Assembly (NCBI GenBank): GCA_943789005.1
Contig: CALSSL010000002.1
Coordinates: forward strand, 141,716-205,715
Direction: 5' to 3'
DNA: 64,000 nt
Source: an uncultured SAR86 cluster bacterium
Lineage (GTDB): Bacteria > Pseudomonadota > Gammaproteobacteria > Magnimaribacterales > D2472
Part shown: positions 1-64,000 of the stretch, in pieces
Position numbering within the stretch: the stretch's first letter is position 1
Layout: the number at the start of each line of letters is the position of its first letter
The notes under the pieces: generated by a model
Told to the model about the DNA's origin: nothing
The model's input: the letters and a program-made list of their open reading frames with translations, nothing else
The model's database searches: none
Made by a program: the position numbers and the translations under genes

Positions 1-1
1 A

Positions 2-1228
2 GGCGATTTTAAGTCAGGACCGGAACCATATACCAGAGACTCTATGTCAGAAAGTGATAAATTAGCATGGAATGAATTTGCAAATCCTATGTGGGAAAAG
101 ATGACTGCCATGATGGAAGATGGAAGAAAGCTTCCAGATGGCTTTATTCAACAATATGGTGATACTGCTATTGACCTTATGACAGATAACCCTGAAGCTG
201 CTCAAGTAGCACTTGAGCTTGGTTTGGTTGATATGGTGGTTACAAGAGAAGGAATAAAAGCTTGGATGTTTGAAGAGTATCCAAATAAAGATAATGATAA
301 ATATTCTTTTCCAGATAGTATCTCAATATATGACTATCTATCAACTATTGAGAATGATGAAGAGACTTCAGAAAATAAAATAGCAGTAATAAATGTTGAA
401 GGTGCGATTATGACTGGAGAAGCAGCATATGGTATTGCTGGTTCTGATACTATCGTAAAAAATATTCAATCAGCAACAAAAGATAAAAATGTTAAAGCAA
501 TGGTTCTAAGGGTTAATAGTCCGGGTGGTGATGTGTGGGCAAGTGAATTGATTACTAATGCATTAAATGAATTCAAAGAAACAGACAGGCCTATTATTTC
601 TTCTATGGGAGATATAGCTGCATCAGGTGGTGTTTGGGTGACAACGAACTCTGATGAAATATGGGCTGAAGAAGACACTCTGACAGGATCCATTGGAGTT
701 TATGGAATCGTTCCAACTTTAGATGGAATTTATGATTGGGCAGGCATAAAGGTAGATGGCGTCAGTTCTACTAAAGCTGGTGAGTGGGATGAAAGAGAGG
801 CTATGCCTGAAAATATAACCAATTTAATTCAATCAAGTATTGATAGGATTTATTTTAAATTTGTAAATAAAGTTGCCGATAATAGGGATATGTTATATGA
901 GGATGTACTCCCAATTGCTGGTGGAAGAATCTGGTCTGGATATAAAGCACTAGAGTTGGGACTTGTAGACAAAATTGGTGATCTTGGAGATGCTTTAGAT
1001 TCTGCTGCAAAACTTGCAGAAATTGAAGATTTCTCAGTTAAAACTTATAAAAAACCATTGGATCCATTTGAATTATTTATTAATGGATTACTAGAAAATA
1101 TAAACATAAAAATTAACATTGATCCAAGATTGAAATTAATAAATTCAACTCTAGAAAAACACTTAAAAATAATAGATCCTAATAAAAAAAATATTTTAGC
1201 TTATTGTTTTGACTGCGAAATTAAATAA
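2..1228 (+). CDS. sppA: Signal peptide peptidase SppA (protease IV, 67K type), C-terminal part; the 5' end lies upstream of the window
   Basis: ORF 44..1228 stays open back to base 2 (GDFKSGPEPYTRDSM...). It carries SppA-type motifs LRVNSPGGDVWASE, SMGDIAASGGVW and TGSIGVYG. Confidence 0.85.
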   Translation, partial: GDFKSGPEPYTRDSMSESDKLAWNEFANPMWEKMTAMMEDGRKLPDGFIQQYGDTAIDLMTDNPEAAQVALELGLVDMVVTREGIKAWMFEEYPNKDNDKYSFPDSISIYDYLSTIENDEETSENKIAVINVEGAIMTGEAAYGIAGSDTIVKNIQSATKDKNVKAMVLRVNSPGGDVWASELITNALNEFKETDRPIISSMGDIAASGGVWVTTNSDEIWAEEDTLTGSIGVYGIVPTLDGIYDWAGIKVDGVSSTKAGEWDEREAMPENITNLIQSSIDRIYFKFVNKVADNRDMLYEDVLPIAGGRIWSGYKALELGLVDKIGDLGDALDSAAKLAEIEDFSVKTYKKPLDPFELFINGLLENINIKINIDPRLKLINSTLEKHLKIIDPNKKNILAYCFDCEIK

Positions 1229-1919
1229 CTTCTTTAATTAATGGTATTGTAATTCTTCTTTTCATTTCCATTGAGAGCTGATCAAGGCTCTCAAGGATTT
1301 TAACTAAATCAGAAATATTTCTATTTGCATAAGTAAGCAAATACTGAGCCTCTTTATTGCCTAACTCTATAGACCTAAGGTCTGCTATATACTTTAAAGC
1401 ATTTAGAATTTCATCATCAGAAAGAGAGTAAAGCTCGTGACTTTGAATTTTTCTAAGCCTTGAATCAAGATCATTTAAGTTAAAATTAATATTATGTATA
1501 TTTTTAGAGGATGTAAAAATTAATCTATTATTTGAGTTTAGCGATCTATTGATAAGATTAAACATCGCCGTTTCCCATGCTTTATTTCCAATAACATGAT
1601 CAATTCCATCCAGACAAACCAATTCAATTTCCTCTAATGAATCAAGAATATCAGTACTTAGTTTAATAGCTTGTTTCATAGGTAAAAAGAGTGATGATTT
1701 TCCATTATTGTTTGTTCGATTACACAGGGCTTGAAGTAAATATGTTTTCCCTGAATCTTTGGGTCCAAAAATTAATAGATCATCAGCAAAATCTGCATCT
1801 TGAAGCAAGTGTAGTAATTGTTTGTTTGATTCGGTTGGGTAAAAACCCTTAAAGGAGGACTTATTTTCTTTATTCCATGGGAAGGTAAGCTGTTTTGGAT
1901 TATTCATTATGGTATTCAT
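1221..1919 (-). CDS. hda: DnaA-inactivating AAA+ protein Hda
   Basis: 232 aa with Walker A-like FGPKDSGKTYLLQA and a DnaA domain III-like layout. It sits next to purM/purN as in other Gammaproteobacteria. Confidence 0.8.
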   Translation of the reverse strand: MNTIMNNPKQLTFPWNKENKSSFKGFYPTESNKQLLHLLQDADFADDLLIFGPKDSGKTYLLQALCNRTNNNGKSSLFLPMKQAIKLSTDILDSLEEIELVCLDGIDHVIGNKAWETAMFNLINRSLNSNNRLIFTSSKNIHNINFNLNDLDSRLRKIQSHELYSLSDDEILNALKYIADLRSIELGNKEAQYLLTYANRNISDLVKILESLDQLSMEMKRRITIPLIKEVI

Positions 1920-2451
1920 TTATACTTGTGAACCAGTTTCGCGCATACACAAAAAGACTAAGCAAGGTAACTATTATGATAAAAATATCAAGTAGTAACA
2001 TAGAAGCAGCAACGTTAAAGATCTCAAATATAAAAACAATAACAATATATGCTATTTGAAGCCCTGTAGTAAGCTTTCCTAAAATATTTGGAAGCGGTGT
2101 TTCAGATTCTATTAAAGTCATATGAACAGCAGCTCCCAAAAGAATTGCCAGATCTCTTCCAATAAAAATCACAAATATATATGAAGGAATATATGAGTTA
2201 AGCCATAGAAAAAGTATAGTTCCGGATAATAAAAGCTTATCAGCTACAGGATCTAATATGGTGCCTAGATAGGTTTGCCAATTCATTCGTCTTGCAAGAA
2301 ACCCATCCAATGCATCAGTCAAAGAAGCAATTAGGAAATATCCAAGACTAATTAAGAAGTTGCTCATTAAAATATTATTTAAAATTGGGTAAACAAGCCC
2401 TATTCTTACTATTGATAAAAGATTTGGTATAAAGATAAAATATTTACTCAT
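1900..2451 (-). CDS. pgsA: CDP-alcohol phosphatidyltransferase (PgsA-like)
   Basis: 183 aa polytopic membrane protein with the CDP-alcohol transferase motif DALDGFLARR...G..LDPVADK. Confidence 0.8.
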   Translation of the reverse strand: MSKYFIFIPNLLSIVRIGLVYPILNNILMSNFLISLGYFLIASLTDALDGFLARRMNWQTYLGTILDPVADKLLLSGTILFLWLNSYIPSYIFVIFIGRDLAILLGAAVHMTLIESETPLPNILGKLTTGLQIAYIVIVFIFEIFNVAASMLLLDIFIIIVTLLSLFVYARNWFTSINEYHNE

Positions 2452-3467
2452 TTTACATAAACTAAATTTAGTGTCTCTGATTTTTTAAAAGTATCAATAT
2501 CAAAAAAACTATTATTTTGAATATCTCTTTGGAGAGAATCCATATCACCAATGATGGTAGCTTGATACTCAATTATATTATTTTTAAAGCTAAGAATCTC
2601 TAGATCAGATATACCTATTAATTTTAATAATTTATCTTTAGAAATTTTATAATCTTCATATGAAGTTATGCCCTTCACGTCAATTTTAGTAAAAAAAATA
2701 TTGGAAGTGTCTATTATCAAATCTTTGAAAGCGTCAGAGATAATAGATTCGATATGTTCTAAAAAAATAGTTTCAATATCTTTTTTATAAAACTCACTTG
2801 AAATAACAGTATTTATATCACCAGAAAAAGACCACTCGTTAAACCCTGTATTTATTAGTTTTATGTCTACAAGATGGTCAAAATCATATTTAGAAATTAG
2901 GTACTCTTTAGGAGAAGATAGGATATTGAAATCTGATAATGTTCTTTGGTCTTCTAAATCAAAAATTGGCATCTCTAAAAAAATACCTCTTTGGTTTGAG
3001 AGCCTATCAAGTGTGTTTATAAATATATTGTCTAGAGCATTTTTAGATTCTCGAGAGACAAAATAAGATGTTTCTGTACCTGACTCTATTTCAATTAAAA
3101 AAAATATCATAGGCCTTGAGTGACTAATGATTGGTATGGATAGCTCTTTAAACTTTGAAATTACCTTATCTTGGTTAAATTTTACCTCCAAGAAACTTTT
3201 ATTATCATAATTTTTAATAGAATAACTGGTAATAAAATCTTTTCTAAAAGAGCCAGAGTTTATAATCTTCCATATATTCGATGGTGAATTTGAGCCACTA
3301 ACTCTAAAAACAAGATTGTTGAATGAGATATTGATAGAAGATTCTATGCTAGAAGAATTTTCAATAGGCTCATATATAGTAAAAAGTTCGTTAAATTCCT
3401 TTCCATAAGACTGATTAGAAAAGATAATAAGACCTACTATAAAATGTTTAATAAAATTGTTATGCAT
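2448..3467 (-). CDS. Hypothetical exported protein (position and size fit the DUF2066 family found divergent from purM)
   Basis: Long ORF 2448..3497. The internal Met at 3467 gives a signal-peptide-like N-terminus (MHNNFIKHFIVGLIIFSNQSYG) and avoids overlap with the purM start. The family name is from memory of synteny only. Confidence 0.6.
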   Translation of the reverse strand: MHNNFIKHFIVGLIIFSNQSYGKEFNELFTIYEPIENSSSIESSINISFNNLVFRVSGSNSPSNIWKIINSGSFRKDFITSYSIKNYDNKSFLEVKFNQDKVISKFKELSIPIISHSRPMIFFLIEIESGTETSYFVSRESKNALDNIFINTLDRLSNQRGIFLEMPIFDLEDQRTLSDFNILSSPKEYLISKYDFDHLVDIKLINTGFNEWSFSGDINTVISSEFYKKDIETIFLEHIESIISDAFKDLIIDTSNIFFTKIDVKGITSYEDYKISKDKLLKLIGISDLEILSFKNNIIEYQATIIGDMDSLQRDIQNNSFFDIDTFKKSETLNLVYVK

Positions 3468-3490
3468 TTCTTTCACAATGAGTATTCTAA

Positions 3491-4522
3491 ATGACAAAAG
3501 AAATTATAGAAAATGATCCTTATAAATCTGCCGGTGTTGATATTGGTGCAGGCAACGAACTTGTTGATCTTATTAAGGAAGATGTTGCCTCTTCACACAA
3601 TCAAAATGTGTTAGGAAATATTGGCGGATTTGCTGGAATGTTTAAACTCGATAAAGGGTACAAAAATCCCATATTAGTTGCATGTACAGATGGCGTAGGA
3701 ACTAAAGTAGCGCTCGCACAAGAATCAAATAAACTTGATAATATAGGACAAGATCTTGTAGGAATGTGTGTTAATGACTTGATTGTTTGTGGCGCTAAGC
3801 CATTATTTTTTCTAGATTATTTTGCCTCATCAAAATTAGAAATTAATGAAGCATCTAGAGTAATTAAAAGTATAGCCAAGGCATGTAGAGATTCAAGTTG
3901 TGCGTTGCTTGGAGGTGAGACTGCGGAGATGCCTGGCCACTATGTAGGAAAAAACTTTGATCTTGCCGGGTTTTCTGTTGGGTGTGTTGATGAAGATAAA
4001 GTTATAAACAACAAAACTATTAAAAAAAATGATGTTTTAATTGGAATTGAATCTAGTGGACCCCACTCGAATGGTTTTTCGCTTATAAGAAAAATAATCA
4101 AAGAATCTAAATTAAACAATGATGAATACAATCATTTAGTAGATCTTGCACTAAAACCAACTCACCTTTACCCCAATTTGATCATGGGACTTCTTGAAAA
4201 ATTTACTATACATGGCATGGCACATATTACTGGAGGTGGTTTAACAGAAAATATACCAAGATCAATTCCAAAAAACCTTGCTGTAAATATTGATACTAAT
4301 TCATGGCATATGCCTGAAATTTTTAAATGGCTTAAAACTAATGGTAATCTAAAAAATCTTGATATGTATAGAATTTTTAACTGCGGCATTGGTATGGTTT
4401 TAATAGTTAGAGAAAGGGATTCTGGACCACTAATAAAAGAAATTAGTAAACATAATTTTAAATCTTTTATTATCGGGAATGTTATAGATAAGGATGCTAA
4501 TAATTCAATAGTTTTTACTTAA
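3491..4522 (+). CDS. purM: Phosphoribosylformylglycinamidine cyclo-ligase (AIR synthetase)
   Basis: 343 aa with typical PurM blocks (GGFAGMF, DGVGTK, DDLIVCGAKPLFFLDY, HITGGG). Confidence 0.97.
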   Translation: MTKEIIENDPYKSAGVDIGAGNELVDLIKEDVASSHNQNVLGNIGGFAGMFKLDKGYKNPILVACTDGVGTKVALAQESNKLDNIGQDLVGMCVNDLIVCGAKPLFFLDYFASSKLEINEASRVIKSIAKACRDSSCALLGGETAEMPGHYVGKNFDLAGFSVGCVDEDKVINNKTIKKNDVLIGIESSGPHSNGFSLIRKIIKESKLNNDEYNHLVDLALKPTHLYPNLIMGLLEKFTIHGMAHITGGGLTENIPRSIPKNLAVNIDTNSWHMPEIFKWLKTNGNLKNLDMYRIFNCGIGMVLIVRERDSGPLIKEISKHNFKSFIIGNVIDKDANNSIVFT

Positions 4523-4526
4523 TTTG

Positions 4527-5174
4527 ATGAAAAATATTGTTGTTTTAGTTTCAGGTAGTGGCAGCAATCTTCAAGCCATTATTGATAATTGCAAGATAAA
4601 ATATATAAATGCTCAGATTAAATGCGTTATAAGCAACAATCCAGACGCTTATGCTCTGCAAAGAGCAACTTCTGCAAATATTGATAGTATTGTAATTAAT
4701 CATAAGGACTATTTATCGAGAGATGAGTTTGATAATAAATTAATAAGGGTTTTAGATAAATTAAATCCTGATTTAATAGTTCTGGCAGGCTTTATGAGAA
4801 TCCTTACAGAAAAATTAACCAATAAATTTGTTGGAAAAATTATTAATATTCACCCTTCTCTGTTACCGAAATATCCAGGGTTACATACCCATCAAGAAGT
4901 TATTAAAAATAGAGATATTATTCATGGTGTTTCAATTCATTATGTTTCTTCAGAGTTAGATTGCGGTCCACTTATTGCACAAGGAGAAATTAAAACAAAA
5001 ACATTTGATGATATTAACTCTCTAGTAGATAGAATTCATAAAATAGAACATTTAATGTATCCTGAAATTATTAAATACATATGCGAAGATAAAATTTCAC
5101 TAAATTCAAATCAAGTAAAATTTAAAAATATAAAAACCAAAGACTGTATTATTTACAATAAATATGAAATATAA
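4527..5174 (+). CDS. purN: Phosphoribosylglycinamide formyltransferase
   Basis: Carries VLVSGSGSNLQAII, LAGFMRIL and NIHPSLLP motifs and lies directly after purM. ATG at 4527; a TTG at 4524 is also possible. Confidence 0.95.
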   Translation: MKNIVVLVSGSGSNLQAIIDNCKIKYINAQIKCVISNNPDAYALQRATSANIDSIVINHKDYLSRDEFDNKLIRVLDKLNPDLIVLAGFMRILTEKLTNKFVGKIINIHPSLLPKYPGLHTHQEVIKNRDIIHGVSIHYVSSELDCGPLIAQGEIKTKTFDDINSLVDRIHKIEHLMYPEIIKYICEDKISLNSNQVKFKNIKTKDCIIYNKYEI

Positions 5175-5844
5175 ATTACTTTTAATTTTCGTTGTTAGCT
5201 TTGGAATCAATGCAATTGAAGTGTCTGACTATGAAGCAAGATATTCTTTTGAATCAGATGAGATTAATATTGAAGGTATAAGAAAGTTTTCTAAGAATGA
5301 TAATGGCTATAGCTTAGGCTTTAAAGCTAAAAATCTTCTTGCATCTATGAGCTTTGAATCTAGGTTTTTTATAAAAAACTCTAAAATCATTTCCAAAGAC
5401 TACATCATTAAAGTTAAGCCTAAATTTGTAAATAGAGATCAAGAGATAATCTACAATTATGAAAATCAAACTCTTAGTTCCATTGGAAGAGACTCATGGA
5501 ATGTACCTCTAAATGCAGATATTGAGTCTGTTGATCCTTTAAGTGCTCAAATTCAAATTAGATTAAATCTACTTCAAGGAATGAATGAATTTTCATTAAA
5601 ATTGTTAGAAGTAAAGAATGGAGAGATACAGGACAATTTTTATAAAATAATAAGAAATGAATCATGTGTTTTAAGTGGGAACAACTACGAATGTGTTGTC
5701 TTAAAGAGGTTTAGAGAAAAAGAAAATAGAGAAACTTTATATTATCTAATCCCAGATCTTGATTATATGTTTCTTAAGATAATAGACACAGGGCCTGAAA
5801 GAAATCAGAAACTTGAGCTGCTAGATATATTAAGTCTTGGGTAA
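5164..5844 (+). CDS. Hypothetical exported protein (DUF3108-like by position after purN)
   Basis: 226-aa ORF with an N-terminal signal-like segment [17 protein letters not shown]. It overlaps the purN end by 11 nt. Function unknown. Confidence 0.6.
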
Positions 5845-6399
5845 GGTTACTCCTGTTTGCCCTTGATACTTCCCACCTCTATCTTTATAACTTGTTTCAC
5901 ATTCTTCATCAGACTCAAAGAACAGCATTTGAGCAACACCTTCACCAGCATATATTTTAGCTGGAAGATTGGTTGTATTTGAAAATTCTAGTGTCACATG
6001 ACCTTCCCATTCAGGCTCAAGAGGTGTGACATTAACTATTATTCCGCATCTAGCGTATGTAGATTTACCAAGACATATTGTTAAAACATTTCTTGGAATT
6101 CTGAAATACTCAATAGTTCTGGCAAGAGCGAATGAGTTAGGAGGAATAATGCATATATCAGATTCTATATCCACAAAACTCTTCTCATCAAAAGATTTAG
6201 GATCAACTATTGCTGAATGAATATTAGTAAATACCTTGAATTCATTTGAGCATCTAACATCATAACCATAACTTGAAACACCATAAGAAATAAGCTTGTC
6301 TCCCTTTTCATCTATTCGAACCTGATTCTCTGAAAAAGGCTCTATCATTTTTTTATTCTTAGACATCTCTGATATCCATTTATCTGATTTAATCGACAT
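5830..6399 (-). CDS. dcd: dCTP deaminase
   Basis: 189 aa, full-length similarity to Dcd ([42 protein letters not shown]). Confidence 0.95.
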
Positions 6400-6986
6400 T
6401 TATTTCTGTTCTCCCTTGAATTGCTCTTGCGATAGTATTTCCATCAACATACTCTAACTCTCCACCAATAGGAATTCCATATGAAATCCTAGATACTTTT
6501 ATATCCTTTATATGATCATTAATATAAATTGCAGTAGCATCGCCCTCAACAGTAGAGCTAGTTGCTAAAATCACTTCTTCAATATTTTCAAGTTTAATAA
6601 GTTTTAAAAAATCATTAATACCAAGATCTTCTGGACTTACTCCCTTCTATAGGTGAAAGCCGTCCAAGAAGAACAAAATATTTACCTCTATAACCTCCTG
6701 TAGACTCAATAGCTAAAATATCAGACGGACTTTCAACAACACATATGCTTGTATTATCCCTAGATGTATCTGAGCAAACTTTGCATAAAATATTAGAGGT
6801 GAGCATTCTACACCTTGAACACCTACTAATATTCTTTAATGCTTCTAACATAGTATTTGCAAGAACACTTGCTCCATCCTTGTTTCTATCAAGTAAATAT
6901 AATGCCATTCTTTGAGCTGACTTTTTCCCAACCCCCGGGAGAATTGTTAAAGCATTAATTAGATCATTTAGGAGGTCTTGATGCAT
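6389..6986 (-). pseudogene. recR: Recombination protein RecR, reading frame interrupted by one extra nucleotide near 6641-6644
   Basis: The N-terminal HhH and Cys4 part is in ORF 6615..6986 and the Toprim part in ORF 6389..6574. Shifting one base after ...GRLSPIEG restores VSPEDLGINDFLKLIKLENIEEVILATSSTVEGDA. Confidence 0.9.
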
Positions 6987-6987
6987 A

Positions 6988-8628
6988 TTAATTTATAGGT
7001 TTAATTGATCCGTCTTTAATATTACCATCAAATTTATCTAAGAACTTTTGAATAGATGGATCTGATAATATATCTTTCTCAGCTTTTGATTGTCTATCAG
7101 ATTCCTGCTTCTCTTTAACATGAATAGGGGATTTTGAAGCAATACCATGCCTGACTTCAATTGAAATAGTTTTTTTAAAATACTCTTCACAAGCAGACTT
7201 AAATTCCATATGTACATTTTCTGGTATTTTATTTTCTTCATTTAAACCAATCAAAACTAAAGACAGATCATTAAAAGATTCAAACTCTAAATAGCCAAAA
7301 TAATTTCTAGCAAATGGGCTTAATTCTAAAGAGTTAAAAACTTGAATCCATTGATCATTGCTTGTGATAGCTACTTTTTTTGAAGGATCGTTATTAATAA
7401 TAGTTTCTATTACTTTTGTCTCCTGCTTTTTATCGTCAGATATTGCGTTAGTATTAATTTTTTTAGAAAAATTTTCTTGGGTAATTTTAAGCGGGTGATC
7501 AGTTTTTAAATTTTTTTTTTCTGTGTTTTGTTTGTTTGGTTGCGCGTCAAGCTTATGAAGTGGGTTAAAAGCTAACATTCTTAAAATACATATTTCTAGT
7601 GCCTCCTTGGGATTAGGGTGAACATTAAACTTTGAATATGAATTAACAGCTATCTCATATAAAAGTTGACAAAACTCATCATCAATTTTTATTGCCAGAC
7701 CTTTGATATTCTCATCAGTTGTATTCTGTAAAACCTTTTCTAGAGAAGTTTTATGTAAAATAGAAATTATACTTTTTAAAATAATTTCATATTCAGGAGA
7801 TAACTCTTCGATCTTTGCAAGATCATCAAACGCCGATTGCCCTGAACCATCTATGACGGAATGAAGCATTGATATTAAATGAGAATTATCTATGGTTCCT
7901 AATAACTTTTTTACATTTTTAGCTTCTAATACTCCACTACCATGAGCAATAGCTTGATCTAAAAGGGTTAATGCATCTCTAACAGAGCCAGAAGCAGCAT
8001 CGGATATAAGTTCAATACTCTCATCATCAAAATTAATTTTTTCAGACTCTAGGATCATTTTTAAATGACTGGAGAGAACGACCCCTCCAACAGTTTTTAA
8101 ATTTAGTTGTAGACATCTTGATTGAACAGTTTTTGGTAGTTTTTCAGGATTGGTGGTAGCAAGAATAAAAACCACATGCTTTGGTGGTTCTTCAAGATTT
8201 TTAAGCAAAGCATTAAAGCTTTCGGTAGTTAACATATGAGCTTCATCTAAAAGATAAACTTTAAAACGTCCATTTGATGGAGATTGAGGAACGGTTTGCA
8301 GAAGACCTTTCATTGCATCTATGCCTCTTTGAGAAGCTGCATCTTGTTCATAAAAATCTAAAGATCTTCCAAGTTTTATCTCCTCACAATTTGAGCAACT
8401 ATTACATGGAGTTGAAACAGGGGAATCAGCTGATAAGCAGTTTAAACATTTAGCTAAAATTCTTCCTAATGTAGTTTTGCCAACACCTCTAGTGCCAGAA
8501 AAGATAAATGCTTGATGCATTCTATCCTGCAAAATACTATTTGATAATGCTTGAATTATATGATCTTGCCCGACAACTTCATCGAAATTAGTTGGTCTAT
8601 ATTTTCTTGCTAAAACCTCGTAGGACAT
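6988..8628 (-). CDS. dnaX: DNA polymerase III subunit tau/gamma
   Basis: 546 aa with Walker A GTRGVGKTT, a Cys zinc module (CLNC...CNSCSNC), SRC motif (VQSRC) and DEAHML. Confidence 0.97.
   Translation of the reverse strand: MSYEVLARKYRPTNFDEVVGQDHIIQALSNSILQDRMHQAFIFSGTRGVGKTTLGRILAKCLNCLSADSPVSTPCNSCSNCEEIKLGRSLDFYEQDAASQRGIDAMKGLLQTVPQSPSNGRFKVYLLDEAHMLTTESFNALLKNLEEPPKHVVFILATTNPEKLPKTVQSRCLQLNLKTVGGVVLSSHLKMILESEKINFDDESIELISDAASGSVRDALTLLDQAIAHGSGVLEAKNVKKLLGTIDNSHLISMLHSVIDGSGQSAFDDLAKIEELSPEYEIILKSIISILHKTSLEKVLQNTTDENIKGLAIKIDDEFCQLLYEIAVNSYSKFNVHPNPKEALEICILRMLAFNPLHKLDAQPNKQNTEKKNLKTDHPLKITQENFSKKINTNAISDDKKQETKVIETIINNDPSKKVAITSNDQWIQVFNSLELSPFARNYFGYLEFESFNDLSLVLIGLNEENKIPENVHMEFKSACEEYFKKTISIEVRHGIASKSPIHVKEKQESDRQSKAEKDILSDPSIQKFLDKFDGNIKDGSIKPIN
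7511..7520 (-). other. A10 homopolymer in dnaX codons 370-373 (GAA AAA AAA AAT); candidate slippage or frameshift site for a gamma-length product
   Basis: T10 on the plus strand at 7511-7520. The -1 frame reads AAA UUU AAA AAC UGA and the +1 frame reads AUU UAA, so both stop within 1-4 codons. Confidence 0.35.
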
Positions 8629-8649
8629 AGCGATAAATCATAACATGAG

Positions 8650-9090
8650 CTAACTAAAAACTGAGTCAATTTCTTCAAAAGTAAAGCCTCTATTTTGTAA
8701 AAAACTTTTTTGCTTATTTCTTTCTCTAAAGTCTTGGGATGCACCGTTTTTAAACTTTTTATTAAATGCCTTTTGGGCAGCTTCTTTCCATGCACCCTCT
8801 TCTTCAATTGCAGAAGATGAAATTGAACTATTTATCCCTCTAGACATTAATTCAAATTCAATCTTCTTAGGTCCAAAGCCCTTTCTTTTTCTGACAAGCA
8901 CGTACATCTGTGCATAACGGGAGTCATTAATGAGATTATTTTCAATGAGTTTTGTAATTACCTCATCAATAAGGTCTGGGATATCAAATTTTTTTAATAG
9001 CTTATTTTTTAGCTCATGTTTTGAATGCTCTCTTCTTGAAATAATATCTAGAGCTTTGTTATAAACGCTTGCAAAAAATTCGTCATTCAT
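8650..9090 (-). CDS. recX: Regulatory protein RecX
   Basis: 146 aa with the repeated three-helix RecX pattern (ALDIISRREHSKHELKNKL...; RYAQMYV...KGFGPKKIEFEL). Confidence 0.8.
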   Translation of the reverse strand: MNDEFFASVYNKALDIISRREHSKHELKNKLLKKFDIPDLIDEVITKLIENNLINDSRYAQMYVLVRKRKGFGPKKIEFELMSRGINSSISSSAIEEEGAWKEAAQKAFNKKFKNGASQDFRERNKQKSFLQNRGFTFEEIDSVFS

Positions 9091-9549
9091 TTAATCAAAT
9101 GGTACTACTCGAGATTTACCATTTCTTTTAATAATTCTTACTTTTTGATCTTTAAAATAATTATATGAGCTTACCTCTTGAATAATAGAAATTAACTTTC
9201 CAGCATCTGTCTCTATCAATAATTCAATCCCATCTTTTTTTGTAAGTTTAGATCCAACCTCTGATCCTATTGCTGACCCAACAAGTCCGCCAACAAGAGA
9301 AGCAATATCTGATTCAGTCTCAGAGTCAGTAACATTCTTTCCAGCAACACCGCCTATCAATGCCCCTGCAGCAGCACCAGCCTCTCTGTCTCCTTCTATA
9401 GTTACAGAGGTAATATCTTTAATTGTTCCAAGAACAACATACTGTTGTTTTTGAGCATCAGATCTACTGACAACGTCCGGGGTATATTGATAATTGACAC
9501 AACCTACAGTAGTAAGTATAAAAAATACTGCGAATAAATTTTTACTCAT
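9091..9549 (-). CDS. Outer-membrane lipoprotein with a glycine-zipper segment (SlyB/Slp-like)
   Basis: Lipobox FFILTTVGC and Gly-rich zippers (AGAAAGALIGGVAG, LVGGLVGSAIGSEVG). Confidence 0.7.
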   Translation of the reverse strand: MSKNLFAVFFILTTVGCVNYQYTPDVVSRSDAQKQQYVVLGTIKDITSVTIEGDREAGAAAGALIGGVAGKNVTDSETESDIASLVGGLVGSAIGSEVGSKLTKKDGIELLIETDAGKLISIIQEVSSYNYFKDQKVRIIKRNGKSRVVPFD

Positions 9550-9865
9550 TGTTTTGCTCCTTTAGAGGCTTATAATATTTAATAAGATCCTCTGTAATAA
9601 TAAAAAAATCTTTGTTTTTACTAGAACCATTCATCAATTTAACTTTATAAATTTTTTCATTAAAAGATGGTTCAACTATTTGTATAACATCGCCCTTATT
9701 TAGTCTTTCTATATTTCGATCATCAACAATTGAAAAGACATCCCAGTCTCCAAATTGCCTTGCTCTATATGTATGATATGCATCATTAGGCATAAAGTAT
9801 AAAACCTTGCTATTCGTTGGTGATAACTTATTGCTACTTGAATCTAAGAAACCACTCTTCACCAA
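9542..9865 (-). CDS. Hypothetical protein; it may really start at 9951 with a signal peptide that is read in another frame
   Basis: 107-aa ORF starting at a TTG. Upstream, ATG 9951 opens MIKYFLSFLFLLSLEIISEE... in a different frame, which closes at about 9845. Confidence 0.5.
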   Translation of the reverse strand: MVKSGFLDSSSNKLSPTNSKVLYFMPNDAYHTYRARQFGDWDVFSIVDDRNIERLNKGDVIQIVEPSFNEKIYKVKLMNGSSKNKDFFIITEDLIKYYKPLKEQNNE

Positions 9866-10005
9866 TATTTATAGAAGTAATTTCTTCAGAAATTATCTCT
9901 AATGATAATAAAAATAAAAAACTTAAAAAATACTTAATCATATTGACTTTGACAAAATTATAACGAAATAGTTCTTATAGTTCATAAAAATTTATGTTAA
10001 CTCAT

Positions 10006-10033
10006 CTTGAAAAATATAAAAACAACCCTAATT
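10006..10033 (+). promoter_or_regulatory. Sigma-32 (heat-shock) type promoter upstream of the small heat-shock gene
   Basis: CTTGAAA (10006-10012), a 13-nt spacer, then CCCTAATT (10026-10033). The consensus is CTTGAAA-N13-15-CCCCATnT. Confidence 0.5.
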
Positions 10034-10120
10034 AAGACTTGGAGATGCCATAAGGGTCTCCGTATTTTAACAAGCATGCCTTCGGGATGCATAATTTTAG
10101 TCGCTAAAAGGAGGACTATT

Positions 10121-10570
10121 ATGATACTTAACTTTACAGATCCATTTTTTACTACTCGTGTGTTGGGATTTGAACCATTATTTGATAGATTGCAGAGACT
10201 TTCAGAGTCTTCTGATAGATCATCAAGTTACCCGCCATACAATATAAGAAAAGATGGCAACTTTTTTGCTATTGAGATTGCTGTAGCTGGTTTAACAAAA
10301 AATGATATAAATATTGAGCTTGCGGACGGTGTCTTGTCAGTTAAATATGATGGGCCAAATACCGAAGTTGTGAATGAAAAAAATGAAGTTGTTTATCAAG
10401 GAATTGCTCAAAGAGCATTTAAGCAACAATTTACTATAGCAACAGATGTCATAGTTCAGGGTGCAGATCTTATTAATGGTTTATTAACTATTAATTTAGA
10501 AAAGATAGTGCCTGAAGAAAAGAAACCAAAAACAATTGAGATTAAAACACCAAAAAGAATCTTAACTTAA
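10121..10570 (+). CDS. ibpA: Small heat-shock protein, Hsp20/IbpA family
   Basis: ATG at 10121 preceded by AAAGGAGG. Alpha-crystallin domain with SYPPYNI and IEIAVAGL as in IbpA. The ORF-track start at 10007 is a TTG inside the promoter. Confidence 0.9.
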   Translation: MILNFTDPFFTTRVLGFEPLFDRLQRLSESSDRSSSYPPYNIRKDGNFFAIEIAVAGLTKNDINIELADGVLSVKYDGPNTEVVNEKNEVVYQGIAQRAFKQQFTIATDVIVQGADLINGLLTINLEKIVPEEKKPKTIEIKTPKRILT

Positions 10571-10583
10571 AAAAATATACAAA

Positions 10584-10610
10584 GGGGTGCATTGCACCCC
10601 TTGTCTTCTT
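10584..10610 (+). terminator. Rho-independent terminator after ibpA
   Basis: GGGGTGC-att-GCACCCC hairpin (10584-10600) followed by TTGTCTTCTT. Confidence 0.75.
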
Positions 10611-10630
10611 AGTTAGGGTAATATGTCATT

Positions 10631-12605
10631 ATGAAATTATATAAGCTAATTGCTTCCCTATTACTATTTTCTATAAGCAGTCTTGCATATTCAGTTAATA
10701 CTGGACATGCGGACGTCTCGTTAATTAAATTCTCGAACAATGGATCTCAAACCAATGAGATATTTGTTGGTATTAAAATGGATATGCAAAAAAATTGGCA
10801 TACCTATTGGAAAAATCCTGGTGATTCTGGAGGACCTATCGAAGTATCATGGACTCTGCCAGATGGTATGACAATTAGTGATATTTATTGGCCGACACCA
10901 AAATTAATACCATATGCACCTTTAATGACATATGGCTATAAAGATTTTGTTATCTTCCCATTTAAAATTAGTTATGAAAACTACGATGAATTAGATCAAA
11001 TTAGTGCAGATATAAATTTTTTAATTTGTGACGACATATGTGTGCCAGAAAAAGCCTTTATCAATACAAATTTTAAGTCGATCACTTTTGACAATGAACT
11101 CCTTGAGTGGATAAATAAGGTTCCTAATGTAACTCTTCCTGTTTTAGCTAAGCAAACAGATAATAATCTTGAGTTAAGATTTTCTTCTAATAATAAAATT
11201 GAAAGCGTGTATTTTTTTGCAGATCAAAAAGATATTGTTTTACATGCAGATAAGCAAACTTTTTTGAAAGAAGAAAATAACTGGCTTCTAAATATCTCCA
11301 CAGAAGATAATCCAAAACATAACGAAAAGCTTAATGGAGTCATCGTTATAAATGATGAAAGTTATTTAGTTGATTCTGAAATAACAATTGAAAATATTTC
11401 AAATAAATCAATTACAGTAATTCAAGCATTAATTTTTGCATTTATTGGAGGCCTGATTTTAAATTTAATGCCTTGTGTGTTTCCAATAATTTCTTTAAAA
11501 GTTCTTAGCTTCATCTCTATTAGTGGAGATTCTACATTTAAAATAAGAGCACATTCAATGATATTTTCTCTAGGAGTTATTGCCTCTTTTCTAATAATTG
11601 CATTACTACTAATAGGCTCTCAAGGAAAGTGGTTCGATTGTTGGCTGGGGATTTCAACTTCAATCACCAATAATAGTTGGAACATTGAGTATTTTAATGT
11701 TTTTAATAGGGCTGGTTCTCTTGATGGATATTAACTTAGGTTCATCACTAACAAGACTAGGTTCTATTGGATCTAACGGCAATAACTACTCAAGCTCATT
11801 TGCTACTGGAGTTTTGGCTGTAATAGTAGCATCTCCATGCACTGCCCCTTTCATGGGTGCGGCTATTGGTTATGCTCTAATACAACCTTCATTAATAACA
11901 TTACCAATATTCCTATCGCTGGGTTTGGGATTTGCATTTCCCTATCTTCTCATTTCATTTAAACCTAATTTATTATCATCTCTTCCAAAACCTGGTAAGT
12001 GGATGGAAACATTAAAGGAATTTTTTGCATTTCCGATGTTTGCTACAGCATTGTGGCTTTTGTGGGTATTTAGTCTGCAAACATCTGTAGACGCCTTAGT
12101 TAATTTATTAATCTCAATTTTATTAATTAGTTTTATAGTGTGGTTTCATACAAAAATTATAAAAAATTATCTTAAAATTTTTCTGTCTATATGTTTAATA
12201 TTAATTCTTGCAAGTCAAATAAATCAATTTTTAAATCTTGATGACCAAACTAGAAATGCTGATAAGATTGAATCATCATGGAATCTCAACATAGAAAATG
12301 AACTTAGATCTCGCGGTCAATCTTATTTAATTAATTTTACAGCTGCTTGGTGTATCACCTGTCAGGCTAATGATAAGGTTGCATTATCAAGACCAAGCGT
12401 TAAAGAATATTTAAAAGATAATAATATTGAATATATTGTTGCTGACTGGACTAACAGAGATGAAAATATTTTAAAAGTTCTTAATAAATATGAAAGAAGC
12501 GGTGTTCCCCTTTATATTTTTTGGAAGCAAGGTATGAATGAGCCTGAAATACTCCCTGCGATATTAACAGAAAATATGGTTTTAGATATTTTAGATAGGT
12601 ACTAA
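10631..12605 (+). pseudogene. dsbD: Thiol:disulfide interchange protein DsbD family, frame interrupted near 11616-11630
   Basis: ORFs 10631..11734 and 11685..12605 together form one DsbD. It has an N-terminal periplasmic domain, a CcdA-like membrane core (LMPCVFP, ASPCTAPF) and a C-terminal thioredoxin domain (AAWCITC). Frame 2 opens at 11616 and reads ALKESGSIVGWGFQLQSP. Confidence 0.85.
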
Positions 12606-12667
12606 AAAAATTTATTTCATTAAGGTTTTTTTAAAATTAACAAAAAGTACTTATAATAGAATTCTAA

Positions 12668-13390
12668 TTGACTATTGGGAAAAATCTCATGAATGCAAAT
12701 CCGTTTATATTATTTGGCACAACTCACATTGTTACAATTATTATAATTGCCCTTATTTCAATAATGCTTCCTCGGATTTATAGAACTAAAACTGAATCCC
12801 AAAAATCATTAATGACAAAAGTTATAGCATTTATTATTTTTTGTCATGTCATAATTTCTCCGTATAAAGATTTATATATATTAGCTAATCCATATAACTG
12901 GAGAGAGGTTTTACCTTTACATATGTGTGATTTATCTGAAATCTTTCTAATATGCTTTCTTCTGGGTGGGCCAAGTATATTATATAAATGTGCATTTTTC
13001 TGGGGCTTAGGTGGAGCAACGATGGCCATAATAACTCCTGATATAGCTTTTTTAGATTTAGATTATGCTTTTTTTATGATTGGACATGGAATGATAATTC
13101 TTGGAATTATCTATGCAACTATTGTGCTTAATAATAGGCCTTATGCCAGAGATATCATTACAGTATCATTAATAACTGCATTTATTCTTCTTCCCATAGT
13201 CTATCTTATAAATTATTTATTAGGCGAGCCGGCAAATTATTGGTACTTAATGCAAAAACCTGCTGGTGCAAGTCTAATGGATGCATTTCCTGAGCCACCC
13301 TTTCATCTTTTGATTACAACTCCTTTGGCAATTTTAATCTTCTACGTAATTTATATACCTTATTTTGTTAAGGATAAGTTAAAGAAGTAA
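12668..13390 (+). CDS. Integral membrane protein of unknown function (about 7 TM; YwaF/TIGR02206-like is a guess)
   Basis: 240-aa hydrophobic ORF; the likely start is ATG 12689. Confidence 0.6.
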   Translation: MTIGKNLMNANPFILFGTTHIVTIIIIALISIMLPRIYRTKTESQKSLMTKVIAFIIFCHVIISPYKDLYILANPYNWREVLPLHMCDLSEIFLICFLLGGPSILYKCAFFWGLGGATMAIITPDIAFLDLDYAFFMIGHGMIILGIIYATIVLNNRPYARDIITVSLITAFILLPIVYLINYLLGEPANYWYLMQKPAGASLMDAFPEPPFHLLITTPLAILIFYVIYIPYFVKDKLKK

Positions 13391-13457
13391 CTTATTTTGC
13401 TTAATTGCTTTAAATACTTATAAAATAAGTCTATTAGAAACATAACCATAAGAAAAA

Positions 13458-14549
13458 ATGGAAAATTTTATATTATTAGTTAGTGATGTTTGGTCAAGAG
13501 GTTTTCTTGGAATTAATCTCGGGGCAATTATCTCCTCTTTGGGAGTAATTCTTTTAGCTTTTTTATTTAGAGGCTTCATTATCTCAATAATCCTAAGTTC
13601 CTTGAGTCGTCTAGCAGCGAAGACAGAATCAAAAATAGATGATGAGATTCTAAATGCTCTAAAGAAACCGATTGGTTTAGTACCTGTAACTATAGCATTA
13701 TATATTTGCACATTAATACTGCCTATTTCAGGTGTTGCTGGAGATATTGCAACTAACATCGTTAAAGCCTTTGTTGTATATACAATTTTTAGCGCTTTAG
13801 CTAACAGTGTTAAGCCTATTTTTGAAGCTCTATCAACAAGCTCATGGTTAACAGCATCAATGCAAATGTGGCTAGAAAGAGCTTCAAGATTCCTGGTATG
13901 GGTAGTTGGTATAGCAATTATTCTAGATATTTTTGGTATTCAAATTGGACCTTTGGTAGCAGGATTGGGACTTTTTTCAGTAGCTGTTGCACTTGGTGCG
14001 CAAGATTTCTTTAAAAACTTGATTGCTGGTATCTTAATTATTGGTGAGCATAGATTTCAGCCTGGGGATCGAATTGAGGTAGTTGGTCAGCTTCATGGCA
14101 TTGTCGAATCTATTGGTTTCAGATCAACTGTAATAAGAACATTTGATACTGCCCCAATGACTATTCCTAATAAAGACCTTTCGGATGTTAAAGTTATTAA
14201 TCATGGAGAAATGATAAATAGAAGAATTAATTGGAAAATTAATTTAATCTACTCCACAACAGTAGAACAGCTTGAAAAGATTCGTTCAGATATTAAACAA
14301 TACATATTAGATAGTGATGATTTTTCTTCTGATCCTGATTTAGACCCATGTGTAAGAGTTGTAGAACTTGGTTCAAGCTCAATAGACGTTCTTATAGTGG
14401 CCTACTCTGAGCCTGTTGGTTTTGCAGATTTTAACCTAATTAAAGAAAATTTAATCTTTAATATTATGGGTATAGTTAAAGATAATAATTCAGAGTTTGC
14501 TTTTCCATCTTCATCTTTATACGTTGAAAGTATGCCGCAATCTTCTTAG
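13458..14549 (+). CDS. Mechanosensitive ion channel, MscS family
   Basis: 363 aa with N-terminal TM helices and the conserved MscS pore/beta domain (GLFSVAVALGAQDFFKNLIAGILII...FQPGDRIEV). Confidence 0.9.
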   Translation: MENFILLVSDVWSRGFLGINLGAIISSLGVILLAFLFRGFIISIILSSLSRLAAKTESKIDDEILNALKKPIGLVPVTIALYICTLILPISGVAGDIATNIVKAFVVYTIFSALANSVKPIFEALSTSSWLTASMQMWLERASRFLVWVVGIAIILDIFGIQIGPLVAGLGLFSVAVALGAQDFFKNLIAGILIIGEHRFQPGDRIEVVGQLHGIVESIGFRSTVIRTFDTAPMTIPNKDLSDVKVINHGEMINRRINWKINLIYSTTVEQLEKIRSDIKQYILDSDDFSSDPDLDPCVRVVELGSSSIDVLIVAYSEPVGFADFNLIKENLIFNIMGIVKDNNSEFAFPSSSLYVESMPQSS

Positions 14550-14558
14550 TTAGAGATA

Positions 14559-16325
14559 ATGACTGATCAACATTTGCTATCAATAACAATTGTTTCTTTG
14601 TTGGGTTTATTTATCTGGAGTAAATTTAGATATGACGCTCTTGCTGCAGGTGCTTTGGTAGTTTTAATCATCCTAGGTGTGATTCCTGCTAACCAAGCTT
14701 TTGATGGTTTTGCTCACCCAGCAGTAATAACAGTAGCTTTGGTTCTTATTATTAGTCAAGGATTGAAAAATTCTGGTCTGACAGGGCTTGTTGGAAAAGT
14801 AATTGGTGGCAAGTCTTTTACTAAGTTTCAGTTTTTAATTAGTCTATTATTTATAGCAGCAATACTTTCGTCATTTATAAATAATATTGGCGCTCTTGCA
14901 ATTCTTCTTCCAATTACACTTAATATTTGTCAAAAAATGAATTGGCATCCCTCTAGGTTCTTAATGCCTTTGGCTTTTGCTTGCATTTTAGGCGGCATGA
15001 ATACAACCATTGGAACACCTCCAAATATTATTATTTCAGAATATAAATCTACAATTTCTGATTCAGGGTTTAATTTTTTTGATTTTTCATATGTAGGACT
15101 TTCTGTAACAGTTTTAAGCATTTTATTTATCTCAATAATTGGTAATAAATTTATTCAATTAAGAGATGATGCTAATACTGGGTCTTCGCTAATAGATTTA
15201 AAGGGTTACTTATTTGAGGTTGAAGTAAATGAGTCAAGCTCTGCTATAGGCATGACCTTATCTGCTTTTAAGAAAGAGGCAGGTGAAGATACAGAAGTAC
15301 TTGGAATAGTTAATGAAACTGGAGGAGTAAAGAAAGTAAAAAATAATTTAAGAATAAAGGCAGGTCAAATATTAGTAATTAAAACACCACCAGATGAAGT
15401 ATCCTCTATTCTTGATGTTTTTGATTTCTCAATTCCAAAGGAGCTTCACTCTTTTAATGATGATGACTTGGAGGAAATTGAAGCAATGATAACTCCAGGA
15501 TCAAGGTTAATAGGGAGAAAATACGAGTTTTTTTTAAAACTCGCATACGAAGAACTCAATTTGCTCGGCCTGTGGAGAAAAGGTGCAAAATACAGAACTA
15601 GACTTACAAGAGAAACCTTTAAGGCTGGTGATGTCTTATTATTAGGGGTTAGAGATTTAGATGAAGAGGATGTTACAAATAAAATAAAGCATTTAGGCCT
15701 AATGCCCTTGATGCAAAGAGAGCTTCAAACAATTCCATCAAGAAGCAGACTTTTAAAAGGGCTTATATTTTTTATGGTCTCAATTATTGTTGTTACATTA
15801 AATATACTTCCTACTGCTGCAGCCTTTTTATTATGTGTCCTTGGTTTTGCAAGAATTAAAATTATTGATAGCAACTTTTATCGAGATATAGATTGGCCAA
15901 TTATAATTATGCTGGCAGCTATGATACCAATTGGAACTGCTCTTCAAACGACTGGTTTAAGTGATGTTATTTCATCAAATATATCTTTATTAGCAGCAGA
16001 TATGAGTTTATTCTGGTTACTTTTTTTAATACTAATTATTACCATGGCTACAACTGATATCATTAACAATGCAGCTACAGCAGTTATAATGGCACCAATT
16101 TCAGCAGGAATAGGCCTTGAGCTGGGATATGCTATAGAGCCATTCCTAATGGTGGTTGCTGTTGGAGCAAGCTGTGCTTTTTTAACTCCAATAGGCCATC
16201 AATGTAATACGGTTGTTATGGGTCCCGGAAACTACAAATTTACAGATTATTGGAGATTGGGTTTGCCGTTGGATATATTAATTATAGCGGTTTCCATACC
16301 TATGATTTTATTTGTTTGGACTTAA
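14559..16325 (+). CDS. SLC13/DASS-family permease with central TrkA-C (RCK_C) domains
   Basis: 588 aa. Two membrane halves with a duplicated NN..A/T..P motif (FINNIGALAILLP, INNAATAVIMAP) flank two soluble TrkA-C-like segments. Confidence 0.85.
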   Translation: MTDQHLLSITIVSLLGLFIWSKFRYDALAAGALVVLIILGVIPANQAFDGFAHPAVITVALVLIISQGLKNSGLTGLVGKVIGGKSFTKFQFLISLLFIAAILSSFINNIGALAILLPITLNICQKMNWHPSRFLMPLAFACILGGMNTTIGTPPNIIISEYKSTISDSGFNFFDFSYVGLSVTVLSILFISIIGNKFIQLRDDANTGSSLIDLKGYLFEVEVNESSSAIGMTLSAFKKEAGEDTEVLGIVNETGGVKKVKNNLRIKAGQILVIKTPPDEVSSILDVFDFSIPKELHSFNDDDLEEIEAMITPGSRLIGRKYEFFLKLAYEELNLLGLWRKGAKYRTRLTRETFKAGDVLLLGVRDLDEEDVTNKIKHLGLMPLMQRELQTIPSRSRLLKGLIFFMVSIIVVTLNILPTAAAFLLCVLGFARIKIIDSNFYRDIDWPIIIMLAAMIPIGTALQTTGLSDVISSNISLLAADMSLFWLLFLILIITMATTDIINNAATAVIMAPISAGIGLELGYAIEPFLMVVAVGASCAFLTPIGHQCNTVVMGPGNYKFTDYWRLGLPLDILIIAVSIPMILFVWT

Positions 16326-16330
16326 TAGTT

Positions 16331-16516
16331 TTGGAAGATCAGTTTAAGAGACCTAATAAAGCCACTGGTAAACCTTACGAACCTGGATTTCAAGATGAAG
16401 ATGGTAGAGTTTTTTTACGCTACATCAACAAACATGGTAATGACGGTTATTATCTTGAAGAATGGAAAAAAGATATAGAATCTTACATTAAAAAAAAGAG
16501 ATTAATAAAAGACTAA
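16331..16516 (+). CDS. Small hypothetical protein (weak call)
   Basis: In-frame TTG just after the permease stop. The ORF ends convergently overlapping the hydrolase gene. No recognisable family. Confidence 0.25.
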   Translation: MEDQFKRPNKATGKPYEPGFQDEDGRVFLRYINKHGNDGYYLEEWKKDIESYIKKKRLIKD

Positions 16517-17712
16517 TTTCTATTTAAGTCTGCCATGGCGTCTATGATTTCAGCATATTGCTCATAAAATTCTTTAGATTCACCCTCTTCGTCTGTTACA
16601 GGAGTTGCAACATCTGTACCCTCTGAAACTACCCCTAAATCTAACAAGGCTCTTGCAGTTTTAACTGCATGACTAACACCCATCCATCTAAAATATTTTA
16701 AAGGTCCCCATTTTTGAATATCACCATGATCTTTTCTATTATATTTTGTAATTCTAGTAAAAATTAAATCATTTTCTCTATCAACAAATGTGAATTGTCC
16801 AAATTTTCCACTTGTATTAAAAATTTTACTCTCATCATCATATTTTGAAACCCACCAATGAAGAGAATATCCTCTTTTAGCCTCAGTCCACCATTGAGGA
16901 GTTATATCCCAAACAACTTGAAATGTTTCATCTACAAATGACTCCGGAATTATTTGTTTACCCTTCCAATTTCCATTTCTTGCAAAAAGTAGGCCAAACC
17001 TTGAATAATTTCTTGCAGACATGTCAACACAACAATATGTTAGTACGTTTTCAGCTTCATCCTTCCATAATTTATAATCTGTGGCGCCAATTGGATCTAG
17101 TATTCTTTCTGACAAAAGTTTGTCAGCTTTAATGCCAGTTGCAGAAAAAAGAACATCTCCAATAATCATTGAATTTGCATTGTTATATTCAAACTTAATA
17201 CCAGCTTCTTTTTCAACTCCAACATTTTTTGAATAATTTAAATGATCTGATTGGAAGAACATTCTTTCATGCTCATGCTCTGGAAACTCAAGGCCACTAG
17301 ACATATTCAGAAGGTCTCTGATCGTAATGGATGACCTGTCATCATTATAATATTCTAAATAGTTTCCAACAGGATCATCTAAACTATTAATTTCACCTTT
17401 TTCAATTGATATTCCAATTAATGCAGCATAATAACTTTTTGCCATTGACCAAGAGGTTCCATGCGAATTTAAATTATAGTCTGCAGCATATTTTTCACCA
17501 ATAATCTTCCCATTTTTTATAATTACAACGCCAAGTGTTGCATTGTCATTGAAAGATAGATCAATTAATTTATTTACTTTGGCAGACTGAACACCTTGAC
17601 TCTCAGGGGTGGTTGAATGCCAATCGCCTTCTGGAAAGTATCTATTATCAGCTTGAATAAAAAATGAAATTGTTAATATTGGCAATAAAAAAAATATTTT
17701 TTTATTGATCAT
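16513..17712 (-). CDS. Secreted serine hydrolase of the beta-lactamase/transpeptidase-like family
   Basis: 399 aa with a signal peptide (MINKKIFFLLPILTISFFIQA) and an S-x-x-K motif (SMAK in TSWSMAKSY). Confidence 0.8.
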   Translation of the reverse strand: MINKKIFFLLPILTISFFIQADNRYFPEGDWHSTTPESQGVQSAKVNKLIDLSFNDNATLGVVIIKNGKIIGEKYAADYNLNSHGTSWSMAKSYYAALIGISIEKGEINSLDDPVGNYLEYYNDDRSSITIRDLLNMSSGLEFPEHEHERMFFQSDHLNYSKNVGVEKEAGIKFEYNNANSMIIGDVLFSATGIKADKLLSERILDPIGATDYKLWKDEAENVLTYCCVDMSARNYSRFGLLFARNGNWKGKQIIPESFVDETFQVVWDITPQWWTEAKRGYSLHWWVSKYDDESKIFNTSGKFGQFTFVDRENDLIFTRITKYNRKDHGDIQKWGPLKYFRWMGVSHAVKTARALLDLGVVSEGTDVATPVTDEEGESKEFYEQYAEIIDAMADLNRN

Positions 17713-17861
17713 AAAACTCTCCTGTGATTTAAGTTTTTTTTTGATTATATCTACATTTCTATCAAGTATTATAAAAAAGTTGAAATCATTTATAAATTAT
17801 ATTGATATAACATTATAAATATATATAATGATGTTGAATCTACAACACCCAGGAGCATAAA

Positions 17862-18044
17862 TTGAACTTACAAGTAAGAGAAGCTACACAAGAAGAAGCT
17901 ATTGAATGGAATCAAAATGATTATTTTATCGGTATGAAATTTGATCCATTGGTAATGTTTGTTGTAATACCAGCTGTTATTCAGATTGTTGTATTAGCAT
18001 TTATGCTGACATCTATGCTAATTACTGGAATCTTTTTTGACTAA
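17862..18044 (+). CDS. Small hypothetical membrane protein (60 aa)
   Basis: AGGAG lies 6 nt upstream of a TTG start. The C-terminal half is one hydrophobic helix. Confidence 0.35.
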   Translation: MNLQVREATQEEAIEWNQNDYFIGMKFDPLVMFVVIPAVIQIVVLAFMLTSMLITGIFFD

Positions 18045-18188
18045 AATTTTTAAACTTTTAATTGGTGCTGGATCTGAAGAACAATTATCTAACCCCTCTC
18101 CACTTAAGATTCTCATGCTATCTGTATGTTTGGGGTTTCTATTTCTTGCAATAGTAACAACTTTTATAATTTTTACGGGAACTGTTTT

Positions 18189-18626
18189 ATGAAAAAAATA
18201 TTACTTAGTATATGTTTGGCTACTAATATGTTTGTCCAGTCTGAAACTTATGAAGTTAAAATGCTCAATCAAGGAACAGAGGGGTATATGGTTTTTGAGC
18301 CATCCGTTTTAAAAATTTTACCAGGTGACTCAGTAACATTTATAGCAACTGATGCAGCACATAATTCTGCATCTATTGTTGGAATGATTCCTGAGGGTGC
18401 CAAGAGTTGGAATGGTCAGTTAAGTAAAGATATCACTGTTACCTTTGATCTTGAGGGTATATATGCCTATCAATGCACTCCTCATGCAATGATGGCCATG
18501 GTTGGTATTATTGAAGTTGGTAATAATAAAAATAATTTAGAAAAAATTAAATCGGTTGCTAATAAAACTAAATCAATTTTTGTGATGAATAAAGACAGGT
18601 TAGATAAATATATATCAAGTTTATAA
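18189..18626 (+). CDS. Pseudoazurin (type-1 blue copper protein)
   Basis: Signal peptide MKKILLSICLATNMFVQS and cupredoxin ligand pattern ...DAAHNS... and YAYQCTPHAMMAMVGIIEV. Confidence 0.85.
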   Translation: MKKILLSICLATNMFVQSETYEVKMLNQGTEGYMVFEPSVLKILPGDSVTFIATDAAHNSASIVGMIPEGAKSWNGQLSKDITVTFDLEGIYAYQCTPHAMMAMVGIIEVGNNKNNLEKIKSVANKTKSIFVMNKDRLDKYISSL

Positions 18627-18638
18627 TCTAATTAGTAT

Positions 18639-18717
18639 TGGTAGACCCGAATGGACTCGAACCATCGACCTCCGCAATGTCAATGCGGCGCTCTAACCAA
18701 AACTGAGCTACGGGTCT
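18639..18717 (-). tRNA. tRNA-Val (anticodon GAC)
   Basis: I folded it by eye. Acceptor AGACCCG/CGGGTCT, anticodon stem CCGCA/TGCGG with loop TTGACAT, T-loop TTCGAGT, encoded CCA. Confidence 0.9.
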
Positions 18718-18729
18718 AAAAAACAAATC

Positions 18730-18757
18730 ATTATACAGAAATTTTAGCTAATGGTAA
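18730..18757 (-). promoter_or_regulatory. Sigma-70-like promoter for tRNA-Val
   Basis: On the minus strand: TTACCA (18757-18752), 16 nt, TATAAT (18735-18730). The -10 element ends 12 nt before the tRNA 5' end. Confidence 0.4.
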
Positions 18758-18902
18758 TGATCACTTATATATCTAAAAGATATACATATAGACTTAATAC
18801 GATTGTTTTAAAAATATTATAATTAATATTGATAATTGATTATAAATATATAAGATGTGAACTATCAGCACTCCTCTCCCCCTATTAGAATTGCTGATAA
18901 TA

Positions 18903-18925
18903 AAAATGGAGAGCTTAGGCTCTCC
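18903..18925 (-). terminator. Rho-independent terminator after sbcB (hairpin flanked by T-runs on both strands)
   Basis: GGAGAGC-ttag-GCTCTCC at 18908-18925. The minus-strand reading is followed by TTTTTATT; the plus-strand reading by ATTTAATTTTTT. Confidence 0.7.
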
Positions 18926-18935
18926 ATTTAATTTT

Positions 18936-20342
18936 TTAAGTAAGTTTCATTGATTCAATTTTTAATTTTGTAGCTTGAAGGATTTTTTGACTCTCTTCAT
19001 CACTTTTTTCACCTAAAAGTTTATCTATTTGAATCAAGGATTTCTCTATAGAGCCCCAAGGGCCTTCTTGACTATTTCTTTCGTTTATTAAATCTTGATA
19101 TCTTTTACTAATATCTTCTGGAATATTTGAAGAATATCGGCTACATATTATTCTTTCAGCAAAAAGTCTTAAGCGATCATCTTCAAAATTTCTAGATATT
19201 TTTACCAAATGATCTAAATCATCTGACATGTGAAATTCTTGCATCAAATCTTTATCTCTATAGGATGGGAATCCTCCAGAATATATTGTTCCTTCAATAT
19301 ATTCAGATTCTGGAAAATCCATCATTCTATCTTCCATTGCTTGTGATACTTTAGATTGAAAGTCTTTATTTGATCTAACCATATCAGCCCTACGCTGTAA
19401 TTCACTAAATTCAATATCAAAAGCATTTGAATCTGTTAAAAGTTTGTAAGAGCAAATAGGTATAGTTTTGTTTATTTTATATTTTTTTAAAGGTCCATCT
19501 CTCCCTTTTGATTGAACTAGTTTATTAATCTCGGTAAAGTCTAGATCTAAAATATCTTCAGGGTCATTGTAGCCCAAGTCAAAAAAAACAATTTCATTTG
19601 GTCTGCTTGCATCGCTACCGCACATAACAACTGGGTATTTGAATGTATGTCGACTATGAATCTCACCTAAAGCCAAGAAATCATCCGAGTAAAGTAGTTC
19701 TTTTATTCCTGGTTTAGTAGAAATATTGATAAATGATTTAAATACTTCTGGTAATCTTGATTGAATAATTTTACACAGGTCAATCATGAGGTTGCAATCT
19801 GCAATTGCATCATGAGCATTGCCAGAATCAATTCCATGCTCTTTGGCTAAATGTTCTAATTTATAACTAATTCTTGGTCCGCCTTCAAATAAAGGTATAG
19901 ACACCTCATCTGAAAAAAATGCAGCGATATTATGAATCATCAACATGAGATCTAGTCTGCCATTGCCATTAGTATTGGTTGTGTAGGGTTCAAGCAAGTT
20001 CCAAAAAAACTGTCTCCTTATCAACTCTTCATCAAAGGCATGTCCATTGTATGTAATAAAAATTGAAGGATTTTCTGCAGACCATTTTTTCCATTGTAGT
20101 TGGAGGTCTTTCATCATTTGATAGTGGGAAGTATTTGAATTATAAAGGTCAATCTTTTTATTTGTAAGCATAGCCATGGGCTGAGGAATGACCCATGGTA
20201 ATGGTGCGCAGCCAATATTTTGTTCAGCTAATGTATTTAATGATTGATCAGTTAATATAGAGCCACATTGAAGTATTTGACTGAAATCTTTTTGAATTCC
20301 AGTCGTTTCTGTATCGTAGAATATTAAATTACTAGAGGACAA
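18936..20342 (-). CDS. sbcB: Exodeoxyribonuclease I
   Basis: 468 aa with an N-terminal DEDDh exonuclease motif (FYDTETTG ... HDAIADC) and the SH3-like/helical C-terminal domains typical of ExoI. Confidence 0.9.
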   Translation of the reverse strand: MSSSNLIFYDTETTGIQKDFSQILQCGSILTDQSLNTLAEQNIGCAPLPWVIPQPMAMLTNKKIDLYNSNTSHYQMMKDLQLQWKKWSAENPSIFITYNGHAFDEELIRRQFFWNLLEPYTTNTNGNGRLDLMLMIHNIAAFFSDEVSIPLFEGGPRISYKLEHLAKEHGIDSGNAHDAIADCNLMIDLCKIIQSRLPEVFKSFINISTKPGIKELLYSDDFLALGEIHSRHTFKYPVVMCGSDASRPNEIVFFDLGYNDPEDILDLDFTEINKLVQSKGRDGPLKKYKINKTIPICSYKLLTDSNAFDIEFSELQRRADMVRSNKDFQSKVSQAMEDRMMDFPESEYIEGTIYSGGFPSYRDKDLMQEFHMSDDLDHLVKISRNFEDDRLRLFAERIICSRYSSNIPEDISKRYQDLINERNSQEGPWGSIEKSLIQIDKLLGEKSDEESQKILQATKLKIESMKLT

Positions 20343-21563
20343 TTATTTGGCCATGTGTTTACCAAGCTCAAGCCTGGCCACTGCTCTTCTATGAACTTCA
20401 TCTGGTCCATCAGCTAATCTTAATGTTCTAATATGAGCATACATAGATGCTAATGGTGTTAACTGAGAAACGCCCTCGCCTCCATGCATTTGAATAGCTC
20501 TATCAATTATCTTTAATACTACATTTGGAACATAAACTTTAATTTGTGCAATTTCACTAGCTGCAATTTTATTGCCTACTGTGTCCATTTTATGAGCAGC
20601 ATCAAGTGTTAAAAGTCTGGCAGCATTTAATTCAATTCTTGACTCAGCTATATAATCAAAATTAGCGCCTAAGTTAGCTATATTTTTACCAAAAGGCATC
20701 TTGGTTGGATCAATGCCTCTCTTGCACATTAAATCAATAGCTCTCTCTCCAACTCCTATAGTTCTCATACAGTGATGAATTCTTCCAGGACCTAAACGCC
20801 CTTGAGCAATCTCAAACCCTCTCCCTTCACCTAGTAAGAGATTATCTTTTGGTATTCTTACATTATTAAATTTTATATGGGCATGTCCGTGAGGTGCATC
20901 ATCATAACCAAAGACATGCATCATTTGCTTGATTTCTATACCTTCAGATTCCATAGGTACTAGCATCATAGAATGTCTTTGATGTTTAGCTGCATCAGGA
21001 TTAGTAACGGCCATAAATATAATTATTTTACATCTTGGGTCTCCGGCGCCAGATGTCCACCATTTCTCACCATTAATTACGTATTCATCTCCATCTAAGA
21101 CTGCAGATGCTTGCATATTTGTGGCATCAGAGGAAGCAACTCCAGGCTCTGTCATTCCAAAAGCAGATCTTATCTCACCATCAAGAAGCGGTTGAAGCCA
21201 TTCTTTTTGATGATCCTCATTACCATATCTAGCAATAACTTCCATATTTCCTGTATCTGGAGCCTGACAATTCATTGCTTCTGATGCAATATGACAAGTT
21301 CCCATAGCTTCTGCTAAATGAGCATATTCATAATTCGTTAAACCTGCACCAAATTCACTTTCAGGTAAAAATAAATTCCATAAACCAAGTGACTTTGCCT
21401 TATCTTTTAACTCATTCATTATTGGTGGATACGAATTCCATCTATCCTCGCCATCTTGAATTTGTTCATGAAAAGTGTGCTCAACTGGAACACATTCTTT
21501 TTCAATAAAGTCTTTTACTCTTGATATAAGATCTTCAGCCTCTGGTCGTAATTTAGGTAACAT
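20343..21563 (-). CDS. Acyl-CoA dehydrogenase family protein
   Basis: 406 aa with ACAD N, middle and C domains ([31 protein letters not shown]). Confidence 0.9.
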
Positions 21564-21708
21564 TATAATTTAACTCCCTATATACACTAATATTTGGTAC
21601 CATTATAAGTGTGATGAATAATACAATTTACTATTACTCCTATAATAGCTTTATGTTCCAACCAAAGCTATACGCACTTTTGCATTACTACCATATAAAT
21701 TAAGAGCT

Positions 21709-22611
21709 ATGAAAATAAGTACCTTTGATTTAAATCTATTTGTTATATTAAATGCAATTTATACTGAAGGAAGTCTAACAAAGGCTGCTGAAGTTGTTGG
21801 CATAACTCAACCCGCTGTAAGTAATGCGTTATCACGTTTACGTGAAAAATTTGGTGACGATCTTTTTATTAGGACTGGTACAGGAATGGTTCCAACACAA
21901 AAAACAGAAAATATTATAAATGATATTCAAAGCGCATTAACCCTTATGCAGCAAAGTGTTAATGAACCAGATACCTTTGATGCAAATAAAACCTCAAGAA
22001 CTTTTAAATTATCTCTAGGAGATATTTCTGAAGGAAGAGTCTTGCCTTTTATTATGAAAGAAATTGATCAACATGCAAAATATATTTCTGTTGGAAGTTA
22101 TTCATACAAAAGAAGTGATCAAGTTCATGCTTTAGCTACCCATAATTTAGATTTTGTTGTAGATCCAATCATTCCTATTTCTGATGAAATAAATTCATAC
22201 AAGGTATTTGAAGATGACTTTGTGGCAATTCATAGAGAAAATCACCTATTGTCTCAAATAAATAATCCATCAATTGATGATATTCTTGCCCAAAAGCACT
22301 TACATGTTTCTAGTCGAAGAACCGGCTCACATTTAATTGATGTAGAGCTTGATAAAATTGGGCACAGTCGAAATGTAGCCTTAAGATGTCAACATTTTTT
22401 AATTGCCCCAACAATTATCAAATCAACTGATTTAGTTCTATTCGCAACAAGAAGCTTTGCAAAAGCACATGACCTTCCTTTTATTGAAATACCTGCAGAA
22501 ATTCCTTCTATGGAGTATTTCTTAATATGGCATAAGAGTGATGAAGGTGACGGCGGTCATATCTGGATGAAAGATCTAATAATCAAAGCTTTTGTTGAAG
22601 CAAAAAAATAA
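21709..22611 (+). CDS. LysR-family transcriptional regulator
   Basis: N-terminal wHTH (LNLFVILNAIYTEGSLTKAAEVVGITQPAVSNALSRLRE) and a LysR substrate-binding domain. Divergent from the ACAD gene. Confidence 0.9.
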   Translation: MKISTFDLNLFVILNAIYTEGSLTKAAEVVGITQPAVSNALSRLREKFGDDLFIRTGTGMVPTQKTENIINDIQSALTLMQQSVNEPDTFDANKTSRTFKLSLGDISEGRVLPFIMKEIDQHAKYISVGSYSYKRSDQVHALATHNLDFVVDPIIPISDEINSYKVFEDDFVAIHRENHLLSQINNPSIDDILAQKHLHVSSRRTGSHLIDVELDKIGHSRNVALRCQHFLIAPTIIKSTDLVLFATRSFAKAHDLPFIEIPAEIPSMEYFLIWHKSDEGDGGHIWMKDLIIKAFVEAKK

Positions 22612-22622
22612 AAGAATTTTTT

Positions 22623-23420
22623 TTAACCTAAATTATGACCACCTGTTTTAACTATTCCTCCATCTGAAGCAATGGTCTCACCTACAACATAAGCCCCTGC
22701 TCTAGAACACAAGAAAATTGTCAAGCCAGCAACATCTTCAGGGCTACCTATTCTTTTTCTTGGATTTCTTCTTTCAATTTCTGAATAATCTGAATTCACT
22801 GCTGAGCCTAGCATTGCACTTGGATAGGGTCCAGGAGCAATAGCGTTAACTGTAATATTTTCTGATACAAGCTGCGATGCAAGATGTCTTGTCAAGTGAT
22901 GGACGGCTGATTTAGATGCACTGTAAGAGAAAGTTGGAAATGCAGGAACATCTAGACCATCAATGGAGCCAATATTGATAACTCTAGATGGATCTTCTAG
23001 TGATGCTCTCACAACAAGCAATGATTTCATTTTTTGAGTTAGAAAAAAGAGACTCTTTACATTTAGATCCATGACTTTGTCCCAGCCACTTTCTGAAAAA
23101 CTCTCAAAAGGCTCTCCCCATGCAGCACCAGCATTGTTAACAAGATAATCTATTCCTTCTTCTTTTTCTGCTATCAGACTTACAAGCGAATCTATACCCT
23201 CCATAGTGCTTAGATCACAAGGAAAAGCTATACATTCTGCATCATACTTCTCAGATAACTCTTTAGCTTTTTCAATAAGTGCAGGAGCTTTTCTTGCGGT
23301 AATATACACTTTTGCACCATTTGCTAAAAATCCAGCAGTAATCATCTCTCCAATGCCTCTAGAACCACCTGTAACAACTGCAACCTTATTTTTAACACTA
23401 AATAAATTACTTATTTCCAT
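22623..23420 (-). CDS. Short-chain dehydrogenase/reductase (SDR)
   Basis: TGGSRGIG cofactor motif, NNAG, and the catalytic YSASK. Confidence 0.9.
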   Translation of the reverse strand: MEISNLFSVKNKVAVVTGGSRGIGEMITAGFLANGAKVYITARKAPALIEKAKELSEKYDAECIAFPCDLSTMEGIDSLVSLIAEKEEGIDYLVNNAGAAWGEPFESFSESGWDKVMDLNVKSLFFLTQKMKSLLVVRASLEDPSRVINIGSIDGLDVPAFPTFSYSASKSAVHHLTRHLASQLVSENITVNAIAPGPYPSAMLGSAVNSDYSEIERRNPRKRIGSPEDVAGLTIFLCSRAGAYVVGETIASDGGIVKTGGHNLG

Positions 23421-23543
23421 AATAGTCTCCCTTTAACTTAGAGCATTATTATATATTGAATAGTTTGAAATATTGGCTTTAATAATGTTTCTAAATACGT
23501 TTATTAATGAGCATAATATATCAGTATATAAATGTTAGAATGA

Positions 23544-24497
23544 GTGATGATTCTTTATAATCTTTTTGGTTTGTTTGTTGCTTTGGCAGTTCTTGTCTGG
23601 GGGGCTGACAAATTTGTTGATAATGCTTCATTGATTGCAAAAAAGTTTGGCCTAAGTGAGCTAACAATTGGGTTAACTATAGTTGCACTTGGAACTTCAG
23701 CTCCAGAAATATTTGTAGGCATTTCATCAGTATTAAATAGAACTGAAGCTATTGCTATGGGAACTGTTCTTGGATCCAATATATCAAATATTGCTCTGAT
23801 TTTTGGGGTATCGTGTATAGGAATCTCGATTAGACCTGCTAAAACAAACCCTATTCAATTTTTACCATTTATTCTCGGTGTAATTATTTTGGGCCTTGGT
23901 CTTCTTGATTTAAAAATTACTAAAGGTGAAAGTATAGAATTTCTATTTCTCTTTGCTGCTTTTATGTATATAACTTATGTTTTTAGAACCCCAGATACTA
24001 ATAACAATGAAGAGCATCATTTAGAGATAAATACTATAAAGACAATAATATTTTTGGTTATTGGGCTTCTAGCATTAATTATTGGCTCTAACTATGCTGT
24101 GGTTAATGCAGAAAAAATAGCAGTCATACTAAAGGTACCTCAAGTGATAATAGGTCTAACAATAATTGCTATTGGGACTAGCTTGCCAGAGCTGGCTGCA
24201 ACTATTTCAGCAATAATTAAGAAGAAGAATGACATGGTAATTGGGAATGTTATTGGCTCAAATGTAATGAACATTGCTTTGGTTGTTCCAATTATTGGAA
24301 TATTTTCAGACACAACTTTTGAGGCAAGCATCCTCTCAAGAGATTTTTTAATTTTGGCAATAGTGTCAGTTTTATTTGTTTTAATTGCTTGGGGTTATTC
24401 TTCTTCAAAAGTAAATCTTAAATTTATAAGGTTTGTTGGATTTACTTTTCTTTTAGGCTATTTGGCCTATATCTTAAATTTAAGCAACTTGATCTAA
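23544..24497 (+). CDS. Ca2+/Na+ antiporter, CaCA (YrbG) family
   Basis: 317 aa with two alpha-repeats (GTSAPE and GTSLPE). Confidence 0.9.
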   Translation: MMILYNLFGLFVALAVLVWGADKFVDNASLIAKKFGLSELTIGLTIVALGTSAPEIFVGISSVLNRTEAIAMGTVLGSNISNIALIFGVSCIGISIRPAKTNPIQFLPFILGVIILGLGLLDLKITKGESIEFLFLFAAFMYITYVFRTPDTNNNEEHHLEINTIKTIIFLVIGLLALIIGSNYAVVNAEKIAVILKVPQVIIGLTIIAIGTSLPELAATISAIIKKKNDMVIGNVIGSNVMNIALVVPIIGIFSDTTFEASILSRDFLILAIVSVLFVLIAWGYSSSKVNLKFIRFVGFTFLLGYLAYILNLSNLI

Positions 24498-24890
24498 TTT
24501 TTTAAAAGATCTTAAAAACCATAGCCCTAAAAGGCATGCAATTATCTCAAATATAAAAAAAGTATTAAAGAAACTTGGGGTGGCTGGAATGAAAGAATAT
24601 ATCACTCTTCCTGATGCTATCGATCCTGTTAAGAAAGTTAGAAATTGAATTGAAAATACCCCTACTTCCTCTTTAAAAAGACCAAGTAAGCACATGAAAC
24701 CTATACATATATTAAGTCCCCCATATAATCCTGCAATCTCTGAATAACCAATTTCAGAGGTTACACTTAGTCCAACAGCCTCCATGAATGACGGCAATGA
24801 GTCAAATAGTGAATCAAAAATTGCCCAAACACCAATGGCAAGATAAATTAAACCCATCAAAAATAAATATAATCTAACAATCCATAACAT
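24480..24890 (-). CDS. Small 4-TM membrane protein of unknown function
   Basis: 136-aa hydrophobic ORF that convergently overlaps the antiporter end. Confidence 0.55.
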   Translation of the reverse strand: MLWIVRLYLFLMGLIYLAIGVWAIFDSLFDSLPSFMEAVGLSVTSEIGYSEIAGLYGGLNICIGFMCLLGLFKEEVGVFSIQFLTFLTGSIASGRVIYSFIPATPSFFNTFFIFEIIACLLGLWFLRSFKKLDQVA

Positions 24891-24922
24891 TTTAATTCTC
24901 CATTATCTTTTAATATTGTAAT

Positions 24923-25435
24923 ATGCTTTATATGATTTTAAATATAATTAAATATTGTTCTTTTTTTTATATCATTATTTTTCCATTAACCATGACTGCT
25001 AATAATATAAACATACCCTCCAATGAAGTCTTGGAGATGCCATTACCCCTTCCTTACAATGGAGAAATATACTCTGAGAATGATGTTGAAGAATTTTTAA
25101 ACAATACTATCAAAAAATCAAAGCAACCTATAATTATATTTGGCGGAAACTGGTGTCCTGATTGCAGAATACTGGATGGAACTCTTCAACTTCCAACTAT
25201 AAAAAAATATATGGATAGCTACTATAGAATCATGCATATAGATGTTGGTAGATATGATAAGAATATGAATCTAATTAGTTACTTCAATATACCAAAAGAA
25301 GAAGGTGTTCCTAGAGTTCTTGTTTTTGATAAAAATAAAAATATTCTAAACATGGACTCTACCAAAGAATGGACAACTGCAAGAGACCGGAAGCAGCAAG
25401 AAATATTTAACTATTTCCAGTCACTAATTCAATAA
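24923..25435 (+). CDS. Exported thioredoxin-fold protein (CxxC)
   Basis: Hydrophobic N-terminus and a GGNWCPDCR redox motif. Confidence 0.7.
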   Translation: MLYMILNIIKYCSFFYIIIFPLTMTANNINIPSNEVLEMPLPLPYNGEIYSENDVEEFLNNTIKKSKQPIIIFGGNWCPDCRILDGTLQLPTIKKYMDSYYRIMHIDVGRYDKNMNLISYFNIPKEEGVPRVLVFDKNKNILNMDSTKEWTTARDRKQQEIFNYFQSLIQ

Positions 25436-25438
25436 TTA

Positions 25439-26212
25439 TCAGTATTTAAAATGTTTTATTTCTTCGCCGCTTTGGCCTATATCTGTCATTGCTTTTATAC
25501 CAATTTCTAAATGGAGATCTACCCACTTTTGAGTGACTTCTTTATCAGAGGTTTCTGTTTTAACTCCCTCTGGAGTTAAAGGCACATCAGATACTAGTAA
25601 TAAAGCTCCTCTTGCTATCTCGTTATAGTGCCCAACAGAAAAAACAGTCGCTGTCTCCATGTCAACACCAATAGCAGTAGTCTTTTTTAACCTCTTAAGA
25701 AAACGTTTATCGTGCTCCCACACTCTTCTATTTGTAGTAAAAATTACACCCGTTCTATAGTCGCTATTTTTTTCAATGATAATATCTGAAACAAACTTAT
25801 GTAATTTAAATGATGGGAGTGCAGGAACCTCCGGTGGAAAATAATCATTAGATGTTCCATCGCCTCTAATGGCACCAATTGGAAGAATAAAGTTACCAAT
25901 CTCTGATGAGTCCTTTAAACCACCACACTTACCTAAGAAAAGAACTCCTTTAGGAGCTACAGCAACTAATAAATCCATAATTGTTGCAGCGTTGGGAGAG
26001 CCAATACCATAATTAATTATTGTTAAGCCATCACTATTGGTTGAGGCTTGCATTGCTCTTCCTTCACCATAAATTTCTGAAGAGAACCTTTCTGAAAATT
26101 TAGTTACGTAATCTTTAAAATTGGTGATAAGAATATATTCACCAAATCGTTCTAATGGCATTCCAGTGTATCTAGGAAGCCAATTTTTTGCTATTTCTAA
26201 TTTTGTATCCAT
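25439..26212 (-). CDS. Nucleoside phosphorylase-family protein (short AMP nucleosidase-like)
   Basis: 257 aa with the PNP_UDP_1 pattern (GIGSPNAA, GKCGGL, VGVDMETA). The N-terminus NWLPRYTG...LTNF resembles the Amn catalytic domain. Confidence 0.65.
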   Translation of the reverse strand: MDTKLEIAKNWLPRYTGMPLERFGEYILITNFKDYVTKFSERFSSEIYGEGRAMQASTNSDGLTIINYGIGSPNAATIMDLLVAVAPKGVLFLGKCGGLKDSSEIGNFILPIGAIRGDGTSNDYFPPEVPALPSFKLHKFVSDIIIEKNSDYRTGVIFTTNRRVWEHDKRFLKRLKKTTAIGVDMETATVFSVGHYNEIARGALLLVSDVPLTPEGVKTETSDKEVTQKWVDLHLEIGIKAMTDIGQSGEEIKHFKY

Positions 26213-26260
26213 CCATCATTATAACAATAGATAAATTTATGTGAAAAAATAATTTTTAAA

Positions 26261-27517
26261 TTATTTAAACTGTTTGGTAGCGCTCGCAAAAATTAAATAA
26301 AAAGTCCCGCCAAAAATTAAAACAGCAGAACATATATGAAATATTAAAGGCCATGAACCTGTAAGTTCAAGAATAAAACCTGCAACTAAAGGGCTTATTA
26401 TTGCCGCTATCATACCAATACTTCCAGCGATACCAAAAAGCGTACCAGTATGATTTGGGCTTAGATCTGCATGATTTACACCAAAGCCTCCAGCGCCTAT
26501 TCCACTAAATAAATTAGTAATACATAGCAAGATAACAATGAATATATGTGATTCTTGAAGTGGAACCAAAAATAAACAAAAAGCAGCTCCAAAGAAACCT
26601 ATTGTATTTACAGTTTTTCTAACCTTAATAACTTTATATCCATTTTTTATTAAGGAGTCAGCTAAATAACCTCCTGAAATAAGAGCTACTACTGAAACAA
26701 TGCTTGGAATAAGAATCATTAATATAAAAGCAGATGAATCTAAACTCACTCCTAAACTATTAACAAACTTGGGTAAATAAGATAAAAAAGTAAATAAAGC
26801 CCAATTATTACAAAATGTTGCAATAGAAATCGATAGAAAAGGAAGATTTCTTAACAAACTCGATAATGGAATTTTTGATGCGATTGAGTTAGCGGGTGCT
26901 TCATTTTTAATGAGTGTTAATTCCTCATATGTGATTTTTTTATCCTGATGAGGGTATGCGTAAATATATCTTTGCCAGAAAAAGAACCAAATTACGCCAA
27001 GCGCACCAAAAGAATAAAATACCCACTCCCATGAATAAGATGCAATTATTAGAGCTGAAATAATATAGGCAAATATTGTGCCAATAGGTATACCACTATT
27101 AGTAATTGCTACAGCTCTAGTTCTTTCTTTGAATGGTATCCAGTGGGCATACATAGAATGCCATGATGGAAAAGTTATTCCTTCCCCCAAACCTATTAAT
27201 ACTCTTATAAAAAGCAACGCAAGAAAACCATTGTAAGAAAATACTGGGGTTAGTATTGTAAATAGTGACCATAATAATACCCCAATACCTAAAACTACCT
27301 TACCTCCATATTTATCAGCTAAAAATCCTCCAAGAGCCATTGAGATAAAATAACCGAAATAAAAAATAGAAAAAATAATGCCAACCTGAGCTTCGTTCCA
27401 CCCAAATTGTTCTTGCATTGGGATGATGGCCACTGAAATATTTATACGATCAATGTAGCAAATAAAAACAGCCAGAAATGACATAAAGACCAGCCTAAAT
27501 CTAGCAGGCATTATCAT
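26261..27517 (-). CDS. MFS transporter (anion:cation symporter / SLC17-like)
   Basis: 418 aa, 12 predicted TM helices, DRINISVA and GGFLADKYGGK motifs. Confidence 0.85.
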   Translation of the reverse strand: MIMPARFRLVFMSFLAVFICYIDRINISVAIIPMQEQFGWNEAQVGIIFSIFYFGYFISMALGGFLADKYGGKVVLGIGVLLWSLFTILTPVFSYNGFLALLFIRVLIGLGEGITFPSWHSMYAHWIPFKERTRAVAITNSGIPIGTIFAYIISALIIASYSWEWVFYSFGALGVIWFFFWQRYIYAYPHQDKKITYEELTLIKNEAPANSIASKIPLSSLLRNLPFLSISIATFCNNWALFTFLSYLPKFVNSLGVSLDSSAFILMILIPSIVSVVALISGGYLADSLIKNGYKVIKVRKTVNTIGFFGAAFCLFLVPLQESHIFIVILLCITNLFSGIGAGGFGVNHADLSPNHTGTLFGIAGSIGMIAAIISPLVAGFILELTGSWPLIFHICSAVLIFGGTFYLIFASATKQFK

Positions 27518-27620
27518 TATTTAAGAAAAGATGGCATCAGAATTACATCTTAGCAGTATTTTTATCCATAGATATATAAGCTTAAATTGACACTCGTAAG
27601 CCTTTATTTGCCTAAGTATA

Positions 27621-28904
27621 TTATTTTTGCTTTTTAAGCCTAGCCTCAAGTTTGTCTAAGGCTAAATTTCCAGGCGATCCCTCTGAATAATCTTTTGAAT
27701 TAGATTGAGCATAGCTTGATAAATCACCAGAATTTTTTATTAAATTATATGCATCTCTAAAAGGTTTTCCTTGAGCAACTAGAGCATAAACTTTATCGGT
27801 CATTTTCATCTCTTCATCTATATAAGCAATTGATTTTGATTTGTTTACTTTAATGGAACCTATTAATTTTGGAAGAATATTTAATGATTTAAGGGAGATA
27901 TCAAAGCTTGATATTAAACTTCTTTTTGTTAATTGAAGATCTCTTTGGTAGCCACTTGGAAGTGAAAGAAGGTTCTCAAGTTCTGAAGCTTGACCTGCAA
28001 GTATAGAGTAATTAGCTCTGAGAATTTCTATTACATCAGGATTATGTTTATTAGGCATAATAGAAGAGCCTGTGAGGTATGCTTTATCAATTTTTAGTAA
28101 ATCAAATTCTTGAGATAGAAATAAACTCATATCCCACGAAAACTTTCTTACATCCAGCATTGACTGTTTTAATGTATTTATTATTTGCATTTCATATTTA
28201 CCTCTGCTGTTTTGAATATACAAACTATTTATTTGGGTTCTCTTAAATCCTAGCTCTTTTGTTGTCAGCTTTCTGTCTAAAGGTAGTGACACTCCATAAC
28301 CAGCAGCGCTTCCAAGAGGGTTTGAGTCTATCCACTCTATAGTGCTATTTATTAAATCAACATTATCAATAAATGACTCAGCATAAGATGCAAACCAAAG
28401 ACCCCATGAGGATGGCATTGCCCTTTGAAGATGGGTATAACCAGGCATTGGATTGTTTTCATGTTTTTTTGCCTTTCTCAGCAAAACCCTTGCAATAGAT
28501 TTATTAGATTTCTTGCAATCCATTAGATTTTTTTTAGCAAAAAGTCTCATTGCCACAAGAACTTGATCGTTTCTACTTCTACCTGTATGAACTTTTTTAC
28601 CTAGCTCTCCAAGTTCTTTTATTAAATAAAATTCAATAGCTGAATGACAGTCTTCATATTTCTCAGTTAATTTAAAGGATTTATTTAAAAATTTTAGTCT
28701 TAACTCTTTTAACGATTTAATTAATTTAGCTAATTCAATTTTTTTTATAACACCTATAGAGGCTAGACCTTTGATGTGAGCGATTGTTGCATCAATATCA
28801 TATATAAAGATAGATTTATCTAGCTCAATGTCTTCACCAGCCAAAAATGATGCTATCTCATATGAAGACTCAACACCTTTTGTATTCCATATTTTTTTAC
28901 TCAT
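27621..28904 (-). CDS. argH: Argininosuccinate lyase
   Basis: 427 aa, fumarate-lyase superfamily (TGRSRNDQV, GYTHLQRA, GSSIMPNKHNPD). Confidence 0.93.
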   Translation of the reverse strand: MSKKIWNTKGVESSYEIASFLAGEDIELDKSIFIYDIDATIAHIKGLASIGVIKKIELAKLIKSLKELRLKFLNKSFKLTEKYEDCHSAIEFYLIKELGELGKKVHTGRSRNDQVLVAMRLFAKKNLMDCKKSNKSIARVLLRKAKKHENNPMPGYTHLQRAMPSSWGLWFASYAESFIDNVDLINSTIEWIDSNPLGSAAGYGVSLPLDRKLTTKELGFKRTQINSLYIQNSRGKYEMQIINTLKQSMLDVRKFSWDMSLFLSQEFDLLKIDKAYLTGSSIMPNKHNPDVIEILRANYSILAGQASELENLLSLPSGYQRDLQLTKRSLISSFDISLKSLNILPKLIGSIKVNKSKSIAYIDEEMKMTDKVYALVAQGKPFRDAYNLIKNSGDLSSYAQSNSKDYSEGSPGNLALDKLEARLKKQK

Positions 28905-29841
28905 AATATATCCCAGTTAATTCCTTTAAATTACATGCATAATTTAAATTTTGAATGGCCTGCGTTGCAGCTCCTTTGAGCAGGTTGTCCAAGGTGCAGC
29001 ATACAACTAATCCTAATCCATCTTCATCTATGTCGAATCCGCCGATATTAACAAAATGGCTATTTGATATTTCGTTAATCATTGGTATCTCTTTGCTAAT
29101 TTTTATTAGCTTATAGTCCTGATAATAGTCTTTATAAATATCATATATCTCAGAATTTGTATGCTTGGTCTTCAGCTTAATGTGTGAGGTGATAAGAATA
29201 CCTCTAAAAAAATTTCCGACGTGAGGGCTGAATGCAAGATCATTATAGCAGTGCCTTCTAACTTCATCTTCGTGCAGATGCCCTGAAAGAGAATAAGGCA
29301 TAATATTATCTTTTAAATTCCCTGGATTATTTTTTTCATTAGGAGTTGCGCCAGCTCCGCTGTATCCTGAAATGCCCATACTGCTGACTTTTCCACTAAT
29401 GATATTTTTAATTGGAAATAAAGAAAACTGGATTGCAGATGCATAGCATCCAGGATTACTAATTCTATTTTTTTTTACTGGTTTACAAATTTCAGGAATG
29501 CTATATGTCCAATTATCACTAAATCTATGATCAGCGCTTAAATCAATAATGATCATATTTGAGTTGTATTCTTCAATTTTTTTTACATACTTATGAGATT
29601 TATCATTAGGAAGAGCCATGATTACAATATCTATATCTGATAGATCAATCATTTCTGGTTCATCTAAGTAGCCATATTCCAAATTTGATAATTTTGTATA
29701 CTCTTTAATGCTTTCACCTGCTGCATTTTTAGAAAATACTTTTGATAAGATAAAGTTGGGATGGTTATTTAAAATGACAATAATCTCTTGGCCCACGTAA
29801 CCTCTGCCACCTAACAAAGCAATATTATATTTATTATTCAT
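28897..29841 (-). CDS. argC: N-acetyl-gamma-glutamyl-phosphate reductase
   Basis: 314 aa with GGRGYVGQE and the active-site NPGCYA. It overlaps argAB and argH by 8 nt each. Confidence 0.9.
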   Translation of the reverse strand: MNNKYNIALLGGRGYVGQEIIVILNNHPNFILSKVFSKNAAGESIKEYTKLSNLEYGYLDEPEMIDLSDIDIVIMALPNDKSHKYVKKIEEYNSNMIIIDLSADHRFSDNWTYSIPEICKPVKKNRISNPGCYASAIQFSLFPIKNIISGKVSSMGISGYSGAGATPNEKNNPGNLKDNIMPYSLSGHLHEDEVRRHCYNDLAFSPHVGNFFRGILITSHIKLKTKHTNSEIYDIYKDYYQDYKLIKISKEIPMINEISNSHFVNIGGFDIDEDGLGLVVCCTLDNLLKGAATQAIQNLNYACNLKELTGIYYE

Positions 29842-31141
29842 AATTAATAGTTGCAGGTTGTTTCACTGCATAATCAATACACTTAGTTAATTTATTAAGA
29901 TCATTTATTCCTATCCAAAAAATACTCCATTCATCATATTTTTGAAATCCATCACACACGTCTTTGTAAAAATTATTTATGGCATTATTTGTTCTCGATC
30001 TCCAGAAAACTTGCTTGTGATCTGATAGCATTTTATTCCACATTGCATTACCTAGACCCTCACCTCTTGCAGAGTTAATAACTGCAAACTTATCCATATA
30101 AGCAATGTTTTGATTGTGAGAAATTACTATCGAAGCTCTATTACATGAACTAAGATAAAATTCTTTTTTATTATTCTCAAAGTATCTATTTATCAATTTT
30201 CCCTTGAATGAGGATTCAAGAATTGATGTTATTATTGTCTCCTGCTCGTGATCAAGGTTTTGATATTTATCTATTTGGTGGCCGGCTTTGACTAATGTTC
30301 CAAATCCGGCATCAGTAAAAAGCTCTCTATTTAAATGAAGTGGTTTAGTAATTGATACAGAACTATGACTTGGTAAAATATCTAAAAGCAACTTTATCTG
30401 CTGAAGCTTAAGCTTCATTCCAGAATGAAGCCAATCTTTATTCATTAATCTGTCGTAATCATCTTTAATATTAATATTTGATATTAACTTATTTGTTTCA
30501 TCAAAAATTCCTCCGATCTCACTTAGAAAGATTACTTTATCTGGTGTGATTTCTTGCGCTAGGGCGAGTGTGGCTTTATCACCATTTATATTTACTAGTT
30601 GTTTATCCTCTGTATGTCCTACTGGTGCTACGACGGGAATTCCTCCAGAGTTAATAATTTCTTTTATTTCATCAGAGTTTGTTTCTTTTATCTCTCCTAC
30701 AAAACCAAGCTCTTTATTATCAATATTGCATTTGAATAAATTCCCAATAACTGGAATAGCATTAACACCTTTATCAATAAGTGCAGATATAATTTTTTTG
30801 TTCTCACCACTAAATACTTCGAAGGCAACATCTAGAACTTCTTTTGACGTAACTCTTTGCCCATCTTTAAAAAAAAATGAAATATTTTTTCTTTTAAGCT
30901 CTTCAGATAATTTTGGTCCTCCTCCGTGAACAATAATTGGCTTTAATCCAACTTCATTTAAAAAAGCTAAAGAAGATACTAGATTATCAAGATCATTTTG
31001 AATAACTGCTCCACCAACTTTGATTACAGCAAATCTATAATCGTCAGATGAAAACCTATTCAAATATTTTCTAATTTCCTTCTCACTACTCATTCCGCTG
31101 AGAAGTTTTAGGATGGTATCTTTTTTATAACTTTTGTTCAT
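29834..31141 (-). CDS. argB: Bifunctional-type N-acetylglutamate kinase/synthase (AAK domain plus C-terminal GNAT-like domain)
   Basis: 435 aa with the kinase domain (VIKVGGAVI, IVHGGGP) and a C-terminal acetyltransferase-like domain (...ARGEGLGNAMW...), as in the Xanthomonas/Maricaulis NAGS/K type. Confidence 0.8.
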   Translation of the reverse strand: MNKSYKKDTILKLLSGMSSEKEIRKYLNRFSSDDYRFAVIKVGGAVIQNDLDNLVSSLAFLNEVGLKPIIVHGGGPKLSEELKRKNISFFFKDGQRVTSKEVLDVAFEVFSGENKKIISALIDKGVNAIPVIGNLFKCNIDNKELGFVGEIKETNSDEIKEIINSGGIPVVAPVGHTEDKQLVNINGDKATLALAQEITPDKVIFLSEIGGIFDETNKLISNINIKDDYDRLMNKDWLHSGMKLKLQQIKLLLDILPSHSSVSITKPLHLNRELFTDAGFGTLVKAGHQIDKYQNLDHEQETIITSILESSFKGKLINRYFENNKKEFYLSSCNRASIVISHNQNIAYMDKFAVINSARGEGLGNAMWNKMLSDHKQVFWRSRTNNAINNFYKDVCDGFQKYDEWSIFWIGINDLNKLTKCIDYAVKQPATINYE

Positions 31142-31142
31142 A

Positions 31143-32333
31143 TTACTTTTTATTAACTTCTGTCCATGTAGAAGTACTTTTTCCTAAAAGCTTAATAAAT
31201 CCAGCTGATTCTTCTACGCCCCATGATGCTGATTGAGCATAGATAGCATCCTTGCTGATTAAAATTTTCTTTGCGTCAACACAGACAGCGTCAGCCCTTC
31301 CAGGGCTAAGTAATACTGTAACTTTTCCACTCACTGGTTTTTGAATATCCTCAAGAAAAGTTTCAAGATTTCTAGCCAGTGGATCAAAATAAAAACCACC
31401 ATATACAAGCTCAACCCATTTTTTACCAACTGTAGGTTTAAAGAAGTTCTGTTTATCGGTAAAAATAGATTCCTCTAAAGCTCTATGCGCTTTTTGTAAT
31501 ATTGATATTCCAGGAGATTCAAAAAGAAATCTTCCCTTGATTCCTATAATAGTGTCACCAGCAAAGATTTCTCTACCTATTCCATACTTGCCACCAATTT
31601 TATTTAACATTCTTAATAAATCTGCACCTTTTATGGGTTTGCCATCTATTTTTTTAGCTTCGCCTTTTGCAAACTCAATAGTTATTTTCTTAGTTTTAGT
31701 AGGATATTTATCTGGGGTGCTACACAAGATATAGCTTTCCTTTGATGGTTCTTTCCAATCATCAATCTCTGAACCTGAGACTGTAGCACCCATCAAGTTT
31801 TCATTAATACTATATTTAGTATGCAAAGAAGAAACTTTAAAGCCTCTCTCAGTTAAATATTTCTTCTCATAGCCTCTTACATCAGAAACTTTATTTTGAA
31901 TTTCTCTTATAGGTGTGATTATTTTGTAATTTCCAAATGCTTGAATTGATAAATCAAATCTAACTTGATCATTCCCCATACCAGTACAGCCATGAGATAT
32001 ATATTTAGTATTTAGTTTTTTACAAAGCTTGATAGCTTCAGAGACAATTAAATATCTATCAGAGCAAAGCGCCGGATACTTATCCTGATAGTTTGATCCA
32101 GACCAAATAAGAGGTTTTATAATTTGATTCCAAAGTTTAAGTTCAACATTTACGTTTAAATGTTTTTTAGCTCCAAGTTCTAATGCTCTATTTGATATTT
32201 TCTTTTCCTCATTGATTGTAGTGCCTCCTGTATTAACAAAAATTGTATAAACTTCGAAACCTTGTTCTATTAAGTATGGGACACAAAAACTTGTATCCAA
32301 GCCGCCTGAAAATGCACAAACAATTTTTTTCAT
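31143..32333 (-). CDS. argG: Argininosuccinate synthase
   Basis: 396 aa with AFSGGLDTS and GCTGMGNDQVRF. Confidence 0.95.
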   Translation of the reverse strand: MKKIVCAFSGGLDTSFCVPYLIEQGFEVYTIFVNTGGTTINEEKKISNRALELGAKKHLNVNVELKLWNQIIKPLIWSGSNYQDKYPALCSDRYLIVSEAIKLCKKLNTKYISHGCTGMGNDQVRFDLSIQAFGNYKIITPIREIQNKVSDVRGYEKKYLTERGFKVSSLHTKYSINENLMGATVSGSEIDDWKEPSKESYILCSTPDKYPTKTKKITIEFAKGEAKKIDGKPIKGADLLRMLNKIGGKYGIGREIFAGDTIIGIKGRFLFESPGISILQKAHRALEESIFTDKQNFFKPTVGKKWVELVYGGFYFDPLARNLETFLEDIQKPVSGKVTVLLSPGRADAVCVDAKKILISKDAIYAQSASWGVEESAGFIKLLGKSTSTWTEVNKK

Positions 32334-32335
32334 TT

Positions 32336-33337
32336 TTATTTATCCTTTAGTAATTTAGTTAATAATGATTTTTGAACATGAATCCTATTACCAGCCTCTT
32401 GAATGGCAACACAAGAATCTGAATCCATAACCTCATCTGTTGCTTTAATATTTCTTCTTAAGGGCAAGCAATGACTAAACAAAGCATTATTAGTCATATC
32501 CATTTTTCTTTTATCAACAATAAAATGCTTAAATTTATCTCTAATAATTTTTTCCTCTTCTGGTTTGCCATAATATTTTAGAGAACCCCAGCTTTTTGCA
32601 TAAACAATATTGGCATTTGCATACCCGTAATCAATATCATGGGTAATCTCAAAACTTGTGTTATTTTGATCACAATTATGCTGAGCTTCATTAATATAGC
32701 TTTCATGCAAAATATAATCCTCAGTTGGACAAAGTAACTTCACATTCATACCAAATTTACTTGCTATCATTAATGATGAATTAGCAACCGCTGTATTCAA
32801 TGGTTTGGGATGATATGTCCAAGTTAATAGATAATCTTTACCTTTTAGATCTCCTAATTTTTCTTGCATTGTTAGAATGTGCGCCAATTCTTGGCAAGGA
32901 TGGGTAATAGTCTCCATGTTAACAACAGGTACTGATGCATATTTAGCAAAACTATTAATTACATGATCTGTTAAGTCTTCTTCTAAATTTATAAATTTTG
33001 GAAATGCTCTAATCGCTATTAAATCACAATATTCAGAAAGCACCTTTGCAACTTCTATAATATGTTCTTCTGAATCCTCGTCCATGATGGCATTTGGCTT
33101 AAATTCTATTGGCCATGCGTCTTTTCCTGGATGAAGAACAACAGCATATCCGCCTAACTCTTGAATACCTAGCTCAAAACTTGTCCTTGTTCTCATAGAA
33201 GGATTAAAAAACAATAATGCAACTGATTTATTTTTTAATGTATTTTGAAACTTGTTAACTTTAAGATCTTTTGCATGATCTAAAATGTCTTGAAGTTCAT
33301 TCTTTGTCCAATCTTTTGTTGATATAAAATTTTTCAT
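32336..33337 (-). CDS. argF': N-acyl-ornithine carbamoyltransferase (AOTCase/SOTCase type, argF')
   Basis: 333 aa with the transcarbamylase motifs SMRTRTS, HPCQ and HCLP. It has YAKSWG where classical OTCases have the DxxxSMG ornithine loop. Confidence 0.8.
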   Translation of the reverse strand: MKNFISTKDWTKNELQDILDHAKDLKVNKFQNTLKNKSVALLFFNPSMRTRTSFELGIQELGGYAVVLHPGKDAWPIEFKPNAIMDEDSEEHIIEVAKVLSEYCDLIAIRAFPKFINLEEDLTDHVINSFAKYASVPVVNMETITHPCQELAHILTMQEKLGDLKGKDYLLTWTYHPKPLNTAVANSSLMIASKFGMNVKLLCPTEDYILHESYINEAQHNCDQNNTSFEITHDIDYGYANANIVYAKSWGSLKYYGKPEEEKIIRDKFKHFIVDKRKMDMTNNALFSHCLPLRRNIKATDEVMDSDSCVAIQEAGNRIHVQKSLLTKLLKDK

Positions 33338-33352
33338 AATTCACTTTCTTTA

Positions 33353-33381
33353 AAATAAAAAAAACCCAGCAAAAGCTGGGT
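33353..33381 (-). terminator. Intrinsic terminator 16 nt upstream of the argF' start codon (end of tRNA-Leu transcription and/or arg leader attenuator)
   Basis: Minus strand: ACCCAGC-tttt-GCTGGGT (33381-33364) followed by a T8 run (33364-33357). Confidence 0.7.
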
Positions 33382-33406
33382 CTAATTCACAATAGGAAAG
33401 ATCCAG

Positions 33407-33451
33407 CTATATAGCTGAAGCCCGTCTTTCTTGTGTTAAATAGTTTCTCAT
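33407..33451 (-). promoter_or_regulatory. Candidate arg-operon leader peptide ORF (MRNYLTQERRASAI) overlapping an alternative hairpin
   Basis: ATG at 33451, tandem Arg codons AGA CGG at codons 9-10, stop TAG at 33409-33407 inside the palindrome CAGCTATATAGCTG (33417-33404). Confidence 0.3.
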
Positions 33452-33459
33452 CGCCGAGT

Positions 33460-33487
33460 AGTATATAGATATAAATGTATTTGTAAA
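33460..33487 (-). promoter_or_regulatory. Sigma-70-like promoter of the arg leader/operon
   Basis: Minus strand: TTTACA (33487-33482), 16 nt, TATACT (33465-33460). The leader ATG lies 8 nt downstream of the -10. Confidence 0.45.
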
Positions 33488-33503
33488 CTTGCTTTCTCTA
33501 AAA

Positions 33504-33588
33504 TGGTAGGGATGGAGGGAGTCGAACCCCCACGCCTTGCGGCACTTGGTTCTAAGCCAAGCGTGTCTACCAGTTCCACCACATCCCC
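33504..33588 (-). tRNA. tRNA-Leu (anticodon UAG)
   Basis: Acceptor GGGGATG/CATCCCT, anticodon stem CTTGG/CCAAG with loop CTTAGAA, long variable arm (TGCCGCAAGGCGT), T-loop TTCGACT, encoded CCA. Confidence 0.9.
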
Positions 33589-33598
33589 GGATTGAAGC

Positions 33599-33628
33599 AT
33601 TATATAGATTATTATTATGTTATGGAAA
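33599..33628 (-). promoter_or_regulatory. Sigma-70-like promoter for tRNA-Leu
   Basis: Minus strand: TTTCCA (33628-33623), 18 nt, TATAAT (33604-33599). The -10 element ends 10 nt before the tRNA 5' end. Confidence 0.35.
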
Positions 33629-33635
33629 GATTAAT

Positions 33636-34025
33636 TTACAAATTATAGTCAAGTTGATTTTTTCTAGTTTTCTGCAGCAGATATAAACTAATTGCCATAA
33701 TAGCTCCCATGATGGTACTTGCAATAGCTATGGTTGTGTAACCATCATAGATAAAACTAAAAAGCTTAGAAGCCAACATCACCGCTATTATATATAAGCA
33801 TATTGAGCCTACTTGAACTTTTGATGATGAATATAAAAATCTCATAGACAAATATCCAATAGCCGCAATAAAACCAGCATATGTTCTTGCAAAATGGGCC
33901 TCTTGAATAGTTTCTGCAACTATCGGTATAAAGATAGTATTAACATCAGGTGATAATATTGTTGTTATGCCTGCAACCAAACATAAAGCTGAAATGCAAA
34001 AAATAAAGATTTTTACCAAAATCAT
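33636..34025 (-). CDS. Small 4-TM membrane protein of unknown function
   Basis: Start MILVKIF... at 34025 overlaps the upstream gene's stop in an ATGA junction. Entirely hydrophobic. Confidence 0.55.
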   Translation of the reverse strand: MILVKIFIFCISALCLVAGITTILSPDVNTIFIPIVAETIQEAHFARTYAGFIAAIGYLSMRFLYSSSKVQVGSICLYIIAVMLASKLFSFIYDGYTTIAIASTIMGAIMAISLYLLQKTRKNQLDYNL

Positions 34026-34234
34026 ATTACACCCAGCATATATAAGGCTAAAAAGAATGACAAGACTCCTACACCCATCCAAATGTACATTTCTTTATAA
34101 TTTTTAAACTTATATGAATTTATCGCAAGAAAGCAGCAAAAAATAGGAGCCACTACCAAAACCCCATAACCAACCAAAATAGCTAGAGGAATAAATGCTA
34201 ATAAAAGAAAAATTTGTAAAAATGTTCTATTCAT
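34022..34234 (-). CDS. Small 2-TM membrane protein of unknown function (70 aa)
   Basis: ORF with two hydrophobic helices, translationally coupled (ATGA) to the next gene. Confidence 0.5.
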   Translation of the reverse strand: MNRTFLQIFLLLAFIPLAILVGYGVLVVAPIFCCFLAINSYKFKNYKEMYIWMGVGVLSFFLALYMLGVI

Positions 34235-34267
34235 AGTGTTGTAAAATTAACATTTATAATGATATTG

Positions 34268-34897
34268 TCAATTTAGAATATCTACTACCTCATCCTCTCG
34301 ATTCATTATTGATATTTCTGTTTGTATTTCTAGAATTGATTGATTAAGTTGTTTTTTGTAATTATTTAAAGCCTGGACAGAGTCATCCAAAAGCATTAAC
34401 TGTGTTTCTATAGATTTCAGCTTAATTTGCATGGTTTTTAATTCTGATAATGATGCTCTGCCCTCTTCAATAAAAGAGGTATTAGCATCTATATTTTTTT
34501 TATATTCTGATAGTAATTGATTAATGTCGTTGATTGATTTTTCAAGATCATTATTAGAAGCTGTGAGCTTTGAAATATTTACTTTATTTCTTTTATTACT
34601 CAAATCCCATAGCTTTCTTATTTCTTTGTCTAAAAATTGTATTGAAGAAGATATATCAGTAAGTGAATCATTGTTAATTTCATCAGCAATGTTCATTTGT
34701 TCTTCAATAATAGCGAGCCTATCTTCTGAAGATGTAATTTTTAAACCAATGGAATTGGAAATATAATTTTGCCAAATAGCCAAGCTTAAAATACTTATAA
34801 ACAGTAAAACGTATAAAAAGCCTCTAAATAAGCCTCCAGAATTATTTTTCTTTAAATATGCTGGAGATGTTTTGTCTGGTCTGATATCTTTATTCAT
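34268..34897 (-). CDS. Membrane-anchored coiled-coil protein of unknown function
   Basis: 209 aa with one N-terminal TM helix (GLFRGFLYVLLFISILSLAIW) followed by heptad-like, Asn/Ile/Glu-rich sequence. Confidence 0.6.
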   Translation of the reverse strand: MNKDIRPDKTSPAYLKKNNSGGLFRGFLYVLLFISILSLAIWQNYISNSIGLKITSSEDRLAIIEEQMNIADEINNDSLTDISSSIQFLDKEIRKLWDLSNKRNKVNISKLTASNNDLEKSINDINQLLSEYKKNIDANTSFIEEGRASLSELKTMQIKLKSIETQLMLLDDSVQALNNYKKQLNQSILEIQTEISIMNREDEVVDILN

Positions 34898-34956
34898 TAA
34901 AAATAATATTAAAAATTAACATACAATATATTTTACAATAACTAAAAAGAGTATAT

Positions 34957-36069
34957 ATGAATTTAGATTTTTCAGATGATCAAAAGTTTCTTCAAAGTGA
35001 GGCTAGAAAATTCCTTGAAAAAGAGGATAGCATTAAAAGAAGTAGAAAAATTTTAGATGAATCCACTTCTCTAGATGACGACCTTTGGGAAAAAATAGTT
35101 GAATTAGGATGGACAGGTATTAGAATTCCTGAGAATTTTGATGGGCTTGGGCTTGGTCATTTAGAGTTATGCGTAATTGCAGAAGAATTAGGTAGATTTC
35201 TTGCGCCTGTACCCTTTTCATCTTCTGTATATTTATTTACAGAAACAATCATCAAATATGGTAGTGAAGAACTCAAAAAAGATATTTTACCCAAGCTTGT
35301 TAGTGGGGAAGTAGTTGGCACGCTTGCAGTTACAGAAGATTTTATGGCCCCATCTTTCTCTAATATCAAGACTGAGGTTATAAATAATAAAATTAATGGG
35401 AAAAAAATTGCAGTGCCTGATGCTGGTATAGCAACTCATTCGATTGTTGTCTGCAAATCATCCAACGGAATTGATTTAAGGCTAATAGATCATAAAGATA
35501 AAAGTTTAAGCATTTCCATACAAGATACGGTGGATGGAAGTAGAGGTTACTTTTGTGTTGAGTTAGATAATACTCCGAGTATTTTAGTTGGTGATGAGGG
35601 TAATGGTTGGGAATTGTATGAGTCGATAATTAATCAAGCTGCTGTATTATTTAGTTTTGAGCAAGTGGGCGGATCTCAAGCAACACTTGATATGGCTGTA
35701 AACTATGCTAAAGAGAGGTATGCATTTGGAAAACCGATTGGTTCTTTTCAAGGAATTAAACATAAATTAGCAGATATGTATGTTGCAATAACTTTAGCGA
35801 AATCAAATTCATATTATGCTGCTTGGGCTTTATCTTCCGAATCTTCAGATCTTCCTGTTGCTGCTGCAACAGCCAGAGTTAGTGCAACAAAAGCATTTCA
35901 ATTATGCTCAAAAGAAAACATACAGACACATGGAGGCAATGGTTTTACCTGGGAGTACGACTGTCATCTTTTCTATAAAAGATCTAAATTGCTTTCATTA
36001 AATATAGGTTCACTTTCAAACTGGAAAGAAAAACTTGTTTCAAATTTAGAAAAATCAAATATTAACTAG
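34957..36069 (+). CDS. Acyl-CoA dehydrogenase family protein
   Basis: 370 aa with the ACAD fold (FQGIKHKLADMY, QTHGGNGFTWEYD). Confidence 0.85.
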   Translation: MNLDFSDDQKFLQSEARKFLEKEDSIKRSRKILDESTSLDDDLWEKIVELGWTGIRIPENFDGLGLGHLELCVIAEELGRFLAPVPFSSSVYLFTETIIKYGSEELKKDILPKLVSGEVVGTLAVTEDFMAPSFSNIKTEVINNKINGKKIAVPDAGIATHSIVVCKSSNGIDLRLIDHKDKSLSISIQDTVDGSRGYFCVELDNTPSILVGDEGNGWELYESIINQAAVLFSFEQVGGSQATLDMAVNYAKERYAFGKPIGSFQGIKHKLADMYVAITLAKSNSYYAAWALSSESSDLPVAAATARVSATKAFQLCSKENIQTHGGNGFTWEYDCHLFYKRSKLLSLNIGSLSNWKEKLVSNLEKSNIN

Positions 36070-36077
36070 GGGAAAGA

Positions 36078-38729
<2,652 letters not shown>

Positions 38730-39829
38730 CTAAACTCCTGCTTTTAGACTAGTTTTCATAAATTCATCAAGATCACCATTTAGAACGGCAGCTGTATTTC
38801 CAGTCTCATAACCGGTTCTTAGGTCTTTTATTCTAGATTGATCTAAAACATATGACCTAATTTGACTGCCCCACCCTATATCTGACTTACTTTCTTCAAG
38901 TTCTTGCCTTTCTTCATTCTGTTTCTGTAATTCTAACTCGTATAATTTAGATTTTAATTGTTTAAGTGCATTTTCTTTATTTTTATGTTGAGATCTATCG
39001 CTCTGACACTGAGCAACAACACCAGTTGGTAGTATGTGTAAGTCTTACTGCTGAATCAGTCTTATTCACATGCTGCCCGCCTGCACCAGAAGCTCTATAA
39101 GTATCGACTCTTATGTCAGCATTATTTATATTAATTTCAATAGAATCATCAACTTCTGGTGAAATAAAGACTGAGGCAAATGAGGTATGCCTTCTACTTC
39201 CTGAGTCAAAAGGTGATTTTCTAACCAGTCTATGAATCCCTGTTTCTGTTCTAAGCCATCCATAAGAGTATTCTCCACTAACATGAAGAGTTGCAGATTT
39301 AATACCAGCAACCTCACCATGCGATATTTCAGTGAGATCTATTTCAAACCCTCTACTTTCAGACCATTTTGAGTACATTCTTAAAAGCATTTCTGCCCAA
39401 TCCTGAGCTTCTGTTCCACCAGAACCAGATTGAATCTCTATATAGGCAGATGCAGGATCCATTTTATTAGTAAACATTTTACTAAATTCAAGCTCAGATA
39501 CTAATTTTTCCATACTCATGAAAGCTTTCAATGATTTCTTTTATAGATGCCTCATCTCCCTCTTCTTGTGCTATATCTATAAACATCAATCCATCTGAAA
39601 CTTTTTCTTCGGCAGATTTAAAAGATGCTAATGATTTTTCTAATGCAGTTTTTTCTTTACTTATTTTTTGTGATAACTCTAAATCTGACCAAACCTCTTC
39701 CTTAGCAAGATCTTCTTCAATTTGTTTTAGGCGATTTTCTTTTGATGAAACATCAAAAACTCCTTCTCTAATTTCATCTAAACGAAGTTTTAGGTCATTT
39801 AGACCAGATTTTAATTCACCTGCATCCAT
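38730..39829 (-). pseudogene. prfB: Peptide chain release factor 2, frame interrupted twice (about 39521-39523 and 39028-39036); neither break is the canonical programmed site
   Basis: Three frames join into a 366-codon RF2 (SPF-containing [10 protein letters not shown] in [11 protein letters not shown]). The C-terminal 100 aa (...[12 protein letters not shown]...[12 protein letters not shown]...) are readable in the third frame down to a TAG at 38730, abutting the lysS ATG. Confidence 0.93.
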
Positions 39830-39928
39830 ATTAAGAGTTATTCTTTGATAATGAAATCAAAAATTAAATCTTTTGATGCCGGGAAGTTATAGGCTCTTTC
39901 TTCATTATCAAATATTACGGAAAGACTA

Positions 39929-41224
39929 TTAGGGTATGTCTTCTAATGTTAAATTAGCATTTTTTATTACTTCAGGGAATTTAGCTGGATGAGCTGTTGA
40001 TAAAATAATAGTTTTACCTTGAATGTCTAGTGATATTCTCTCAACTGCCTCAGATGCTACCGCTGTATGAGGATCAATAAGATAATTAAACTTTTTAAAG
40101 GTATGCTTCATTGCTTCTATTGTTGAAATATCATCAACACAGTAACTCAAGAAAGATATCTTTAGATTTGTTCCACATATTTTCTTCAAGCTTAATTGGC
40201 GATGCTGGAAAATTTTCATAGAAATCTGCACACAGACTTGAGTCTCTTTCTGCATAAAAGTCATAAACTAATCTCTCAAAATTACTAGCAATGCTTATGT
40301 CCATGCTTGGCGAAATGGTCTCGCGAACTTTTGTTTTTGAATAATCATTATCAGAAAAAAATCTATGCAAAATATTATTCTTCATTTACTGCTACTAAAA
40401 TTTTATTTAAGCGGCATTCCCATTTTATGTGCAGAATAACAAGCAAATACGTTACCAAAATTTCCTGTGGGAACAGAGAAATTTAAAGGTTCGTTATAAT
40501 TTGTGATTTTTAAAGAAGCATAAAAATAATAACAAATCTGACCTATTATTCTTACCCAGTTGATAGAGTTTACAGCCAATAAAAATTGATCATCTTTTAA
40601 AAAACTTCTTTCACTGAATGCCTTTTTTACAATTGCCTGGCAGTCATCAAATGAACCATTGACTCTTAGTGTAAAAACATTAGGACTGTCGACTGTAGTC
40701 ATTTGTCTTCGCTGTACCTCAGACATATTGCCATCGGGCAGTAATATGAAGCTTTTGATAGAATCAAATCTTTTACATGCATCTATTGCAGCAGAACCAG
40801 TATCTCCTGAAGTAGCTCCAAGAACTACTGCAGTTTTACTTTGTCTTTTTAGAGACTGATTAAAAAAAGCTGCTGCTAACTGAAGGCCAAAATCCTTAAA
40901 TGCTGCTGTTGGTCCATGAAAAAGTTCTAGAACATATTTTGAATCATCTAATTGATGAATTTCGGCAAGGTTGTCTTTTCCAAAATCATGCCATGTTTTA
41001 TCTAATATATTTAAAACCTCATCATCTGAAAAAGATGATTTTGTAAAAAGTGGAACAATATGTTTTGCAATATCTAAAAATGAGTTTAATGACTTTAAAT
41101 GCTCTAAATCAACTTGTGGCCAGTTATCAGGCATAAACAATCCACCATCGTTAGCCAAGCCTTGCATAAGAACTTCTTCGAAGGTGCGTCCAGAATCATT
41201 ACCTCTTGTACTGTGAAATAGCAT
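39929..41224 (-). pseudogene. thrC: Threonine synthase, frame interrupted three times (about 40403-40410, 40376-40386, 40151)
   Basis: ORFs 40403..41224, 40134..40385 and 39929..40264 are colinear with ThrC (PLP Lys in AFKDFG, SGDTGSAA). The first and last pieces share a frame, consistent with three 1-nt insertions. Confidence 0.9.
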
Positions 41225-41226
41225 AT

Positions 41227-42495
41227 TTATTCAGCTTCGATTCTAATAGATCTAATTGTCTTTACAGAATCTAAATTTAAAAGCTCTTTACTTAACAAAG
41301 AGTGATCCTTCTCTTTAAAGGGGTCAGTTATTAAAATAATAGGAACACTTTCACCATTCAATTCTTCTTTTTGCACAATTGATTCAATACCTACTTCTCT
41401 TGATGCAAGTAGTGATGTAATGGAAGCCATAACCCCTGGAATATCTAATGCTTCAATATAAAAATAATATTGGAAAATGAGTTCAGAAAAATCTGACATA
41501 GGTGGATTTATTCTATTGTTTAGTGCGCCAAAAGTATTTATATCTACTGAGGAATATAAATGTATTAAATCTGATATCAGGCCTGATGCTGTTGATTCTT
41601 GACCTGCTCCTGACCCTGCTATATGTAATTTTCCTATCAAATCAGTATCAATTTCCATACCATTTCTAACGCCTTTTAACTTGGCCAAATGAGAATTAAG
41701 ATTTATCAATGCAGGATGTGCTCTTAACTCAACCATACCGTTTTCTAGCTTTGCTACAGCAAGATGTTTTACTGTATATCCCATATCCATGGCATAGTGA
41801 AAATCACTCTTATCTATCTTTGTGATGCCTTCAATATGAAAATCTAATGGAGGCAACGGGGTTCTAAAGGCTAAAGAAGACAGAATGCCAATTTTATGTG
41901 CTGCATCCATTCCCTCTATGTCAAAAGTAGGATCAGGTTCTGCGTAGCCCTCTTCTTGAGCAAGCTTTAGTGTTGAATCAAAATCCTTACCTTCTTCCAT
42001 ATTTGAAAGAATAAAATTAGAGGTTCCGTTCAACATTCCAGAAATCTTTGAAACTTTATTTGCAGCTAGCTCCTCTTTTAATAATTTAATTATTGGTGTT
42101 CCTGCACATACTGATGATTCAAATAACACTCTGATTCCATGCTCTCTAGCAGACTGAAAAATCTCATCTCCATGATGGTAAATAACTGCTTTGTTAGCAG
42201 TTACAACATGTTTTTTATTCTTTATGGCCTTTAAAATAAGCTCTCTTGCAACCTCAACACCGCCTATAAGCTCTACAACAACGTCAATATCGTAATCTAA
42301 TACTGCAAAAATATCTCTCTCTATTGGAGTTTTACCAGGATCACATTTGGGGTTATCTCTTCTTGCGCCTATAACTTCAATTGAAAAATTAGCCCCAGAG
42401 TTTAATTTAATAGCTTCAGCATTTTCATTTACAGCTCTAAATAAGCCTGTAGCAACATTTCCCCACCCACAAATACCAACTTTAAGAGTTTTCAT
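41227..42495 (-). CDS. hom: Homoserine dehydrogenase (with C-terminal ACT domain)
   Basis: 422 aa with GICGWGNVATG, the catalytic-domain NGTSNFIL motif, and an ACT-like tail. Confidence 0.93.
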   Translation of the reverse strand: MKTLKVGICGWGNVATGLFRAVNENAEAIKLNSGANFSIEVIGARRDNPKCDPGKTPIERDIFAVLDYDIDVVVELIGGVEVARELILKAIKNKKHVVTANKAVIYHHGDEIFQSAREHGIRVLFESSVCAGTPIIKLLKEELAANKVSKISGMLNGTSNFILSNMEEGKDFDSTLKLAQEEGYAEPDPTFDIEGMDAAHKIGILSSLAFRTPLPPLDFHIEGITKIDKSDFHYAMDMGYTVKHLAVAKLENGMVELRAHPALINLNSHLAKLKGVRNGMEIDTDLIGKLHIAGSGAGQESTASGLISDLIHLYSSVDINTFGALNNRINPPMSDFSELIFQYYFYIEALDIPGVMASITSLLASREVGIESIVQKEELNGESVPIILITDPFKEKDHSLLSKELLNLDSVKTIRSIRIEAE

Positions 42496-43682
42496 TATAT
42501 TTCCATAGATAAAAAGTTTTTAATACCTCGTATTGCTTGCCTTGTTCTATGTTCATTTTCTATTAAAGAAAATCTAACATATTCATCTCCATCCATTCCA
42601 AAACCCGCACCTGGAGATACCGCAACTTGGGCATATTCAATAAGTAATTTACTAAATTCAAGAGAGCCAAGCTTTAAATACTTCTCGGGAATCTTTGCCC
42701 AAACAAACATTGTAGCAAGTGGTTTTTTAACATCCCAGCCAATTCTATTTAAACCATCACATAATTCGTTTCTTCTGCTTTGATACATTAAGCGAATTGA
42801 TTCAACATCACTATCACAATCATTAATTGCTTTAATTGCTGCAACTTGTATTGGGGTAAATGTTCCATAATCCAAATAAGATTTTATCTTAGTTAAAGCT
42901 TGAACTAATTCTGAATTACCACAACAAAATCCAACTCTCCAACCAGGCATATTATATGATTTAGATAATGTAAAAAACTCAATAGCTATATCTTTAGCTC
43001 CTCTCACTTCTAAGATAGATGGTGCTTTGTAACCATCGAATGTTATATCTGCATAGGCAAGATCATGAACAATCCAAATATCATACTTTTTACCAATCCC
43101 TACAATTTTTTTAAAGAAATCTATTGTTACTGACTGAGTTGTAGGATTAGATGGAAAGTTTATTATGACCATCTTTGGTTTTCTTGGTGCTTTTAGAATA
43201 GATTCTTCAATATCAGATAAGAATTCATCCTCATTATCTTTAAGTGTAACCGATTGAAGATTTGCTCCGGCAATAACAACACCGTAAGAATGAATTGGGT
43301 ATGTTGGAGACTGAACTAGCACCGTATCATCTATAGAAAGTGTAGCCAGTGATAGATGTGCTATTCCTTCTTTAGATCCCATGCAGGTAACTATTTCTTT
43401 TTCTTGATCTAGTTCAACATTATATTTTCTTGAATACCAGTTTTTGATAGCCTGACGCAACTTGGGCAGACCAGCAGACTGGGAATATCTATGAGTTGAT
43501 GGGTTTTTAACTGTTTCAATTAATTTATCAACTATTGGCGAAGGTGTTGCTTGATCCGGATTTCCCATTCCAAAATCAATAACGTCTTCACCACGAATTC
43601 TTGCTTCATATTTTAATGAATTAATTTTCGCAAAAATATAAGGGGGTAATTTTTTTGCATTTGTAAAATCTGAATCAGGCAT
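42495..43682 (-). CDS. Class I/II pyridoxal-phosphate aminotransferase (AlaC-like)
   Basis: 395 aa with LPPYIFAKIN...GEDVIDFGMGNPD, the SKSYNMPGWRVG PLP-Lys motif, and NPTT. Confidence 0.8.
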   Translation of the reverse strand: MPDSDFTNAKKLPPYIFAKINSLKYEARIRGEDVIDFGMGNPDQATPSPIVDKLIETVKNPSTHRYSQSAGLPKLRQAIKNWYSRKYNVELDQEKEIVTCMGSKEGIAHLSLATLSIDDTVLVQSPTYPIHSYGVVIAGANLQSVTLKDNEDEFLSDIEESILKAPRKPKMVIINFPSNPTTQSVTIDFFKKIVGIGKKYDIWIVHDLAYADITFDGYKAPSILEVRGAKDIAIEFFTLSKSYNMPGWRVGFCCGNSELVQALTKIKSYLDYGTFTPIQVAAIKAINDCDSDVESIRLMYQSRRNELCDGLNRIGWDVKKPLATMFVWAKIPEKYLKLGSLEFSKLLIEYAQVAVSPGAGFGMDGDEYVRFSLIENEHRTRQAIRGIKNFLSMEI

Positions 43683-43686
43683 GTTG

Positions 43687-44397
43687 TTATGATTTTAATT
43701 TTAATAAAAGCTCTTCAGGCTCAACATATCCTGGAAACATAACTCCATCCATGGAAAAAATTGCAGGAGTACCATTTACACCTAATTTCTGACCAATAAT
43801 ATATTGTTTAGAAACTGGCTGTGTGTCACAGAATGATAAATCTAAATTTTTATTATTTTTTAATTTAGAAATACTATCTTTTGGATTTTCAGAACACCAC
43901 GCTCCAACCATCTTGGTAAAAGCTGATGTACCCATGCCAGACCTTGGAAATGCAGCATAGTGAATTGATATACCTAACTTATTGTATTCTTCGATTTGGT
44001 TATGAAGCTTTCTGCAGTAACCACAATCAACATCAGTAAAAACAATTACAGAAAATTTCTCATTATCTGATTTAAATGAAATCAACTCATTTGAGGGAAT
44101 GTTATTAAGAATGAACTTTCTTTTTTCTGAAATACTGTCTTCGGTAACATTAGAGATTGAGTTATTATTTATATGATAGATGTCACCATAAATAAAGAAT
44201 GAGCCGTCTTTTGTAACATAGATAGGCTGAAGATCTCCATAATAGACCGCAAACATATCCTTAATAGGAGTGGGCTCAATTGATTCAATATTTGCTCCGT
44301 CAGGTAAAATATTTTTTATGCTATTTTTTATTTGCTCTTCTGATGAAGGTAGGGAAGCTGAAAATATAAAAATAAATGAAATAAATAAGTTTTTCAC
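43687..44397 (-). CDS. dsbC: Thiol:disulfide interchange protein DsbC
   Basis: Signal peptide, N-terminal dimerisation domain, and FTDVDCGYCRKLH active site. Confidence 0.88.
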   Translation of the reverse strand: MKNLFISFIFIFSASLPSSEEQIKNSIKNILPDGANIESIEPTPIKDMFAVYYGDLQPIYVTKDGSFFIYGDIYHINNNSISNVTEDSISEKRKFILNNIPSNELISFKSDNEKFSVIVFTDVDCGYCRKLHNQIEEYNKLGISIHYAAFPRSGMGTSAFTKMVGAWCSENPKDSISKLKNNKNLDLSFCDTQPVSKQYIIGQKLGVNGTPAIFSMDGVMFPGYVEPEELLLKLKS

Positions 44398-44398
44398 T

Positions 44399-45286
44399 TT
44401 AACCTCTGGGGTGATGTTTTTTAAGGATTTCGCCTAATCGTTGTTTTGCAATGTGAGTATATATTTGGGTTGTAGATAAGTCACTATGTCCGAGTAAAAT
44501 TTGAACAGATCTTAAGTCAGCGCCTCGATTTAAAAGATGCGTAGCAAAGGCATGTCTAAGTGTGTGTGGTGAAATAGATATTTTAAGATTTGCTCTTTTG
44601 ATATAGATTTTTATTCTTTGCCAAAAAGCGCCTCTTGATATTTTAGTTCCTCTATTACTAAGAAAAATTTCTTTTGATTTTAAATCTTTTCTATCTTTGA
44701 GATATAGGTTAATTGACTCAGCAGCCTTCTCACCAAAAGGAACCAGCCTCTCCTTAGACCCTTTGCCAAAAACTTTTAACACCGACCTGTTAACATCTAA
44801 GTCAGTTAATTTTAAATTTGTAAGCTCAGAAATTCTTATTCCAGTTGCATATAAAACCTCAATCATTGCTTTATCTCTTCTTTCAATTTGAATATTTAAA
44901 TCAGGACTATTTAAAAGTCTTTCTACTTCTTCTTCAGACATAGACACAGGAAGATATTTTTCTTGTTTAGGCATAACAATATCAGCAATAGGCGATTTCA
45001 TAATTATTTTCTTTTTTTGCAGAAAAATATAAAAAGATTTAATAGCTGAAATTTTTCTATTTACCGATGAACTTTTTAAACCATCACCAAATAATTTAGA
45101 AACGTAATTATTGGCATCAGAAGCATTGATGTTTAATGGGTTGAATGATTTTTTATCTAACCACAATAAAAATGATTTTATATCATTTTTATATGAACTA
45201 ACCGTATTATTTGAAAGACCTTTTTCGATATATAAAGAATCTAAAAAGGAATCAATCAAATGATCCTTTTTATTTTCTATAGTCAT
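44399..45286 (-). CDS. xerD: Site-specific tyrosine recombinase XerD
   Basis: 295 aa with the catalytic R...HTLRHAFATHLL...LLGHSDLSTTQIYTH pattern, in the conserved dsbC-xerD position. Confidence 0.92.
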   Translation of the reverse strand: MTIENKKDHLIDSFLDSLYIEKGLSNNTVSSYKNDIKSFLLWLDKKSFNPLNINASDANNYVSKLFGDGLKSSSVNRKISAIKSFYIFLQKKKIIMKSPIADIVMPKQEKYLPVSMSEEEVERLLNSPDLNIQIERRDKAMIEVLYATGIRISELTNLKLTDLDVNRSVLKVFGKGSKERLVPFGEKAAESINLYLKDRKDLKSKEIFLSNRGTKISRGAFWQRIKIYIKRANLKISISPHTLRHAFATHLLNRGADLRSVQILLGHSDLSTTQIYTHIAKQRLGEILKKHHPRG

Positions 45287-45290
45287 TTGA

Positions 45291-45966
45291 TTAATCTAAT
45301 CTTTCTTTGATTCTGGCGGATTTGCCTGATCTATCTCTTAGATAGAAAAGTTTAGCTTGTCTTACGTCACCTTTTCTCTTAACTTTAATAGAGTCTATTA
45401 ATGGGCTGTGTGTCTGGAAAGTTCTTTCCACACCAATTCCACTTGAAATTTTTCTAACTATAAAAGAAGAGTTAAGGCCGCCCTTTTTAACTCCCATTAC
45501 AACACCTTCAAAGGCCTGAAGTCTTGTTCTGTCACCTTCTTTAACTTTAACAGATACAACAATTGTATCTCCAGGTCTAAATGGTGGTATATCAGTTTTT
45601 AATTGCTTAGTTTCAAAATCATTAACAATCTGAGCAGGCGTTCTTTCTTTAAGCGATATAGATGGGGTGTTATCTGCTTCTTCAGCAACTACTTCTTCTT
45701 CAGCAGGAGCTTCTTCAGCAACTACTTCTTCTTCAGCAGGCTTCTTCAGCAACTACTTCTTCAGCAGGAGCTTCTTCAGCAACTACTTCTTCAGCAGGAG
45801 CTTCTTCAGCAACTACTTCTTCAGCAGGAGCTTCTTCAGCAACTACTTCTTCAGCAACTACTTCTTCAGCAACTACTTCTTCAGCAGGAGCTTCTTCAGC
45901 AACTACTTCCTCAGCAGAATCTTGCAATTCTTCGTTATTTTTATTTTCTTTGTCAGATTCGTTCAT
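45291..45966 (-). CDS. rplS: 50S ribosomal protein L19 with an N-terminal acidic-repeat extension (frame break near 45736-45748 inside the repeats)
   Basis: The conserved L19 core ([29 protein letters not shown]...) has no ATG/GTG/TTG next to it. As read, the ORF starts at a TTG inside the repeats (45752). The only ATG is at 45966 ([25 protein letters not shown]...). Confidence 0.85.
45676..45913 (-). repeat. Tandem array of about 15 units of 15/18 nt (GCAGGAGCTTCTTCA / GCAACTACTTCTT(CTT)CA on the plus strand), encoding APAEE / VVAE(E)E on the minus strand
   Basis: I tokenised it directly. All units are multiples of 3 except a 13-nt variant at 45736-45748. Confidence 0.95.
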
Positions 45967-45985
45967 TATATTTGCCTAAAAAGTG

Positions 45986-46714
45986 CTATAGGATATCCTT
46001 AGATTCCCATTCTTCCAAGAGTTTTTTTTGTTTTTTTGATAATTTTACCTTATTTATTAAATCTGGTCTTCTTAAGTGCGTTTGAATAAGCGATTTAGCA
46101 GCCTTCCAGGCCTCAATTTTACCATGATCACCAGATAAAAGAACTTTTGGGACTTCTAATTCTTCAAAGATTTCAGGTCGAGTATATGAAGGACCTTTTA
46201 AAAGACCATTAGAAAAAGAATCATTATCAACAGAATCCTTATTGCCGATAGTTCCGGGAAGATTTCTAGCAATTGAATCAATTAAGCATATTGCCGCATA
46301 TTCGCCACCGCTCATTATAAAATCTCCAATAGAGATCTCTTCATCAACATATTTATCTATAAATCTTTGATCAACACCTTCGTATCTTCCACATATCAGT
46401 GTTATAGATTTCATGGTTGAAAGCTCTTTAACTTTATCTTGAGTTAACTTTTTTCCTTGTGGTGATAAATAAATAACATGACCCTTATCTTGTTTTGGTA
46501 TATCTAAAATAGAGTCTTTTAAAGGTTCAGGCATCATTAGCATGCCTTCTCCACCACCATAAGGTTTAGCATCAATTTGTCCGTGTTTATTAATAGCATG
46601 TTTTCTTATGTCATAACAATTTAGAAAAAAATTATTATTAATTCCTTTTGAGACTACCCCATATTCAAATATTTTAAAGATTTCAGGAAAAATTGTGAGA
46701 ATATTAAATTTCAT
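45986..46714 (-). CDS. trmD: tRNA (guanine37-N1)-methyltransferase
   Basis: 242 aa with the SPOUT/TrmD motifs (ICGRYEGVDQR, SIGDFIMSGGE). Confidence 0.95.
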   Translation of the reverse strand: MKFNILTIFPEIFKIFEYGVVSKGINNNFFLNCYDIRKHAINKHGQIDAKPYGGGEGMLMMPEPLKDSILDIPKQDKGHVIYLSPQGKKLTQDKVKELSTMKSITLICGRYEGVDQRFIDKYVDEEISIGDFIMSGGEYAAICLIDSIARNLPGTIGNKDSVDNDSFSNGLLKGPSYTRPEIFEELEVPKVLLSGDHGKIEAWKAAKSLIQTHLRRPDLINKVKLSKKQKKLLEEWESKDIL

Positions 46715-46716
46715 GA

Positions 46717-47259
46717 TTAAAAACTTTTATCCCAATTTACAAAAATAGTTGACTCTTCTCTGTTGATTGATGAGATAAATTTATCGATTACAAATGGAAT
46801 TAATCTATTTTGATCATCTATGGATTCTTGTGTTGGTATTAATTCAAGGCAATCATTTGCGCCATAATTATTAAGGTTTTCTACAATACCTAAAATATCT
46901 TTAGATTTGACGTCTATTACCTTCATTCCTATCAATTCATACCAATAAGCCTCATTCTCTTCTGCCTCAGGTAAGGAATCCTTATTTATAAATATATTTA
47001 GGTTTGTATACTTCTTTATGGAATCGATATCATCGATACCAAAAATTTTGGCATACATTTTTGAATTAATTTTTTTTATATATTCAATTTTAAAATCTTT
47101 TATTAAATTATCTTGAATATAAAAACTATTGTAGTTAAGAAGATTTTCTTTTGGTGTGCAAAAAGAATTAATAAAAAATTCACCTATGAGGCCTCTTGGC
47201 TTGCCAACAGAGGCTATACAAATATAGTTACTTGATTCTGATTTATTTGCTTTCATCAT
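46717..47259 (-). CDS. rimM: 16S rRNA processing protein RimM
   Basis: The likely start is MMKANKSESSNYICIASVGKPRGLIGEF at 47259. The ORF-track start at 47310 is an out-of-frame repeat reading. PRC-barrel C-terminus. Confidence 0.88.
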   Translation of the reverse strand: MMKANKSESSNYICIASVGKPRGLIGEFFINSFCTPKENLLNYNSFYIQDNLIKDFKIEYIKKINSKMYAKIFGIDDIDSIKKYTNLNIFINKDSLPEAEENEAYWYELIGMKVIDVKSKDILGIVENLNNYGANDCLELIPTQESIDDQNRLIPFVIDKFISSINREESTIFVNWDKSF

Positions 47260-47291
47260 CTGAAGAGTCTTTATCCTTAGACTCTTCTTCA

Positions 47292-47737
47292 GCAGGAGCT
47301 TCTTCAGCAACTACTTCTTCTTCAGCAGGAGCTTCTTCAGCAGGAGCTTCTTCAGCAACTACTTCTTCTTCAGCAACTACTTCTTCTTCAGCAGGAGCTT
47401 CTTCAGCTAGGAGCTTCTTCAGCAACTACTTCTTCTTCAGCAGGAGCTTCTTCAGCAGGAGCTTCTTCAGCAGGAGCTTCTTCAGCAACTACCTTCTTCA
47501 GCAACTACTTCTTCTTCAGCAGGAGCTTCTTCAGCAGGAGCTTCTTCAGCAACTACTTCTTCTTCAGCAGGAGCTTCTTCAGCAGGAGCTTCTTCAGCAG
47601 GAGCTTCTTCAGCAGGAGCTTCTTCAGCAGGAGCTTCTTCAGCAACTATCTTCTTCAGCAACTACTTCTTCTTCAGCAGGAGCTTCTCTTCAGCAGGAGC
47701 TTCTTCAGCAACTACTTCTTCTTCAGCAGGAGCTTCT
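47292..47737 (-). repeat. Tandem array of about 28 units of the same 15/18-nt repeat between the rpsP core and rimM
   Basis: I tokenised it directly. There are four off-length units: 16 nt at 47406-47421, 16 nt at 47485-47500, 16 nt at 47642-47657 and 17 nt at 47676-47692. All other units are 15 or 18 nt. Confidence 0.95.
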
Positions 47738-48114
47738 CTGACTTCTGCCTTTGCAGCAGCTGCTTCAGCTGCTCTTTCCTCAGCTTCTTTGGCTAGTCTT
47801 GCTTCAATAGCTGCTTTTTTAGCATCTGCTTTTGCTTTTTTAGCATCTAATTTAGCTTTAAGTTCTTCTGGAGATAGATTTGCTTCTTTAACAAGAGTTT
47901 GCACTCTATCGCTAACTTGAGCACCTTTTGAAACCCATTCATTTAGTTTGTCTAGGTCAAGCCTTAATCTTTCTTCTTGACCGCTAGCAGAAGGATTAAA
48001 AAATCCTAATCTTTCAATGAATTTACCGTCTCTTGGGCGTCTTTCATCTGCAACAGTTATAAAGTAATAAGGGTTTTTCTTTGCCCCACTTCTTGCTAAT
48101 CTAATAATTACCAT
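47662..48114 (-). CDS. rpsP: 30S ribosomal protein S16 with a Lys/Ala/Glu-rich and acidic-repeat C-terminal extension (coordinates are the as-read ORF; the repeat frame can be followed to 47243)
   Basis: The conserved S16 core ([41 protein letters not shown]...) is followed by [17 protein letters not shown]... and then [11 protein letters not shown] repeats. The as-read stop follows an out-of-frame KLLLKKK. Confidence 0.9.
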
Positions 48115-48218
48115 ATTTATTTATATTTTCTAAATGTTAAAAAAGATGTGTATTTTAGGTTAACCTTGATAATATTGATAGTATTAATATATAAAGTTTT
48201 CAATTATCCATAACTAAT

Positions 48219-48785
48219 ATGAATTTCATTACACAAGTAACTATATCTATAGTGCTTTATTTTATTGTAAGAACATCTATAAAAAGATCTTCATCTTTAT
48301 ATATATCAAGTCTTATTGCCTCGATATCTTACATATTGATGTATCTGTTTTTATATCAATCCATAACATTACTACCTACGATTCATTTTTTAGTTACAGG
48401 TTTAAGCTTAATAATTTTATTTATCTCCTACTATGAGATAGTTTTGCTTGAAAGAAATGTTAGAAAAATTAAATTAGGTCTTTTTGAAAATGTAGAATCT
48501 TATCCGATAGAAAGAGGTTATAGGCTTGTATTTAAAATATTAGGCGTGGGATTATTTTTCTTGTCGCTAGCATTAATTTCTGGTTTTGCTATTCAATCAA
48601 TATTTACTGATAATTTAATTGTAAAAACAATTTTTACTATTATTGCTTGGATTATCTACTTGCTGACAATCATAGGAATAAAATTTTTTAACTACCCAAT
48701 AAAATATGCCACAAGAGGCTTATTCGTTTCTATGTGGGCTGTTCTTATTGCCTATCTTGCTAACTCATATTTGATTTATAATTAG
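48219..48785 (+). CDS. Inner-membrane protein of the cytochrome c assembly (CcsA/YpjD-like) family
   Basis: 188-aa polytopic ORF divergent from rpsP, the same position as ypjD in E. coli. The sequence assignment is weak. Confidence 0.55.
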   Translation: MNFITQVTISIVLYFIVRTSIKRSSSLYISSLIASISYILMYLFLYQSITLLPTIHFLVTGLSLIILFISYYEIVLLERNVRKIKLGLFENVESYPIERGYRLVFKILGVGLFFLSLALISGFAIQSIFTDNLIVKTIFTIIAWIIYLLTIIGIKFFNYPIKYATRGLFVSMWAVLIAYLANSYLIYN

Positions 48786-48788
48786 TTA

Positions 48789-50042
48789 ATGCAATCAGAA
48801 CCCTCTTTGTTATTTTTATTTCTATCTTTAATTAGCTTGCTAATTTTAAGTGCTTTTTTCTCAGGCTCAGAGACTGGCATGATGGCTGTAAATAAAATTA
48901 AATTAAAAAACCTCTCAAAAAAACCGGACAGGGGGGCAAAAAGAGCACTAAAACTTCTTAAAACGCCTGATCTATTGCTGGCAACTATTCTGGTTGGAAA
49001 TAATTTTGCAAATATATTGGCCTCATCAATAGTTACCATAATAATGTTGAACTATTTTGGTGGTAATGTCTTGCTTGGCGCAGTTTTGTTAACAGCATTT
49101 ATACTTATTTTCTCTGAGATAACACCCAAAACAATGGCTGCTGTGAAACCTGAAAGTTTTGCTAGAAGATCATCTCTTTTACTAAAAATACTTCTGTATG
49201 TTCTTAGGCCTCTTATAGCTATAACAAACTATATAAGCTCAAAAGTTCTAAAGATTTTCAATATAGATGTTGAAGATGCTAAAGATAATGACAATCTGAA
49301 CACTCAAGAGCTCAAAACTTTATTAGATGAATCTGGTGATCTAATACCAAAACAATATAGAGGTATGCTTTCTTCTATTTTAGGAATGGAGGAACTTGTA
49401 GTTGAAGATATCATGACGCCCACTTCTGAAGTTATAGGTATTGATATTGATTTAGGCTATAAGGAAAATAAAGACGTTATAGAGTCTTCAGAATATACTA
49501 GACTTCCAGTTTTTAAGAGCTCTATTGATAATGAGCTTGGTACTCTTCATTTAAAAGATTCGCATGACTTTTTGGATAAGATTGAATCTAAAAAAGATGT
49601 TCGTAGTGAATTATCAAAAACTTACTTTGTATCTCAATCAACTGCTTTAATGAAACAGTTAAAAGAGTTTCAAGATAATGATAAAAATATGGCACTGGTT
49701 GTGGATGAGTATGGAGAAATTCAAGGTTTAATAACAATTGAAGATATTTTTAAAGAAATTGCAGGCAAGTTTGGTAGTGATAGGGTTGAGCTCGAAAAAG
49801 AGTTTATTAAGTTAAAGGATGGATCAATTTTAACAGACGGCAACTCTCGGATTCGCGATTTAAACAACTACTTGGATTGGTCTATACCTGAAGAAAATTC
49901 AAAAACTATAAATGGACTTATAACAGAATATTTAGATCAAATACCTCAAGCTAATTTATGTATTGAAATACAAAATTATAGATTTGAGGTTTTGGAGATT
50001 GATGAAAATTCAATATCAAAAATTAAAATAAAAAAGAATTAG
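48789..50042 (+). CDS. CNNM/CorB-type transporter (DUF21 membrane domain, CBS pair and CorC_HlyC domain)
   Basis: 417 aa. The N-terminal 4 TM helices carry the SGSETGMMAV motif, followed by a CBS pair and a C-terminal CorC/HlyC domain. Confidence 0.88.
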   Translation: MQSEPSLLFLFLSLISLLILSAFFSGSETGMMAVNKIKLKNLSKKPDRGAKRALKLLKTPDLLLATILVGNNFANILASSIVTIIMLNYFGGNVLLGAVLLTAFILIFSEITPKTMAAVKPESFARRSSLLLKILLYVLRPLIAITNYISSKVLKIFNIDVEDAKDNDNLNTQELKTLLDESGDLIPKQYRGMLSSILGMEELVVEDIMTPTSEVIGIDIDLGYKENKDVIESSEYTRLPVFKSSIDNELGTLHLKDSHDFLDKIESKKDVRSELSKTYFVSQSTALMKQLKEFQDNDKNMALVVDEYGEIQGLITIEDIFKEIAGKFGSDRVELEKEFIKLKDGSILTDGNSRIRDLNNYLDWSIPEENSKTINGLITEYLDQIPQANLCIEIQNYRFEVLEIDENSISKIKIKKN

Positions 50043-50099
50043 TTCTTTGCTACTTTAATTACAATAAAGGCATAATAGCTCCAATAATAATTAATTTAA

Positions 50100-50753
50100 A
50101 TGTCATATCTTAAAACTATAATAATTCAGGTAACTCCTTTTATTCAAAATGCTTCAATAATTTATTGTGCTGAAACAAAAAAATGTGCATTTGTTGACCC
50201 TGGTGGCGATATAGAAATAATTCTGGAGAAAGCTAAGCAAGAAGAGCTTATACCTGAAAAAATTCTACTTACACATGGACATATCGATCATGCTGGCGGT
50301 GCCAATGAATTATCAGAAATATTAAACTTAGAAATTGAAGGACCTCATTTAGCAGATAAGTTTCTTCTAGATGATCTTCAAAGACAAGGTCAAATGTTTG
50401 GGATGATGGCTCAAAATTGTTCTCCTAGTAAGTGGTTGGACGAAGGCGATCATGTAACAATTGGGAATCAAATATTAAAAGTCTATTTTTGCCCTGGACA
50501 TACTCCTGGACACATCATTTTCTATAGTCATGAAAGTAAATTAGCTATAGTTGGGGATGTATTATTTCAAGGCTCAATTGGCAGAACTGATTTACCTGGA
50601 GGTAATCATAAACAATTAATACATTCTATTAAAGATAAATTGTGGCCATTGGGTAATGATGTGGACTTTATCCCAGGCCATGGCCCTATGTCCTCATTCG
50701 GTCAAGAAAGAAAATCAAATGCTTTCGTGTCCGATACTATGCTCAATAGTTAA
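50100..50753 (+). CDS. MBL-fold metallo-hydrolase (glyoxalase II-like)
   Basis: THGHIDHAGG metal motif and later His/Asp ligands (PGHTPGH, GDVLF, PGHG). Confidence 0.85.
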   Translation: MSYLKTIIIQVTPFIQNASIIYCAETKKCAFVDPGGDIEIILEKAKQEELIPEKILLTHGHIDHAGGANELSEILNLEIEGPHLADKFLLDDLQRQGQMFGMMAQNCSPSKWLDEGDHVTIGNQILKVYFCPGHTPGHIIFYSHESKLAIVGDVLFQGSIGRTDLPGGNHKQLIHSIKDKLWPLGNDVDFIPGHGPMSSFGQERKSNAFVSDTMLNS

Positions 50754-50754
50754 T

Positions 50755-51564
50755 CTATTTTTTGTCGTACCTGCCAGGCGCAAGACCTTTACCAAGTATA
50801 GACATAACAGATTGTGGAATATGTTTTAGGATAAACACAAGAATCTTGTATGTCTTGGTAGGAATGCATAATGATTTTCCAGATAAGGTTGCTTCAACTG
50901 CCTCTAATGCAACCCTTTTTGCTGAAAACTTCATAAATTTTGGAACCCTATCCATCTCATCTTGAACTCCACTAGCTGTGTGAAATCCGGTAACTGTAAA
51001 CCCAGGACAAACAGCTGTTGAGGTAATTCCTTTATGATTGTAGTTCATGTTTATAGAGTCGCTAAACCTATTCATAAAGGTTTTAATTGGTCCATATAGG
51101 GCCTGAATAGAGGATGGTGGTGAAAAGGCAGCTACAGATGAAACAACCATAATTTTGCCTGAGCCTCTCATGATCATGTCAGGTAAAAAAATCTTTGTCA
51201 TAGCTATTACAGCGATACCAAGCACCCTAATAAACTTCTCTTCTTCATCCATGGATGTTTCATGGAATGAAGTTTTTATACCATAGCCAGCATTATTTAC
51301 TAAAATATCAACTTGATAACCCTTATTAACACAGAAATTGAATATTTGATCAGGAGCGCTAGAGTCGCTTAAATCTGACGCAATAAAATCAACTTTAACT
51401 TTATATTTTTCAGAAATATCTCTTGAAGCAATCTCTAAAATGTTTTCTCTTCTAGCGGTTAGGATTAAATTGAAACCCTTTTCAGCTAAACAATTAGCAA
51501 TTTCTAAGCCTATGCCAGAGGAAGCTCCGGTTATTAATGCATATGAATCAGACATAACACTCAT
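50755..51564 (-). CDS. Short-chain dehydrogenase/reductase (SDR)
   Basis: ITGASSGIG, NNAG, and Y..(3)K (YGPIK). I prefer ATG 51564 over the TTG at 51612, which would leave only 16 nt to the divergent gene. Confidence 0.85.
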   Translation of the reverse strand: MSVMSDSYALITGASSGIGLEIANCLAEKGFNLILTARRENILEIASRDISEKYKVKVDFIASDLSDSSAPDQIFNFCVNKGYQVDILVNNAGYGIKTSFHETSMDEEEKFIRVLGIAVIAMTKIFLPDMIMRGSGKIMVVSSVAAFSPPSSIQALYGPIKTFMNRFSDSINMNYNHKGITSTAVCPGFTVTGFHTASGVQDEMDRVPKFMKFSAKRVALEAVEATLSGKSLCIPTKTYKILVFILKHIPQSVMSILGKGLAPGRYDKK

Positions 51565-51628
51565 ACTACCAGTATATATATTTCTAAGATAGAATAATCT
51601 GCTAACAATCAATAAAGAGAAAAATAAT

Positions 51629-54088
51629 ATGAAAATATTAAATCAAAATCTAAATAGATTTTTACTAACAGCGCTTAGCTGCATTCTGGTATTTGCCAAT
51701 GTAAATCTTCATGCTGATGATAATGAAATAGAAATTGAAGAATCTTCTGAAGCTTCAGAGCAAAAGAAAAATAAAAAGAACAAGAAAAAAGAATTTGAAT
51801 CAATAGAGGAGTTTATTGAAGATGGTGAATTTAAAAAAATAGAAGGCTTCATGAACATTCTTCATGAGATAAAAAAAGATAAATATTATTTAATCATTGA
51901 GAAAGAAAAACTTAATAAAGAATTTATTTATTTCACATACATTTTAAATGGTCCTCAAGCAGTTGGTGCTAGCGGAGGCTCTCTTGGAGATGGCTCTATA
52001 CTTGAATTTAGAAAATTCAAGGATGATATTGGACTCTATAAAATCAACACAAAATTTACATATGATGAACCAAATAAAATTTCTCAATCCAAGCTTACAA
52101 ATATAATAGAAGCTTTTATGGGAAGGTTTGAGGTGGTGGTTAAAGAAGAGGATAAATACTTGATCAGTGCTGATAAATTATTTCTAAGTGAAATCCTTAC
52201 AAGTGTTACGCCAAATATTCCAAAAGAATTTATGGAATATTACGACTTAGATATTGGGAAGCTTAGTAAAGAAAAAACATATATAGCTGATATAAGAAAT
52301 TATCCAAAAAATACGGCTATTGAAATTAATTATGGATTTTTTAATCCAAAACCAAAACCTTCCGGCGCGGTAGATGCGGTAGCTGATAAAAGATTCACAT
52401 TTATTGCTGCAAGGCATTTATTTGTTGAAATGCCAGATGATGGTTTTGAGACTAGGATTGCAGACCAAAGAATTGGTTACTTCTCTGAAAAAGTTACTGA
52501 TCTATCAACATATGATAATTACCCAGCGAGAGATCTTATGAATAGATGGAGGTTGGTTAAAAAAAATCCTGATGCTGAACTTTCAGAACCAGTTAAACCC
52601 ATAGTATTTTGGGTTGAAAATTCAACCCCTGAAGAAATAAGGCCTTTTGTAGTTAAAGGCATTGAAGGATGGAATGAAGCTTTTGAAGAAGCTGGTTTTA
52701 AAAATGCAATTGTTGCCAAAATTCAACCTGATGATGCTGATTGGGATGCGGGCGATGTTCAGTATAATGTTGTCAGATGGGCCTCTACACCTAGTCCTCG
52801 ATATTCTGGTTATGGTCCAAGTATTGCTAACCCTAGAACAGGTGAAATTATTGCAGCAGATATCGTCCAAGAGTTTAATGCTATAAAAAGAGGTTACACA
52901 TATAGAAAGCTTTGGGGCTATTCAGAGGACAATGATCCTTTAGAGCAATGGATTGTTTCATTAACAATGCATGAGGTTGGGCATACTCTTGGTTTAAGAC
53001 ATAATTTCAAATCTTCATGGATTTATAATGCAAAGGAGATTCACGATGTAAATATTACAGGTAAAAGCCATATAGGCTCTGTAATGGATTATGACCCTAT
53101 TAATATTGCGCCAGAAGGAGTTAAACAGGGTAATTATTTCCCTCATGCTCCAGGATCATATGATAGATGGGCAATTAAATTTGGATACACTCCAAATTTA
53201 AGTGATGATGAAAGAACTAAAATTTTATCCCAATCTGTTTTACCAGAATACATATTTGGCACAGATGGAGATGCTATGGGCTCCCCTGGATCAAATATTG
53301 ACCCAAGAGCAAAGAGATATGACCTATCAAGTGATCCAGTTACTTATACATCACAAAGAATAGATATTTTAAATTCAAAAATTAAAGAATTACCTTCAAT
53401 TTATTTAAATGACGGAGAAACTTCAACAGAATTTAGATCTACTTTTTTAAGCTTAACAAGAGAAAAAGGAAGATTTATGGAGGGAGTTTCAAGGCTTATT
53501 GGGGGGGTATATTCTAATAGAATGGTTAATGGTCAATCTAATATGACACCTTTTGAAGCGGTATCTTATGATGATCAAAAAAAGGCTATGAGCCTAATTA
53601 ATACCAAGCTCTTGTCGAATGATGCTTTTAGCTTTGATCCTGATTTACTAAAATATTTGCAAAGCCAAAAAAGAGCTGCTTATGCTCCTAGAAATGGAAA
53701 TGAAGATCCACAACTTCATGCTTTGGTACTAGGAATGCAAGGAAGAGTTTTGGCACATATACTTCATCCCAAAGTAATGCAAAGGCTTGTAGATAGCGCA
53801 CAATATGGTAATACTTATATGCCGTATGAGGTTCTTAACGATCTCTTTGATGGCATCTTTGTTCAAAAAGAGAATCCCAATACTTTTAAAATGAATTTAC
53901 AATCAAAATATGTTGATGAACTTATCGATGCTTTGTCTAATAAAGAATATGATGAAATTTCAAAATCTGCTATCTATTCATCGTTGATTGAAATAGAAAA
54001 ATTTTCTAAAAGACCTTACGGTGATGATTCATATAAAAATCATTTAAAATTTATAAACTGGAAAGTGAATAAAGCTCTAGATAGCTAA
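51629..54088 (+). CDS. Secreted zinc metalloprotease (HExxH; large N-terminal domain of unknown function)
   Basis: 819 aa with a signal peptide (LLTALSCILVFANVNLHA), an acidic/Lys-rich linker, and a zincin motif MHEVGHTLGLRHNF. Confidence 0.8.
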   Translation: MKILNQNLNRFLLTALSCILVFANVNLHADDNEIEIEESSEASEQKKNKKNKKKEFESIEEFIEDGEFKKIEGFMNILHEIKKDKYYLIIEKEKLNKEFIYFTYILNGPQAVGASGGSLGDGSILEFRKFKDDIGLYKINTKFTYDEPNKISQSKLTNIIEAFMGRFEVVVKEEDKYLISADKLFLSEILTSVTPNIPKEFMEYYDLDIGKLSKEKTYIADIRNYPKNTAIEINYGFFNPKPKPSGAVDAVADKRFTFIAARHLFVEMPDDGFETRIADQRIGYFSEKVTDLSTYDNYPARDLMNRWRLVKKNPDAELSEPVKPIVFWVENSTPEEIRPFVVKGIEGWNEAFEEAGFKNAIVAKIQPDDADWDAGDVQYNVVRWASTPSPRYSGYGPSIANPRTGEIIAADIVQEFNAIKRGYTYRKLWGYSEDNDPLEQWIVSLTMHEVGHTLGLRHNFKSSWIYNAKEIHDVNITGKSHIGSVMDYDPINIAPEGVKQGNYFPHAPGSYDRWAIKFGYTPNLSDDERTKILSQSVLPEYIFGTDGDAMGSPGSNIDPRAKRYDLSSDPVTYTSQRIDILNSKIKELPSIYLNDGETSTEFRSTFLSLTREKGRFMEGVSRLIGGVYSNRMVNGQSNMTPFEAVSYDDQKKAMSLINTKLLSNDAFSFDPDLLKYLQSQKRAAYAPRNGNEDPQLHALVLGMQGRVLAHILHPKVMQRLVDSAQYGNTYMPYEVLNDLFDGIFVQKENPNTFKMNLQSKYVDELIDALSNKEYDEISKSAIYSSLIEIEKFSKRPYGDDSYKNHLKFINWKVNKALDS

Positions 54089-54351
54089 GAACTATTTCTT
54101 TCTTCTTTTAACAATTTCATTTTCATTTTAGCGCCTCCAGGGGCGCTATATCCTCCGATACTTCCATCTGAACATATAACTCTGTGACAAGGTCTTTTAA
54201 TGGGTAATGGATTTTTACCACATGCGTTTGCAACAGCCCTAAAAGCATTAGGTCTTCCAATTTTCTGAGCTATCTCTTTGTAAGTAACTGTTTTTCCATA
54301 TGGGATCTTATCAATCTCTTCCCAAACCTTTTTTTGAAAATCTGTAGCCAA
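54085..54351 (-). CDS. Methylated-DNA--protein-cysteine methyltransferase family protein (DNA-binding/active-site domain only)
   Basis: 88 aa with the PCHRV active-site motif (IKRPCHRVICSDGSIGGY). Confidence 0.85.
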   Translation of the reverse strand: MATDFQKKVWEEIDKIPYGKTVTYKEIAQKIGRPNAFRAVANACGKNPLPIKRPCHRVICSDGSIGGYSAPGGAKMKMKLLKEERNSS

Positions 54352-54353
54352 TA

Positions 54354-54821
54354 TTACTTAGTCCATGCTGATATATGTTTGATTGCCTCTTCTTTATCAC
54401 AATCTAACCTAGCATATTTGGGCGTATCCATGGAAATCATCTGATCTGCAATTACATCTACCGATATATCTAAATTAGAAAGTAGACATGCGAGATCTTT
54501 TTTTGCTTCTATATTTTCCGTCTCAGATGTTAGCTTTTTTAAGTAATAATTTGTTTTAAATACTAATTGGCCCAATTCGATCAATGCCACTTCTAAATTT
54601 TCACATTCTTTATCTTCATATTTATCAATAGCATTTAAAATCCAGTAATAAGGCTTCGAAACTTTTGATTTTGCTTCTTCAAGATTGGGATAAAGTTTTG
54701 TGTGAGATTTTTCTTTAAACCAGTTATCTTCATGCTCAATAATGCATGACTCTTTAAGCTCAAATAGATATTTTTTAATATCTTGCTTTTTTGTTTTAAA
54801 TGGATATTTCATACTATTCAT
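54354..54821 (-). CDS. Hypothetical protein (155 aa)
   Basis: The ORF overlaps the rocD stop by 8 nt and ends 2 nt before the MGMT gene. No recognisable motifs. Confidence 0.5.
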   Translation of the reverse strand: MNSMKYPFKTKKQDIKKYLFELKESCIIEHEDNWFKEKSHTKLYPNLEEAKSKVSKPYYWILNAIDKYEDKECENLEVALIELGQLVFKTNYYLKKLTSETENIEAKKDLACLLSNLDISVDVIADQMISMDTPKYARLDCDKEEAIKHISAWTK

Positions 54822-56061
54822 ATTTCTGAAAAACTTTATCTATCTTTTTTAAAGCCCAATCTATTTCATCTTTTTTAATTACTAAAGGTGGTGCAAATCT
54901 AATAACGCTTTGATGAGTTTCTTTTGCCAATATGCCTTCTTTCATAAGAGAAAGGCAGATTTTTTTAGCAGAAATAGTTGAATCTAACTCAACACCAATC
55001 CACAGACCTTTGCCTCTAATTTCTTTAATAAAACTATACTTCATCTCAGAAAGTTGAGCTTTTAAGTATGATCCCATAACTTTGCTATTCTCAATTAAAT
55101 TATCTTCGAACAATAAATCAAGTGCTTTTGATGCCACTCTTGCGGCTAAAGGATTTCCACCAAATGTAGAACCATGAGAGCCTGGATTAAAATGACTCAT
55201 AACTTCTTTTGAGCTAAGGAATGCTGAAACTGGAAGTAAGCCACCGCCCAAAGCTTTACCAAGAATTAAACCGTCAGGTTTAATTCCCTCGTGTTCAAAC
55301 GCAAATAATTTTCCAGTTCTGCCAAGACCAGATTGAATCTCGTCCAGTATAAGCAATACATTATTTTCATTGCATAGGTCTCTTAATTGTCTAAGCCAGC
55401 CTGATTGCGGAGTAATAATTCCACCCTCGCCCTGTATGGGTTCTACTAATACAGCGCATGTATTTTTATTTAACGCATTTTTAATTGAGGTTATTGATTT
55501 TTCGCATACCTTTGAGCAATCACAGTTCGATCTACAATATTCAGCTTCAACAAACCCATTCGCAAAAGGTCCAAAACCTTTTTTATATTCCTCTTCAGAT
55601 GAAAAGCCCACAATGGTAGTGGTTCTTCCATGGAAATTTCCTTCTGCAACAATTATTTCAGCACAATCTTTTTGAATGCCCTTGGTAAAATACCCCCACC
55701 TTCTCGCGGCTTTAATGGCTGTTTCAACAGCCTCAGCACCCGTATTCATAGGTAAAACGGATTCAAAATTACTAATTTTTGATAGCTTTTCTATATATTC
55801 AGCAAATGGTTCTGTATAAAAAGCTCTAGAGCTAATTGATAGCTTTTTTGCCTGGTCTGTTAGAACCTTTATTAGCTCAGGATGTGAATGCCCATGACTT
55901 ACAGCGGAATAGGCTGACATCATATCTAGATATTTGTTTCCATCAACATCCCACAAATAAACGCCCTCACCTCTATTGAGAACTATTGGCAAAGGTGAGT
56001 AATTTTTAGCACCATAAACCTCTTCTTTAGCAATTAAGTTATTTTGTAAATTACTTGTCAT
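54814..56061 (-). CDS. rocD: Ornithine--oxo-acid aminotransferase (class III PLP aminotransferase)
   Basis: 415 aa, very OAT-like (YGAKNYSPLPIVLNRGEGVYLWDVDGNKYLDMMSAYSAVSHGH, DEIQSGLGRTG, LGKALGGG). Confidence 0.85.
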   Translation of the reverse strand: MTSNLQNNLIAKEEVYGAKNYSPLPIVLNRGEGVYLWDVDGNKYLDMMSAYSAVSHGHSHPELIKVLTDQAKKLSISSRAFYTEPFAEYIEKLSKISNFESVLPMNTGAEAVETAIKAARRWGYFTKGIQKDCAEIIVAEGNFHGRTTTIVGFSSEEEYKKGFGPFANGFVEAEYCRSNCDCSKVCEKSITSIKNALNKNTCAVLVEPIQGEGGIITPQSGWLRQLRDLCNENNVLLILDEIQSGLGRTGKLFAFEHEGIKPDGLILGKALGGGLLPVSAFLSSKEVMSHFNPGSHGSTFGGNPLAARVASKALDLLFEDNLIENSKVMGSYLKAQLSEMKYSFIKEIRGKGLWIGVELDSTISAKKICLSLMKEGILAKETHQSVIRFAPPLVIKKDEIDWALKKIDKVFQKYE

Positions 56062-56106
56062 AAGAGTATTCTACTCCTATAAAGATTCATGACATAGGGG
56101 AGCTTA

Positions 56107-57006
56107 ATGAAAAATCAATCATCAGATCATCTTTTTATGATAGAACCTGAAGTTTTTTATTCTAATGAACAAACTTTAGAATCTAATCATTATCAATATA
56201 AACATGATGAAGAATTAGAGAAAGTTGATATAAAAAAAAGGGCTTTAATAGAATTTAATGGTCTAAAATCTAAAATTGAAGAAAATGGCATAGCTGTTAC
56301 TTCAATGAAAGGTATAAAAGACTGTCCTGATCATATATTTCCTAACTGGTTTATCACATTTGAAGATAAAACATTTCAACTGTTTAGCATGAAAGCTGAG
56401 AATAGAAGATTAGAAAAAACAAACGAAATGGTTAATTTTTTATCTCAAAACTATCGTTTATCTGGAGATTTAACAGAATTTGAAAACCAAGGACTATTTC
56501 TTGAAGCTACAAGCAGTATGGTCTTTGACAGAGTTAATAGAGTTGTATATGCAGCATCCTCTGCGAGAACCCATAAAGATTTAACAAAGAAATGGTGCAA
56601 TGATAATGACTATGAGCTTGTTTTATTTGAAACAGTTAGTCATAAAGGCGACTCTATTTATCATACAGACGTTTTTATGTACGTTGGTCAAAAAGTTATA
56701 GGAATATGTTTTGATGTAATACTTCCTGAATTTAAAGATTTAGTTAGAGATAAGGTTACAAAATTTCATGACGTTTTTGAAATAGCAGAAAGTCAGATAT
56801 TAGATTTTTGTGGAAATAGTCTTGAGGCAAGAAATAAAGATAATGAATTTTTCTTAATTATGTCCTCAAGAGCTTTTAACGCACTAAGTGACAATCAAAA
56901 AATTCAACTTTCAAAATATTATAAAAAAATCATACATTCAGACCTAACAACTATCGAAAAGTATGGTGGGGGCTCTGCGCGTTGCATGTTAAATGAGTTG
57001 TTTTAA
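56107..57006 (+). CDS. Amidinotransferase/guanidino-group-modifying enzyme superfamily protein (citrulline-utilisation hydrolase CtlX-like)
   Basis: 299 aa with the C-terminal catalytic-Cys signature GGGSARCMLNELF. Divergent from rocD. Confidence 0.65.
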   Translation: MKNQSSDHLFMIEPEVFYSNEQTLESNHYQYKHDEELEKVDIKKRALIEFNGLKSKIEENGIAVTSMKGIKDCPDHIFPNWFITFEDKTFQLFSMKAENRRLEKTNEMVNFLSQNYRLSGDLTEFENQGLFLEATSSMVFDRVNRVVYAASSARTHKDLTKKWCNDNDYELVLFETVSHKGDSIYHTDVFMYVGQKVIGICFDVILPEFKDLVRDKVTKFHDVFEIAESQILDFCGNSLEARNKDNEFFLIMSSRAFNALSDNQKIQLSKYYKKIIHSDLTTIEKYGGGSARCMLNELF

Positions 57007-57854
57007 AATTCTTTAGCCCACTTAGCTGTAGTAATGGTTCCCCCTAATGGAAAAAAATGAACCTGTTCTATATTGAAGTTTGGATGATTTTCCTTATATT
57101 CTGCTAGCTCACTTATTATCGCTTTTGGTTCATATGGCATTAATAGCTTAGTTAAATCTAGCGCTCGTTTTTGCAATATTTTTATTGATGCCCCAACACC
57201 ACATTCCATAGAGTATCTCAATAAAGTTTGGAGTTTTGCTGGACCCGCTATACCAATATGTATTGGCAAATCAATGCCCATACCAGAAATTTCATTTGCC
57301 CATTCAATAACAGTTTTTGAATCGAAACAAAATTGTGTTGCTATTGCAATTCTGGCATCTGTTCTATTTGCAAATTCGTTTTTCCAAAGTAAAGCCTTAT
57401 TAACATTCTTGTTAGATTTATCTGGATCAATGTCTTTATTTCCCTCTGGATGACCTGCGATATGAATTCTTTTAAAATTAGCTTTATCAAATACTCCTGT
57501 TTCAATTAATTGAATTGAGGAATCAAAATCACCATAGGGCTTGTTAGCGCCCCCTGCAATAACAAGAGCTTCATTTACATTAGCTTCGTTTGAATATTGT
57601 GAAATCCAGTTACTTAAAACATTTATATTTTCAATAATTCTTGCAGGAAAATGAGGCATTGGCACAAAGCCCTCATCAGTTATTTTTTTTGCAGTTTTTA
57701 CCATATCCTCTATTGGAGTGCCTTCAATATGCGCAATATAGATTCGAGTATTTTGAGGGAGTACATCTGCAAAATTATCTATCTTTGCAGCTGCATTGGG
57801 GGTAACCTCTATGGAATAACCGTCTAGAAATTTATTGATTGTGCTATCTTTCAT
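57003..57854 (-). CDS. Methylenetetrahydrofolate reductase-family protein
   Basis: 283 aa with a TIM-barrel-like pattern resembling MetF-family proteins (SIEVTP..., IAGHPEG). The assignment is from overall resemblance only. Confidence 0.55.
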   Translation of the reverse strand: MKDSTINKFLDGYSIEVTPNAAAKIDNFADVLPQNTRIYIAHIEGTPIEDMVKTAKKITDEGFVPMPHFPARIIENINVLSNWISQYSNEANVNEALVIAGGANKPYGDFDSSIQLIETGVFDKANFKRIHIAGHPEGNKDIDPDKSNKNVNKALLWKNEFANRTDARIAIATQFCFDSKTVIEWANEISGMGIDLPIHIGIAGPAKLQTLLRYSMECGVGASIKILQKRALDLTKLLMPYEPKAIISELAEYKENHPNFNIEQVHFFPLGGTITTAKWAKEF

Positions 57855-57876
57855 GGCAATATTAAAACATAAAATA

Positions 57877-57967
57877 CTGGCGGAGAGTGAGGGATTCGAA
57901 CCCTCGAACCAGTTACCCAGTTACCTCCTTAGCAGGGAGGCGCTTTCGACCACTCAGCCAACTCTCC
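57877..57967 (-). tRNA. tRNA-Ser (anticodon GCU)
   Basis: Acceptor GGAGAGT/ACTCTCC, anticodon stem CCTCC/GGAGG with loop CTGCTAA, long variable arm, T-loop TTCGAAT, encoded CCA. Confidence 0.9.
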
Positions 57968-58014
57968 GAAATTGATGAAAGATTATAACTCTTTGATGAT
58001 AAAAAAATACCTAA

Positions 58015-59349
58015 TTATCTATTGAATTCTATTTGCATCCCTAAAGGGATGTCATCCCTAACTTGGCCATCTTCAAATGCTATATGTCCATTACAAATAG
58101 TCATATATATGGATGAATTAAAAGTCTTACCTAAAAAAGGTGACCATCCACACTTGTATAAAATATTTTCTTTGGTTACTTGGTATTTCTTATCAAGATC
58201 TACAACTACTAGATCGGCATAGTAACCTTCTCTAATAAATCCTCTATCTTTAACTTGGAATCTTCTAGCAACATTGTGAGTAGTTTTCTCAACAATGGTT
58301 TCAAGACTTAAAATATTTTGATGATAAAAGTCCATTAAAATTTGTAATCCATGCTGGACAAGCGGGAGACCTGCTGGTGCATCTTGATACTTCCTCATTT
58401 TCTCATCCCAGGTGTGTGGGGCATGATCTGTAGCAATAATATCAATTTTATTTTCATGAAGAGCTTTAATAAGGGCTAGTCTATCAGACTCCTCCTTAAT
58501 TGATGGATTACATTTGATTTGATTGCCAAGCTCAGCATAATCAGATTGATTGAAGTGCATATGATGAACACATACTTCTGATGTTATTTTTTTCCCACTA
58601 ACATCTCCTTTTGTAAATAATTCCATTTCTTTTTCTGTGGTTAAATGGAAAACATGAAGATCTGAATCATATTTTTTAGCTAGATCAACAGCAAGAGAGC
58701 TTGATAGATAACAACTTTCTACATCTCTAATTAAATGATGATGTTGAGCAGATAAATCATCACCATATTTTTCAAAAAATAACTGTTCATTTCTTTTAAC
58801 TGTTGTTTGATCTTCACAATGAGTTACCACAATAAGTGGTGAATAATTAAATATATCATCGAGTGCATCTAAGCTATCTACTAACATCTCTCCTGTAGAA
58901 GCGCCCATAAAAACTTTTAGCGCGGCTGCTTGATTGACATCAACCCTTTTTATTTCTTCAATATTGGTATTGCTTGCACCCAGATGAAAGGAATAATTTG
59001 AGCGAGATTTTGTGCTGGCAATATCAAACTTTTTACTTAAATTTTCATTGGTTGTAGTCGTTGGGTTTACGTTAGGCATTTCAAAATAACTGGTAACGCC
59101 CCCAGCTAGTCCCGCCCTAGACTCAGTTGCAATATCACCTTTATGAGTCAATCCTGGCTCTCTAAAGTGAACCTGATCATCAATTAATCCTGGTAAGACG
59201 TATTTACCTTCAACATCAATAATTTTTTTTGTTTCAGAGTCTATAGAGTCTTGAATTAATTCAATTCTATTATTCTTTATTGCAATATCGGATTCGATTA
59301 TTTTATTTTCGTTTACAATCCTACAGTTCTTTAAAATTAAATCATACAT
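58015..59349 (-). CDS. pyrC: Dihydroorotase-like cyclic amidohydrolase (type I, about 445 aa)
   Basis: I prefer the start MYDLILKNCRIV at 59349, 1 nt after the lysC stop. Motifs PGLIDDQVHFREPG, ALKVFMG, VVTHCED, ATDHAPH. Confidence 0.8.
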   Translation of the reverse strand: MYDLILKNCRIVNENKIIESDIAIKNNRIELIQDSIDSETKKIIDVEGKYVLPGLIDDQVHFREPGLTHKGDIATESRAGLAGGVTSYFEMPNVNPTTTTNENLSKKFDIASTKSRSNYSFHLGASNTNIEEIKRVDVNQAAALKVFMGASTGEMLVDSLDALDDIFNYSPLIVVTHCEDQTTVKRNEQLFFEKYGDDLSAQHHHLIRDVESCYLSSSLAVDLAKKYDSDLHVFHLTTEKEMELFTKGDVSGKKITSEVCVHHMHFNQSDYAELGNQIKCNPSIKEESDRLALIKALHENKIDIIATDHAPHTWDEKMRKYQDAPAGLPLVQHGLQILMDFYHQNILSLETIVEKTTHNVARRFQVKDRGFIREGYYADLVVVDLDKKYQVTKENILYKCGWSPFLGKTFNSSIYMTICNGHIAFEDGQVRDDIPLGMQIEFNR

Positions 59350-59350
59350 A

Positions 59351-60565
59351 CTATTTCTCCAATTCAAATGCATTGTGAAGGGCTCCGACTGCCAGATCTG
59401 TTTCATCCTCTTTTATAACAATTGTAATTTTTATTTCTGACGTACTTATCATTTGAATATTAATTCCAGCTTCAGATAAAGCTTTAAAAGCTGAACTAGC
59501 TATACCAGCATGAGACCTCATTCCAACGCCAACCAAAGAAACCTTGGCAATGTTTGAATCTATTAATAAATCATCAAACTCCAATGTTTTTCTGAGGTTG
59601 TGTATAACATCTGTCGCAGCTATTTCGTCTTCTTTTGATACTGTAAATGTGAAATCAGTTTTTCCATTAACGCTTACGTTTTGAACGATAACATCAACTT
59701 CAATATTAGCGTCGCTCAAAGGTCCTAATATCCCATAAGCCATTCCTGGAGTATCACTAACTCCATGAAGAGTAAATTTAACCTGATCTTTCTGAAAGGC
59801 TATTCCAGAAACTAGTCCATTTTCCATATTATTTTCCTCAAGTGATATTAGGGTACCATTTCCAGATTCAAAACTGGATAAAACTCTTACTGGTACTTTG
59901 TATTTATTTGCAAATTCTACTGCCCTAATTTGTATTACCTTTGCTCCCTGGCCTGCCATTTCAAGCATCTCTTCCATAGTTATAGTGTCTAATTTTTTTG
60001 CTTCGGGAACAATTCTGGGATCAGTAGTATAAATCCCATCAACATCAGTATAGATATCGCATCTCTCAGCTTTCATTTGTGCAGCTATTGCTACTGCTGT
60101 TGTGTCTGAGCCACCTCTTCCTAATGTAGTAACATCACCGGATTCTGTGATTCCTTGGAATCCAGTAATAATAGGAATAATTCCTGCATCAAGTGTTTCT
60201 TGAATTTTTTTGCCATCTACATCTAAAATTCTTGCTTTTGAATAGGTGCTAGTTGTCTTCATTGAAATCTGAGATGCAGAAAAAGATTTTGCTGGAACAC
60301 CTATTTGATGAAGGGCCATGGCTAAAAGAGCTGCACTTACTTTTTCACCCGTTGATATAAGCGCATCAAACTCTCTTCTGCTAGGATTATCTCCAAAGCT
60401 TTTTGCTAAACTTATTAATCTGTTAGTTTCACCGCTCATTGCTGATACTACAACTACAATAGAGTTATCAAGCGATGCTTTTTGAACTATCTTAGCTACA
60501 GACGCGATTCTTTCTTCTGAGCCAACAGATGTTCCTCCAAACTTTTGAACTATGATATTAGGCAT
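59351..60565 (-). CDS. lysC: Aspartate kinase
   Basis: 404 aa with KFGGTSV, the catalytic domain and two C-terminal ACT domains. Confidence 0.95.
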   Translation of the reverse strand: MPNIIVQKFGGTSVGSEERIASVAKIVQKASLDNSIVVVVSAMSGETNRLISLAKSFGDNPSRREFDALISTGEKVSAALLAMALHQIGVPAKSFSASQISMKTTSTYSKARILDVDGKKIQETLDAGIIPIITGFQGITESGDVTTLGRGGSDTTAVAIAAQMKAERCDIYTDVDGIYTTDPRIVPEAKKLDTITMEEMLEMAGQGAKVIQIRAVEFANKYKVPVRVLSSFESGNGTLISLEENNMENGLVSGIAFQKDQVKFTLHGVSDTPGMAYGILGPLSDANIEVDVIVQNVSVNGKTDFTFTVSKEDEIAATDVIHNLRKTLEFDDLLIDSNIAKVSLVGVGMRSHAGIASSAFKALSEAGINIQMISTSEIKITIVIKEDETDLAVGALHNAFELEK

Positions 60566-60571
60566 ATTTTT

Positions 60572-63148
60572 TTAGTTTGCGATGGATTTTACTGAATTTA
60601 AAATAGATGTCACGAATTCATTAAGATTTTTAGTCTCACCGGCTCCTTGAGCAAAATCTGGCCTTCCACCACCTTTGCCATCCAGCTGTTCACATAACAA
60701 AGAAACCACATCTTTTGCTGAAATCTTATCAACTAAATTCTCAGTTACTCCTGCAACAACTGCTACTTTATTACCAATCACATTCAACAAAACAATACAT
60801 CCTTTTGAAATCGAAGCTTTTTTACTATCAACCATTCCTCTTAAAAGCTTACTATCTTCAATGGCAACTTGCTCAACATGCAAAACCCAATCATCAATTT
60901 CATGAGACTCTGTTAAAACGATTTCTGCAGACTTAACTGACGTAGGACCGGTTTTTTTTAACTTCTTATTTTCTTCGATTAATGCCTCTACTTTTTCAAG
61001 TATTGCCTCTGCTGGAACATTTAATTTTTGCTGAAGTGATTCATTTACATTTCTTACTTTATTGATGAATTCTAAAGCTTTTTTTCCACCTAAGGCTTCG
61101 ATTCTTCTCACACCTGATGCAACACTAGATTGGCTGGTTATAACAAAAACTCCAACATCTCCTGTTCTTTTGATATGAGTGCCACCACAAAGCTCAACTG
61201 AAAAAGATTTTTCACCCATGCTTAAAACTCTTACTTCATCTTCATATTTCTCACCAAACAATGCCTGAGCTCCAGAACTAATTGCATCATCTAGGTTCAT
61301 GACTTCAGTTTTAACCTCAAGATTATTTAAAGATTCTTTGTTAACTATTTCTTCAATAGAGCATATTTCATCTTTCGTAAGAGGTTTAGGGTGAGAAAAA
61401 TCAAATCTAAGCTTTGACTCATCTACCAATGACCCTTTTTGTTGAACATGGTTTCCAAGAACCTGTTTGAGTGCTGCATGCAATAGATGTGTAGATGAAT
61501 GATGGATAGCTATAGCTGATCTTTTTTCTTTTTCAACACTCATATTAATTACATCACCATTTTTTAATGAACCTTTTTCGATAACTGCCTTATGTATAAA
61601 AACTTTTCCTTGTTTTTTACAATCTAAAATAGTACCAGTTGTCTTACCAGATATAAACCTGCCTGTATCTCCAACTTGACCGCCTGACTCTCCATAAAAA
61701 GGAGTTTTATCACAGGCAATAAAGATTTCTTCAGCCTCTTTTGCTTCCTCAACCCTATCTTGATTTTTCCAAAGAACTAAAATTTTAGATTCAGCTTCTA
61801 ACGACTCATAACCAAGGAATTCAGTCTCATCAATACCTGATGCAGCAGGTAGCGAAGAAACAAAACTACTTCCTGCTTTAGACGATCGTTTTTGTTGATT
61901 CATGCTGGTCGTGAAACCTTCTTCATCAATTTTTAGTCCTTTCTCTCTAGCAATATCTGCTGTTAGATCATACGGAAAACCAAAAGTATCATGAAGTTTA
62001 AATACTACAGTTCCAGGTATTACATCATCATCAAGATTATTAATTGCCTCTTCTAAAATATTTATTCCTTTATCTAGAGTTTCAAAAAATTTAATTTCTT
62101 CATCCTTTATGGTCTGAGTAATATGCTCTTTTTTTTCTTTGAGCAAAGGATATGCTTTATTCATTAACTTTTCTAAATCTTGGACCAGCATGTGTAAAAA
62201 TGGTTTTGTGGCACCCATCTTGTATCCATGTCTTATAGCTCTTCTTAATATCCTTCTTAAGACATAGCCTCTGCCTTCATTCTCCGGCACAATTCCATCA
62301 GCTATTAAGAAGCTGGTTGATCTAATATGATCTGAGATAACTTTATGTGACTCACTTTCATCATTACCTAAGACTCTCTGAGATGCTTTAATTAAATCTT
62401 TAAATAAATCAGTCTCGTAATTAGAATTTACTCCCTGCATCACTGCAGCAATTCTCTCTAGTCCCATACCTGTATCAACTGATGGTTTTGGCAGAGGACT
62501 CATCTTGCCCGAATCATCTCTGTTATATTGCATGAAAACTAGATTCCATATTTCTACATAACGGTCACCCTCATCACCATCAGATCCAGGAGGTGTTCCT
62601 TCAATATGATCACCGTGGTCGTAATATATTTCCGAACAAGGCCCGCATGGTCCTGTATCGCCCATTGACCAAAAGTTATCTTCATCACCAAGCCTTACAA
62701 TTCTTTCTGGCTTAACGCCAATTACTTCTTTCCAAATTTTTGCAGCCTCATCATCGTCTTTATAAACTGAAATCCATAATTTATCTTTTTCTAAACCCAA
62801 TACTTCTGTTAAAAACTCCCATGCATATTTGATAGCATCTTCTTTGAAATAATCTCCAAAGCTGAAGTTTCCTAACATTTCAAAAAAAGTATGATGTCTC
62901 AAAGTGTATCCAACATTCTCAAGATCATTATGTTTTCCGCCTGCCCTTATACATCTTTGAGAGGTTGTAGCGCGAACATACTTCCTTGATTCAGTTCCTA
63001 AAAAAACATCTTTGAATTGAACCATTCCTGCATTAGTAAATAATAAAGTCTCGTCATTTGCTGGTATAAGAGGGCTCGAATCCACAATATGATGCTCTTT
63101 AGAATTAAAGTATTCGAGGAAAGCTTGTCTTATGTCGCTAGTATTCAT
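60572..63148 (-). CDS. alaS: Alanine--tRNA ligase
   Basis: 858 aa with class II motifs, the editing-domain HxxxH/CxxxH (HHSSTHLLH, CGGTH) and a C-terminal DHHA1 domain. Confidence 0.97.
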   Translation of the reverse strand: MNTSDIRQAFLEYFNSKEHHIVDSSPLIPANDETLLFTNAGMVQFKDVFLGTESRKYVRATTSQRCIRAGGKHNDLENVGYTLRHHTFFEMLGNFSFGDYFKEDAIKYAWEFLTEVLGLEKDKLWISVYKDDDEAAKIWKEVIGVKPERIVRLGDEDNFWSMGDTGPCGPCSEIYYDHGDHIEGTPPGSDGDEGDRYVEIWNLVFMQYNRDDSGKMSPLPKPSVDTGMGLERIAAVMQGVNSNYETDLFKDLIKASQRVLGNDESESHKVISDHIRSTSFLIADGIVPENEGRGYVLRRILRRAIRHGYKMGATKPFLHMLVQDLEKLMNKAYPLLKEKKEHITQTIKDEEIKFFETLDKGINILEEAINNLDDDVIPGTVVFKLHDTFGFPYDLTADIAREKGLKIDEEGFTTSMNQQKRSSKAGSSFVSSLPAASGIDETEFLGYESLEAESKILVLWKNQDRVEEAKEAEEIFIACDKTPFYGESGGQVGDTGRFISGKTTGTILDCKKQGKVFIHKAVIEKGSLKNGDVINMSVEKEKRSAIAIHHSSTHLLHAALKQVLGNHVQQKGSLVDESKLRFDFSHPKPLTKDEICSIEEIVNKESLNNLEVKTEVMNLDDAISSGAQALFGEKYEDEVRVLSMGEKSFSVELCGGTHIKRTGDVGVFVITSQSSVASGVRRIEALGGKKALEFINKVRNVNESLQQKLNVPAEAILEKVEALIEENKKLKKTGPTSVKSAEIVLTESHEIDDWVLHVEQVAIEDSKLLRGMVDSKKASISKGCIVLLNVIGNKVAVVAGVTENLVDKISAKDVVSLLCEQLDGKGGGRPDFAQGAGETKNLNEFVTSILNSVKSIAN

Positions 63149-63150
63149 TG

Positions 63151-63669
63151 TTAGTAAGTTACTAATTTTTTATATTTTTTATAATTCTCTATATAGTGTT
63201 GAGCTCCTGTCGAAACCATTTTTTGCTCATCATCACTTAAAGTTCTCTTTATTTTTCCTGGCATTCCAATAACCATCGATCCATCAGGGATTTCCATTCC
63301 TTCGGTAATTAAAGCCTTCGCTCCAATAATACAATTTTTACCTATTTTGGCTCCATTTAAAACCACAGAACCTATACCAATGAGACTTCCATCACCTATT
63401 TCGCATCCGTGAAGCATAACCATGTGGCCAACTGTTACATTTTTACCTATTAAACATTTATAACCAGGATCGGTATGAATAACTGATCCGTCTTGAATAT
63501 TTGAACCTTCTCCAACCACTATGGGTTCATTGTCTCCTCTTAGAGTTGCATTAAACCAAATGCTTGCATCTTTAGATAACTGAACATCACCAATTACAAC
63601 TGCGTTGGGTGCTATATAAAAATCATCGCCTTCTGTTTTTAATTTTTTATCGCCTAAATCAATAATCAT
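63151..63669 (-). CDS. Gamma-class carbonic anhydrase-like hexapeptide-repeat protein (YrdA/PaaY family)
   Basis: 172 aa, left-handed beta-helix repeats with the His ligand pattern ([13 protein letters not shown]). Confidence 0.88.
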
Positions 63670-64000
63670 ATTGTTCTCTAATAATATCTAAATCAGCTTT
63701 TATAACTTTATCAAAACAAGTATTTATAAAGTCTGCTGTTATCAGTGCTGTAAGACCCCATATTGTTTGATCATTATAAACCCAACTAGGCACTATTACA
63801 TTTGTATTCTTTCTTTCTATATTATGTTCACGGGCATTCTTTATTAAAAACTCTAATGGGACGGTAAATGTATGAGCTATTTCATCATTATCTATAAAAT
63901 TTTGCCTTTTTGTAACTAGGCCTATAAAAGGATTTACTTCGATTTTATGTTTTGAAATTAAATAGTTAAGAGAACCAAGGTAGGTAACATCATCTATATT
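63659..64000 (-). CDS. NUDIX-family CoA pyrophosphatase-like protein, C-terminal part (5' end beyond the window)
   Basis: My own translation of the minus strand is open from 64000 to a TGA at 63659-63661: ...[23 protein letters not shown]...[14 protein letters not shown]...[15 protein letters not shown]... The stop overlaps the next gene's start. Confidence 0.55.

Follow-up and report, generated by a model that had tools for sequence, protein, structure and literature searches.

How do bacteria of the SAR86 cluster, which are among the most abundant marine heterotrophs, adjust the expression of their arginine biosynthesis genes to the arginine supply? Repression by ArgR is the textbook control of arg genes in Enterobacteria, and its operators (ARG boxes) are usually arranged in tandem and overlap the promoter; leader-peptide attenuation is the textbook control for Trp, His, Leu, Thr, Phe and Ile/Val. 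The 64-kb stretch of DNA analysed here (the window) comes from a SAR86 gammaproteobacterium and carries, on its minus strand and upstream of arginine biosynthesis genes, a 95-nt candidate arginine control element. An earlier note had read it as an Arg-codon attenuator, a reading that the conservation, pairing and geometry found in relatives support, and we put at roughly 80% the probability that argF'-argG-argB-argC-argH is controlled here by ribosome-mediated, leader-peptide transcription attenuation in response to charged tRNA-Arg.

The first gene of this operon, argF' (N-acetylornithine carbamoyltransferase; 32336–33337, minus strand, ATG at 33337), matches NCBIfam NF003384 at 528.8 bits against a cutoff of 288. 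The genes 3' of it, also identified by NCBIfam, are argG, argB (a long NAGS/K-like form), argC and argH, in that order and tightly packed or overlapping (27621–32333, minus strand); beyond them lie an MFS transporter and an AMP nucleosidase with no tie to arginine. Directly upstream of the leader is a gene for tRNA-Leu(TAG) (33504–33588, minus strand) that has no terminator of its own and ends 16 nt before the leader's −35 hexamer; such an upstream tRNA-Leu was found in some relatives only. Scanning with the 18-bp palindromic ARG-box consensus TNTGAATWWWWATTCANW gave no ARG-box-like site at up to 3 mismatches in 33338–33520, and the 105 matches in the whole window are not above chance (shuffled mean 117.5). 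What the minus strand does contain, from 33487 to 33357, is a sigma-70-type promoter, a 14-codon ORF, a hairpin between segments 1 and 2 (1:2), an antiterminator between segments 2 and 3 (2:3) and a terminator with a U8 tract.

The promoter consists of a −35 hexamer TTTACA (33482–33487) and a −10 hexamer TATACT (33460–33465), both on the minus strand, with a 16-nt spacer and 10 of 12 matches in a promoter scan. Its ORF of 14 codons plus TAG (MRNYLTQERRASAI; 33407–33451, minus strand) begins with the ATG at 33451, 8 nt past the −10, and reads ATG AGA AAC TAT TTA ACA CAA GAA AGA CGG GCT TCA GCT ATA TAG. Promoter and ORF are thus as the earlier note had described them, and its argument that the terminator-to-argF' gap leaves no place for another promoter also holds, since this gap of 19 nt is too short for one. 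Its emphasis on three Arg codons including a tandem pair was borne out in part: the tandem pair is conserved in relatives, and the Arg at codon 2 is not. Of 16 distinct SAR86 leaders, 13 have TTTACA 16 nt before the −10; one leader (L095) has TTTCAA at unchanged spacing, and in two others (L101 and L009) a regex search did not find a −35. In all 15 SAR86 leaders with a located −10 the ATG lies 7–9 nt past it, a distance that implies a 5' UTR of about 0–2 nt. No Shine-Dalgarno sequence precedes the window's leader ORF, and this, together with the short −10 to ATG distance, suggests that the ORF is probably translated as a leaderless message. Some support for a leaderless start comes from Xanthomonas, where 14% leaderless mRNAs have been reported and where the model of the homologous RNA Xoo5, described below, begins 2 nt ahead of the AUG.

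The RNA that follows the Arg codons can fold in alternative ways. Segment 1 (UUCAGCU; 33413–33419) is the 5' arm of the anti-antiterminator hairpin TTCAGCT/AGCTGGA (33419–33402), which has the stop codon within its loop and 3' arm and sits on a conserved lower stem. In the MFE structure the 5' strand of this stem (CACAAGAAAGA; 33425–33435) overlaps codons 6–9, and its 3' strand (UCUUUCCUAUUGUG; 33388–33401) is given by both the MFE structure and the pairing in the alignment. Segment 2 (AGCUGGAUCU; 33399–33408), whose first two bases are within the stop UAG, has two alternative partners, segment 1 and segment 3 (AGACCCAGCU; 33374–33383), the latter being at once the terminator's 5' arm and the antiterminator partner of segment 2. 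Segment 4 (GCUGGGUUU) and the U8 tract (33357–33370; all of these features are on the minus strand) complete an intrinsic terminator, AGACCCAGC-TTTT-GCTGGGTTT, with a 9-bp stem at 33383–33362 and the U8 at 33364–33357. Folding thus recovered the stop-containing hairpin and the 1:2 / 2:3 / 3:4 alternation that the earlier note had proposed, and relatives support it. Two of that note's figures need revision: the terminator and its U8 are present, but 19 nt and not 16 separate the U8 from the argF' ATG (14 nt with the AUUUU after the U8 included in the tract), and the antiterminator is longer than the 6 bp it had given, as 9 of 10 positions pair between 33408–33399 and 33383–33374.

The leader element folds with a z-score of −3.8, and none of 200 shuffles folds as well. 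When segment 1 is masked and segment 4 has not yet been made, the antiterminator is the MFE structure, at −11.5 kcal/mol in the window; in three relatives (L005, L006 and L090) it is a perfect 10-bp helix of −19.7 kcal/mol that beats the terminator. The antiterminator therefore competes in these energy comparisons, as the attenuator reading demands. In the window itself stability favours the terminator, at about −16 kcal/mol, over the antiterminator, so that read-through would need kinetic pre-emption; in the E. coli trp leader the antiterminator likewise acts by kinetic pre-emption. The geometry is also that of an attenuator. The candidate regulatory codons AGA CGG (codons 9 and 10; 33422–33427, minus strand) end 13 nt before segment 2, and a ribosome of the usual footprint size that holds CGG in the A site should cover segment 1; the arrangement with segment 1 covered and segment 2 free, on which the earlier note had relied, fits this spacing.

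From these parts we propose the following course of events. Transcription from TTTACA-16-TATACT would start on the AUG or no more than about 2 nt from it, and the 14-codon ORF would be read as a leaderless message, RNA polymerase presumably pausing on the leader. When arginine is plentiful the ribosome would reach the UAG that overlaps segment 2 and would either cover segment 2 or, upon release, allow 1:2 to re-form; the 3:4 terminator would then fold and RNA polymerase would stop at the U8, 19 nt before argF'. When Arg-tRNA is scarce the ribosome would stall when AGA or the very rare CGG occupies its A site; there it would shield segment 1 and leave segment 2 exposed, and segment 2 would pair with segment 3 once that had been made, so that the terminator would be blocked and the operon transcribed. 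Read-through from tRNA-Leu would also encounter the attenuator, and untranslated transcripts such as these would fold 1:2 and terminate by default.

Conservation among SAR86 relatives follows the lines of this scheme. All 16 distinct leaders share the 14-codon length, the ATG and the TAG, and in all of them the stop codon overlaps segment 2. Codon 10 is Arg in every one (CGG in 15, AGG in 1) and codon 9 in 14, one leader (L009) having a single Arg only (CUU CGG), while codons 2–8 are highly variable. Frame 0 is free of stops in all 16; frame 1 contains stops in 15 and frame 2 in 13. The earlier note had held that relatives keeping the terminator without the mini-ORF or its Arg codons would speak against attenuation; terminator-bearing relatives keep both, and it is the other codons that drift. 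CGG is the rarest Arg codon of the window (2 of 524, or 0.12 per 1000), and a genome without tRNA-Arg(CCG) would be expected to stall constitutively at it. The invariant GACGGG could also be constrained as nucleotides and not as codons.

Pairing was assessed across 15 of these leaders. The lower-stem helix (alignment columns 17–21 with 60–64) is 93% paired and contains 2 pairs in which both bases have changed, and segments 1:2 are 81% paired; the two helices together have 7 such double changes, a number reached in 3 of 500 shuffles. The 2:3 helix is paired in 88.7% of cells, against 18–56% when its partner columns are slid. The terminator is paired in 99% of cells, a value biased toward invariance by the retrieval of the metagenomic leaders through a terminator pattern. 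Covariation within SAR86 is modest, with the terminator nearly invariant, and the compensatory changes and conserved Arg codons that the earlier note had expected of an alignment are both there. The terminator pattern by itself is a poor guide: a metagenome scan with it returned 120 stretches, of which about 10 were true leaders and about 110 held terminators that belong to ribosomal-protein, tRNA and other genes and have nothing to do with the leader, and since ACCCAGC-N4-GCUGGGU is common in unrelated bacteria the terminator alone is not diagnostic. A covariance model of the whole leader (R1), built from 15 relatives, has one minus-strand match in the 64-kb window, at 33357–33451 with 108 bits; its sole other match there, of 21 bits, is antisense over the palindromic terminator. 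Outside SAR86, R1 matches of 17–46 bits in Kangiella, Xanthomonadales and unrelated loci reflect the terminator only, and we rejected them as proof of homology.

Features that do not depend on that model extend further. Arg-rich ORFs lie 5' of argF' in nearly all of 80 species loci, in Kangiella, Xanthomonadales and other lineages, and they use varied Arg codons (CGA CGU CGC in Kangiella; CGU GCC CGC CGA in Xanthomonas). The Arg pair is 5–17 nt before segment 2 in 29 of 30 loci examined, a count in which the row for L009 is uninformative because the script chose a tRNA-spanning ORF, and across the loci examined the stop codon falls at −2 to +29 nt, counted from where segment 2 begins. In a frame test, segment 2 was located from the terminator only, and an open frame was required to stop −2 to +29 nt from it; the leader frame so defined carries 1–6 Arg in its last 8 codons, Arg runs are present in 44 of 44 loci, and the most Arg-rich frame has a mean of 3.3 Arg, versus 0.77 for the other two frames. 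Where the terminator is ACCCGGC/GCCGGGU, segment 2 is GCCGGG or the wobble-compatible GCUGGG, and a segment 2 incompatible with its terminator was never seen among the loci compared.

These comparisons bear on the idea that the same hairpins are switched by a trans-acting factor, such as a TRAP- or PyrR-like RNA-binding protein, or by a small molecule acting through a riboswitch. The loop between segments 2 and 3 (CCUAUUGUGAAUUAG) and GACGGG are strongly conserved as nucleotides in SAR86, and the ORF has no Shine-Dalgarno sequence, as would suit such a switch. Much of the loop conservation is, however, explained by the lower stem, in which CACAAU/AUUGUG is replaced by the compensatory CACAAC/GUUGUG, and a complex conserved aptamer is absent. 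An Rfam scan of the leader region at E values up to 10 gave only tRNA-Leu above threshold, and no Rfam family has an above-threshold match at the leader itself. RF00512 (Leu_leader; 22.1 bits, threshold 50), RF02651 (SorY; 31.7 bits, threshold 111) and other sub-threshold hits were rejected as memberships; the Leu_leader and SorY alignments, the former weak and over the leader's own hairpins, match only a generic layout of two hairpins plus a terminator. Across lineages the nucleotides differ, while the Arg codons, the open frame and the placement of the stop persist, and we consider a trans-acting switch quite unlikely.

The Xanthomonas leader proved to be a known RNA, the Rfam family RF02242 (Xoo5), which is matched with 146.9 bits by a Xanthomonas locus (L053) and with 91.4 bits by a Stenotrophomonas locus (L037; threshold 50). 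Xoo5 was characterized by cloning, 5'-RACE and Northern blot as an RNA of about 100–130 nt, and was treated as an sRNA in a paper that mentions neither arginine nor a leader peptide (Liang et al. 2011, PMC3039613). The Rfam model begins 2 nt before the leader AUG; as it has the length of the cloned RNA (124 nt each), we equate its position 1 with the end mapped by 5'-RACE. Like the window's leader, Xoo5 is upstream of argF' and has an Arg-rich ORF (...SRARRPESHIFAG) that ends in GCUGGGUAA and is followed by ACCCAGCC/GGCUGGGU and a U-run; the spacing from Arg codons to segment 2 is also the same (13–17 nt in Xoo5), and Pseudoxanthomonas shares the SAR86 stop arrangement AUC-UAG-CUGGGU. Unlike it, Xoo5 has a 33-codon ORF and extra hairpins, and its Rfam model stops before the terminator. 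RF02242 has no match in 32800–34000 of the window at E values up to 10, and by covariance-model score it misses Kangiella and the other SAR86 loci. The tie between Xoo5 and the window is therefore drawn from shared position, the sequences of segments 2–4 and geometry, and not from the Rfam model.

Might the primary product then be a trans-acting small RNA, as Xoo5 is annotated, with its position before argF' secondary? Xoo5 does accumulate as a discrete RNA of that size (PMC3039613) and is classed by Rfam as an sRNA gene, and attenuator RNAs can also act in trans, as is described for rnTrpL in Sinorhizobium (bioRxiv 10.1101/606483). An attenuator itself yields a terminated leader transcript, however, and in SAR86 the arg operon has no other promoter and the Arg-codon ORF is conserved. 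A small-RNA role is compatible with attenuation and could be an added function; as the primary role we judge it very unlikely.

A further possibility is that the hairpin and U-tract are simply the terminator of tRNA-Leu, or a generic one, the arg genes being transcribed by constitutive leak-through and the mini-ORF and pairing being incidental. The closeness of a tRNA gene that has no terminator of its own is in keeping with this, as is the commonness of the exact terminator sequence in many unrelated bacteria, and the linkage of tRNA and leader recurs in several relatives, including L101, in which the downstream gene is not argF'. Against it, promoter, ORF and hairpins are kept before argF' with no upstream tRNA in L001 and L005–L008, and the same is true in Kangiella and Xanthomonadales; the frame, length and Arg codons of the ORF are conserved while its other codons vary, and segment 2 follows changes in the terminator. 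We rejected this reading, which is highly improbable given that the association of leader and argF' persists without the tRNA. Finally, the leader peptide might, in the manner of TnaC or the fungal arginine attenuator peptide, arrest its own ribosome from within the exit tunnel in response to free arginine and not to the supply of Arg-tRNA. This is hardly credible: the Xanthomonadales peptide ...GMTSRARRPE... is indeed conserved well past its Arg codons, but that conservation overlaps RNA helices of the Rfam model, stalling at high arginine would cause read-through under plenty, opposite to what a biosynthetic operon needs, and for SAR86 the idea was rejected because residues 2–8 are essentially unconstrained.

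Attenuation through Arg-tRNA supply would place this leader beside trpL, hisL, leuL, thrL, pheL and ilvL of E. coli and Salmonella (Rfam Trp_leader, His_leader, Leu_leader and others), with which it shares a short ORF of cognate codons, the alternative pairings 1:2, 2:3 and 3:4, an intrinsic terminator immediately ahead of the pathway's first gene and a stop codon placed so that a ribosome that has not stalled blocks segment 2. It differs from them in its amino acid, in having no Shine-Dalgarno sequence and a 5' UTR of about 0–2 nt (it is probably leaderless), and in being very compact, at 95 nt and 14 codons. ArgR control has the same physiological target, arginine feedback on arg genes, and the carA motif is a different thing from an Arg leader-peptide attenuator. 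We found no published description of an Arg leader-peptide attenuator of arg biosynthesis in the openly accessible literature searched. One system of similar logic is the Salmonella speF leader, in which orf34 has two consecutive Arg codons and ribosome speed reports the arginine supply (Ben-Zvi et al. 2019, PMC6386406); there too an Arg-codon upstream ORF chooses between alternative mRNA structures, but the target is ornithine decarboxylase, the leader is long with a 34-codon ORF, and control is by Rho-dependent termination, RBS unmasking and RNase G decay with no intrinsic terminator. The polycysteine short ORFs of mycobacteria, which place several loci under one sensor logic (a "ribulon"; Canestrari et al., bioRxiv 10.1101/834739), are leaderless, as the SAR86 ORF probably is, and they too are rich in cognate codons and form the first cistron of a biosynthetic operon; they differ in belonging to Actinobacteria, in sensing cysteine and in acting translationally, as stalled ribosomes unmask a downstream ribosome-binding site. 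E. coli argL is a small ORF upstream of argF whose translation affects argF expression (bioRxiv 10.1101/511675), but its reading frame differs from that of argF, whose 5' end it overlaps, and it is not described as a terminator-based Arg-codon sensor.

If the attenuator reading is right, arginine would be added to the amino acids sensed by attenuation, and through a widespread element whose carriers include SAR86, Kangiella and the plant and human pathogens Xanthomonas and Stenotrophomonas; the Northern-validated "sRNA" Xoo5 (an Rfam family) would be the terminated leader of an arg operon. The SAR86 form would be a very compact, apparently leaderless attenuator whose sensor is the window's rarest Arg codon and which would lend itself to use as a model and as a part in synthetic biology, and its sequence signature could serve to annotate arginine-responsive genes in uncultured genomes. 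One candidate is already at hand, as in L101 the leader precedes a gene for a TonB-dependent receptor and not argF'. Rather doubtful, and offered as speculation, is a wider picture in which SAR86, and perhaps Kangiella and Xanthomonadales, sense arginine mainly by leaderless Arg-codon mini-ORFs and not by ArgR; a small ribosome-directed regulon would include the TonB-dependent receptor, in SAR86 the sensor would hinge on CGG, a codon hardly used there, the minor tRNA-Arg(CCG) would owe its retention in a streamlined genome largely to this regulatory role, and the terminated leader RNA might in addition act in trans.

The regulatory codons in the window's leader number only two; trpL likewise has two tandem regulatory codons, and leuL, as this leader does, uses a rare one.

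The elements that an earlier note had ascribed to this region, a promoter, an ORF with Arg codons, a 1:2 hairpin, a terminator with a U8 tract and then argF', are all present in that order on the minus strand. A consensus scan recovers the promoter at 10 of 12 positions (-35 hexamer TTTACA, 33487-33482; 16-nt spacer; -10 hexamer TATACT, 33465-33460), and it recovers both hairpins as well. The leader ORF, MRNYLTQERRASAI (ATG AGA AAC TAT TTA ACA CAA GAA AGA CGG GCT TCA GCT ATA TAG), has its ATG at 33451, 8 nt past the -10, and its stop at 33409-33407; no Shine-Dalgarno sequence lies ahead of it in the window. The 1:2 hairpin UUCAGCU-AUAU-AGCUGGA (33419-33402) is lengthened by a lower stem in which codons 6-9 pair with the sequence directly 3' of segment 2. 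The terminator AGACCCAGC-UUUU-GCUGGGUUU (33383-33362) runs into the U8 tract (33364-33357), and the argF' ATG (33337) is separated from that tract by 19 nt rather than the 16 nt first given. Five closely packed genes follow: argF', which encodes N-acetylornithine carbamoyltransferase by its match to NF003384 (529 bits), then argG, an argB of the long NAGS/K type, argC and argH. The genes beyond them are unrelated. No ARG-box-like operator was found in the control region. The window has a G+C content of 32.6%, and the nearest ArgF' relatives (82-88% identity) belong to SAR86 single-cell and metagenome-assembled genomes.

On evidence that is computational, together with the published blots and RACE of the RNA Xoo5 (below), this leader is most likely an Arg-tRNA-sensing, ribosome-mediated transcription attenuator. 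What is observed is a set of conserved elements with alternative pairings and a fitting geometry; from these we infer a start site, leaderless translation, ribosome stalling, polymerase pausing and a response to arginine. The leader RNA folds as the 1:2 structure plus the terminator (-35 kcal/mol, z = -3.8), and 0 of 200 shuffles fold as well. The proposed antiterminator pairing of segments 2 and 3 is there, but it is longer than the 6 bp claimed for it, covering 10 positions with 9 pairs and one A-C mismatch. In an alignment of 15 SAR86 leaders, pairing reaches 93% in the lower stem (columns 17-21 with 60-64), 81% in the 1:2 hairpin and 99% in the terminator; for the 2:3 helix it is 88.7%, versus 18-56% with slid partner columns. 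Seven pairs are changed on both sides, a number reached by 3 of 500 shuffles, and covariation within SAR86 is modest. A stalled ribosome was mimicked by masking nucleotides 1-39 (CGG in the A site) and leaving segment 4 unmade. The antiterminator is then the minimum free energy structure, at -11.5 kcal/mol in the window; the window's terminator is thermodynamically the stronger of the two, so read-through would rely on kinetic pre-emption, as it likewise does in the E. coli trp leader. At three other loci (L005, L006 and L090) the masked antiterminator reaches -19.7 and wins over the terminator (-16.2) in the full-length RNA as well. For a ribosome placed at the stop codon, the computed fold contains the terminator alone. 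The exact terminator ACCCAGCTTNNGCTGGGTTTTTT also recurs after many unrelated genes of diverse bacteria (L081-L200, from a metagenome scan), among them ribosomal-protein genes, tRNAs and porin-like genes; as a sequence, this hairpin is a common terminator solution, not an arg-leader-specific one.

Related leaders have been seen before under another name. The Rfam model RF02242, "Xoo5 sRNA", matches the leaders of Xanthomonas (146.9 bits) and Stenotrophomonas (91.4 bits), where it coincides with the Arg-rich ORF that leads into argF' (2731-2854 of Xanthomonas locus L053; 2729-2850 of Stenotrophomonas locus L037) and ends about 12 nt short of the terminator hairpin. Xoo5 was cloned from X. oryzae, with its 5' end determined by RACE and Northern bands of ~130 and 100 nt, in a paper that is silent on arginine and on any leader peptide (PMC3039613). 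In L053 the model begins at CU-AUG. If model position 1 is the RACE-mapped end, which we assumed since model and cloned RNA are both 124 nt, the 5' end of Xoo5 lies 2 nt ahead of the leader ORF, the position predicted from SAR86 promoter spacing. Leaderless mRNAs are reported to be frequent in Xanthomonas (14%; PMC3300014). Xoo5 is most simply a terminated arg leader transcript, and RF02242 looks like a mis-typed cis-regulatory leader family; action of the leader RNA in trans as an sRNA is possible, in addition to attenuation. The RF02242 model matches neither the window nor Kangiella, so that by model score the window is not a member; shared ancestry of the window's leader and Xoo5 is suggested instead by their position, by the sequences of their segments 2-4 and by their geometry.

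Nearly all of 80 species-representative loci have, within the 300 nt preceding argF', a short ORF that encodes a run of Arg, for example ...QQRRRSRI.PAG... in Kangiella, ...IIRRRRRSSCAGVR in Kangiellaceae, ...LRRRSRRP... in Wenzhouxiangellaceae and ...GMTSRARRPE...AG* in Xanthomonadales. The Arg codons vary by lineage (AGA CGG; CGA CGU CGC; CGU GCC CGC CGA), and thus it is amino-acid identity, not nucleotides, that is conserved. When segment 2 was placed solely as the best partner of the terminator 5' arm (44 loci), the sole open frame stopping -2 to +29 nt from it had 1-6 Arg in its final eight codons, and the most Arg-rich frame averaged 3.3 Arg versus 0.77 in the remaining two. The Arg pair ends 5-17 nt ahead of segment 2 in 29 of 30 loci, the row for SAR86 locus L009 being uninformative because a tRNA-spanning ORF was picked. 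Segment 2 changes along with the terminator: next to ACCCGGC/GCCGGGU terminators it reads GCCGGG (L065, L069, L070, L075) or the wobble-compatible GCUGGG, and no incompatible combination occurs among the loci examined; these co-changes probably represent few independent events. Alternative hairpins switched by a protein or ligand are unlikely, since the lineages have no aptamer in common but share an open frame, its Arg codons and the position of its stop.

Within SAR86, loci gathered by ArgF' homology and a metagenome scan, in which leaders were retrieved by terminator sequence, gave 16 distinct leaders of the window type. A promoter is ascribed to all 16, and in the 15 with a located -10 the ATG lies 7-9 nt downstream of it. 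The ORF is exactly 14 codons long in 16/16, its TAG overlapping AGCUGG; frame 0 has no stops, whereas frames 1 and 2 have them in 15 and 13 leaders, respectively. Codon 10 is Arg throughout (CGG in 15, AGG in one) and codon 9 in 14 of 16, the L009 leader having a single Arg codon. Relatives with the terminator thus also retain the ORF together with Arg codons, so that the loss which the earlier note had named as a refutation of the attenuator is not seen among them. Codons 2-8 are nearly unconstrained (MRNYLTQE, MIRTKAQF, MINTNTRL, MYKFNPQP, MHNLSLQN, MKLNTTNE and others); fixed Arg codons with free codons 2-8 are what a sensory ORF should show, whereas a functional peptide should not. Residues this unconstrained do not agree with an arginine-sensing arrest peptide, whose regulation would also have the wrong sign. 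Reading the hairpin as nothing more than a tRNA terminator conflicts with synteny (the element precedes argF' without an upstream tRNA in L001 and L005-L008) and with ORF conservation. In the 64-kb window, a covariance model built on 15 leaders has a single full-length hit (108 bits), and each SAR86 locus has one ahead of argF'.

In the window a tRNA-Leu(TAG) does lie upstream (33504-33588), with a promoter-like site at 33628-33599 and no terminator of its own in the 33488-33503 gap. Its 3' end is just 16 nt away from the leader -35, so tRNA transcripts must enter the attenuator. On them the leader AUG would be internal and without a Shine-Dalgarno sequence, and they should form 1:2 and terminate, so that the attenuator would also serve as the tRNA-Leu terminator.

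Codon 10 (33422-33424) is fixed as CGG in 15/16 SAR86 leaders, although no Arg codon of the window is rarer: CGG makes up 2 of 524 Arg codons (0.12 per 1000), and its two occurrences among the 16,056 codons of 44 long ORFs lie at 12773-12775 and 49848-49850. In other SAR86 loci it accounts for 1 of 279. The E. coli leu leader likewise uses rare CUA codons, and a rare codon would sharpen a two-codon sensor; a nucleotide-level constraint conserving GACGGG is also possible.

A full-text literature search, with most subscription journals outside its scope, turned up no account of arginine biosynthesis under an Arg leader-peptide attenuator. The nearest described systems are Salmonella speF orf34, which has two consecutive Arg codons but works via Rho and RNase G (PMC6386406), mycobacterial leaderless poly-Cys ORFs, which unlike this leader act on translation (bioRxiv 10.1101/834739), and E. 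coli argL, an overlapping small ORF (bioRxiv 10.1101/511675). The mechanism is classical; what appears to be new is the amino acid, the predicted leaderless start, the proposed rare-codon sensor and the reinterpretation of Xoo5.

Other arrangements occur ahead of argF'. In a SAR86 subclade (L010-L015) the architecture differs: in L010 (2561-2968) and L013 argF' directly follows panC-panD, the PanD C-terminus ...SSIPTQRIRSL* stopping 26 nt upstream, and sister lineages (L012, 2816-2962; L014; L015) have a 40-48 aa ORF resembling a shrunken PanD and ending ...SIPVKRRLRSI* or ...SRRRRSI*. A hairpin comes next, with no clear U-tract in L010, L012 and L013. These panD-linked loci may represent another kind of Arg-codon control, one that arose from the 3' end of panD and might act on translation. 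In three SAR92/Porticoccaceae loci (L016, L018, L021) the ~250 nt ahead of argF' contain no Arg-rich leader ORF, and in L018 and L021 there is no T-run near the gene either; the region is AT-rich with TGAAT/ATTCA-like motifs, e.g. TATGAAAATTCT, and thus may carry a putative ArgR-type operator instead. Two contigs labelled as Rhodobacteraceae (L011) and Polaribacter (L024) MAGs carry gammaproteobacterial-type argF' loci, whose proteins are 72% and 64% identical to that of the window, the latter with a Kangiellaceae-like RRRR leader ORF, and are probably mis-binned. Finally, on GOS contig AACY023500460.1 (L101, minus strand 543-634) a window-type leader (66.6 bits with R1, the covariance model of SAR86 leaders) follows a tRNA-Leu; its ORF, MLNVNLHRRRGASA, has three Arg codons, and the gene behind it is that of a TonB-dependent receptor (Pfam Plug, E = 3e-19) in place of argF', a hint that the arg operon is not the sole target of the Arg leader.

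Follow-up and report, generated by a model that had tools for sequence, protein, structure and literature searches.

A putative acidic N-terminal extension of ribosomal protein bL19 in the SAR86 cluster, split by a probable assembly error in its repeat array

Genes of the locus

The analysed window, a stretch of 64,000 nucleotides, carries on its minus strand the genes rpsP, rimM, trmD, and rplS in this order, followed by xerD and dsbC. Unless stated otherwise, all features described below lie on this strand. Searches with Pfam found the S16, RimM, TrmD, and L19 domains consecutively, an order that is identical in all relatives, and rplS holds the usual position of the bL19 gene at the end of the rpsP-rimM-trmD-rplS operon. 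The trmD gene (45986..46714; PF01746, 174.6 bits) shows 100% nucleotide identity to that of the locus L208, and its product is 90% identical to TrmD of the SAG AAA168-P09 and 60-82% identical to that of many SAR86 SAGs and MAGs. The source lineage of the window is the gammaproteobacterial SAR86 cluster (Magnimaribacterales). The rimM gene (46717..47256; Pfam RimM/PRC) encodes 179 aa from ATG 47256, not from the listed TTG 47310, and its start shares 14 nt with the end of rpsP; both the length and the overlap recur in the relatives.

The L19 core (AQIVNDF...KERLD and stop codon, 45291..45635) comprises 114 aa with a net charge of +11. The domain PF01245 was found at residues 42-151 of the 153-aa ORF 45291..45752 with 158.1 bits (cut-off 22), covering profile positions 2-111 of 111, and TIGR01024 (rplS_bact) matched the restored protein described below with 152.5 bits (cut-off 90.7) over profile positions 2-113 of 114. 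The identity of the protein as bL19 is unambiguous. A typical bL19 has a size of about 115 aa and starts beside its core, whereas the restored protein comprises 225 aa including an extension of 111 aa. Upstream of the core follow a conserved repeat-core junction (45636..45676; pattern (V/I)SLxE(K/R)(T/S)P across SAR86), an acidic tandem-repeat array (45677..45915), a conserved non-repeat head (45916..45963; M-N-E-S-D-K-E-N near-invariant in alignment A1 and the loci), and an ATG (45964..45966) in the conserved junction TATCCTATAGCACTTTTTAGGCAAATATAATG, located 19 nt past the trmD stop as the original prediction had stated.

Reading frame of rplS

The array was recognized by TRF at 45676-45917 with a period of 30, 7.9 copies, 90% matches, and a score of 392, and a unit parse resolved it into 16 units which are in frame save one. 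These units have a length of either 15 nt (GCTGAAGAAGTAGTT, encoding AEEVV, and GCTGAAGAAGCTCCT, encoding AEEAP) or 18 nt (AEEEVV). The sole frame break is a 13-nt unit, GCTGAAGAAGCCT (45738..45750), in which 2 nt (CT/TC) are missing compared with GCTGAAGAAGCTCCT; the lengths of the other units are multiples of 3. It is the same variant to which the original prediction had ascribed a shift of the frame, GCAGGCTTCTTCA at 45736-45748 of the plus strand being the identical unit in the other cyclic register.

As read, the gene falls into two ORFs. The upstream ORF (45733..45966, 77 aa) opens with the conserved head, continues with acidic repeats, and ends at a TGA (45733..45735) which is a product of the frame break. 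In the frame of L19, the only ATG, GTG, or TTG upstream of the core (first codon 45635) is TTG 45752 (45750..45752), directly preceded by TAG 45755-45753; rare start candidates before or at the core are CTG 45749, ATA 45659, and ATT 45629. This agrees with the prediction that L19 lacks a start codon beside its core, and the frame parse confirmed that TTG 45752, the as-read start of the 153-aa ORF, stems from a repeat unit read out of frame (MLKK...). Adding 2 nt to the 13-nt unit joins L19 to the upstream ORF, as had been anticipated, and gives a single ORF of 225 aa (45291..45966) from ATG 45966 through the L19 core to the stop at 45291-45293. The acidic N-terminal extension had been predicted at about 110 aa; it has 111 aa, and relatives encode its equivalent within a single ORF. 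By comparison with its relatives, rplS is one gene (45966..45291, minus strand) consisting of a 17-residue head, about 16 acidic units, the junction, and the 114-aa core.

Conservation of the L19 extension

A protein search with the restored L19 returned hundreds of proteins of 170-230 aa which carry the L19 domain, and the relatives share the layout of head, ([acidic repeat])n, ..NTPS(I/V).. junction, and core. The comparison with related genomes that had been proposed along with the prediction was clear in its outcome: an uninterrupted extended rplS, in which the conserved ATG is followed by an acidic segment of 53-252 aa, is present in 45 of 48 SAR86 genome loci covering the L19 core. In independent metagenome contigs, all complete genes (19 of 19) are intact and extended, six more are open to the contig end, and none is broken. 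Over genome and metagenome loci together, the length of the extension ranges from 42 to 252 aa. The closest relatives show about 98-99.9% nucleotide identity in the flanks and 100% identity in the L19 core, with extensions of 67-104 aa. An L19 core identical to that of the window occurs in 13 database proteins. Twelve of these, with 186-218 aa, are intact and vary by whole repeat units, whereas the remaining one, P0064 (170 aa), is frame-broken. Neither the window nor the relatives examined revealed a conventional start near the L19 core, and no SAR86 relative with a normal-length rplS and a repeat-free trmD-rplS spacer was found among the loci examined.

The repeat motif varies among SAR86 subclades, and in some the acidic segment is not repetitive at all; acidity, head, and junction are kept. 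Between close strains, the number of repeats changes by whole units of 15, 18, or 30 nt, which are multiples of 3, and thus the frame is always preserved. The trmD-stop/ATG junction is likewise retained in almost every SAR86 locus, also in subclades whose extensions differ. The non-SAR86 loci of the same scan harbor an ordinary L19 whose start lies 1-7 residues ahead of the core; only L055, a gammaproteobacterial MAG, differs, with an acidic L19 extension devoid of repeats. Intact ORFs throughout the clade, the conserved junction, and the short L19 of the outgroups together argue that the extension is real and that ATG 45966 is the true start of rplS. Conservation of the frame across more than 60 loci supports translation of the extension, and the acidic N-terminal extension of bL19 is, by this comparison, a lineage-wide trait of SAR86/Magnimaribacterales.

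The same data bear on the possibility that the array is a non-coding spacer and that L19 is translated from one of the rare codons ATT 45629, ATA 45659, or CTG 45749. Such start candidates do exist in frame; however, the array is built of units whose length is divisible by 3, and although the repeats diverge widely in sequence and length, the conserved ATG opens an uninterrupted frame in 45 genome loci out of 48 and in all 19 complete metagenome loci. In addition, the junction peptide ...SLKERTP, which is conserved, is encoded upstream of ATT 45629, and some subclades have a folded protein domain at the equivalent position. Searches for RNA elements gave no Rfam family and only two sub-threshold chance matches at E<=1, and a promoter and terminator scan stayed at or below the expectation from shuffled sequence. 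We therefore regard a non-coding array as extremely improbable and treat it as the coding part of an extended rplS.

A prior description of the acidic SAR86 L19 extension was not found in the literature searched, including the SAR86 isolate paper, and the extended proteins carry at JGI merely the label "large subunit ribosomal protein L19". The extended acidic bL19 of SAR86 is apparently undescribed.

A matching repeat tail in rpsP

The S16 protein of the same operon (PF00886 at residues 8-68, 81.5 bits, cut-off 27) carries a comparable array at its C-terminal end (47284..47737), in which TRF and unit parse recognized the same 15- and 18-nt units as in rplS. Restored by four unit repairs, rpsP (47243..48114) encodes 289 aa with core, acidic repeat, and the tail ESKDKDSSDDESK followed by the stop codon. 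The tail of the restored S16 comprises about 180 aa with a net charge of about -70. As read, the conserved tip ESKDKDSSDDESK is present in the window but stranded in another frame, because four units have lengths of 17, 16, 16, and 16 nt. The 17-nt unit GCTGAAGAGAAGCTCCT (47678..47694) is absent in the assemblies L209-L214. The three 16-nt units are GCTGAAGAAGATAGTT (47644..47659), recognized by unit parse and comparison with sister assemblies, GCTGAAGAAGGTAGTT (47487..47502), a unit type that also occurs in the rplS array of L208/L213, and GCTGAAGAAGCTCCTA (47408..47423), the only break in common with another assembly (L208/L213).

In intact relatives, S16 consists of the core, acidic repeats, and a tip of the pattern ..E(S/E)(E/K)KDSSDDE(S/K)K directly before the stop codon, which overlaps the rimM start by 14 nt. 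The total length of intact SAR86 S16 proteins is 153-303 aa, and 187-303 aa in the sister assemblies. The rpsP gene is fully in frame in L209, L210, and L214, with S16 proteins of 303, 260, and 198 aa, respectively; the long arrays of L209 and L210 show that such arrays are genuinely coding. Thus, in one operon of the window genome the bL19 extension is paired with an equally acidic bS16 tail built from identical DNA units.

Origin of the frame break

Six assemblies of the same population (L209-L214), all with identical XerD, were available for comparison. Outside the arrays, L208/L213 and the window show 99.9% identity, with 100% in trmD, xerD, and the L19 core; the rplS array of L208/L213 lacks the 13-nt unit and carries two different 16-nt units elsewhere. 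The non-triplet units of rplS are in fact all different: 13 nt in the window, 19 nt in L209, 17 nt in L210, 19 and 17 nt in L212, and 16 and 16 nt in L213; no such unit occurs in L211 or in L214, a short-read assembly. For the junction that results from the 13-nt unit, metagenome_contigs gave no exact match, compared with at least 119 matches for the canonical-unit junction. Arrays are collapsed in short-read assemblies, which might in principle pass over a real aberrant unit. In L033, a MAG from another species, the breaks in rplS are such that no possible start codon is left upstream of the core, and such a sequence cannot represent a working essential gene.

Frame changes in the window are not confined to the arrays. 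In thrC, the frame switches repeatedly in non-repeat sequence, and the essential prfB reads through three frames, with neither of its two frame changes at the natural recoding site. Aligned to five sister assemblies, in which thrC and prfB are single genes of 462 and 365 aa, respectively, the window contains seven extra single bases (40408, 40383, 40155, 39931, 39849, 39516, and 39032). Two of the thrC insertions are common to the window and L209. The lesions shared between assemblies, namely these two and the rpsP unit at 47408-47423 shared with L213, could reflect systematic errors or be real.

The aberrant units differ by intra-unit indels of 1-2 nt, and the same types recur in unrelated arrays and assemblies. 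Tandem repeats mutate by whole-unit changes. Intra-unit indels thus fit the error pattern of long reads rather than repeat mutation. Residual long-read indels were described to persist in repeats after polishing and to fragment genes (PMC8812927), and the indel pattern in the window and in the assemblies named contig_N, _pilon, or LRMED resembles these errors. From the error pattern and from record names such as contig_N, _pilon, LRMED, and FRAM, we infer that the broken assemblies are long-read assemblies. The 2-nt deletion in 45738-45750 is hence most probably an uncorrected consensus error and not a property of the genome, and the sequence error implied by the original prediction is strongly supported by the junction counts, the sister assemblies, and the other indels of the window.

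If the deletion were instead real in this strain, the 77-aa acidic ORF and an L19 starting at TTG 45752 would be made separately, perhaps by termination-reinitiation, as a strain-level truncation. The geometry of the site would permit this, as the in-frame TTG yields a complete core with a 39-aa extension and the stop of the upstream ORF lies 17 nt downstream of TTG 45752. Moreover, the wide natural range of extension lengths suggests tolerance, and one rpsP unit and two thrC insertions are shared by independent assemblies, so that not all lesions are obviously random. Against a real deletion stand the missing matches of its junction in metagenome contigs, set beside at least 119 for the control, and the same-population assemblies, which lack the 13-nt unit and carry other breaks. 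Furthermore, the essential prfB is also frame-broken in the same window, and five breaks within arrays of about 0.7 kb without any whole-unit change do not fit known modes of repeat mutation. A real strain-level deletion is therefore considered quite improbable.

A programmed +1 frameshift like that of prfB, located at GCC TGC TGA A (45741-45732), would also join both ORFs, and a shift at this TGA would indeed enter the frame of L19. Frameshifting of the prfB type needs a slippery P-site codon, a poor stop context, and an upstream SD-like stimulator (CUU UGA C). However, GCC TGC TGA A is not a slippery site of the CUU-UGA-C type, and tRNA-Cys is unable to re-pair in +1. Only the window sequence has this site, and relatives have a plain continuous ORF. 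For rpsP, the breaks would require shifts of -1, +1, +1, and +1 at unrelated contexts, and prfB of the window itself lacks the classical recoding site, with the region of codon ~26 reading through. The probability of programmed frameshifting at this site is accordingly negligible. A phase-variable contingency locus was considered as well and rejected, as gain or loss of 15- and 18-nt units keeps the frame and the break is an intra-unit deletion of 2 nt.

Read as a consensus error, the break has consequences for annotation. Assembly artefacts would then account for the split of rplS, the fragmentation of the rpsP tail, and the breaks in thrC and prfB of the window, and automatic annotation of such assemblies miscalls or truncates L19, as illustrated by sister contigs with L19 fragments of 68 or 170 aa.

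Properties and possible role of the extension

The extension of the restored L19 (111 aa) consists of 35% Glu, 21% Ala, 16% Val, and 7% Pro, contains only 4 K/R residues, and has a net charge of -38; the core to which it is attached is basic, with a net charge of +11. An AF2 model calculated from alignment A1, which comprises 23 SAR86 L19 proteins, predicted most of the N-terminal ~100 residues (segments 1-3 and 14-90) as coil, at pLDDT <50, whereas the core is folded with pLDDT 70-84. The L19 extension is thus predicted to be intrinsically disordered. As for a disordered segment, its composition is kept and its sequence and length are not: the extensions of 42-252 aa are rich in Glu, Ala, Val, and Pro, with motifs that differ by subclade. 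Searches for a family of the extension in Pfam and NCBIfam gave only sub-threshold low-complexity matches (HC2, histone-H1-like).

With these features, the extension would form a disordered, proline-punctuated polyanion projecting from the ribosome surface, with charges of -38 on L19 and about -70 on S16. It would leave the N-terminus of L19, which is expected at the lower rim of the 50S subunit by analogy to chloroplast bL19c near 23S H100/H101, and bS16 would provide a matching spacer on the 30S subunit. Composition, charge, and both ends are conserved and the repeat sequence and length are not, which argues for a spacer and against an rRNA binder. Most likely, then, the extension acts as a flexible, acidic spacer ("bristle") with the conserved head at its distal end rather than binding rRNA. 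Such a spacer might act as a shield, either electrostatic or entropic, assist the basic core as an intramolecular chaperone, or tether the head. The conserved ends might also have other reasons, namely constraints of translation initiation for the L19 head and, for the S16 tail, its overlap with the start of rimM. The combined explanation, in which an extended single-gene bL19 is interrupted by an assembly error and the extension acts as a disordered acidic spacer, is considered very probable.

More speculatively, and with a rather low probability, the repeats might be length-tunable tethers which hold conserved distal modules off each subunit, the arrays being homogenised by gene conversion. 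These modules would be the MNESDKEN head of bL19, in other subclades an amphipathic KKKGFFSRLFGG helix with a three-helix domain, and the KDSSDDESK tip of bS16. They might position or organise the ribosomes of the very small SAR86 cell, for instance at the membrane or with respect to the nucleoid, or recruit a partner. If true, such tethers would represent a previously unrecognised ribosome decoration in a highly abundant marine bacterium.

Comparison with known ribosomal-protein extensions

Lineage-specific extensions of ribosomal proteins are well known, and in bacteria they are usually basic and bind rRNA. Measured against these, a clade-wide polyanionic pair on both subunits is unusual. 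[quoted passage not shown]

P-stalk proteins, bL12 with its hinge and tail, and the poly-Glu tail of bS6 are examples of acidic flexible segments which are displayed from the ribosome and not bound to rRNA. Unlike the SAR86 extensions, these tails are short or have a defined factor-binding domain, and the proteins and positions concerned are different in SAR86. In spinach chloroplasts, mature bL19c comprises residues 78-233, of which 118-232 were modelled by cryo-EM; the N-terminal ~40 residues are unmodelled and located near 23S H100/H101 (PMC5071890). Chloroplast bL19c and SAR86 bL19 hence have in common an extra N-terminal segment that is apparently disordered (PMC5071890). The likeness is positional. 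The chloroplast segment has ~40 residues and no reported acidic tandem repeat, in contrast to 53-252 residues in SAR86, and the two extensions are likely of independent origin. For bS16, a C-terminal extension of 65 aa is known from Cutibacterium acnes, which is partly ordered and binds uS4, its distal part being flexible and unseen (PMC10085706). SAR86 bS16 has a long C-terminal extension, too, but unlike that of C. acnes it is an acidic tandem repeat of 50-190 residues with a KDSSDDE(S/K)K tip overlapping the rimM start. Acidic Ala/Glu-rich S16 tails were also found outside SAR86, namely in L052, L055, L056, and Methylophilus. What is distinctive about SAR86 bL19 is the two- to threefold size of the protein, the acidic tandem repeat, the pairing with bS16 through the same DNA units, and the streamlined and abundant host. 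A SAR86 isolate, Ca. Magnimaribacter mokuoloeensis HIMB1674, exists (10.1101/2024.03.17.584874), and the L19 and S16 extensions are therefore now open to experiment.

Other subclades and chimeric ORFs

In SAR86A-like subclades, a highly conserved N-terminal module precedes the acidic repeats of L19. It starts with MSDNKDNKKKGFFSRLFGG... and continues with LNKMKKADIV..AK.NGL.LDI.LTK..LL.AW..HF, and AF2 modelled it as a short helix and a confident three-helix unit (pLDDT ~92). No Pfam or NCBIfam family matched this module, and a database search with the domain returned only N-termini of SAR86 L19 proteins. For a possible HeH/SAP-like fold of the module, Foldseek of the AF2 model against the PDB yielded nothing at E<=0.001, a SAP-containing nuclease chain at E~0.8 being the only hint. 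A similarity of KKKGFFSRLFGG and the acidic region to the N-terminus (A-domain) of FtsY was not supported, as phmmer against the PDB gave only the GFFSRLFGG motif in a BamC chain (E=0.04).

Public assemblies also hold chimeric ORFs, in which an S16 core is followed by repeat and L19 core, or an L19 head by repeat and S16 tip. Such fusions of S16 and L19 arise because both arrays share DNA sequence. In one contig with a chimera, rimM and trmD are missing, which indicates that assemblers jump between the two arrays.

Acidic repeat arrays as breakpoints in SAR86 assemblies

The acidic repeats shared by rpsP (ribosomal protein S16) and rplS (L19) have left a recognizable trace in public assemblies. 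These contain chimeric open reading frames of 278-309 aa in which an S16 core runs through the repeat into an L19 core, and the reverse chimera, an L19 N-domain joined through the repeat to an S16 tip, occurs as well (for the two kinds together: contig L207 at 3576-4445 and the database proteins P0072, P0087, P0101, P0104 and P0114, and also P0123, P0166 and P0192). L207 lacks rimM and trmD between the two halves of its chimera and yet retains normal synteny in the flanks, which indicates that such S16/L19 chimeras arose where the assembly collapsed over the repeat common to both genes, rather than from true gene fusions. In addition, it is very common for short-read contigs to break off precisely at one of the two arrays (L001, L007, L009, L013, L031, L032, L038, L040, L047, L049 and many of L088-L206); the 1487-bp contig L001 contains solely rimM-trmD. 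In SAR86 genomes, the rpsP and rplS arrays are points at which assemblies break systematically.

In the window, rpsP (47243-48114, minus strand) is broken by four repeat units of non-triplet length at 47678-47694, 47644-47659, 47487-47502 and 47408-47423. Once restored, it encodes 289 aa with a C-terminal tail of the same acidic repeat as in L19, and this tail closes with the conserved tip ESKDKDSSDDESK directly before the stop, overlapping the start of rimM. The mechanically called rimM frame (46717-47310, minus strand) begins at a TTG at 47310 inside the repeat (MLKKLLLKK...); judged by its agreement with relatives, the true start is the ATG at 47256 (MKANKSES..., 179 aa).

Distribution and origin of the L19 extension

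While the L19 and S16 repeats are built from identical DNA units in the lineage of the window, some other lineages use the motif EEVVAEAAEEVSEEST in L19 versus AEEEAP in S16 (L008, L009 and L011, as against the window and L004), and therefore any concerted evolution between the arrays would be lineage-specific. In other SAR86 subclades the extension is much longer, with 128-252 aa (loci L022, L024-L027, L029, L030, L034-L037, L039, L041, L043-L046, L048, L050 and L051; proteins P0096, P0107 and P0121-P0240). It opens with a highly conserved module, KKKGFFSRLFGG, followed by a three-helix unit, LNKMKKADIV..AK.NGL.LDI.LTK..LL.AW..HF, which was predicted by AF2 with a pLDDT of about 92 for residues 42-81. 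The module gave no family match in Pfam/NCBIfam and no significant structural match, and was found solely at the N-terminus of SAR86 L19.

Outside SAR86, the gammaproteobacterial MAG HM.31 (L055) carries an acidic, non-repeat L19 extension of at least 87 aa on a core 78% identical to that of the window. L19 of L052 and L054 is normal and 70% identical; the S16 tail of L052 is acidic (S16 of L054 was not recovered). These three loci may mark the phylogenetic boundary at which the extension arose.

Stray insertions in prfB and thrC

Reading through the essential release factor 2 gene prfB (38730-39829, minus strand) requires three frames in the window. Compared with the sister assemblies of the same population, in which prfB is a single gene of 365 aa, the window has an extra base at 39516 inside the A-run GGAAAAATT and an extra C at 39032 within CATACTACC, both away from the classical prfB +1 recoding site. 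That site itself appears to be absent, since codon ~26 is read straight through (EGVFDVSSKEN). In the neighboring threonine synthase gene thrC (39831-41224, minus strand), a single 462-aa gene in the sister assemblies, five single-base insertions at 40408, 40383, 40155, 39931 and 39849 break up the reading frame. The first two, also present in the sister assembly L209, reflect a systematic error or else genuine variation.

Against the near-identical contig L213, only 3 mismatches in 4384 bp were counted at 41291-45674, versus about 55 in 2.6 kb over 38600-41300. This jump points to a recombination boundary or to a consensus that is a mosaic of two strains; the high-divergence stretch (38.6-41.3 kb) coincides with the one holding the stray insertions.

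Follow-up and report, generated by a model that had tools for sequence, protein, structure and literature searches.

The bS16 ribosomal protein encoded in a 64,000-nucleotide stretch of an uncultured SAR86 cluster bacterium (contig CALSSL010000002.1; hereafter, the window) is very probably a three-part protein with a genome-encoded polyanionic tail, the repeat units of which are also found on bL19. As part of the same reading, the units of irregular length within the arrays represent consensus or assembly errors, the arrays are coding VNTRs, and the tails, we infer, act as a surface brush. bS16 would thus be composed of a core of ~80 aa, a Lys/Ala/Glu-rich predicted helix of ~45–60 aa and a polyanionic tail of ~165 aa, followed by the terminal sequence ...KDSSDDESK.

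A repeat array extends rpsP into the start of rimM

In the window and in eight related metagenome contigs (L001–L008; see below), rpsP heads an rpsP-rimM-trmD-rplS operon, each gene of which was identified by Pfam (Table 1). The S16 core matched Ribosomal_S16 (PF00886) over residues 8–68 (E=1.3e-22; 80 bits, with a cut-off of 27), and a search with S16 as the query returned 66 bS16 matches in the PDB, the best being the 137-aa chain 9t0z_P (E=1.3e-30). Tandem Repeats Finder delimited the array downstream of the core and linker to 47284–47737, with a period of 15 and 28.3 copies. Unit-by-unit parsing showed that the regular units are all identical, reading either GCTCCTGCTGAAGAA (APAEE) or GTAGTTGCTGAAGAA (VVAEE), and that a GAA codon is added in places. 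Allowing for up to one mismatch, the window contains 22 copies of GCTCCTGCTGAAGAA, while shuffles expect 0. Both approaches agree with the initial annotation, which had described about 28 units of 15 or 18 nt in rpsP. This count applies to the given sequence and is otherwise uncertain, as copy number differs between near-identical strains.

The unedited S16 ORF spans 47662–48114 and encodes 150 aa, reproducing the stop reported initially. Four off-length units, which together add 5 nt, interrupt the frame; they are the same four variants that had been pointed out before, counted here in another unit phase, and the ranges then assigned to them contain the extra bases. Removal of the five extra bases gives an open S16 frame of 867 nt, encoding 288 aa and ending in ...APAEEESKDKDSSDDESK with a stop at 47243, so that the earlier frame arithmetic proved correct. 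The stop lies 14 nt inside rimM (a 17-nt overlap when the stop codon is counted). The array is open in the tail frame, while the remaining two frames read LLKKK followed by a stop and SC-stop-RSS. No exact match to the unedited 150-aa S16 was found, which fits an artefact of this assembly.

Rfam detected three tRNAs in the window, none of them in the rpsP-rplS operon. In a promoter/terminator scan of 45200–48400, sites were no commoner than in shuffles, and no terminator was found between rpsP and rimM. Pfam matches of the tails to Extensin_1 and HC2 were rejected, being far under the cut-offs and due to composition alone.

Table 1. Features of the rpsP-rplS region, in positions of the window
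Feature	Position	Strand	Basis or remark
rpsP core, bS16 residues 1–81	47872..48114	-	Pfam Ribosomal_S16; ATG at 48114
Lys/Ala/Glu-rich linker of bS16	47740..47871	-	Predicted single long α-helix; conserved across SAR86
Acidic-tail array, ~28 units of 15 nt plus extra GAA codons	47285..47737	-	Tandem Repeats Finder, unit parsing
Off-length unit GCTCCTGCTGAAGAGAA	47684..47700	-	17 nt, +2; first frame break, leading to the stop at 47662; not in the in-frame L001, L002, L004, L005
Off-length unit GATAGTTGCTGAAGAA	47635..47650	-	16 nt, +1; unit parsing
Off-length unit GGTAGTTGCTGAAGAA	47478..47493	-	16 nt, +1; unit parsing
Off-length unit GCTCCTAGCTGAAGAA	47399..47414	-	16 nt, +1; unit parsing
Non-repeat conserved tail end, ESKDKDSSDDESK plus TAA stop	47243..47284	-	Sequence, SAR86 comparison
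rimM	46717..47259	-	ATG 47259; Pfam RimM/PRC_RimM on orthologues in L001–L008; ORF list
trmD	45986..46714	-	Pfam tRNA_m1G_MT; ORF list
rplS start, ATG plus N-terminal residues	45918..45966	-	Same start in intact L19 of L001, L003, L006, L007
Twin array of S16-type 15-nt units, acidic N-terminal extension of bL19	45677..45917	-	One frame break
Junction plus bL19 core	45291..45676	-	Pfam Ribosomal_L19, E=2.4e-46

rplS carries a twin array

The initial annotation, while supported as regards the S16 tail, had missed a second array in the same operon, which encodes an N-terminal extension of bL19 of ~100 aa with a net charge of -39. Its frame is broken once, by a CT missing between 45741 and 45740. 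Between the array and the core of L19, the window has no ATG, GTG or TTG codon, and the extension must therefore be translated. The break, if real, would orphan the L19 core, as the sole start codon lies before the array.

The S16 and L19 arrays in the window have an exact stretch of 47 nt in common, with the same synonymous codons. Across genomes, sharing between the two arrays was higher within a genome than between species (0.14 vs 0.07, p=0.004, by a statistic that ignores phylogeny); several lineages show no sequence common to their S16 and L19 arrays. Judged from these sequence comparisons, the two arrays appear to exchange sequence. A literature search on N-terminal extensions of bL19 yielded mostly papers unrelated to ribosomes.

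Array length varies and frame breaks differ among near-identical strains

The eight metagenome contigs, L001–L008, encode 100% identical TrmD and served as a near-identical strain set. The S16 tail is present in all eight. In four of them, S16 runs in frame to ...ESKDKDSSDDESK and the stop over rimM, giving proteins of 186, 260, 290 and 303 aa; the other four have one S16 break each, at positions that are all different. L19 is likewise in frame in four of the eight (L001, L003, L006 and L007; 181–219 aa). Another feature overlooked initially, variation in copy number, is evident from the distance between the rpsP start and rimM, which ranges from 544 to 895 nt in this set. The arrays thus behave as VNTRs, with units of 15 or 18 nt, strain-variable copy number and a frame that is kept in the four intact S16 contigs (186–303 aa).

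The window was compared with its relatives by segment alignment, whole-window blastn being swamped by repeat self-matches. The flanking alignment, over ~5.3 kb, contains 0 internal indels, as compared to 5 in ~0.7 kb of arrays. The window thus has five lesions, while any one relative has at most two, a point against reading them as errors. In the broken contigs of the strain set the lesions differ each time and are often hybrids of both unit types. These comparisons bear out the earlier suspicion about the off-length units.

The tail is conserved across SAR86 and its breaks track assembly type

An in-frame E/A/P/V tail with the conserved end motif at rimM was found in 29 of 36 SAR86 species genomes. 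Together with the four intact contigs of the strain set, these genomes bear out the initial proposal of an S16 of ~288 aa with a long acidic tail reaching the rimM start; an ordinary short rpsP-rimM spacer, which would have spoken against it, was not what the SAR86 relatives showed. Throughout SAR86, S16 ends in E(S/E)xKDSSDDE(S/K)K followed by the stop, and tail and end motif are conserved over ~50 SAR86 species although the DNA units differ. The overlap of the S16 stop with the rimM start is clade-wide as well, and conservation of the terminal motif may in part be due to this overlap rather than to a role in S16.

The tail is in frame across independent assemblies (MEGAHIT, single-cell SPAdes and long-read contigs), and it is present in NCBI-annotated S16 proteins of 175–194 aa. 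An unbroken S16 is encoded by 23 of 24 single-cell SAR86 assemblies, as against 3 of the 9 that look long-read (Fisher p=4.8e-4; type judged from contig or record names), the exceptions to the trend being these three intact long-read-looking assemblies and the broken single-cell assembly L046. Given this trend, consensus errors in a repeat of strain-variable copy number best explain the breaks. We suggest that the four S16 lesions and the L19 lesion of the window are consensus or assembly errors in a repeat that differs in copy number among co-occurring strains, and that they would have arisen, we infer, when reads with different unit orders were piled into a single consensus. The arrays themselves would be coding VNTRs, in which changes by whole units keep the frame.

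Were the frame breaks real, S16 would be a 150-aa protein ending at 47662, and the remaining ~400 nt would be a recently pseudogenised, untranslated remnant. The given sequence does read this way, the 150-aa product keeps the entire core and linker, and half of the near-identical contigs are broken as well. However, the units past the breaks are still identical, the terminal ORF and the conserved end are intact, the break positions differ in every contig, and arrays alone have indels. Moreover, the parallel break in rplS would cut L19 from its only start codon, and breaks follow assembly type. We consider a genuine truncation improbable.

It is highly unlikely, in turn, that the whole tail is an assembly artefact, produced by over-expansion or misjoining of a repeat. 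Repeats of this kind do cause misassemblies: S16-repeat-L19 "fusion" ORFs that lack rimM-trmD occur, as do reciprocal chimeras, contigs often terminate at the S16 or L19 arrays, and the unit number is uncertain. Against this origin of the tail itself stand its recovery in frame by independent methods in ~50 species, with species-specific units, and its presence in the annotated proteins.

The off-length units could alternatively be functional, with programmed ribosomal frameshifting or phase variation giving rise to several S16 isoforms, a possibility suggested by the several frame changes in one gene and by the fact that each alternative frame is briefly open. Yet neither the position nor the sequence of the lesions is conserved among near-identical strains, most relatives need no shift, and inspection of the four sites revealed no recurring slippery motif. 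In addition, slippage of 15- or 18-nt units cannot alter the frame, and two of the three frames stop within one or two units. This makes functional frameshifting barely credible, and we retain consensus or assembly errors as the explanation of the off-length units.

The tail is polyanionic and predicted to be disordered

The S16 tail contains 68 Glu, 47 Ala, 21 Val and 18 Pro residues and has a net charge of about -68. Over the 150 residues from E127 to S276, Lys, Arg, His, Phe, Trp and Tyr are all absent. In the 288-aa S16, R126 is the last basic residue before the repeat (preceded by K122) and K277 the next one after it; as the repeat between them lacks Lys and Arg, trypsin would never yield internal repeat peptides.

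AlphaFold2 predicted a confident core for P0013, a close intact homologue, followed by a single helix spanning residues 82–139 (pLDDT ~70–85) and a repeat region with pLDDT <50. According to this model, the S16 tail is predicted to be disordered and hung from a long helix. The tail thus combines sequence-level hallmarks of a polyanionic entropic bristle, namely predicted disorder, a net charge of -68 and a lack of aromatic and basic residues over E127–S276. We suggest that the disordered, negatively charged tails, anchored on the solvent-exposed faces of both ribosomal subunits (30S and 50S), would form a brush that acts by bulk charge and excluded volume, with no specific fold. This brush would reduce the non-specific adhesion of ribosomes to one another, to nucleic acids or to membranes, and could hold counter-ions. 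A function based on bulk properties fits the freedom with which tail length varies among strains.

A query with the tail alone retrieved almost solely ribosomal proteins, namely S16, L19, L17, L31 and L10. The tail-type peptide also occurs on S16, L17 and L10 of other phyla and, with different codons, on bL31 of a genome with a GC content of 0.38. Searches of PDB sequences with the tail alone or with linker plus tail gave nothing or core-only matches.

These data bear on the idea that selection acts on the DNA or RNA of the repeat, with the peptide being incidental; the arrays might, for instance, serve recombination on either side of rimM-trmD, or provide an unstructured stretch of mRNA that spaces the genes and couples their translation. 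The arrays are indeed direct repeats flanking rimM-trmD with identical 47-nt stretches, and the overlap between the S16 stop and the rimM start is a clade-wide feature. However, the acidic, non-basic E/A/P/V character is conserved while units and codons vary by species, and a single frame is kept open. Moreover, the same type of peptide recurs with other codons on bL31, and on S16, L17 and L10 in other phyla. We therefore regard selection on the nucleic acid alone as very unlikely and favor the peptide, which would act as a surface brush, as the relevant product.

Relationship to known ribosomal protein extensions

Tails of this general kind were catalogued in 2019 (Ntountoumi et al. 2019; PMC6821194), which the initial annotation had not taken into account. 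According to that study, S16 is the fifth most LCR-rich bacterial annotation, and Ala plus Glu exceed 70% in 157 of 187 S16 LCRs and in 24 of 32 L19 LCRs; L10, L17 and L31 are also listed. The Ala/Glu-rich LCRs of ribosomal proteins are described there as terminal and located on the ribosome surface. The window tail resembles them in being terminal and of low complexity, and the tail-only search returned exactly this set of families. With Glu and Ala accounting for 115 of 166 tail residues (69%), it lies just under the 70% line drawn there; Val contributes 13% and Pro 11%. It differs from the class in being about twice the size of the S16 core and in being a tandem array of identical DNA units with strain-variable copy number. 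In addition, the L19 tail of the window is N-terminal, and the S16 and L19 arrays have units in common. SAR86 is not named in the available text of the study. The window tail is probably an extreme member of the catalogued Ala/Glu-rich S16/L19 tails. A literature search for extensions of SAR86 ribosomal proteins found no relevant paper.

Structured C-terminal extensions of bS16 have been described in Cutibacterium acnes (65 aa), Mycobacterium smegmatis (74 aa, 30 of them modelled), and Porphyromonas gingivalis and other Bacteroidota (~100 aa). Like the SAR86 tail, these follow the conserved core; on the 30S body they face the solvent, and their distal part is invisible in the maps. As bS16 extensions are found at the 30S periphery in published structures, the SAR86 S16 tail would, by analogy, lie on the solvent surface, and the predicted linker helix may correspond to the part of these extensions that reaches uS4. 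However, the extensions of Actinobacteria and Bacteroidota are described as structural braces on uS4 and 16S rRNA, whereas the long, polyanionic SAR86 tail is unable to bind RNA by electrostatic attraction. The S16 tail is not discussed in the paper on the Flavobacterium (F. johnsoniae) ribosome. The best-scoring solved relative of the core, Coxiella burnetii bS16 (9t0z chain P, 137 aa), carries a short extension with an E/A/P-rich end but differs in comprising just ~55 extra residues, in being non-repetitive and in not being strongly acidic overall.

A survey of 36 solved ribosomes (bioRxiv 10.64898/2026.06.18.733196) reports that flexible, disordered terminal fragments coat ribosomes, the bacterial ones being enriched in Glu (+93%) and Ala and depleted of aromatic residues; its text mentions neither bS16 nor bL19, nor a mechanism for the Glu enrichment. 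An analogy, and nothing beyond that, can be drawn to the tails of the eukaryotic and archaeal P-stalk (P1/P2, aL12), in which a flexible hinge rich in Ala, Pro and Glu leads to a short acidic end that is conserved and contains Ser. One match of the tail-only query, P0189, is named L12E/RPP1/RPP2 by its source. At the P-stalk end, factors are bound by a hydrophobic motif, GFGLFD. The end of the SAR86 tail, ESKDKDSSDDESK (KDSSDDESK), in contrast lacks hydrophobic residues, and the proteins and their positions on the ribosome differ, which sets the SAR86 tail apart from the P-stalk type.

A possible anchor on bL19 of deeper SAR86 lineages

In deeper SAR86 lineages, the bL19 N-terminus reads KKGFFSRLFGG and is identical at 8 of 10 positions to the membrane-targeting sequence of MinD, KGFLKRLFGG. 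The MinD sequence is C-terminal, whereas the L19 motif is N-terminal, and the window's own L19 lacks it. A short helix (FFSRLF, residues 12–17) was predicted with a pLDDT of ~60; by a simple calculation, its hydrophobic moment is 0.25, as compared to 0.45 for MinD. Residues 40–82 of the same bL19 were confidently predicted to form a three-helix domain, for which the top Foldseek matches were SAP, Rho-N and FAN1 at 1.3–2.3 Å rmsd, yet with E>=0.76. A precomputed match to PF02037 (SAP) was present in 1 of 117 bL19 homologues, and Pfam returned nothing at E<=1 for the N-terminal module in two deep-clade L19 sequences.

These features raise the speculative and rather unlikely possibility that SAR86 ribosomes bear variable-length polyanionic tethers on bS16 and bL19 and that, in the major deeper lineages, the bL19 tether ends in a MinD-like amphipathic helix and a SAP-like domain. 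The acidic repeat would there be a long spacer by which the 50S subunit is held at the membrane or on nucleic acid, and the lineage of the window would have the version without the anchor. If this is true, a bacterium that ranks among the most abundant in the ocean would be using a ribosomal protein as an intrinsic means of localisation.

Implications

rpsP and rplS are universal single-copy marker genes. In SAR86, their twin arrays break short-read contigs, give rise to spurious S16-L19 fusions as well as to chimeric contigs with rimM-trmD, and introduce spurious frameshifts into long-read-looking assemblies. Estimates of completeness, the calling of pseudogenes and phylogenies based on marker genes can be distorted by each of these artefacts.

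SAR86 is among the most abundant groups of marine bacteria and has a streamlined genome. Despite this streamlining, the two tails cost ~265 extra residues per ribosome; all lineages examined have kept them, while strains differ freely in how long they are. SAR86 therefore offers a natural length series for the question raised in 2019, namely what role the Ala/Glu-rich tails play on S16, L19 and other surface ribosomal proteins.

Results

The S16 array and its reading frame

Tandem Repeats Finder delimited the S16 array to 47284-47737, with a period of 15 and 28.3 copies. In a unit-by-unit parse, its regular units read GCTCCTGCTGAAGAA (APAEE) or GTAGTTGCTGAAGAA (VVAEE), with occasional additional GAA codons and zero substitutions. 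The GCTCCTGCTGAAGAA unit occurs 22 times in the 64-kb window versus none in shuffles, all copies being confined to two stretches, 47285-47733 and 45696-45891. Only four units of the S16 array are off-length (Table). While the uncorrected S16 frame ends at 47662, deletion of the five additional bases yields a protein of 288 aa with the C-terminus ...APAEEESKDKDSSDDESK and a stop at 47243, 14 nt within rimM (ATG at 47259). The parse and the 288-aa corrected frame thus bear out the initial annotation as to the 15-nt units, the four off-length units and the frame arithmetic.

The S16 stop lies within the rimM start region ATGATGAAAGCAAATAA (47243-47259, minus strand), and this overlap is conserved throughout SAR86; it suggests that translation of rimM may be coupled to rpsP. 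On the opposite strand, long ORFs run over both arrays (47196-47741 and 45603-46085, plus strand, the latter reading LLQQELLQQ...); these are mechanical by-products of the repeat. The plus strand of each APAEE unit also reads AGGAGC, which is Shine-Dalgarno-like, but we saw no sign of relevance. At gathering thresholds, Rfam matched nothing in the window but three tRNA genes (18642-18717, 33507-33588, 57881-57967 (-)).

Features of the two arrays in the window and of related loci and proteins
Feature	Position	Strand	Remarks
rpsP start	48114	minus	S16 core, then Lys/Ala/Glu-rich linker, then tandem array
Off-length unit, S16 array	47684-47700	minus	17 nt
Off-length unit, S16 array	47635-47650	minus	16 nt
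Off-length unit, S16 array	47478-47493	minus	16 nt
Off-length unit, S16 array	47399-47414	minus	16 nt
Twin array, N-terminal extension of bL19	45677-45917	minus	same two 15-nt units as S16 array; between trmD stop (45986) and L19 core
rplS start	45966	minus	ATG; opens acidic extension
L19 core	45291-45640	minus
Deeper-lineage L19 module	~740-1500 nt downstream of the start of trmD (each locus)		L033, L038, L044, L051 and others; proteins P0241-P0357
bL31 with (A/V)(P/V)AEE-type tail	L091 6001-6450		P0158
Other proteins with (A/V)(P/V)AEE-type tails			P0150, P0203, P0212, P0222, P0121, P0201, P0173, P0134
Contigs ending at arrays			L009, L015, L017, L018, L020, L021, L023, L025-L027, L029, L032, L034, L035
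Contigs ending at arrays, further			L039, L040, L045-L048, L053, L055, L057
S16-L19 single ORF on a MEGAHIT contig	L089 4001-4879		P0082
Other S16-L19 single ORFs			P0015, P0017, P0047 and about 20 more
Reciprocal chimera between rimM pieces	L090 1-2183		P0258

A twin array on L19

The initial annotation covered the S16 array only and missed a twin on bL19, where the same units form an acidic N-terminal extension of ~100 aa. This array holds one frame break, CT being absent between 45741 and 45740, after which the frame runs on into the L19 core; with the two missing bases restored, L19 comprises 225 aa. L19 can be made only if the extension is translated, as the stretch between twin array and L19 core offers no ATG, GTG or TTG. 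Both ends of the rpsP-rimM-trmD-rplS operon therefore encode this acidic repeat, at the C-terminus of S16, the first protein, and at the N-terminus of L19, the last.

The window's two arrays use identical synonymous codons and have a 47-nt exact stretch in common. Across species, 12-mer sharing between S16 and L19 arrays was 0.14 within one genome versus 0.07 between genomes (p=0.004, kinship ignored), and in some SAR86 lineages the arrays have nothing in common. Such comparisons suggest that the two arrays may have exchanged sequence in some lineages.

Origin of the frame breaks

An exact look-up of the window's TrmD led to many metagenome contigs, eight of which were read. S16 is in frame through to ...ESKDKDSSDDESK and a stop overlapping rimM in L001, L002, L004 and L005 (186, 303, 260 and 290 aa, respectively), and the remaining four contigs have one break each, every one at a different position. 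For L19, too, four of the eight are intact and four broken, but the split differs from that of S16. The lesions are 1-2-nt defects; several are hybrids of two unit types (e.g. GTAGT followed by CCTGCTGAAGAA), the expected product of a consensus over reads with differing unit orders. Aligned with these contigs, the window itself has 0 internal indels in ~5.3 kb of non-repeat sequence and five in ~0.7 kb of arrays. Separately, L005 has a single-base indel in the rimM region (alignment segment B, column 498), its rimM being called shorter (176 aa); assemblies of near-identical contigs therefore also carry indel errors outside repeats.

A TrmD search of reference genomes placed the window's organism in the SAR86 cluster and provided ~50 species-level loci; of the 36 that could be assessed, 29 keep S16 in frame as far as the conserved end. 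S16 is intact in 23/24 single-cell SPAdes assemblies versus 3/9 long-read-looking ones (Fisher p=4.8e-4; assembly type judged from record names). Together with the five-base correction, these in-frame relatives support the earlier proposal of a long S16 whose acidic tail extends up to rimM.

Real frameshifts in the window's strain are a much less probable source of the breaks. Several observations favor an error explanation: no regular unit downstream has diverged, the terminal ORF persists, lesions fall at different positions in different contigs, indels lie only in repeats, and breaks go with assembly type. In addition, a real break in L19 would cut it off from the one start codon it has. 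Assembly or consensus errors are thus by far the best explanation for the window's frame breaks, which are most likely artefacts.

Copy number and misassembly

In the TrmD-identical contigs, rimM lies 544-895 nt from the rpsP start; copy number therefore varies within the population, and the window's 28 units are not reliable to the unit. The arrays fragment short-read assemblies, and the ends of many short-read contigs fall at them. Many SAR86 single-cell and MAG contigs end ~500-1100 nt upstream or ~300-1100 nt downstream of trmD, where the arrays lie; L009, for instance, is a 1487-nt contig with trmD and ~650 nt upstream.

Dozens of database 'proteins' (263-323 aa) are single ORFs with Pfam domains of both S16 and L19. 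The L089 example reads S16 core-acidic repeat-L19 core and has normal neighbours on both sides, with rimM-trmD absent. Reciprocal ORFs lead from an L19 N-terminus via the repeat to the S16 end motif (P0258, P0288, P0295, P0308, P0311), and in L090 the order is rimM(3')-trmD-chimera-rimM(5'), the rimM pieces stemming from two different genotypes. We rejected these fusions and reciprocal chimeras as real proteins; they result from collapse of the assembly graph between the two direct repeats, which are near-identical. The arrays thus pose a tangible risk to both assembly and annotation of genomes.

Nature of the tail

The S16 tail (166 residues; E68 A47 V21 P18) carries a net charge of -68, and the corrected protein is free of Lys/Arg between R126 and K277; for the L19 extension, the net charge is -39. 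AlphaFold2, applied to a close homologue that is intact, predicts a confident S16 core (pLDDT about 90) followed by one long helix (residues 82-139, pLDDT about 70-85), and gives the repeat a pLDDT below 50. SAR86 species differ in DNA units and in the exact peptide repeat (APAEE, EEAPAEE, AAPAEE, AEAEPEAEVEPK). Conserved across them are the frame, the acidic nature of the E/A/P(V) tail and, before the stop, its end motif E(S/E)xKDSSDDE(S/K)K. This pattern argues for selection probably acting on the protein rather than the DNA of the tail, although part of the end-motif conservation may be imposed by rimM, whose start the motif overlaps. We consider it very probable that the S16 tail is real and translated.

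An additional L19 module in deeper lineages

In deeper SAR86 lineages (e.g. L033, L038, L044 (SAR86A, JH611156) and L051), the L19 extension comprises 165-257 aa and, before its acidic repeat, begins with a conserved module, MSDNKDNKKKGFFSRLFGG ... ALNKMKKADIVxxAKxNGLxLDIxLTKAKLLEAW, which the window's own L19 lacks. Its KKGFFSRLFGG resembles the E. coli MinD membrane-targeting sequence KGFLKRLFGG (8/10 positions alike). The second part is confidently predicted as a three-helix domain (pLDDT above 90). Among solved structures it comes closest to SAP, Rho-N-terminal and FAN1 SAP domains, but with weak statistics (E of at least 0.76); one homologue has a Pfam SAP match. A role of this MinD-like and SAP/HeH-like module as an anchor is a lead, not a result; if the resemblances are functional, the acidic repeat in these lineages would be a spacer between anchor and 50S subunit.

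Discussion

In a survey of low-complexity regions (LCRs), S16 ranks fifth in LCR richness among bacterial annotations, 157/187 S16 and 24/32 L19 LCRs exceed 70% Ala+Glu, and L10, L17 and L31 likewise bear LCRs; ribosomal-protein LCRs are described as mostly C-terminal and on the ribosome surface, their function needing investigation (Ntountoumi et al. 2019, PMC6821194). A 2026 preprint (bioRxiv 10.64898/2026.06.18.733196) finds Glu and Ala enriched in unresolved fragments of bacterial ribosomal proteins and offers no mechanism. The closest solved S16, that of Coxiella burnetii (137 aa; 9t0z chain P), ends in no more than a short E/A/P-rich stretch. The SAR86 S16 tail is thus an extreme case of an already catalogued class, its biology not new in kind. 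For SAR86, the literature searched yielded nothing on the tail size (~2x core), identical DNA units in an array whose copy number varies between strains, an N-terminal L19 twin from the same units, or systematic misassemblies.

Published structures place the S16 C-terminal extension at the periphery of the 30S body, reaching uS4, with distal parts invisible in maps. In SAR86, the tail is a conserved, in-frame, predicted-disordered, strongly negative chain of variable length, joined via a predicted helix to a ribosomal protein. Polymer scaling gives an estimated span of ~10-15 nm for a chain of such length and charge, comparable to the ribosome. The tail may act by its bulk properties, charge and excluded volume: a tethered polyanionic brush would shield the ribosome surface against non-specific contacts with other ribosomes, nucleic acids or membranes, and may hold cations. 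We regard the brush as a tentative idea, with the odds against it. A bulk role would fit better than a sequence-specific one because length varies freely between strains and because further ribosomal surface proteins show the same composition, encoded by different codons. An (A/V)(P/V)AEE-type tail is found on bL31 of a GC 0.38 genome with different codons, and this tail type therefore recurs independently; others are found on bL17, uL10 and S16 of Bacteroidota and Alphaproteobacteria. For the question of what Ala/Glu-rich ribosomal tails do, SAR86 provides a natural series of tail lengths that is unusually clean.
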